Shown here piece after piece: positions 1-26,341 of a stretch of DNA of 26,341 bases. Both the position numbers and the translations under genes were made by a program. How positions within the stretch are numbered: position 1 is the first letter of the stretch; the number at the start of each line of letters is the position of its first letter. A model generated the notes under the pieces. The model was given only the letters and a program-made list of their open reading frames with translations. It was not told the origin of the DNA and searched no databases. This DNA comes from Promethearchaeota archaeon (GTDB taxonomy: Archaea > Asgardarchaeota > Lokiarchaeia > Sigyniarchaeales > SOKP01): positions 1-26,341 of the forward strand of contig JAEOTA010000024.1 in the NCBI GenBank assembly GCA_016840085.1, given 5' to 3'.

Positions 1-104
1 AGGATAGGCATCATAATGAGTAATCCTACTGTCCGTTTATCATGTAATAATGCTTGGAGATTCTTTCGTGTGATTGCTATAATCCTCCTTAAACTAATGC
101 TCAT
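1..104 (-). CDS. ABC-2 type exporter permease, N-terminal part (runs off the window)
   Basis: Not in the ORF track. ATG at 104-102 overlaps the TGA of the ABC ATPase (ATGA). It reads MSISLRRIIAITRKNLQALLHDKRTVGLLIMMPI, a typical ABC-2 permease N-terminus. Confidence 0.85.
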   Translation of the reverse strand, partial: MSISLRRIIAITRKNLQALLHDKRTVGLLIMMPI

Positions 105-874
105 CTTCCTGTCCCTCCTAACTCTTTTTCCTTCTTCTCCTGATGGGTGTAATGGATAAAAACCTCCTCCATATCTGGTAGTCTTTCAAGGTTTTTGAGT
201 CTTCTGACATTCTCCATTAACTCTATGGGTGTTCCACAGATTAATATCTTCTTATTCATCAAACCAATTCGATCACAGTTAATTGACTCTGCCAAATAAT
301 GGGTTGTAATGAGAATGGTAACTCCTTTTTCTTTTGAAATTTTCTTAAAATAATTCCAGAATTCGATTCTAAGTTCAGGGTCAATCCCTACAGTAGGTTC
401 ATCTAAAATTAGGATTTCTGGTTTATGTAGTAATGCAACTGCAAGGGAACATCGTCTTTGCATCCCTCCTGAACATTTGGAGATTAACCTTTTTTTATAT
501 TTTGTGAGGTCAATCAATTCAAGAACTTCTTGGATATGAGAATAAATAACAGGTTTTGGAATTTTATATAAGTTTCCAAAAAATTTTAGATTTTGCTCGA
601 TTGTTAGATCTAAATATAGAGAGAGCTCTTGGGGCATAAAACCGATTTTATGATAGACTTCATTAATCCTTTTGGGGATTTTTCTTCCATCCATCATTAT
701 TTTAGCTCCCGGATCTGGGTCTAATATATCTAATAGTACTAAGATAGTTGTCGTTTTTCCTGAGCCATTGGGTCCAATGAGACCATATATCTCACCTTTT
801 TGAATACTCATATCGAGATTCTCTACAGCATTGAAACTTCCAAAAGATTTTGAAAGATTTGATATTTTTATCAT
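101..874 (-). CDS. ABC transporter ATP-binding protein (multidrug/ABC-2 exporter type)
   Basis: Walker A GPNGSGKTT, signature CSGGMQRR, Walker B ILILDEPT, H-loop TTH. Confidence 0.95.
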   Translation of the reverse strand: MIKISNLSKSFGSFNAVENLDMSIQKGEIYGLIGPNGSGKTTTILVLLDILDPDPGAKIMMDGRKIPKRINEVYHKIGFMPQELSLYLDLTIEQNLKFFGNLYKIPKPVIYSHIQEVLELIDLTKYKKRLISKCSGGMQRRCSLAVALLHKPEILILDEPTVGIDPELRIEFWNYFKKISKEKGVTILITTHYLAESINCDRIGLMNKKILICGTPIELMENVRRLKNLERLPDMEEVFIHYTHQEKKEKELGGTGR

Positions 875-1109
875 ATTTTCCTATAAAAAATTATATTTTT
901 TGCATTATTACTCAAAATATAAAAACTTAAATAAATTTTTAAATCAGTAGTAAAAAGACACTGTAATTATATCTCTGAATAAAATTCTTAACTACTACCA
1001 CGGTTTTCTTAAAATCCATTATCTTCTATTTCAAATTAAATTTCTCCTTGTTTAAATATATAGTCTAATAATTATGTTAAATACTAAAATCAATTTAAGA
1101 GGCTTATTA

Positions 1110-1391
1110 ATGAAATTAATATTAAAAATTAAACCTAATAAATCATCTAAAAAAAAGAGAATCATTGCTTGGATACAAAAACATTCTGATTTTAATGATG
1201 ATATTAGACAATTTTTCCAGATATTTCAAGATGACATCAAAATATCTAAATTAAGTAAAATTCTGAATTATTACATAGTCACCTCTGAAAACCCAGCAAT
1301 TATCTTGAACTTGTTTACTTCAATTCAAGAATCGATTCCTGAAGTTTATTTTAATAACGAGAATTCAATAGAAACTGAAGAATTAACTTAA
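1110..1391 (+). CDS. hypothetical protein (~93 aa)
   Basis: ORF 1074..1391. The ATG at 1110 is preceded by GAGG (1099-1102) and is the more likely start. No recognisable motif. Confidence 0.65.
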   Translation: MKLILKIKPNKSSKKKRIIAWIQKHSDFNDDIRQFFQIFQDDIKISKLSKILNYYIVTSENPAIILNLFTSIQESIPEVYFNNENSIETEELT

Positions 1392-1501
1392 TCATTTCTG
1401 GAGTTTCTGATAAAAAGAGGCCAAATTTATTCATTAAAAGATCTTTTTTTAATGATTCTGATACCGAAATATAATGCAGAAATCAGTCCAACTAAAAATT
1501 T

Positions 1502-3049
1502 TTAAGAACCTATAAATAGATAATATACAGGGATTTTATCGTAATCATACATATATTCAAATAATTCAAAGAAGTGATAATCTCCATAATTTGGTAGATA
1601 TTTATAATATGCTTCTTTAAGATCCTTTACTCGGATGCCTCCAATTCTTTTAATATATAACCATCTAGGGAGAGGTCTATTTGAACTTGAAACTTCTACA
1701 CTTGGTATGACATAGATCTCATCATAAGTAAACACTATATCCTCATCTAATTTCTCCCATTTTGTATCCTCCCATTCCCATTTATGAATTTCTTCTCTTT
1801 GAATTTTGTCATTATCCTTTATGCATAATTTTGGGTCCATTTTAATTCTTTTAAATTCTATTTCGACACTATCACTATAAGTTTTCTTTATTTTAATCAA
1901 CACTTTAGGTTTTTGCATTCTCTTTACAATTTTTTGTACAGATTCTGGAATATCCATGGATTCTTTATAAGAAAAATTAAATTCCTTAAGTAATTTGAGC
2001 TTACTAATTGATTCTGGCAAGCTATTTAAATCTTTTGAATCCAAAAGTAAATATTCAAGAGATTTGAGATTACCTATCGATTCAGGTATTTCTCCAATAC
2101 GGGATCCCTTTATACTTAATCTTTTTAAGGACGTCAGATTCCATAACGATTTTGGAAGTGGTGAAATTTTAGCAAATCGATGAATCGCTAAATCTTCAAG
2201 TGATGTTAAATTTCCTATCGATTCTGGTATTTTTGTAAATGAATTAATGATTAACTTTAACTTTTTTATAGATTTTAACTGCGTAATTACTTCAGGAAAG
2301 GGAAATAAAGGATTACGTGATAAATCTAGTTCATTTAGATGTTCCAATTTCTTGAAACATTCGGGAATACTTTTAATACCATTAAAACTTAAATTTAACT
2401 TTTTCAATTGAGTTAAATTGCATATAGATTCAGGAAATGATTGTAAGTTACAATAACTTAAGCTTAAACCTATTACTTGATTATTCTCAATTATGATTCC
2501 AGGTAAAAAAGAAGTGATACGTTTTTTTGCTACGATTGTGAAACCAATGATTTCTTCAATGTCTTTTAAAGCTTTAACTTGTTGCGAATCCAAGCCATAT
2601 TTTTCATATTTATTTGTTTTCAAGTCCATCAATATTAAATCATTTTGGATTAAAGCATCTTCATAAATTTGTAGACCTTTTGGGATAAGCTTTTTTGCTA
2701 TATTTACTGCTATAGATTTATTACCTATGATCAATTCACAATGAGGACACCAATTTGTGATTAGTTTTCTTCCTTGGGATTTATCATATTTTTCTTCAAT
2801 AAAAGAATAGATTCTCATTAGCTCTTTATCTAATTTTAACACATCCCCAATACAATGAAAATGTTCATGATGAAAATAGTATGAAACTACAGGTAATTTT
2901 GTAAGACATCGTTTACACTTATACATCCACTTGTAAACTTTAAATCTCTTTATGGTGGATATATCTTTTTGAATTTCTTGTCTCATTATGAGGTAATAAT
3001 TTAGCTTAAATTTCTTGTCCTTATTTATGAAAATAATAAGGAATTCCAT
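1502..3049 (-). CDS. leucine-rich repeat protein with an N-terminal Cys4 zinc-ribbon-like domain
   Basis: About 7-8 LRR units of type LxxLxLxxNxLxxLPESIGNL. CKRC and CPHC pairs lie in the N-terminal region. The true start may be the downstream MRQEIQ. Confidence 0.85.
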   Translation of the reverse strand: MEFLIIFINKDKKFKLNYYLIMRQEIQKDISTIKRFKVYKWMYKCKRCLTKLPVVSYYFHHEHFHCIGDVLKLDKELMRIYSFIEEKYDKSQGRKLITNWCPHCELIIGNKSIAVNIAKKLIPKGLQIYEDALIQNDLILMDLKTNKYEKYGLDSQQVKALKDIEEIIGFTIVAKKRITSFLPGIIIENNQVIGLSLSYCNLQSFPESICNLTQLKKLNLSFNGIKSIPECFKKLEHLNELDLSRNPLFPFPEVITQLKSIKKLKLIINSFTKIPESIGNLTSLEDLAIHRFAKISPLPKSLWNLTSLKRLSIKGSRIGEIPESIGNLKSLEYLLLDSKDLNSLPESISKLKLLKEFNFSYKESMDIPESVQKIVKRMQKPKVLIKIKKTYSDSVEIEFKRIKMDPKLCIKDNDKIQREEIHKWEWEDTKWEKLDEDIVFTYDEIYVIPSVEVSSSNRPLPRWLYIKRIGGIRVKDLKEAYYKYLPNYGDYHFFELFEYMYDYDKIPVYYLFIGS

Positions 3050-3101
3050 ATATAAATTTTTAAGGTTCCAATATTAAATAATTTCTAAATTCAGGAAGAT
3101 A

Positions 3102-3232
3102 TGGGAGAGGGGGGATTTGTTCGAGGTTCCCGACACGAGATCCCATTGAACCCCCGGCCCCTTGGTCCCAAACCAAGATTTAAGCCGTAGAGAAAAGCTC
3201 TACAGTATCATACCAGGCTAGACCACCCTCCC
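3102..3232 (-). tRNA. tRNA-Pro (anticodon TGG) with two introns (3179-3206 at 25/26; 3117-3145 at 58/59)
   Basis: Acceptor stem GGGAGGG/CTCTCCC plus discriminator A. D-arm GTCTAGCCTGGTATGAT. Anticodon arm CTTGG-TT-TGG-GA-CCAAG. T-arm GGGGG-TTCAAAT-CCCCC once the intron is removed. Removing 28+29 nt leaves 74 nt. CCA is not encoded. Confidence 0.93.
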
Positions 3233-3250
3233 TTTTGGAAACGGGTTTTT

Positions 3251-3260
3251 CTTTTTAAAG
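3251..3260 (-). promoter_or_regulatory. putative TATA box of the tRNA-Pro gene
   Basis: CTTTAAAAAG on the minus strand, about 19-28 nt upstream of tRNA position 1. The AT-rich background weakens this. Confidence 0.35.
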
Positions 3261-3457
3261 ATCTTATTCAATTCCTTTCTTAATATTAAGATAAACTAAA
3301 AATTAAATAAGTAATCTTATTTATATGCTGGTATAGATAATAAAAATTAATATTCTAAAAAAGTTTTACCGTTAATCATTAAGGTTTTAATTTTTTATTT
3401 ATAAATTAAAATTGATTTTCTTATTTGACATCACCATATTTTTTTTAATATTTCAAA

Positions 3458-4036
3458 ATGCAAAGAATAGTTTATTTACAGCAAATTGGAGATTTTAATG
3501 AATCAATATTGTTAAGATTGAAAAACCAATTAATAGGTGAATTTAAGGAATTTGACATATCTTTTGAGATTGTAAAAGATGAGATTCCATTAGAAGAATC
3601 AGATTATGATTCAACAAGAAGGCAATATAATGCCACTTCAATTTTAAATAAAATTGCATATCACTTACAAGAAAAGCAATATTTTCGAATTTTAGGGATA
3701 CTAAATGAAGATATTTTTTCAGGTTCATTAAATTTCGTATTTGGCTTAGCTATGAACCCGAATGTTAAAATTTTAAGTTTTCCTATAGCAGCATTAATAT
3801 CAATAACGCGACTCAGAGAAGATTTTTATAGAAGACCTACAAATAACGCTCTTTTTGAATTAAGAGTATTAAAAGAAGCAATTCATGAGCTTGGACATAC
3901 ATTTAGATTAAAACATTGTAATAATTATTGTATTATGAAATTTTCAAATTCTTTACGAGATACAGATAATAAACCAAAAAAATTTTGTGAATCATGCCAC
4001 AATAAACTAAAAAGTTATTTAAATCATTTGGAATAA
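3458..4036 (+). CDS. amzA: archaemetzincin (peptidase M54 family zinc metalloprotease)
   Basis: HELGHTFRLKHC zinc motif followed by C..CIMKFSNS..DTD.K...FCESC (Cys4 site). Confidence 0.93.
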   Translation: MQRIVYLQQIGDFNESILLRLKNQLIGEFKEFDISFEIVKDEIPLEESDYDSTRRQYNATSILNKIAYHLQEKQYFRILGILNEDIFSGSLNFVFGLAMNPNVKILSFPIAALISITRLREDFYRRPTNNALFELRVLKEAIHELGHTFRLKHCNNYCIMKFSNSLRDTDNKPKKFCESCHNKLKSYLNHLE

Positions 4037-5043
4037 TTGTTTTCAAAACTTTCCATAAATTTATTATAGAGCTCTTGACTGATTTTCAAAACTTTCTTAT
4101 TTTTTTTTACTAATTTTATCAAGTCATTTGGAATTTTTTTCAATCCAAAATACGCACCCGCTAAACTTCCTCCAATTGCTCCAACCGTGTCACTATCTCC
4201 ACCAGCTGTTGCAAGTTCGAAAATACATTCTTTAAATGAAGTTAATCTGTTTAAAAAGATAAAAAGTGAGCAGACAACAGTACTTATTGTATAAGGGTGA
4301 ACAAAAGCTTGCCCTAGAAATTGTTCGATAAAATAAGGTGATTTAACCCCGACTTGAGAAAATTTAATTAATCCTGATTCAATAGGTATGTCTAAATTTG
4401 ATTTTAATTTACTTAAGATTTTAATAAATTCTTCCCAAATTTCTTCCTGTGAATTAGAAATCGAATTAATAATAGCATTAAAAAAATCATCAATAGAAAA
4501 ACCAACTTCTGGATTTTTATCGATTAAAAAAGCAATTGCTCTTGCGATTAAGATCGCTCCTGCTGAAGCTGCAGGATGAGAGTGAGTAATTACACTAGAT
4601 TTTATTGCAACATTTTTTAATGCTTTCAAATCTTTACAATAGAATAGACCAATTGGTGATATTCGCATCACAGTACCATTACCCCCCGAGTTTGAAGCAG
4701 CTTGTTGCCATGGAATTCCATATTTTAACTTTCTTATTGATGAGATACAGCCATAACCGGGACCTACTGGAGGATCATCTAACCAATTTACATATTCTCT
4801 GATAAAATTTTCAGTATTAAACCCATTACCTTGAATTAAGGCTTCCGCTGTGTGTAATGTTAATTGCGAATCGTCAGTATATGTATTAAATAATCTTTTA
4901 TTATTTTGTACAAATTCTTCAAAATCATCGAAATATGAATATATTTCTGAACGAATTTTTCCTTCAAATGGATGTCCTAACGTATCACCAATTGTAACAC
5001 CTAATAATGTGCCTTGAAATTTATCTAAAAAATCTACTGACAT
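4024..5043 (-). CDS. ADP-ribosylglycohydrolase family protein (DraG/ARH-like)
   Basis: GDTLG, YTDDSQL, GNGTVMR, ITHSHP and GGDSDTVGAIGG motifs. Overlaps the convergent amzA by 13 bp. Confidence 0.93.
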   Translation of the reverse strand: MSVDFLDKFQGTLLGVTIGDTLGHPFEGKIRSEIYSYFDDFEEFVQNNKRLFNTYTDDSQLTLHTAEALIQGNGFNTENFIREYVNWLDDPPVGPGYGCISSIRKLKYGIPWQQAASNSGGNGTVMRISPIGLFYCKDLKALKNVAIKSSVITHSHPAASAGAILIARAIAFLIDKNPEVGFSIDDFFNAIINSISNSQEEIWEEFIKILSKLKSNLDIPIESGLIKFSQVGVKSPYFIEQFLGQAFVHPYTISTVVCSLFIFLNRLTSFKECIFELATAGGDSDTVGAIGGSLAGAYFGLKKIPNDLIKLVKKNKKVLKISQELYNKFMESFENNYSK

Positions 5044-5282
5044 TATAACTTAATCCTAAATTTAAGAATATAAATTAGTCATTTTTAGAGCTTTTAATTT
5101 TTTGGAATAGATTTTCCCTATTAAAGAATTATAAAAGGAATTATTAAAATCCACTTCAATGGATTTTGGGGGGATACAAATGTTAGTGAATAAAATTTGT
5201 AGAAAAAATGCAAACTAAATAATTTTTTATATATGTTTGTAAAATAACCTATTAACAAAATTATTATTAAGTTCAAAAAAAA

Positions 5283-5852
5283 ATGAATGTTATGGGTATA
5301 TCAGGAACTCCTAGGAAGAAAGGGAATAGTGAAATCCTCTTAAGGTATGCTTTAAAACCTCTTAAAAATAATGGATGGAATGTTAAAACTTTTCTATTAA
5401 GTGAATTAACAATAAAACCTTGTAATGCATGCGAGTCATGTAAAGAAACTGGTACTTGTATTATTAATGATGATATGCAAAGTATTTATTATGCGTTTCG
5501 ATGGTGTAATGCTATCATAATATCAAGTCCTGTTTATTCTCGAAATGTAAGTTCCCAATTACTCTCTGTACTTGATAGACATTATGCGGTAAAATTTGAT
5601 AAACCTTTAGAAGGGAAAGTAGGTGGAGCCATTGCAGTTGGTCGTGGAACATGTGGGGGTCAAACAATAACAATTAATGCCATTTATACATGGATGCTCT
5701 CGTGTGGAATAATATGTGTTCCTGGTGAATTAAATGGGGTAACGGCTGTAGCTGATGAGCCAAGCGACATTTTAAACCAAGAGAATCGGTTAAAACAAGC
5801 AGAAATTCTTGGATTTAATATTCTAAAAGTAGCAAAACTGCTTCAGAAATAA
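5283..5852 (+). CDS. iron-sulfur flavoprotein (Isf / flavodoxin-like, NADPH-dependent FMN reductase fold)
   Basis: SGTPRKKGNS FMN loop, CNACESCKETGTC (CX2CX2CX5C) cluster motif, SSPVY, GKVGGAIAVG. Confidence 0.9.
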   Translation: MNVMGISGTPRKKGNSEILLRYALKPLKNNGWNVKTFLLSELTIKPCNACESCKETGTCIINDDMQSIYYAFRWCNAIIISSPVYSRNVSSQLLSVLDRHYAVKFDKPLEGKVGGAIAVGRGTCGGQTITINAIYTWMLSCGIICVPGELNGVTAVADEPSDILNQENRLKQAEILGFNILKVAKLLQK

Positions 5853-6071
5853 ACATTTATTAATAAATTGCCTAAATATCTTTATCAGGTTATTTCATTG
5901 AATTTTAAATCCACACTGGATTTTTTCTTTAAATATGAAGAGTATTAATATCTTTTAAAACACTATAAATTGAGTTTAGGAAGGATTATAAGGTTATTAA
6001 AAAATCTTATATAGGAATTTTACTAATTTATGTTTTAATCTACAGATTAAAATTAGATAAAGGAGATTCTT

Positions 6072-6971
6072 ATGGCTAAGATTGATAAACTTAAAAATGT
6101 AATCACAGCAATGATTACCCCCTTTAAAGAAGATCTCTCAGTGGATGAAGTGAAATATAGAGAATTTATTAGATTTCAAATAAAAAATGGTTGTCAATTA
6201 TTAACTATGGGAACTACTGGTGAGAGTGCTACGTTATCTCACGAAGAACATCATTTTGCCATGGATATTGCTGTTGATGAAGCGAGAAAAAGTGGTATGG
6301 ATCCGTTTGTTTTAGCTGGATCTGGAAGTAATTCAACTAAAGAGGCAATTTCTTTATCTCAATACGCTGAAAAGACAGGAGCTGATGGTCTATTAATAGT
6401 TGTACCTTATTACAATAAACCAGTTCAACATTCGTTAATCGATCATTTTTCGACCATAGCTGATTCTGTGTCTTTACCAATAATACTTTACAATGTTCCA
6501 AGTAGAACAGGTAGAAACATGGAACCTGAGACAGTTTCAAGATTAGCATATGCTAAAGATAATATTATTGGAATCAAATGTGCAAGTGGAGATATTGACC
6601 AAATCACAAGAATTATTAAAACAACACCAGAAGATTTTATAGTTTTAAGTGGAGATGATAGTATGACTTATCACATCATGGCTTTAGGTGGAAAAGGAGT
6701 TATAAGTGTTGCTTCAAATATCATACCTTCTACAATGGTTGAATTTACAAAAAGTATGCTTAATAATGAATGGGAAAAAGCTCGAGATATGCAGATACGA
6801 TTATATGACTTGTTTAAAATCTTATTTTGTGAGACAAATCCAGGACCAGTTAAATATGCAGCAGAACTTATGGGATTAATGAATAAAAGAATGAGATTAC
6901 CTCTTACTCCTCCATTAGAAGAAAATCAACTCAAAATTAAAAAAGTATTAGAAAATTTAAATCTAATTTAA
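6072..6971 (+). CDS. dapA: 4-hydroxy-tetrahydrodipicolinate synthase
   Basis: AMITPF, GTTGE, PYYNKP, YNVPSRTG, GIK (Schiff-base Lys), LSGDD. SD AGGAG upstream. Adjacent to dapB. Confidence 0.95.
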   Translation: MAKIDKLKNVITAMITPFKEDLSVDEVKYREFIRFQIKNGCQLLTMGTTGESATLSHEEHHFAMDIAVDEARKSGMDPFVLAGSGSNSTKEAISLSQYAEKTGADGLLIVVPYYNKPVQHSLIDHFSTIADSVSLPIILYNVPSRTGRNMEPETVSRLAYAKDNIIGIKCASGDIDQITRIIKTTPEDFIVLSGDDSMTYHIMALGGKGVISVASNIIPSTMVEFTKSMLNNEWEKARDMQIRLYDLFKILFCETNPGPVKYAAELMGLMNKRMRLPLTPPLEENQLKIKKVLENLNLI

Positions 6972-6992
6972 TAAATGTGGGAGGATTAAAAG

Positions 6993-7814
6993 TTGATTAA
7001 ATTATTGGTTTTAGGACCTACCGGAGTAATGGGTAAATTAATTAGCAAATTAGCCTTAGAGGATGACGAAATTGAAGTAGTTGCTGCTTGTGGTATCAAT
7101 AATATTGGTGAAGAATTAGGTTTTATTTCTGGCACAATAGACGCTAATAAAATAAAAATTACTGATGTAAATAAGCTTGAAGAGATAATTAATGAAACTA
7201 AACCTCATGTAGCTGTTGATTTTACAGTGGCTTCGGCTACAGAAAAAAATTCTATAATATGCGTTAAGAACAGAATTCGGTGTGTTATCGGAACTACCGC
7301 ACTATCCCAAGATTTCCTCAAGAGATTTGAAAAACTCATAGAAGAATTTAATGCTCCTGCAGTGATATCACCAAATATGGCAACCGGAGTTAATATTCTT
7401 TTCAAAATGGCTTCAATACTAACCCAATATTTACAGAACTGGGATATAGAAATACTAGAAACCCATCATCACAGAAAAATTGATGCCCCAAGTGGCACCG
7501 CCTTAAAAATTGGACAATTAATAAGTAATACAGTTGGCTCTGACTTTGAAAAAATTGCTAAATTTGGACGACAGCGTGGTCCGAATAAAAGATCAGTAGG
7601 AGTAAAAAAAGAGATTGGCTTTCATTCGATTCGCGCTGGTGATATTGTGGGTGATCATGTAATATTATACGCCGGACCGGGAGAAAGGATAGAATTGAAA
7701 CATCAAGCACATAGTCGGGAGTGTTTTGCAAATGGGGCAATTGATGCAATTAAATTTGTTGCTAAGATAAAGAAAGCAAAAATTTATAGTACAAATGAAG
7801 TTCTTGGTCTATAA
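6993..7814 (+). CDS. dapB: 4-hydroxy-tetrahydrodipicolinate reductase
   Basis: GPTGVMG Rossmann loop, VDFT, IGTT, ETHHHRKIDAPSGTA, RAGDIVGDH. TTG start with GGAGG SD. Confidence 0.95.
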   Translation: MIKLLVLGPTGVMGKLISKLALEDDEIEVVAACGINNIGEELGFISGTIDANKIKITDVNKLEEIINETKPHVAVDFTVASATEKNSIICVKNRIRCVIGTTALSQDFLKRFEKLIEEFNAPAVISPNMATGVNILFKMASILTQYLQNWDIEILETHHHRKIDAPSGTALKIGQLISNTVGSDFEKIAKFGRQRGPNKRSVGVKKEIGFHSIRAGDIVGDHVILYAGPGERIELKHQAHSRECFANGAIDAIKFVAKIKKAKIYSTNEVLGL

Positions 7815-8068
7815 AAAAGACAATTTATTTCTTTTTTTCGAATCTTCAGAAAAATGAGATAAAATTATAAAAATTATCAGTGCAGATCAGTATTTTCATT
7901 AATCTATTTAGCTTAATAACTAAATAACGATTTCATAATGCCAACACTTCATCGAGACTATTAAGGGGTATCCAACCCAAATAATCCCACTTCTTATAAT
8001 CTTATCTCAATATGATAATGTAAAATTAAAATTTTAATATTACTTAATTTTATAAATTTCTTCAATAT

Positions 8069-9382
8069 TTATTTTAGATGTTCAGGAATTTCTTGATTTC
8101 TAATTAAATCTTTGAAAGTTTCACCTTCACGAATTTTGAATGTTCGACCTTTATCTATTAAAATTTCAGCGGATCTAGGCCTTGAATTATATGAACTACT
8201 CATTGTATAACCATAAGCTCCAGTATCAAGAATGGCAAGGAAATCTCCTTCTTTTAGCTCTGGTAGGTATCTTTCTTTTCCCAATACATCACCAGATTCA
8301 CATATTGGACCTGTAATATCATATTTTATTTGCTTTTTTCTTTTACTTTCATCACATACTATTATATGGTGATAACTATTATAGAGTGTTGGCCTTATTA
8401 AAGTGTTAAAACCAGCGTTAACCCCCGCAAACATTTTAAATCCATTATCTTTAATTGTATTTATCTGGGTTAAAAGTATACACGATTCTGCTAATAGATA
8501 GCGCCCCGGTTCTATAATAAACTTAGGTTCTCCAAAATTTCCTTTCTTAACCAGTTCTTTAAATTTTCTAAGAACTATAGTTTTATAGAGTTCCAAATCT
8601 AATGGATCTTCTACTGGTCGATATGGTATACCTAAACCCCCTCCAAAATCTAAAAATTCAAATGTCAAGTCAAGAGTATCAGCTAATTTTATCACTATAC
8701 TTATATATTTATCTATAGCTTTTTCAAAATCCAATGCATTGATGATTCCAGAACCAATATGGATATGAGTACCAAACTTTTTAAAACCAAATTCCTTCGC
8801 TTTTGAATATGCTTCGATAACTTGATCATCTAAAATCCCAAATTTAATTGTCTTTCCTGCCGTTATTGTATGAGAATGATGACCTACTCCAAATTCTGGA
8901 TTAATTCTAAAAGAAATCATATCCTTTTCCTTTTCTAGCTCATCGTGTATTTTTGCTAATCTTTTCAACTGACTAATACTGTCTAAGTTAATAAGAATAT
9001 TATTTTTAACAGCAAATTTAAAATCATCGTTCGTAAACATATTACCCGTGTAAATGATTTTGCTAGGAGTGATATCAGCTTTAAAACATGTATATATTTC
9101 TCCTGTCGATGTGCAGTCAAAACTTGCACCTTCAGCGTCTAGTATTTTTAGAATAGATAAGTTTGAATTAGCTTTCATCGCGAAATGTATAGAATTATTC
9201 TTATATTCAGAATCCAATATACTTTTTAATTTTCTATATTGATTTCTTATCATTTCCTCACTGATAATATATATTGGAGTTCCAAATTTATCAGCAATTT
9301 CTATAGTATTCATATCAGCAAAGTATAAAATCCCATCTCTATATTCTAAACCCTTATTTTTTAACCAATCAGCATATTTCAT
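8069..9382 (-). CDS. lysA: diaminopimelate decarboxylase
   Basis: FAMKAN (PLP Lys), HIHIGS, DFGGGLGIPY, EPGRYL, GPICESGD, GAYG..MSSSYN. Confidence 0.96.
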   Translation of the reverse strand: MKYADWLKNKGLEYRDGILYFADMNTIEIADKFGTPIYIISEEMIRNQYRKLKSILDSEYKNNSIHFAMKANSNLSILKILDAEGASFDCTSTGEIYTCFKADITPSKIIYTGNMFTNDDFKFAVKNNILINLDSISQLKRLAKIHDELEKEKDMISFRINPEFGVGHHSHTITAGKTIKFGILDDQVIEAYSKAKEFGFKKFGTHIHIGSGIINALDFEKAIDKYISIVIKLADTLDLTFEFLDFGGGLGIPYRPVEDPLDLELYKTIVLRKFKELVKKGNFGEPKFIIEPGRYLLAESCILLTQINTIKDNGFKMFAGVNAGFNTLIRPTLYNSYHHIIVCDESKRKKQIKYDITGPICESGDVLGKERYLPELKEGDFLAILDTGAYGYTMSSSYNSRPRSAEILIDKGRTFKIREGETFKDLIRNQEIPEHLK

Positions 9383-9404
9383 AAAAATAAGCCATAAAAT
9401 TTAA

Positions 9405-10286
9405 TTATATTTCTATTTTGTCAAGAACACCACTAAAAACCTTATTTACAGATCCTTCCATAAGAACCGTTCTTCCTGAATATGTAATTTTTAGATCCCC
9501 ACCATCATTATGAACAGTTATCGGAGTATTTTTTTTAAATACTCCTAAGATTGAACCTGCGATTACAGAGGCACAAGCACCCGTACCACAAGATTTAGTA
9601 ATCCCAACTCCTCTTTCAAATACTCTTACTGTACTTTCTTCATCTGATATAACTTTAACAAATCCAACATTTGTTTTGTTAGGAAATCGCTCGTGAGATT
9701 CTAACGCAGCACCATACATATTTAACTTATTATCATTTAGTTGCTGGTCGACAAAAATAACAGCATGCGGATTTCCCATAGAAACCGCTGTAAAATTAAA
9801 TATTTTATCTAAAATAACAATTGGTTCGTTTATGCATTTATTGGAAAGACTATCTGAAACAACTGGTATTTCCTCACAATTTAATATAGGGGGCCCCATA
9901 TCAATTTCAACACTTGAAACTTTATCTTCAATAATCCTATTTTTTGAAACCATAATGCCTTTCAGTGTTTCGATTTTGATTTCTTCTTTCTTGATAATAT
10001 TTTTCTCATAAACATATTTAGAAAAGCATCTTATCCCATTTCCACATATTTCTGCTTCTGTTCCGTCATTATTAAAGATCCTCATCTTGACATCGGCATC
10101 TTTGGATTCACATAGAAATATTAAACCATCCGCTCCAATCGAGAAATGAAATTCACACAGTTTATTTGCTAAATCTGATTTCTTTTCCTCAGGAATTTTC
10201 CATTTAAGATTATCAATTATGATATAATCATTGCCTAAACCATGATATTTTTCAAATTCCAAATTTTCTAAGATAAATTTATCCAT
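9405..10286 (-). CDS. dapF: diaminopimelate epimerase
   Basis: KYHGLGNDY, IGADGL, EICGNGIRC, SMGNPHAV, ERGVG.T.SCGTGA (both catalytic Cys present). Confidence 0.95.
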   Translation of the reverse strand: MDKFILENLEFEKYHGLGNDYIIIDNLKWKIPEEKKSDLANKLCEFHFSIGADGLIFLCESKDADVKMRIFNNDGTEAEICGNGIRCFSKYVYEKNIIKKEEIKIETLKGIMVSKNRIIEDKVSSVEIDMGPPILNCEEIPVVSDSLSNKCINEPIVILDKIFNFTAVSMGNPHAVIFVDQQLNDNKLNMYGAALESHERFPNKTNVGFVKVISDEESTVRVFERGVGITKSCGTGACASVIAGSILGVFKKNTPITVHNDGGDLKITYSGRTVLMEGSVNKVFSGVLDKIEI

Positions 10287-10507
10287 TGTTGAATCAACTA
10301 AATCTCTTAACGTATAATTTTAATATCCATTAATAATTCAAAAAATCATTGATCCTTATATAGAAAAATTTAGGTTGAAGATAAAATTAAAGGTGATTAT
10401 TCTAAAGGTAGTAAATTCATCATTTTATTACCCAAACTTAAAAATGAAAACTTTTAAAATGTTATCTATAATATCTATTTTAAAATAATTCTACTATTTA
10501 TAGATTA

Positions 10508-11026
10508 ATGAATCGTAAAAAGATACTTTTATCTTGCATATTCTTTTTTCTTTTATTTCCAATTATTAATAGTGTTGCATTCACGCATGTTGACTATATT
10601 AAAGATGGAAATTATGTCTTCTTTTTATTTGATTTAAATGCTAGCGAAAATATTGAATTCACTGTAACTCATGAAGACAGCGGAAATTTTACTCTCTTCC
10701 TCTTTAATAGACGCCCCATTGAATCATTTGTGAAAAGTGATAAAACCGTGAATGAAAAGATTTTTAATCGTCCTGCTACAGTAGCTTATAGTTTAGATGA
10801 TAACCCTTATATAAATTATACTGCTCCACAGGAAAAAGTATATTATATTGAAATTATTTTAATTGATGGCGGTCCAGACACTTTTACTTTAACTTGCGAG
10901 AAAGATTTAACAAGATATTACCTTCCTATTATTCCTGGATTTCAAATAGAATTCATAATACTTGCTCTTATTTTCTCAATAGGATTGATTGGATTAGTGC
11001 TGTATAAAAAGAGAAGGATTAAATAA
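10508..11026 (+). CDS. secreted/surface protein with signal peptide and C-terminal IPGF-TM-basic sorting signal (PEF/PGF-CTERM-like, Loki-CTERM-like)
   Basis: N-terminal MNRKK plus a hydrophobic stretch. C-terminus IPGF-QIEFIILALIFSIGLIGLVLY-KKRRIK. Confidence 0.75.
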   Translation: MNRKKILLSCIFFFLLFPIINSVAFTHVDYIKDGNYVFFLFDLNASENIEFTVTHEDSGNFTLFLFNRRPIESFVKSDKTVNEKIFNRPATVAYSLDDNPYINYTAPQEKVYYIEIILIDGGPDTFTLTCEKDLTRYYLPIIPGFQIEFIILALIFSIGLIGLVLYKKRRIK

Positions 11027-11146
11027 AATAAATCTTTTAAGAGATACTAGTAGTTCTTTTAATATATCATTAATTTTAAGATGGAAATAGATTCTATAGA
11101 ATCTAATCAAAACATAAAAAATAATAAATTCAAAAGGGTAATATGA

Positions 11147-12820
11147 GTGTATGAAAATAAGCCTTGGCTAAAATTTTATGATAAGCATGTTCCTGAGCAT
11201 ATTCATTATTCCCGAACAACAATGTATAATGCAGTAGTTCAAACATCCAAAGAATTTCCCGATTCAATTGCATATGATTTTATGGGACAAGAATCAACAT
11301 ACAAGCAACTAATTGAACAAATTGACCAGTGTGCTAGAGCGTTAAAAAGTTTGGGACTTTCAAAGGGAGATACAATGACTATAGCCATGCCTACATCTCC
11401 TCAAGGAATCATTTGTTTTTATGCAATAAATAAAATTGGAGCAATAGCAAGTATGATCCATCCATTAAGTCCTGCTAAACAAATTGAATTCTTCTTAAAT
11501 TTGAGTAATAGTACTTTTGCTCTTACAATTGACAGCGTATATCCAAATTTCAACCAAATTATCGAAAATACTAACTTAGAAGGATTAATCTTGACTCAGC
11601 TAGTTAAAGATGTTCTTGAAGTGCCTGAAGACCCAAAAGTTTTCTGGTGGAAAGATATTATGGGTAAATCATATCCTGAGATTCCTGAAATAGATATGAA
11701 ACCTGATGAAATGGCAGTTATTTTGTATTCAGGAGGAACTACTGGTGTTCCAAAAGGAATTATGCTATCAAATTATAATTTCATTGCTGAAGGAACTCAG
11801 GTTGCCACTTGGATGGATTTATCAGATAAGGATTCAGCATTAGCGATATTACCTATTTTTCATGGATTTGGATTAGGAGTTTGTGTCAATGCAATATTTA
11901 TGGGAGGTGGAAAGAGTATTTTAGTTCCCTCATTTACCCCAGATCAAGTAGCAGATTTGATTCAAGCTAAAAAACCAACTTTAATTTTTGGAGTTCCTAC
12001 TTTATACGAAGCATTAAATCGAAATTCAAAATTTCAAAAAACAGATTTGAGTTTTTTAAAAGCTGCATTTTGTGGTGCAGATACATTACCACGCCCTACA
12101 AAAGAAAAATTTGAAGAAATCTGTAGAAATAATGGATCAGATGTTCAACTGCGTGAAGGGTATGGGTTAACTGAAGCAGTTACTGGTATTTGCGCAATGC
12201 CGTTAGGAGAATATAGGGAAGGAAGTATTGGAATTCCATTTCCTGATATGATAATGAAAATAGTGGAAATTGATTCCATAAAAGAAGCTCCGATTGGTCA
12301 AGAAGGTGAATTATGTGTTCATGGTCCCGCTGTCATGTTAGGGTACTTAGATAAACCGGAAGAGACAGCAAAAACTTTAAAAAAACATAAAGATGGAAAA
12401 ATCTGGCTTCATACAGGAGATGTTGCTTCAATAGATGAAGATGGATTTTTTTATTTTAAAATAAGACTAAAAAGAATGATAAAATCCTCTGGCTATAATG
12501 TTTATCCCGCACAAGTCGAAGATGTCATTTATAAACACTCAGATGTTCTTGAAGCTTGCGTTATTGGTATGCCCGATGAAACACAAGTACAAAGAGTAAA
12601 AGCATTTGTAGTTTTAAAGGATCCAAATAAGGAAAGCTCAGAAATCGAAAGAGAATTAATTTCTTTCTGTCAAGAAAATTTGATTAAATGGAGTTGTCCT
12701 CGTGAAATTGAGTTTTGTAAACAATTACCAAAAACTCTAGTTGGAAAAATTGATTTTAAAAAGTTAGAAGAACAAGAAATAGCGAAATTAAAAAGTGTTG
12801 GCAAATATTCTGGTGAATAA
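11147..12820 (+). CDS. long-chain fatty acid--CoA ligase (AMP-binding enzyme)
   Basis: YSGGTTGVPKG, EGYGLTE, WLHTGD, RLKRMIKSSG, LPKTLVGK. GTG start. Confidence 0.93.
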   Translation: MYENKPWLKFYDKHVPEHIHYSRTTMYNAVVQTSKEFPDSIAYDFMGQESTYKQLIEQIDQCARALKSLGLSKGDTMTIAMPTSPQGIICFYAINKIGAIASMIHPLSPAKQIEFFLNLSNSTFALTIDSVYPNFNQIIENTNLEGLILTQLVKDVLEVPEDPKVFWWKDIMGKSYPEIPEIDMKPDEMAVILYSGGTTGVPKGIMLSNYNFIAEGTQVATWMDLSDKDSALAILPIFHGFGLGVCVNAIFMGGGKSILVPSFTPDQVADLIQAKKPTLIFGVPTLYEALNRNSKFQKTDLSFLKAAFCGADTLPRPTKEKFEEICRNNGSDVQLREGYGLTEAVTGICAMPLGEYREGSIGIPFPDMIMKIVEIDSIKEAPIGQEGELCVHGPAVMLGYLDKPEETAKTLKKHKDGKIWLHTGDVASIDEDGFFYFKIRLKRMIKSSGYNVYPAQVEDVIYKHSDVLEACVIGMPDETQVQRVKAFVVLKDPNKESSEIERELISFCQENLIKWSCPREIEFCKQLPKTLVGKIDFKKLEEQEIAKLKSVGKYSGE

Positions 12821-13034
12821 TTCAAGTACTGATCGTATCTAATTCTTTGATTAATCATATTTTTTACAAAATTATATACGAAATTCGACATGCTCTCCTT
12901 TTAAATAATTATAGTTTTCAATAAACAAATTTTATATTTTTTATAATGTTTTTTTCAATATCAATAAAAATTAAAACATACTGAGTGATGTAAAAATTTC
13001 CTTCGATGAATTAAGTAAAAAATTAGCAGATTTT

Positions 13035-14189
13035 ATGAAAGATACTGAAGAAATTGAGCTTCAAGATGTGGAATTATTTGCAGAATATCTTGAATTTCAA
13101 ATGCTACCAGGTATCGTTCAAACTGCAGCTCAAGCTCTTCTCCCTGGGGTTCCTGGTAAAGCCGAATGGACTCCTGCTAAATTTTCACTCGATTTGGAAT
13201 ATCCTGGGAAAATTGAAACTGTTGAATTTGTACGATCAAACGGAAAAAGAGCTGTTATTGGCGGAGAGATGGTCCCTCCATTTTACAACTTCTTAGATCT
13301 TGAAAAGAGAAATCCTCACCCCCCACTTGTAACTTATGATGTCTTCGATATGGGCTCCGAAATGATATTACCAAAACCTATTAAAGTGGAATATAAAGAG
13401 GTTCTAGCTGATCCACCTGAATGGGCAAAATTTGCTGTTGATAAGTTTGGGGCAGAATGCGTAACATTTCATAGTTTAGGCATCGATCCAGGAACATTAG
13501 ACTGGCCGATTTCGAAATCTAGGAAAATTTTTGAAGACATTCTTCAAGCCGTTGATGTTCCTGTCATTATTGGGTGCTCAGGAAATAAAAAGAAAGATGT
13601 TGAAATGTTCACAGAATTGGCTGCCATCTCAGAGAGCGAAGTTCTAATGCTTTCAGCAGCAGATAAAGCTACTTGGGAAGAAGTTATACCACTGGCAGTT
13701 AAATATGATCATAATTGCTTACTCTGGACAAGCTTAGATTTAAATAACCAAATTAAAATGAATAAAGATGCTCTTGAATTGGGATTACCTAGCAATAGAA
13801 TAGTCATGGACCCAACATGTGCTACGCTTGGTTATGGTTTCGAGTATAGTTTCAGTATATATCAACGCATGCGTGTTGCGGGATTATTAGGTGAAACAGA
13901 TTTGGCATATCCTATTAGTGGAGGTACCACTAATGCGTGGGGGGCACGAGAAGCATGGATGAGTGAAAAAATTGCTCCTGAATGGGGATTACGGCAATAT
14001 AGAGGGCCTATATGGGAAATCGTCAATGCACTTTGTTTATGCATAGTCGGTTTAGATCTTGCCATGATGTTTCATCCAGTAGCCGCTCGCGCTGTAAAAA
14101 ACATAATCTCTGAATTTTTCTCTGAGGTTCCAAAAGTTTTAGAAGAAAAAGGTTATACCGACTGGGTTAATGCTAATTTAAAGCGATAG
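13035..14189 (+). CDS. cdhD: acetyl-CoA decarbonylase/synthase complex delta subunit (corrinoid Fe-S protein small subunit)
   Basis: YPGKI..V, IGGE, DVFD, P.EWAK..V..FGA, IVMDPT...LGYG.EYS, NAWGAREAW. The start may be CTG at 12981 (see findings). Confidence 0.92.
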   Translation: MKDTEEIELQDVELFAEYLEFQMLPGIVQTAAQALLPGVPGKAEWTPAKFSLDLEYPGKIETVEFVRSNGKRAVIGGEMVPPFYNFLDLEKRNPHPPLVTYDVFDMGSEMILPKPIKVEYKEVLADPPEWAKFAVDKFGAECVTFHSLGIDPGTLDWPISKSRKIFEDILQAVDVPVIIGCSGNKKKDVEMFTELAAISESEVLMLSAADKATWEEVIPLAVKYDHNCLLWTSLDLNNQIKMNKDALELGLPSNRIVMDPTCATLGYGFEYSFSIYQRMRVAGLLGETDLAYPISGGTTNAWGAREAWMSEKIAPEWGLRQYRGPIWEIVNALCLCIVGLDLAMMFHPVAARAVKNIISEFFSEVPKVLEEKGYTDWVNANLKR

Positions 14190-14191
14190 AA

Positions 14192-14212
14192 TTTTTTTTC
14201 TTTTTTTTTTTT
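14192..14212 (+). terminator. oligo-T terminator of cdhD
   Basis: TTTTTTTTCTTTTTTTTTTTT begins 3 nt after the cdhD stop codon. Confidence 0.65.
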
Positions 14213-14296
14213 CAAAAATTTACATTTACAGTTTTATGTTCAAATCCTTTATTAGTTAGCACTACGCATTTTAGAAAAGACGAAATTAAAAACTTT

Positions 14297-14584
14297 TTAA
14301 GTATATGAATAGAACTCGAATTTTATATTCTTCTCGTCGAGCCATTCTCTAAATTCTGTGTCAGTCTTAAACCGATCTTTTATTAAATATAATAAAACCG
14401 AAGGTACATTCCCAGCTTTTACCGTTAGCCAATATTCATGATCGAAATCTCCAAAAAAATCTTTTACTGATTGGCCACAATCATATCCTGAAAGAACTAG
14501 ATCCCCATTATCCTTTATTTCAGCAACAAGGCTATGTATTTCATTTTCCTTAGTTTTATAATCGTATATTGTAATTTTCTTCAT
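14297..14584 (-). CDS. hypothetical protein (95 aa)
   Basis: Clean ORF, GGAG SD before the ATG, globular-looking composition. Confidence 0.75.
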   Translation of the reverse strand: MKKITIYDYKTKENEIHSLVAEIKDNGDLVLSGYDCGQSVKDFFGDFDHEYWLTVKAGNVPSVLLYLIKDRFKTDTEFREWLDEKNIKFEFYSYT

Positions 14585-14805
14585 AAGATTTCTCCATTTT
14601 TAGAAGTTAACTAATATTAAACTTATTAGGGTAATAATCCTAAAGAAGTAAATATAATTTTTTAATGTGATTTTTCTAAATTGTGATTCTTATTATTCTG
14701 AATTTTTTAAAAATATCAAAGGAAAATAATAATGGTAATTTAATTGATTATTTCTACTGATCATTTTTTCTAAATAAGCGCTTTTTACATATTTCCTTCA
14801 AAAGA

Positions 14806-15054
14806 TTACCAATAATACCTTAAATATACACCAATTGTAGCGACTAGAAAGAGTAAAAAAATCGCAGCGAAGGACATTCCAAACACAGGTAGGAGCCATT
14901 CAGAATACACTCTTCCATAACAATGTGTTTGATAATCAGATTTTTTATAGCAAAGGTTGTATTCGATTATATTTATTGCTACGAATGTTACAAATACACT
15001 AGATGCAAAAATTATAATTAGCAGTATGATAATTTTCCTCGTGCTCAGAAACAT
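14806..15054 (-). CDS. small two-helix membrane protein with a Cys pair in the loop
   Basis: Two hydrophobic segments flank NLCYKKSDYQTHCYG. AAGGTGA SD 7 nt before the ATG. Confidence 0.7.
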   Translation of the reverse strand: MFLSTRKIIILLIIIFASSVFVTFVAINIIEYNLCYKKSDYQTHCYGRVYSEWLLPVFGMSFAAIFLLFLVATIGVYLRYYW

Positions 15055-15406
15055 TTTCTTTTCACCTTCTTGTTGTTTTTTTAAACTTGATCCAACTTAT
15101 TGAAATTGTTAGTAATTATAATTTATATTGCTTATTGTAAATGGAAATTAGCTTTAACGAATAAATCTTAATTTGATAAACTTGTGTTGAAGAATTTAGT
15201 TAATACATTTCTAAGAGTAATTTTTTTTAATTCTTTATTAAATGATATATAATTTTTCATAAGAAAAAAAAGGAGAGACAAGGAGTAAATCCGGCTAAAA
15301 TACCGGTTGATAAACCTCTGATAAATTAGTAATACCTCCTACTTAATTATAAAAAAAAGGTTTGGATTATATGAAAACTAATTCCTTATGAAAATTCATC
15401 AGAGTT

Positions 15407-15514
15407 TTATGCAGAATGATATTCTTTCCCATGTTTTTTTAATTCTTCTTTAGCTTCTGCTTCTGTTTGTCCTTTAAAAGTCATACCACATTTTGAACAT
15501 TCAACTTCTACCAT
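15407..15514 (-). CDS. 35-aa C2H2-type zinc-binding microprotein (DUF1059-like)
   Basis: Below the ORF-track cutoff. MVEVECSKCGMTFKGQTEAEAKEELKKHGKEYHSA: CxxC...HxxxxH, with a GAGGTGA SD 7 nt upstream. Confidence 0.85.
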   Translation of the reverse strand: MVEVECSKCGMTFKGQTEAEAKEELKKHGKEYHSA

Positions 15515-15656
15515 ACATATTTCACCTCATATTTAATATTAAATTCAATTATTTCATCACAAAAATTAGTAAATTTAAATGTGTTTCTTGAGAAATTAAT
15601 TCAATTTCACAATAAATGAAATAAATATAAGGTTGAATGAAGTTAAGATTTTTAAA

Positions 15657-15971
15657 CTATAAGCATTCCCATGAGTCCACAATTAATTGATATTCGAAGT
15701 ATTCACTATTTATTTTAGATCTTGGATTTTTACGCTTACCCTCCACTTTTATTAATTTACCTATAATTTTTATTTTTTCTTTACATAACATAGAATCCTT
15801 AGTATATACGACAATCTGATAACCATCATCTAAATCGAAATAGTTCATGAATGGATGAGAATCTATAAATGTTGTGAGATGCTGCCAAATTTCTTTAGCT
15901 AATTTTCCAATGATCTTAACATTTTCTCCAATATTTCTTTCAAAATCAGCGTATTTGGTTATTGTAACCAT
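15657..15971 (-). CDS. hypothetical protein, probable OB-fold
   Basis: GENVKIIGKL...KIKIIGKLIKV...YQLIVDSWE beta-strand pattern resembles an OB fold (inference). Confidence 0.65.
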   Translation of the reverse strand: MVTITKYADFERNIGENVKIIGKLAKEIWQHLTTFIDSHPFMNYFDLDDGYQIVVYTKDSMLCKEKIKIIGKLIKVEGKRKNPRSKINSEYFEYQLIVDSWECL

Positions 15972-16004
15972 TATAATAAAAAATTAAGTTTTTAAACTTA
16001 GAAT

Positions 16005-16901
16005 TTAAGTTAAATCTTCTTTTAATTTTATTGCTTCTTCTTTAATATCAGCGTTTTCAAACCAATTATTGATTTCACTTAAATCATCTGTTGGATATTC
16101 ATAGGAATGGTCTAAATCTGGATATATACTCTTTATTATCTCATCCTTGTAGGCATTTAAAGCTTTTCTAATAGCTTTCCCAATATTGCCAAAATATTTA
16201 ACAAATTTTGGCTTAAATTCTGTAAAAACACCAAGCATATCATAAATAATTATTATTTGACCATCACAATATTGTCCAGCTCCAATACCAATAGTTGGAA
16301 TGTCTACTGTACTTGTTACTAATTTAGCAATCTGCCATGGAATACCTTCTAAAACAATAGAAAACACTCCGGCATTTTGTAAATTTATTGCATCCATTAT
16401 TAATTTCTTTGCAGCATCTACAGTCTTTCCCTGAACTAAATGTCCTCCAAATCTATAAACTTTTTGTGGGGTCAGACCAATATGGCCCATGACTTCAATA
16501 TCCGCATCAATTATAGCTTTTATAGTTGGTAAAATTTCTGTACCACCTTCAACTTTCACAGCTTCAGCACCTCCCTCTTGAATAAATCTCCCTGCATTAT
16601 ATATAGCATCTTTCACATTTACTTTATAAGAAAGAAAGGGCATATCGCCAACCAATAATGCATTTGATACTCCGCGAGAAACAGCTTTGGTATGATGGAT
16701 CATATCATCCATCGTAGCTGCTAATGTGTTATCATTACCAAGTATTACCTGTGAAAGTGAATCCCCTACGAGAATTAAATCAAATCCACATTCATCGACA
16801 ATTTTAGCAATCGAATAGTCATAAGCCGTTATTGTTACAATTTTTTCTCCTTTTTGCTTTTTCTCTATAATTTTTTTTGTAGTCATTTTTTGTAAGGACA
16901 T
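16005..16901 (-). CDS. panB: 3-methyl-2-oxobutanoate hydroxymethyltransferase
   Basis: ITAYD, ILVGDSL, GDMPF, AVKVEGG, MGHIGLTPQ, PTIGIGAG..CDGQ. Confidence 0.96.
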   Translation of the reverse strand: MSLQKMTTKKIIEKKQKGEKIVTITAYDYSIAKIVDECGFDLILVGDSLSQVILGNDNTLAATMDDMIHHTKAVSRGVSNALLVGDMPFLSYKVNVKDAIYNAGRFIQEGGAEAVKVEGGTEILPTIKAIIDADIEVMGHIGLTPQKVYRFGGHLVQGKTVDAAKKLIMDAINLQNAGVFSIVLEGIPWQIAKLVTSTVDIPTIGIGAGQYCDGQIIIIYDMLGVFTEFKPKFVKYFGNIGKAIRKALNAYKDEIIKSIYPDLDHSYEYPTDDLSEINNWFENADIKEEAIKLKEDLT

Positions 16902-17045
16902 AAGTTAGAAAACCTAAGCTATTTGAAAAATCTTTTTTTTTGTATATTCTTTATTTTTTATACTATTTAATATCTAATTTGATTTTTATATTCATTTTGA
17001 ATTTTAAAACCTATTTAGCTCTAAAACTTCAAAATGTGATTTTAG

Positions 17046-17837
17046 ATGGATGATAAAGAAGTTGGCAAATTCTGGGATGAAATTGCAGAAAATTGGACTA
17101 AACTCGCAAGAATGGGTTTTGATTGGAGTAGAAATTTAATTAATTCTCCTGCTTTTTTTAAAATGCTTCCCGATATTTCAGATTTAAGAGGTTTGGATAT
17201 TGGTTGTGGAGAAAGTTATAATACCAGAATAGCAGCAAAAAAAGGGGCAAAAATGACAGCCATTGATATATCTAAAGTGTTTATTAAGTATGCAAATGAA
17301 ACAGAACAGCAAGAACCGTTAGGAATTGAATATAAAGTTGCTAGTGGGACAGGGCTTCCATTTCCCGATAGTGATTTTGATTTTGCGATGGCAACAATGA
17401 GTCTTATGGATATGGCTGAAAATGAAAAGGCAATAGCAGAAGCCTATAGGGTTATAAAACCGGGAGGATTCTTTCAATTTTCAATTCTTCATCCTTGTTT
17501 TGGGTCTCCTGATCATGAATGGGTTAGAAATGAAGAAGGGAAAAAGATTGGGTTTGTTGTAAAAGATTATTTTAAGAAATATAAAGGTGAACTTGAAGAG
17601 TGGATATTTGGCGCAGCTCCTAAAGAAATTACTGAAAAAATGAAAAATTTCAGAATTCCACGATTTACTCGAACTTTATCTGAATGGTTGAATTTGTTGA
17701 TTGAAAAAGGTTTCATTTTAGAGGAGTTTTGTGAGCCTTATGCTGATGATGATACTTTAAAAAAATATCCAGAGGAATATGATAGTCGAACTGTTCCATG
17801 GTTTTTGATTATCCGATGCAGAAAGCCCAATAAATAA
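17046..17837 (+). CDS. class I SAM-dependent methyltransferase
   Basis: LDIGCGE motif I, AIDIS, LPFPDSDFD, RVIKPGG. Confidence 0.92.
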   Translation: MDDKEVGKFWDEIAENWTKLARMGFDWSRNLINSPAFFKMLPDISDLRGLDIGCGESYNTRIAAKKGAKMTAIDISKVFIKYANETEQQEPLGIEYKVASGTGLPFPDSDFDFAMATMSLMDMAENEKAIAEAYRVIKPGGFFQFSILHPCFGSPDHEWVRNEEGKKIGFVVKDYFKKYKGELEEWIFGAAPKEITEKMKNFRIPRFTRTLSEWLNLLIEKGFILEEFCEPYADDDTLKKYPEEYDSRTVPWFLIIRCRKPNK

Positions 17838-17855
17838 TAATTAAATTTAGATTAT

Positions 17856-18344
17856 TTATTCATGTGAAATTTTCTTAGCGTATTCATAAATTGTTGATCC
17901 AAAAAAGTCACCTGTTTTACCTGTTTTCTTAAATCCATGCTTTTTATAGAAATTTTGAGCTCTTTTCAAAATCACTGTAGTGTCCAAGGTTAAAAATGAA
18001 CAACCTTGAGAAAATGCATCATTCTCTACTTTTTGTAATAATTCAGCAGCGGGACTATTTTTTCCTTGTTTTTTAGGATGGACCGCCATTCCACGTATAT
18101 GTCCTTCCTTCTCACTTACTTTTCCCCAACCGATTGTCCCTATTATATTTCCATTATATTCAATAGCAACAAAATTTTTCATTTCCTTCATGCGCTCTAA
18201 AGCAACCTCTTCTGACATCACAGTGTTAGCAAAACCTTCTTGAGAATATAACGCGCGAAATTCTTCAAATGCTTCTAACAAAACCTCATGTATTCCCTTA
18301 ACATCATCATTTTTCGCTTTACGAATTTTATAATCTTCTTTCAT
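17856..18344 (-). CDS. GNAT family N-acetyltransferase
   Basis: IRGMAVHPKKQGK acetyl-CoA loop, LDT, AQNFYKKHGF. Confidence 0.9.
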   Translation of the reverse strand: MKEDYKIRKAKNDDVKGIHEVLLEAFEEFRALYSQEGFANTVMSEEVALERMKEMKNFVAIEYNGNIIGTIGWGKVSEKEGHIRGMAVHPKKQGKNSPAAELLQKVENDAFSQGCSFLTLDTTVILKRAQNFYKKHGFKKTGKTGDFFGSTIYEYAKKISHE

Positions 18345-18505
18345 AAGAATTATCTATCAAATTCCTGAATAATCAAATGCTATAACCTAGATAGTTGACT
18401 TATTAAAGATAATTTCTATAAATAATTTTTGTTAAAATTAGTTCAGAAACATTAATAAATAGCTATTAAAATTAAAAAGTTGAGAATTATCTAAATAAAA
18501 TATAA

Positions 18506-18733
18506 TTATGCTTTCTTGATTTTCAAGTAAAAATTTTCTCCTTCAATCTTGAAATCTAATATTTCATCTCCATGTTTATTTACGTAACGTTTAATATTTT
18601 CTCCTGCTTCCCCATAATCACCAGTTACTTCAAGTATATCTCCACTTTTCATTTCAAGCAGTTGTCTTTTGGTTTTTGCTACTGGCATTGGACATACAAG
18701 TCCAGAACAATCTAATTTGCGAGATTCTACCAT
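18506..18733 (-). CDS. tusA: TusA/SirA family sulfur carrier protein
   Basis: LDCSGLVCPMP (CPxP motif), GDILEV. AAGGTGA SD upstream. Confidence 0.92.
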   Translation of the reverse strand: MVESRKLDCSGLVCPMPVAKTKRQLLEMKSGDILEVTGDYGEAGENIKRYVNKHGDEILDFKIEGENFYLKIKKA

Positions 18734-18749
18734 AATTTATATCACCTTT

Positions 18750-19109
18750 TTAACTAAATAAAACATTATCAGCTTCCTCACACATTGCAACAAATCCATT
18801 CATGGTTGTTCTTTCTATTCCATCCATTAATTCATCCTCAGAGAGTCCGCGTGCTTTCATACATACACCACAAGCTTTTACATTTGCCCCCTCAACAATA
18901 ACATCTTTCATCCATTTTCCTATATTATCGTAAGTAGTTGGATCTTGATTTTTCTTTCCTACAAAAATTCCATCTTCAACCAAGAATATATTAATTTTAT
19001 TGTCTTCTAACAATGCTGTATATGCAAATCTTAACATGGTGTATGGACGTTCAGCAGTGTAGCCCCCATCTCCAATTACTATAGTGAATGTCTTCTTTTT
19101 TTCAGCCAT
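18750..19109 (-). CDS. DsrE/DsrF-like sulfur relay protein
   Basis: IFLVEDGIF, ACGVCMKARG, and C-terminal EADNVLFS typical of the DsrE family. Sits directly upstream of tusA on the same strand. Confidence 0.88.
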   Translation of the reverse strand: MAEKKKTFTIVIGDGGYTAERPYTMLRFAYTALLEDNKINIFLVEDGIFVGKKNQDPTTYDNIGKWMKDVIVEGANVKACGVCMKARGLSEDELMDGIERTTMNGFVAMCEEADNVLFS

Positions 19110-19200
19110 TTCTACTTTTCCTCTTTTCTTTTGTGATTTAGAATCAGATTTTAATGTGTAATTTCATAAAAACTAGAATATTTATTAATTTTTTCGTAAT

Positions 19201-19217
19201 GATTTATTAAAGAAATC
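19201..19217. promoter_or_regulatory. candidate LysR binding site (dyad containing T-N11-A)
   Basis: GATTT-attaaag-AAATC in the divergent dsrE/lysR intergenic region, with T19203-N11-A19215. Confidence 0.35.
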
Positions 19218-19291
19218 GATAAATAAAAAAAGAGTAATTACTTTACATTTATAAATGAAATATTAGAATTATTAAGAGGATTTTATAAAAG

Positions 19292-20233
19292 ATGAATATC
19301 GAATATTTAAGAAACTTTATTAAATTAACTCAATATAAAAGTTTTTCGAATTTAGCGAAAGAACTCCCTATTTCTCAAAGCACATTATCACATCAAATAT
19401 CTCAATTAGAGAAAGATTTTGGTGATATTACACTAATTAATAGAACCACAAAAAAATTTGAACTAACTAAAGCAGGAAAAATGTTACTTAAATATGCCGA
19501 ACAGATAATAAATATATGGGATAGAGTCAAACTAGATATCTCGCAATTAAAAGATCAAATAATTGAAGATATTATAATAAGTGCCTCAACAATTCCAGGA
19601 TCTCATATTTTACCTCGTCATATTGCTGAATTTAGTAATAAAAATTCAAATGTAAATTTTAAAATATTGATTAATAACTCTCTAAAGTCTATTGAATTTA
19701 TTAAAAATGGGATGGCAGATTTCGCTGGTATTGGTAGTTTTATGAATTATAATGAAAAAGATTTTGAATATATCAAAATAGGAGAAGAAAAATTAAAATT
19801 CATATGTTCTCCTAATCATAAATTACTAAAAGAAGGAGCTAATGTAAAATTTGAAGATCTTCTTAGATTCCCTTTCGTGTGGAGAGAAAAAGGTTCAGGA
19901 ATGAGAAATACATTTAAACAACAGTTCCCAAAATATAAGGACTTAAACATTGAACTAGAAATAAATGATAATGATTCTATTATTTCAACTGTGAGTGAAT
20001 CTAACTACATTAGTATAATGAGCGAAATTATGGCTGATAAAGCAGAATCAGCAGGTTTAATAAAATCTCTTAATATTAGTGATTATCCCGTTATAGCTAA
20101 AAGACCCCTATATTTTGTTAAACTAAAGAATAAGCAATTAAGTGGTTCCAAAAATAAATTTTGGATTGAAATTGAGATAAAAGTAAAAAATAAAAAAATC
20201 CATAAAAAAGTTATATCCAAATTATTTTATTAG
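19292..20233 (+). CDS. LysR-type transcriptional regulator (CysL-like substrate-binding domain)
   Basis: HTH SFSNLAKELPISQSTLSHQISQLE...RTT....LT.AG, ASTIPG..ILP, REKGSGMR. Confidence 0.92.
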   Translation: MNIEYLRNFIKLTQYKSFSNLAKELPISQSTLSHQISQLEKDFGDITLINRTTKKFELTKAGKMLLKYAEQIINIWDRVKLDISQLKDQIIEDIIISASTIPGSHILPRHIAEFSNKNSNVNFKILINNSLKSIEFIKNGMADFAGIGSFMNYNEKDFEYIKIGEEKLKFICSPNHKLLKEGANVKFEDLLRFPFVWREKGSGMRNTFKQQFPKYKDLNIELEINDNDSIISTVSESNYISIMSEIMADKAESAGLIKSLNISDYPVIAKRPLYFVKLKNKQLSGSKNKFWIEIEIKVKNKKIHKKVISKLFY

Positions 20234-20367
20234 AACACCTGCTTGATCGAAATTTAGAAATGTACTAATTTTTTCTTTAAGTGGATTAGTTCATATAAGA
20301 ACTCGAATGAACATCTTAAAAAGATCAAATATAGGGTTATTTATATCTTAAAGTTGTCTTAAAACTA

Positions 20368-21522
20368 TTAATCAGTACCTTGTTCATTTTGCTCAATCAA
20401 TTTATCAATTAAAGCTATTCTTAATTCTGAGAAACCTTTTATAAATTGTTCTGTCAATTGATATGCTTCATCGTCGGTATATTGTATTGGTGGATGTTTC
20501 ATAAAGTATGAAGAGGGCTCATATAAAACACCACCTTGGTTTCTCTCTATAGCTAGCTTTAAACATCTTATAGCATCAATAACGACTCCCGCAGAATTAG
20601 GAGAATCTTCTACTGAAAGGCGTAATTCGAGATTTACAGGAATGTCGCCAAATATTTTTCCCTCCATTCTAATAAAACATACCTTATTATCTTTCTGCCA
20701 AGGAACCCAATCACTTGGACCAATATGTATATTTTCATTTTTCAATCTAATTGCTGTTTGCGATTGAACAGCTTCCGTTTTTGATTGTTTTTTCGAAATG
20801 AGTCTACGCCTATCAAGCATATTCAAGAAATCTGTATTACCCCCTGTATTAAGTTGATATGTACGCATAAGTTTTACACCTCTATTTTTGAAAAGATTTG
20901 TTAAGACTCTGTGTACTATTGTCGCCCCTATTTGAGACTTAATATCATCACCTATTATTGCTATGTTATCCCTTTTAAATTTCTGAGCCCATATTGGATT
21001 ACTTGCAATAAAAACAGGCATACAATTTAGGAAACCTACTTTTGCTTTTAACGCACATTCAGCATAAAATTTTACCGCTTTTTCAGAACCTACTGGAAGA
21101 AAATTTATAAGCATATCTGCTTTTGAAGATTTGAGTTCTTGTATAATTTCTTCTTGTGTTGACTCTTTTTGATAAGATAAAATAAATGTATGATCTTCAT
21201 CATAGTAGTTCATATGATCTGCGAAACTATCTAAAATTTTTCCCATTTTAACAATAACTCCAGTTTTAGGAATTTGCTTACAAAATATTTTTGTGCAATT
21301 AGGTGGTTGAAAAATAGCCTTTGATACATCTTTTCCAACTTTCCTTCGGTCAATATCAAAGGCTGCTACAACTTTAATATCTCCTGGTTTTTTTCCACCA
21401 ATATCCCAATGCATTAAGCCAATAGCATCCTTTTTTGCTTTTTTTTTATAATAGTGGATTCCTTGAATTAAAGAACAAGCACAATTACCAACTCCAGCAA
21501 TTGCAATTTTTATTTTACTAAT
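20368..21522 (-). CDS. ino1: myo-inositol-1-phosphate synthase (start extended to a non-canonical ATT)
   Basis: FLPVGS, GDDIKSQIGAT, QLNTGGNTDFLNM, SKKQSKT, DSPNSAG. The NAD-binding N-terminus SKIKIAIAGVGNCACSLIQG is in frame upstream of the track's start (21414), up to a TGA at 21531-21529. Confidence 0.93.
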   Translation of the reverse strand: MSKIKIAIAGVGNCACSLIQGIHYYKKKAKKDAIGLMHWDIGGKKPGDIKVVAAFDIDRRKVGKDVSKAIFQPPNCTKIFCKQIPKTGVIVKMGKILDSFADHMNYYDEDHTFILSYQKESTQEEIIQELKSSKADMLINFLPVGSEKAVKFYAECALKAKVGFLNCMPVFIASNPIWAQKFKRDNIAIIGDDIKSQIGATIVHRVLTNLFKNRGVKLMRTYQLNTGGNTDFLNMLDRRRLISKKQSKTEAVQSQTAIRLKNENIHIGPSDWVPWQKDNKVCFIRMEGKIFGDIPVNLELRLSVEDSPNSAGVVIDAIRCLKLAIERNQGGVLYEPSSYFMKHPPIQYTDDEAYQLTEQFIKGFSELRIALIDKLIEQNEQGTD

Positions 21523-22882
21523 AATTATTCACCTCTGTAGTTTTTGAACTAAAATATTTTAATTTTATATCATCTACCTTTTTCATATGTCTAATTGCTT
21601 GAATAGAATAAATTATACTCGTGATAATAGCATGAACACAAATTGAAAAAATAGCATATTCAAAATGACCTAAAATACCAAAAATTAAGATATGCAAAGT
21701 ATAGATATTTCTTCTTCCATCAAATTTTCGAAAGATTTGATCAAATCGACTACTATCAGCTAAAGTAATCCCCATTACTTCTTTATATTGCATGGAACAA
21801 TGTCGATTAAAAGAATCCATTAAAATCATTATAATTAAAATAAAAATAACATATACAGAATCAATTATAAAATACGCTCCAAGCCCTATTCCCACATAAA
21901 TCGCTTGCTCATATAACTGATCAAATGAGTGTTCCATGTGTCCTGCTTTGCTCTCTTTCATTCTTAAACGAGCAAGTTTACCATCTACACCATCTAAAAT
22001 ATTAATGAGGATTAATAAAATAAGACCGATCCACCAATAATGTACTAAAAATAAGAATAATACAAAGAATCCGAAGATATTTACCACAAAAGTAACGTGA
22101 TTAGCAGTAATTTTAGAATCAGCTAATACATACACAAAAAAATTTTCAAAATATCTATTAAAGTACCAAGCAATAAAATCCAGAGTTCCTTTTTGGGTAT
22201 CTTTTACAAGCAATTTTTTTACTGATTTAAAATCGTTGAAATGTTGAAATACATAAGCAGATATCGGTACATTTCTTCTCATATCTGATTTATAGGTCGT
22301 GATTTCATCTGTAGAATGATAAGAGCTTTTATTAAAGGAAGAGGAATTTATGAAATCTTTAAAAGAAGATGATGAATTTGGTTGAGGAAATACATTCTTA
22401 CCATTAAATTTTATCTTACCAGCTAAATATTTCAATTGGTTATTATTTCTGTTTATCTTAATGTTTTTTCCTGGTATAAAAATTATATCTTCCTCTGAAT
22501 TTAATAAAGATGAGATTATTCTCTCGTCAATTAGAATTCCCCCGTTTAAAAAAATCCCATAATCAATTTCTTTATTTGATCTTTTTTCTTGATTCAAATA
22601 ATCCTTAATCATATCTAGCGATCTGATTTTTTGTATCCGATTATTTTTTTCCACTTCGCTAACATTTAAATCTTCTGTACTATTAGTTAAAATAAAAATA
22701 TTTCTAATCCCATTTTTAATAAAAATACGGATATTTCTTTCTATAATAGATAATCCACATAATTTTTTTAAATAGAAAGGTTGTTTTTTAATAAGAAATG
22801 GATCATCAGGGAGAAATATTATTCCTATAGAATTAATTGAACTTTGGTTAACTGATTTAAGTTGATTAATCTTATGTAACAT
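21518..22882 (-). CDS. CDP-alcohol phosphotransferase (DIPPS-like) with a degenerate N-terminal nucleotidyltransferase-like domain
   Basis: ITANHVT, LDGVDGKLAR...GHMEHSFD, multiple TM segments. N-terminal KKLCGLSIIERNI..F.KNGI lacks the LAAG.G.R loop. ATG at 22882 lies just after the upstream gene's stop (the track starts it at TTG 22924). Confidence 0.85.
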   Translation of the reverse strand: MLHKINQLKSVNQSSINSIGIIFLPDDPFLIKKQPFYLKKLCGLSIIERNIRIFIKNGIRNIFILTNSTEDLNVSEVEKNNRIQKIRSLDMIKDYLNQEKRSNKEIDYGIFLNGGILIDERIISSLLNSEEDIIFIPGKNIKINRNNNQLKYLAGKIKFNGKNVFPQPNSSSSFKDFINSSSFNKSSYHSTDEITTYKSDMRRNVPISAYVFQHFNDFKSVKKLLVKDTQKGTLDFIAWYFNRYFENFFVYVLADSKITANHVTFVVNIFGFFVLFLFLVHYWWIGLILLILINILDGVDGKLARLRMKESKAGHMEHSFDQLYEQAIYVGIGLGAYFIIDSVYVIFILIIMILMDSFNRHCSMQYKEVMGITLADSSRFDQIFRKFDGRRNIYTLHILIFGILGHFEYAIFSICVHAIITSIIYSIQAIRHMKKVDDIKLKYFSSKTTEVNNY

Positions 22883-22892
22883 TATCTTAATC

Positions 22893-23723
22893 CTAGGTTT
22901 TTTTTTCTTTATTTGAATAAGCAATGTACTTAGGGGGGATTAAACCAAAAGGATAAAAGTTAGATTTATTATTAAAAAGTCTTGTTAATTGATGGTATAT
23001 TTTATAATCATCAATGTCTAACCATATGGTATTTGGAAAATCATAATATCCAACGTTTAAATCTGAATTAAGAATTGATAGAACAATGTTTGTAACACCA
23101 AATTTATATAAATTTGACTTGACTCTCTGGCAGATTTTTTTAATATTTTTCGATTTTAATATGAATACACCCATATCTAAACGATTATAATAAGATAAAT
23201 CCTTTCCTATATCGATGATAAAAGAATTTTTTCCATATACTTTAGTTGCATCCTCTATGTCGTAATACCCATTGCTGTGCATTGGATCCGTAGCTAAAAG
23301 AATATCATTTCCTTTATAGTTCTTTACCAATTGAGAAAATACATTTTTTGAAAAAATATGATCTGCCATCGATAATAAAACATATTTAGAAAAAATTGTA
23401 TTAAGACCTAAAAAAAGGCTATAACCATTTTCTCTATCTGGAATTTTATTTTCAATAATATCTAATTCAATATTATGTATATTTATCAATGATGGAACTA
23501 CAGATTTTAAAATCCTTTTTTTGTATTTTACTTTATTAAAAATTTCACTAGCAACAATCTTTATTTTTCTGATTCCTGCTTTAATCATTCCAGCAATAAT
23601 ATACCCTAAAATATTAGAACTATTTAACTTTAAAAAGTACTTTTTAAATTGATCATCTTCAAAATTAAACCTACTAGAATAACCTGCTGCTAAAATTAAA
23701 CCTTCTATTTTATTCCTATCTAT
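22893..23723 (-). CDS. CTP:inositol-1-phosphate cytidylyltransferase-like nucleotidyltransferase (start extended; ATA start or frameshift)
   Basis: GLILAAGYSSRF lies in frame upstream of the track's start. ENGYSL, MADH, EDATKV, DMGVF and WLDID resemble IPCT domains. Located in an operon with ino1. Confidence 0.82.
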   Translation of the reverse strand: MDRNKIEGLILAAGYSSRFNFEDDQFKKYFLKLNSSNILGYIIAGMIKAGIRKIKIVASEIFNKVKYKKRILKSVVPSLINIHNIELDIIENKIPDRENGYSLFLGLNTIFSKYVLLSMADHIFSKNVFSQLVKNYKGNDILLATDPMHSNGYYDIEDATKVYGKNSFIIDIGKDLSYYNRLDMGVFILKSKNIKKICQRVKSNLYKFGVTNIVLSILNSDLNVGYYDFPNTIWLDIDDYKIYHQLTRLFNNKSNFYPFGLIPPKYIAYSNKEKKT

Positions 23724-24109
23724 TATTATAATCCACTTTTTTCATTCGTATATTTAAATATCTTTTAGGGGAAATGATTTAGATAACTAAGATATCAGAA
23801 ATTTATTCGTTAAGCAATATTTTTTTTGTCATAATTAGTCGGATATATCCGAAAAAATTCAATTTTTTCATTTCTAAATATCTCGAGAAATATTTTTTGA
23901 ATTTCTTTCAGTTCTAAATCTTTTTTATATCGAAATATAAAATTATTGACCTTTATAAAAGGTTTAGCTTTTTATTAAAAAGATAAATAACTTATTAATT
24001 AAATAAAAAGTTATTTTAATAATTTTTTTTGTAAATACTTTTTTTTTTGAAGAAAGGAGCTGTAACTTTAAAAAATCCAACTAAAATCATTGAAATTTAG
24101 AATGAAATA

Positions 24110-24337
24110 CAATCTAAAATGTAAAAAATAATATCACCATAATTATTATAATTCAAAAAGCAAAGATGAATTTAAGAAAATTCTTTTTAACAAGAGGGAG
24201 TAATTCTTATTATATTAACTGATGAGCAAGACCCAATTAATTTTGAGCAAATTATCGCAAAACAATTTAAAGAACAAACTGGTATTACAATTCAACACCA
24301 ATATCAGGAAAAGTTAGATACTTTTATAAAAGGGTAA
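24110..24337 (+). pseudogene. possible degraded gene fragment
   Basis: Protein-like reads NYYNSKSKDEFKKILF and, in another frame, QEGVILIILTDEQDPINFEQIIAKQFKEQTGITIQHQYQEKLDTFIKG*. No start codon, and stops upstream. Confidence 0.35.
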
Positions 24338-24405
24338 AATAGAATATTTTGCAAATAAAAAAAAAAAATATAATAGAATAGCTTATTTTCAAAATCGCAC
24401 ATTAC

Positions 24406-25833
24406 TTATTTTTGAATTATACCCGCTTGATCAAAGTTTAGAAATGCACTTATTTTTTGTTTTAATGGAAATACTCCCTCTTTCAATAGAGTTACCAAAA
24501 AAATAGCAAAAAATACAATTGAGCCTAAACCAGGCGCGAATCCGCTTAATAGATCTGTGAATGATGAAGAGGGATCAAGAGATAATAATGTATACACTAA
24601 TGAAACTCCTGCAATTATAATAGATATAAAAGAAATTATTGCTGCTGTCCTTTTACTGAGGTTAAAATGTATCGGTCCTAGTTCAAGACGGAAATATTTT
24701 GGTTGTACAATTATAGATAAGATTGTATGACTGATGATTTTTTCTTCAAATTCGATATATACATTTAAAAATCTTCTCTCACTTTCTTTTTTCTTCTTTT
24801 TCTCTTTCTTCGACTTTAGTGGCATGATTGAGAAAATCATAACAGGTGGATTCACAGCATCTTTTTTCACTTCAACTTTCCCAAATATCGGATGTACTTC
24901 AAAACCTTCCCCTTCAATTTTTAAATCTAAAACTGGAGGTTCTGCTTTTGTAGTTACTATTTTAATTGTGGTTTCATAAACGGTTTTCCCTTCTTCATCA
25001 ACAATTTTCAATTCTTTATGTGAAAAATAAACATAAAACAAATAACTCCTCTGCTCCATCATTACAGAATAATATTGAAGTCCCATATTAATCTCATATA
25101 CACTTACTTGAGGTTCTTCCTCTGGAGCAATTATAGACGGTGCAGGTTCCGGGACAGAGGGGGCTTTTAGTTCCGCTAATATATCAGAAGGAGGTGGAGG
25201 TGGAGGAGCTTCTGTAGTTGTGGATTCAGCTTTTGGAGCCTCACTAGGTGGAGGTGGAGCCTTTCTTGCTGGAGCTACACCACCTGCGGGAGGTGCTGAG
25301 GGAAGAGTTTTAGATCTTTTTTTTGCTTTCATAAGTTCCTTTTCTCTTACTACTTCTTGTTTTTCCATTTCATCTCTTTTTACTACTTTTTCATCTTTAT
25401 ATTTCATTGCCCCAAATTCAGCATCGTCAACTGCAGAAGTTAATCTTGCCCTATCTTCATCAAAGATTTCCTCTTCTTCAACTTCAAATAAATCTTCTAT
25501 TTCTTCTTCCTCAAACTTACGTTTATCAGCAATTTTTTTTTCTTCTTTTTCTATTTTCTTTATCTCTACTAATTTTAAATGTTTAAGTTTATCAGTTTCA
25601 GAGATTCTGATGTTAGTATAGAAATCGACGAAACAAATATCATTGCGGTTAATTTGAATTTCACCTAAAGAGGCATAGATGTCATCTAAAATTTTGCTAA
25701 TCCTTGTAGATTTTTTATAAATCCCTACAAACATGAATTCTAAGATTTCAACGGATAAAACGTTAGTTTTTTTATTATAGGAAATCTTGTTTGTTGGAAT
25801 TTCAAGACTCGAAATATTACTTAAATATTCCAT
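24406..25833 (-). CDS. hypothetical membrane-anchored protein with acidic/charged region, polyproline linker, beta-rich domain and two C-terminal TM helices
   Basis: EEEEIEDLFEVEEEEIFDED, APPPPSE...APPPPPPSDILAELK, two hydrophobic C-terminal helices. AAGGT SD upstream and a T-tract downstream (A-run 24357-24368). Confidence 0.8.
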   Translation of the reverse strand: MEYLSNISSLEIPTNKISYNKKTNVLSVEILEFMFVGIYKKSTRISKILDDIYASLGEIQINRNDICFVDFYTNIRISETDKLKHLKLVEIKKIEKEEKKIADKRKFEEEEIEDLFEVEEEEIFDEDRARLTSAVDDAEFGAMKYKDEKVVKRDEMEKQEVVREKELMKAKKRSKTLPSAPPAGGVAPARKAPPPPSEAPKAESTTTEAPPPPPPSDILAELKAPSVPEPAPSIIAPEEEPQVSVYEINMGLQYYSVMMEQRSYLFYVYFSHKELKIVDEEGKTVYETTIKIVTTKAEPPVLDLKIEGEGFEVHPIFGKVEVKKDAVNPPVMIFSIMPLKSKKEKKKKKESERRFLNVYIEFEEKIISHTILSIIVQPKYFRLELGPIHFNLSKRTAAIISFISIIIAGVSLVYTLLSLDPSSSFTDLLSGFAPGLGSIVFFAIFLVTLLKEGVFPLKQKISAFLNFDQAGIIQK

Positions 25834-26019
25834 AGTACTTACCTTTTTACTTACTCTTGTTTTAATTCTTTTTTAATTTTTTATATAACTTACTATAAGT
25901 TTTTATTATGAAATTATAACTAATGAGTATTTTTAATTTCCCTTCATTTTTAATGTTCTTGTATTAAATATAAATCTTCAGTCTCTTTTCTTTTAAATCT
26001 GATATTCTCCTTTAATATT

Positions 26020-26341
26020 ATGGGAATGAGACTGACAGAACAGATTCAATTAAAAAATACTACACAACTATCTTATCTATGTCATTTATCCAAAAATCTC
26101 TATAATCTTGCCAATTATTATGTGAGACAAGAGTTTTTTTATTTGGGAAATTGGTTGAGATATTACGATTTATGGTATATGTTAAAAAATAAAGAGCCAT
26201 ACAAAAAGCTCCCTTCACAAACTGCTCAACAAACTTTAAAACTCGTGGATAAGAATTGGAAATCATTTTTCCAATCTTTTAAAACCTATAAAAAGCATCC
26301 AGAGAACTATTTAGGAGCTCCAAAACCGCCACGTTACAAAA
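26020..26341 (+). mobile_element. tnpB: IS200/IS605-family TnpB (RNA-guided endonuclease), N-terminal part, truncated by the window end
   Basis: Not in the ORF track. ATG at 26020/26026 reads MRLTEQIQLKNTTQLSYLCHLSKNLYNLANYYVRQEFF...YKKLPSQTAQQTLKLVDKNWKSFF...KHPENYLGAPKPPRYK, which matches the TnpB N-terminal pattern (KNLYN.ANY..RQ; LPSQTAQQ; W.SFF; P.PP.Y). Confidence 0.9.

Follow-up and report, generated by a model that had tools for sequence, protein, structure and literature searches.

The ino1 gene (myo-inositol-1-phosphate synthase) in the window, which is the whole stretch of 26,341 nucleotides of Lokiarchaeia DNA analysed here, raises the question of where its translation begins. An earlier note, made from the letters of this stretch, had claimed that initiation must occur at a non-AUG codon, ATT, overlapping the stop of the upstream gene. 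Its description of the region was accurate: on the minus strand, GAGGTGA begins at 21535 and is followed by ATA, ATT, ATT and so on, codon by codon as claimed, into the Gly-rich motif (GGA GTT GGT AAT TGT); the TGA inside GAGGTGA is an in-frame stop (21531-21529); and the frame is free of ATG, GTG and TTG from this stop down to the ATG at 21414-21412. The ATT at 21522-21520 lies 6 nt past GAGGTGA, and its last T is common to the upstream TAG (ATTAG). The spacing of 7 to 8 nt that the note had drawn on for comparison was found elsewhere in the window at the ATG codons of an 82-aa and a 75-aa gene, measured past GGTGA. The loss of 36 aa that it predicted from gene callers was also confirmed, since 108 nt, the length of 36 codons, separate 21522 from 21414, and the public form of the protein has 348 aa.

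The start region and the protein it encodes

The coordinates of the features considered are given in Table 1. A start at position A, at 21525, would lengthen the ino1 product to 385 aa. A Shine-Dalgarno match of at least 7 nt is found in only about 2% of the genes of this genome, and that of ino1 is kept as GAGGTGA, GAGGTG or GGAGGTG across all close orthologs. Read-through or recoding of the in-frame TGA was considered and rejected, as the nine codons upstream of it (to TAA 21561-21559) also contain no ATG, GTG or TTG.

Table 1. Positions of features around the 5' end of ino1 (window numbering)
Feature	Position	Strand	Remarks
Predicted ino1 (myo-inositol-1-phosphate synthase) CDS	20368..21522	-	from ATT 21522 to stop 20370-20368; 384 aa
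Shine-Dalgarno GAGGTGA	21529..21535	-	within 3' end of upstream gene; 7-nt match to anti-SD complement
In-frame TGA stop	21529..21531	-	closes ino1 frame 5'; inside GAGGTGA
ATT, position B (favoured candidate start)	21520..21522	-	GGTGA-N6-ATT, aligned spacing 9
ATT, position A (alternative candidate start)	21523..21525	-	GGTGA-N3-ATT, aligned spacing 6
GVGNCA, Gly-rich NAD-binding motif	21478..21495	-	ino1 residues 10-15; aligned to VGVGNCA of 1gr0; kept in all orthologs
First canonical start, ATG (residue 37)	21412..21414	-	choice of gene callers
TAG stop of upstream CDP-alcohol phosphatidyltransferase-family gene	21518..21520	-	shares one base with ATT 21522 (ATTAG)
Upstream operon gene	21518..22924	-	468 aa as called from TTG; PF01066 match; last codons hold ino1 Shine-Dalgarno and start

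The identity of the protein was established with the Pfam profile PF01658 (Inos-1-P_synth), which matched over its positions 1-107 of 107 with 120.3 bits (cut-off of 27, E value of 5e-35). Residues 4-365 aligned to chain residues 14-367 of 1gr0, the Ino1 of M. tuberculosis (E value of 4e-111), and the Rossmann start IAIAGVGNCA aligned to VAIVGVGNCA of that structure. This was the only MIPS gene found in the genome (G000, 98.8% complete). Its placement in an operon with a CDP-alcohol transferase gene fits a predicted glucose-6-phosphate to inositol-1-phosphate activity, although this is only suggestive. The N-terminal segment of about 35 to 36 codons was found to be conserved and under purifying selection, and a product made from Met37 (ATG 21414) would be devoid of GVGNCA. 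The NCBI, JGI and ENA collections hold the 348-aa form of the protein only.

Start codons of ino1 in congeners and beyond

Comparison of the ino1 5' ends of relatives showed that they do not all carry ATG. In five of 20 congeneric orthologs the canonical start is absent and ATT or ATA stands in its place, the codons at positions A and B being ATT and ATT in L001 and L002, and ATA and ATT in L004, L032 and L006. The codon equivalent to 21525 is ATG in six sister species and ATA in three; L097 has ATT at position B with ACC upstream. Outside the genus, each of the 78 homologs that could be evaluated in other taxa has a canonical start, and in 66 that start falls on the counterpart of codon 21522. 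Chance alone could readily leave 37 AT-rich codons without a canonical start; what exceeds chance, as judged from this comparison, is that the start is missing at a site occupied by one in 78 of 78 outside homologs.

On the gene tree, the canonical start was lost in at least two independent events, and a single clade of start-less orthologs was rejected by the AU test (p of 0.005). These results rest on an unrooted count of changes and on the AU test; rooting with L009 was discarded, the branch being long and the root poorly supported. The start-less state has outlasted speciation in two separate lineages, with dN/dS values of 0.27 (L001-L002) and 0.17 (L004-L006), compared with 0.17 in an ATG-bearing pair. 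The ino1 frame is unbroken in the five species and in four further strains, and the overlap with the upstream gene is kept at all 20 orthologous loci.

Reproducibility was judged from independent assemblies, five in all (the window and four metagenome contigs). The contigs are 96.6 to 97.7% identical to the window and differ from it at 28 to 41 other positions, yet all four have the same letters in the start region. The window, the species L002 and metagenome assemblies from different samples (two from JGI, two from ENA) agree in all 19 letters of GAGGTGAATAATTATTAGT. A hidden ATG, which the earlier note had raised as a possible assembly error, finds no sign in any of them.

Taken together, the conserved N-terminus, the purifying selection, the alignment to 1gr0 and the five assemblies support the non-AUG initiation proposed in the note, and support AUU initiation as the only reading compatible with these comparative data. 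We consider it likely that ino1 is an intact, selected gene translated from a near-cognate AUU, with 21522-21520 the likeliest codon and 21525-21523 a less likely one. Ribosome initiation at AUU, with methionine, and the choice between the two ATT codons are what we infer from the sequence evidence. The codon at 21522 is most likely the start, being favoured by the modal Shine-Dalgarno spacing of the genome (see below) and by the 66 of 78 outside homologs; position A is possibly used instead, given the six sister species that place ATG there. Because ATT 21522 is also constrained by the end of the overlapping upstream gene, its conservation is not independent evidence. According to the proposed mechanism, GAGGTGA would position the small ribosomal subunit on the ino1 leader and the initiator Met-tRNA would pair with AUU despite the third-base mismatch. 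A start at 21522 would give the predicted N-terminus MSKIKIAIAGVGNCA..., and the expected N-terminal peptide would be (M)SKIKIAIAGVGNCA for position B or (M)ISKIKI for position A. Among congeners, the ATG has been lost at least twice with the gene retained.

Two published observations count against the AUU reading: reviews of archaeal initiation give AUG, GUG and UUG as the only start codons (PMC7531240), and aIF1 reportedly selects against non-canonical codons (PMC6237735).

Probable near-cognate starts in the genome and alternative explanations

The raw density of Shine-Dalgarno-like hexamers showed no excess in start-less 5' extensions (0.78 per kb, compared with 0.99 in gene interiors). 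Density alone is therefore no evidence, and a codon-at-spacing test together with Pfam boundaries was needed. The test took 5' extensions that lack a canonical start and looked at the in-frame codon following each strong Shine-Dalgarno site. A near-cognate codon (ATT, ATA, ATC or CTG) was present at a spacing of 7 to 9 in 31 of 67 cases (46%) versus a background of 14% (p of 4e-10). The mode of aligned Shine-Dalgarno spacing in this genome is 9. When 20 genome-wide candidates were scanned against Pfam, at least eight genes besides ino1 had a domain beginning ahead of their first canonical start, namely CopA-like, SDR, PIG-L, Ras-like, ThiF, SMC-like, metallo-beta-lactamase and alpha/beta hydrolase genes. 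Five of the eight near-cognate starts demanded by these domains are at spacing 9 and the other three at 7, 8 and 10. The remaining candidates were not counted: nine had no Pfam match, one had coiled-coil-type matches only, which have no bearing on the start, and the domain boundaries of two (NeuB and CoA-binding) do not force an upstream start. The putative start codon of the ThiF gene is ATT, ATC or ATA in 14 of 14 congeners and never ATG. The aIF1 gene has 60 codons without a canonical start, its SUI1 match beginning about 27 codons in.

These data allow the alternatives to be weighed. It could be that the near-cognate start is used only through coupling, with ribosomes that end at TAG 21520-18 re-initiating on the overlapping AUU, in which case ino1 output would depend on upstream translation. 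The stop/start overlap, its retention in 20 of 20 orthologs and the location of the Shine-Dalgarno within the upstream gene are consistent with this. However, an upstream ORF ends within -40 to +12 nt in only 13 of 40 near-cognate candidates, versus 84 of 147 canonical Shine-Dalgarno-led genes, and the near-cognate starts of the CopA-like, SDR, Ras-like, PIG-L, metallo-beta-lactamase and hydrolase genes have no such upstream gene. As near-cognate starts mostly have no upstream gene end nearby, coupling is not required for them; we regard obligatory coupling as rather unlikely from these gene arrangements, though coupling may add to ino1 expression. Far less probable is that ino1 is decaying after the loss of its start, or that just the truncated product from ATG 21414 is made. 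The exclusive presence of the 348-aa form in public collections and the ATG of sister species, which suggests that the gene had a canonical start until recently, would fit such an account. Against it stand the lack of the NAD-binding motif in the Met37 product, the unbroken frame described above, and the persistence of the start-less state through speciation in two lineages. The dN/dS of 0.17 to 0.27 in start-less lineages, with the first 35 codons included, and the status of ino1 as the sole MIPS gene found in a nearly complete genome also argue against decay.

Another explanation considered was a programmed +1 frameshift in the final codons (UAU UAG U) of the upstream gene, which would fuse the membrane transferase to Ino1 and make a separate start unnecessary. 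The ino1 frame is indeed +1 relative to the upstream frame, and a Shine-Dalgarno-like element precedes the stop, superficially as in bacterial prfB, where such an element lies upstream of the frameshift stop. In the present case, however, the element ends 8 nt before the stop rather than about 3 nt as in prfB, and tRNA-Tyr on UAU would be unable to re-pair on AUU. Moreover, sister species and outgroups have an ino1 ATG of their own at the same place, the upstream stop varies among orthologs (TAG, or TAA 3 nt further on), and their last sense codon is TAT, GAT or AAT, with no conserved shift site found among them. A frameshift is consequently a highly improbable explanation. Concealment of a real ATG by an assembly or sequencing error, for which the AT-rich region and the homopolymer runs nearby might speak, can be given practically no credence in view of the identical start-region letters in the window, the four metagenome assemblies and L002, and of the ATA at the position-A codon in three further species.

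AUU initiation of ino1 is probably one instance of a wider habit. In this genus AUU, AUA, AUC and occasionally CUG probably serve as Shine-Dalgarno-led starts for a noticeable share of genes. We tentatively suggest, as a possibility that we hold to be doubtful, that the genus polices the third start-codon base only weakly and that AUU, AUA and AUC (rarely CUG) behind a Shine-Dalgarno sequence are regular starts, perhaps in a few percent of its genes, among them the gene of aIF1, the factor responsible for start-codon checking. If this were true, ino1 would be a case of ongoing turnover in which congeners alternate between ATG, ATT and ATA while purifying selection continues to act.

Relation to known systems and to annotation

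Starts of this kind are known from bacteria, including the ATT start of E. faecalis ebpA (PMC4447247) and the non-canonical starts of Deinococcus deserti (PMC2830850). As in those cases and in E. coli infC and pcnB, a near-cognate AUH codon at normal Shine-Dalgarno spacing is the sole possible start for a conserved N-terminus, and gene callers take a downstream ATG and shorten the protein. Unlike them, the gene described here belongs to an archaeon with eukaryote-type factors (aIF1, aIF1A and aIF2) and not IF3, the habit spans many genes rather than two or three, and within a single genus the ino1 codon is ATG in some species and ATT or ATA in others. An autoregulatory logic, as in infC, is not evident for ino1. 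The ino1 data make it likely that AUU or AUA can function as a start codon in an archaeon whose initiation factors are of the eukaryotic type.

The closest precedent comes from the same group of organisms. For the Asgard tubulin atubA, a "rare ATT start codon" was independently proposed at a plausible distance behind a ribosome-binding site (Sci Adv 2026, PMC13394414); the deposited atubA is without its first beta strand, and the upstream ATT restores a homolog-like N-terminus. Whereas that was a remark on a single gene in a methods section, the proposed start of ino1 was put to the test against 20 orthologs and their tree, dN/dS values, independent assemblies and a control across the whole genome. 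Our literature searches for a systematic study of AUU or AUA initiation in Asgard or other archaea returned the atubA remark only. Termination-reinitiation at overlapping gene pairs has been described by Huber et al. 2019, as summarized in PMC7531240. In the pairs covered by that summary, as here, the genes overlap on the same strand and the Shine-Dalgarno of the distal gene lies inside the proximal gene; those overlaps involve ATG or GTG (ATGA, TAATG), whereas the distal start here would be AUU. A further difference is that coupled positions hold no excess of near-cognate starts in this genome.

For annotation, the NAD-binding N-terminus is missing from all public ino1 proteins of this species group, which makes structure predictions, family alignments and pathway calls derived from these entries wrong. 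The same truncation will recur across Lokiarchaeia genomes wherever standard gene finders are used. With its universal motif, the starts of 78 of 78 outside homologs, two losses of ATG and ongoing selection, ino1 provides a clean and well-controlled case, and in combination with the genome-wide enrichment and the missing canonical start of aIF1 it makes the stringency of Asgard start-codon selection directly testable.

Animal mitochondria use AUA, AUU and AUC starts beside AUG, without Shine-Dalgarno guidance and with a modified tRNA-Met anticodon. The genome studied here resembles theirs in being AT-rich and in having AUH codons as starts alongside AUG; it differs in its Shine-Dalgarno guidance, and nothing in it shows a changed tRNA. 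ARAGORN detected only 7 to 13 tRNAs in 4.7 Mb, too few to bear on the initiator tRNA, and this low count probably stems from tRNA genes with introns.

Start region of ino1

The product of ino1, the myo-inositol-1-phosphate synthase (MIPS) gene of the window, matches PF01658, and its residues 4 to 365 align with 1gr0, the solved structure of inositol-3-phosphate synthase from M. tuberculosis (E 4e-111). IAIAGVGNCA of the product aligns to VAIVGVGNCA of 1gr0, the Gly-rich stretch that opens the NAD-binding domain, and this motif is missing from any product begun at the ATG at 21414. From 21535 to 21478 the minus strand reads GAGGTGA ATA ATT ATT AGT AAA ATA AAA ATT GCA ATT GCT GGA GTT GGT AAT TGT GCT, which leaves ino1 without ATG, GTG or TTG, the canonical codons, ahead of this motif; the two ATT codons at 21525-21523 and 21522-21520 are termed A and B, respectively. 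Re-reading of this strand bore out every element of the earlier note's description of the region. Since no canonical start was present in the nine codons upstream of the ino1 TGA, back to the TAA at 21561, recoding of the TGA would not help and was rejected as a route to a start.

In public collections the ino1 protein is a shortened form of 348 aa, represented by five near-identical sequences in one cluster. The extended form was not present in these collections, and the public protein is short by 36 codons counted from B, as had been predicted. The contigs of the four other cluster members (two metagenome samples from JGI, two from ENA) differed from the window at 28-41 positions over 1193 bases, and GAGGTGAATAATTATTAGT was identical in all four. 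An assembly error at the ino1 start is thus contradicted by five assemblies.

Features of the ino1 start region (nucleotide positions) and domains of other genes with putative near-cognate starts (residues)
Feature	Position	Strand	First canonical start	Remarks
In-frame stop TGA	21531-21529	minus		ino1 frame
ATA	21528	minus		first codon after TGA
Codon A, ATT	21525	minus		second codon after TGA
Codon B, ATT	21522	minus		third codon after TGA; then SKIKIAIAGVGNCA
TAG stop of upstream gene	21520-21518	minus		one base in common with codon B
ATG	21414	minus		earliest in-frame ATG/GTG/TTG of ino1; 36 codons past B
CopA-like ATPase	HMA 11-71		residue 16	putative start ATA
Short-chain dehydrogenase	13-206		residue 80	putative start ATA
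PIG-L deacetylase	4-140		residue 22	putative start CTG
Ras-like GTPase	8-172		residue 39	putative start ATT
ThiF/E1-like enzyme	10-242		residue 69	putative start ATC
SMC-like ATPase	from 5		residue 59	putative start ATC
Metallo-beta-lactamase	33-226		residue 47	putative start ATA
Alpha/beta hydrolase	22-127		residue 122	putative start ATT

The upstream gene (21518-22924, minus strand), of the CDP-alcohol phosphatidyltransferase family (PF01066), is the middle gene of the operon. It was called from a doubtful TTG start (ccccctaagtaca TTG), overlaps the preceding gene's end by 32 nt and has no Shine-Dalgarno sequence upstream of that TTG. The operon begins with a gene for a nucleotidyltransferase with the GLILAAGYSSRF motif (23588-23744, minus strand). 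ATG, GTG and TTG are absent between its in-frame TGA at 23744 and the motif, which the called ATG at 23588 removes; ATA 23708, behind a weak AGGA, would yield MEGLILAAG.

Orthologs and the choice of start codon

A search of the genus's 54 genomes gave 20 ino1 orthologs (75-100% identity). Codons A and B were ATT and ATT in the window and L002; ATA and ATT in L004, L032 and L006; ATG and ATT in L003, L005, L031 and L033; and ATG and ATA in L034 and L035, while the remaining nine loci had ATG or TTG at B and a non-start codon at A. Therefore, 5 of the 20 species have no canonical ino1 start but ATT or ATA in its place, and the earlier note's alternative, ATG in all close relatives, was not what the alignment gave. 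The dN/dS ratio was 0.27 for L001 (the window's gene) and L002, 0.17 for L004-L006 and 0.17 for the ATG-bearing pair L003-L005, and the first 35 codons were conserved in all, indicating that the start-less genes are maintained by selection. Their persistence under selection contradicts the reading of ino1 as a decaying gene. In the gene tree, L001 and L002 grouped with L003, L031 and L005 with weak support (69/55), and L006, L004 and L032 were placed elsewhere. A single clade of the five start-less genes was rejected by the AU test (p 0.005), with the proviso that the trait itself defined this group, and the spread of the trait needs two independent changes.

Only 18 of the 54 genomes carry this type of ino1. 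Its identity to MIPS from Deltaproteobacteria and Methanosarcinales is 62-71%, and such a patchy occurrence suggests lateral transfer. In the genome of the window (98.8% complete) no other MIPS gene was found; in particular, the search there did not detect a second paralog (40-43% identical) that most congeners have.

As an outside control, the top 80 homologs in genomes of other species, mostly bacteria and methanogens (62-82% identity), were compared. A canonical start preceded the NAD-binding motif in 78 of 78 evaluable homologs, and in 66 it coincided exactly with the counterpart of codon B. One of the homologs, L097 from a Promethearchaeota MAG, reads GGAGGTG AGA ACC ATT TCG AAA, with ATT at B and ACC at A; the GTG within its own Shine-Dalgarno sequence is the sole "canonical" codon that it has.

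Spacing was counted between the final G of GGAGG and the start codon in genes with a match of at least 5 nt to the anti-SD complement; in this genome it peaks at 9-10 (range, 7 to 12), and the values for B and A are 9 and 6, respectively. The arrangement GGTGA-N6-start was found in five of eight other near-cognate starts needed by Pfam domains (the other three at aligned spacings 7, 8 and 10) and in 14/14 ThiF orthologs. Spacing geometry and the family-wide N-terminus favor B, the start proposed in the earlier note; against it, six sister species carry ATG at A. We lean slightly toward B, consider A possible but rather unlikely, and reserve a small share for ATA 21528 or for mixed use. Because the end of the upstream gene overlaps B, part of the ATT conservation there is imposed by that gene.

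Putative near-cognate starts elsewhere in the genome

The whole genome (29.5% GC) was scanned for long open frames with the first canonical start at least 12 codons past the upstream stop and a Shine-Dalgarno match of at least 6 nt within that start-less stretch. An in-frame near-cognate codon (ATT, ATA, ATC or CTG) at spacing 5-12 was present in 40 such frames. At spacing 7-9, such a codon was in frame at 31 of 67 sites (46%) versus a background of 14% in the same stretches (binomial p 4e-10), and five codons further on the share was 13%. Pfam scans of 20 candidates showed, in 8 of them, that a complete N-terminal domain opens well ahead of the first canonical start (see table).

The ThiF/E1-like gene (C25:15528-16268) has its putative ATC behind GAGGTGA, and the codon at that site in the 14 fetched congeneric orthologs was ATT in 10, ATC in 3, ATA in 1 and ATG in none, a pattern that resembles selection for non-AUG initiation and not simply tolerance of it. 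In the PIG-L gene (C76:30513-31187) the GGTGA-N6 codon is CTG. Some of the congeners (L081-L094) have TTG or ATG there, and seven others, which lack a nearby canonical start, have TTT or TTC. TTT, two positions different from ATG, is puzzling, and these congeners possibly start at an ATA or ATT two codons further on.

Alternative readings and proposed AUU initiation

All orthologs retain the overlap between ino1 and the upstream gene, which makes re-initiation by ribosomes terminating on that gene possible. However, an upstream same-strand frame ended within -40 to +12 nt in 13/40 near-cognate candidates versus 84/147 canonical Shine-Dalgarno-led genes, and most domain-supported near-cognate genes had no upstream frame end in that interval; coupling is therefore not needed for an AUU start at ino1. 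A +1 frameshift fusing the upstream gene to ino1 is unlikely, as sister species have their own ino1 ATG, the upstream stop varies in type and position among orthologs, and the upstream gene's last sense codon is variable (TAT, GAT or AAT). AUU initiation of ino1, as first proposed in the earlier note, is supported by selection, the five assemblies, the start-less congeners and the genome-wide near-cognate excess.

Shine-Dalgarno-led near-cognate AUU starts are known in bacteria (infC and pcnB), and translation table 11 includes ATT, ATC and ATA among possible starts. Further bacterial examples come from E. faecalis ebpA (PMC4447247) and Deinococcus deserti (PMC2830850). For archaea, a review names only AUG, GUG and UUG (PMC7531240), aIF1 is described as discriminating against other codons (PMC6237735), and for atubA a paper on Asgard tubulins (PMC13394414) remarks on a "likely rare ATT start codon". 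Our literature search found no systematic description of near-cognate AUU-type starts in archaea or Asgard. On the genomic evidence, ino1 would be a new case, with unusually good controls, of AUU initiation led by a Shine-Dalgarno sequence, which looks common in its archaeal lineage.

In the single aIF1/SUI1 gene of the genome (C81:64276-64491), the 60 codons that follow the upstream stop contain no canonical start, although the match to the SUI1 domain already begins after about 27 codons; the third codon is ATT. ARAGORN found only 7-13 tRNA genes in the 4.7 Mb, several with introns at unusual places, and the tRNA genes seem too intron-rich for standard detection.
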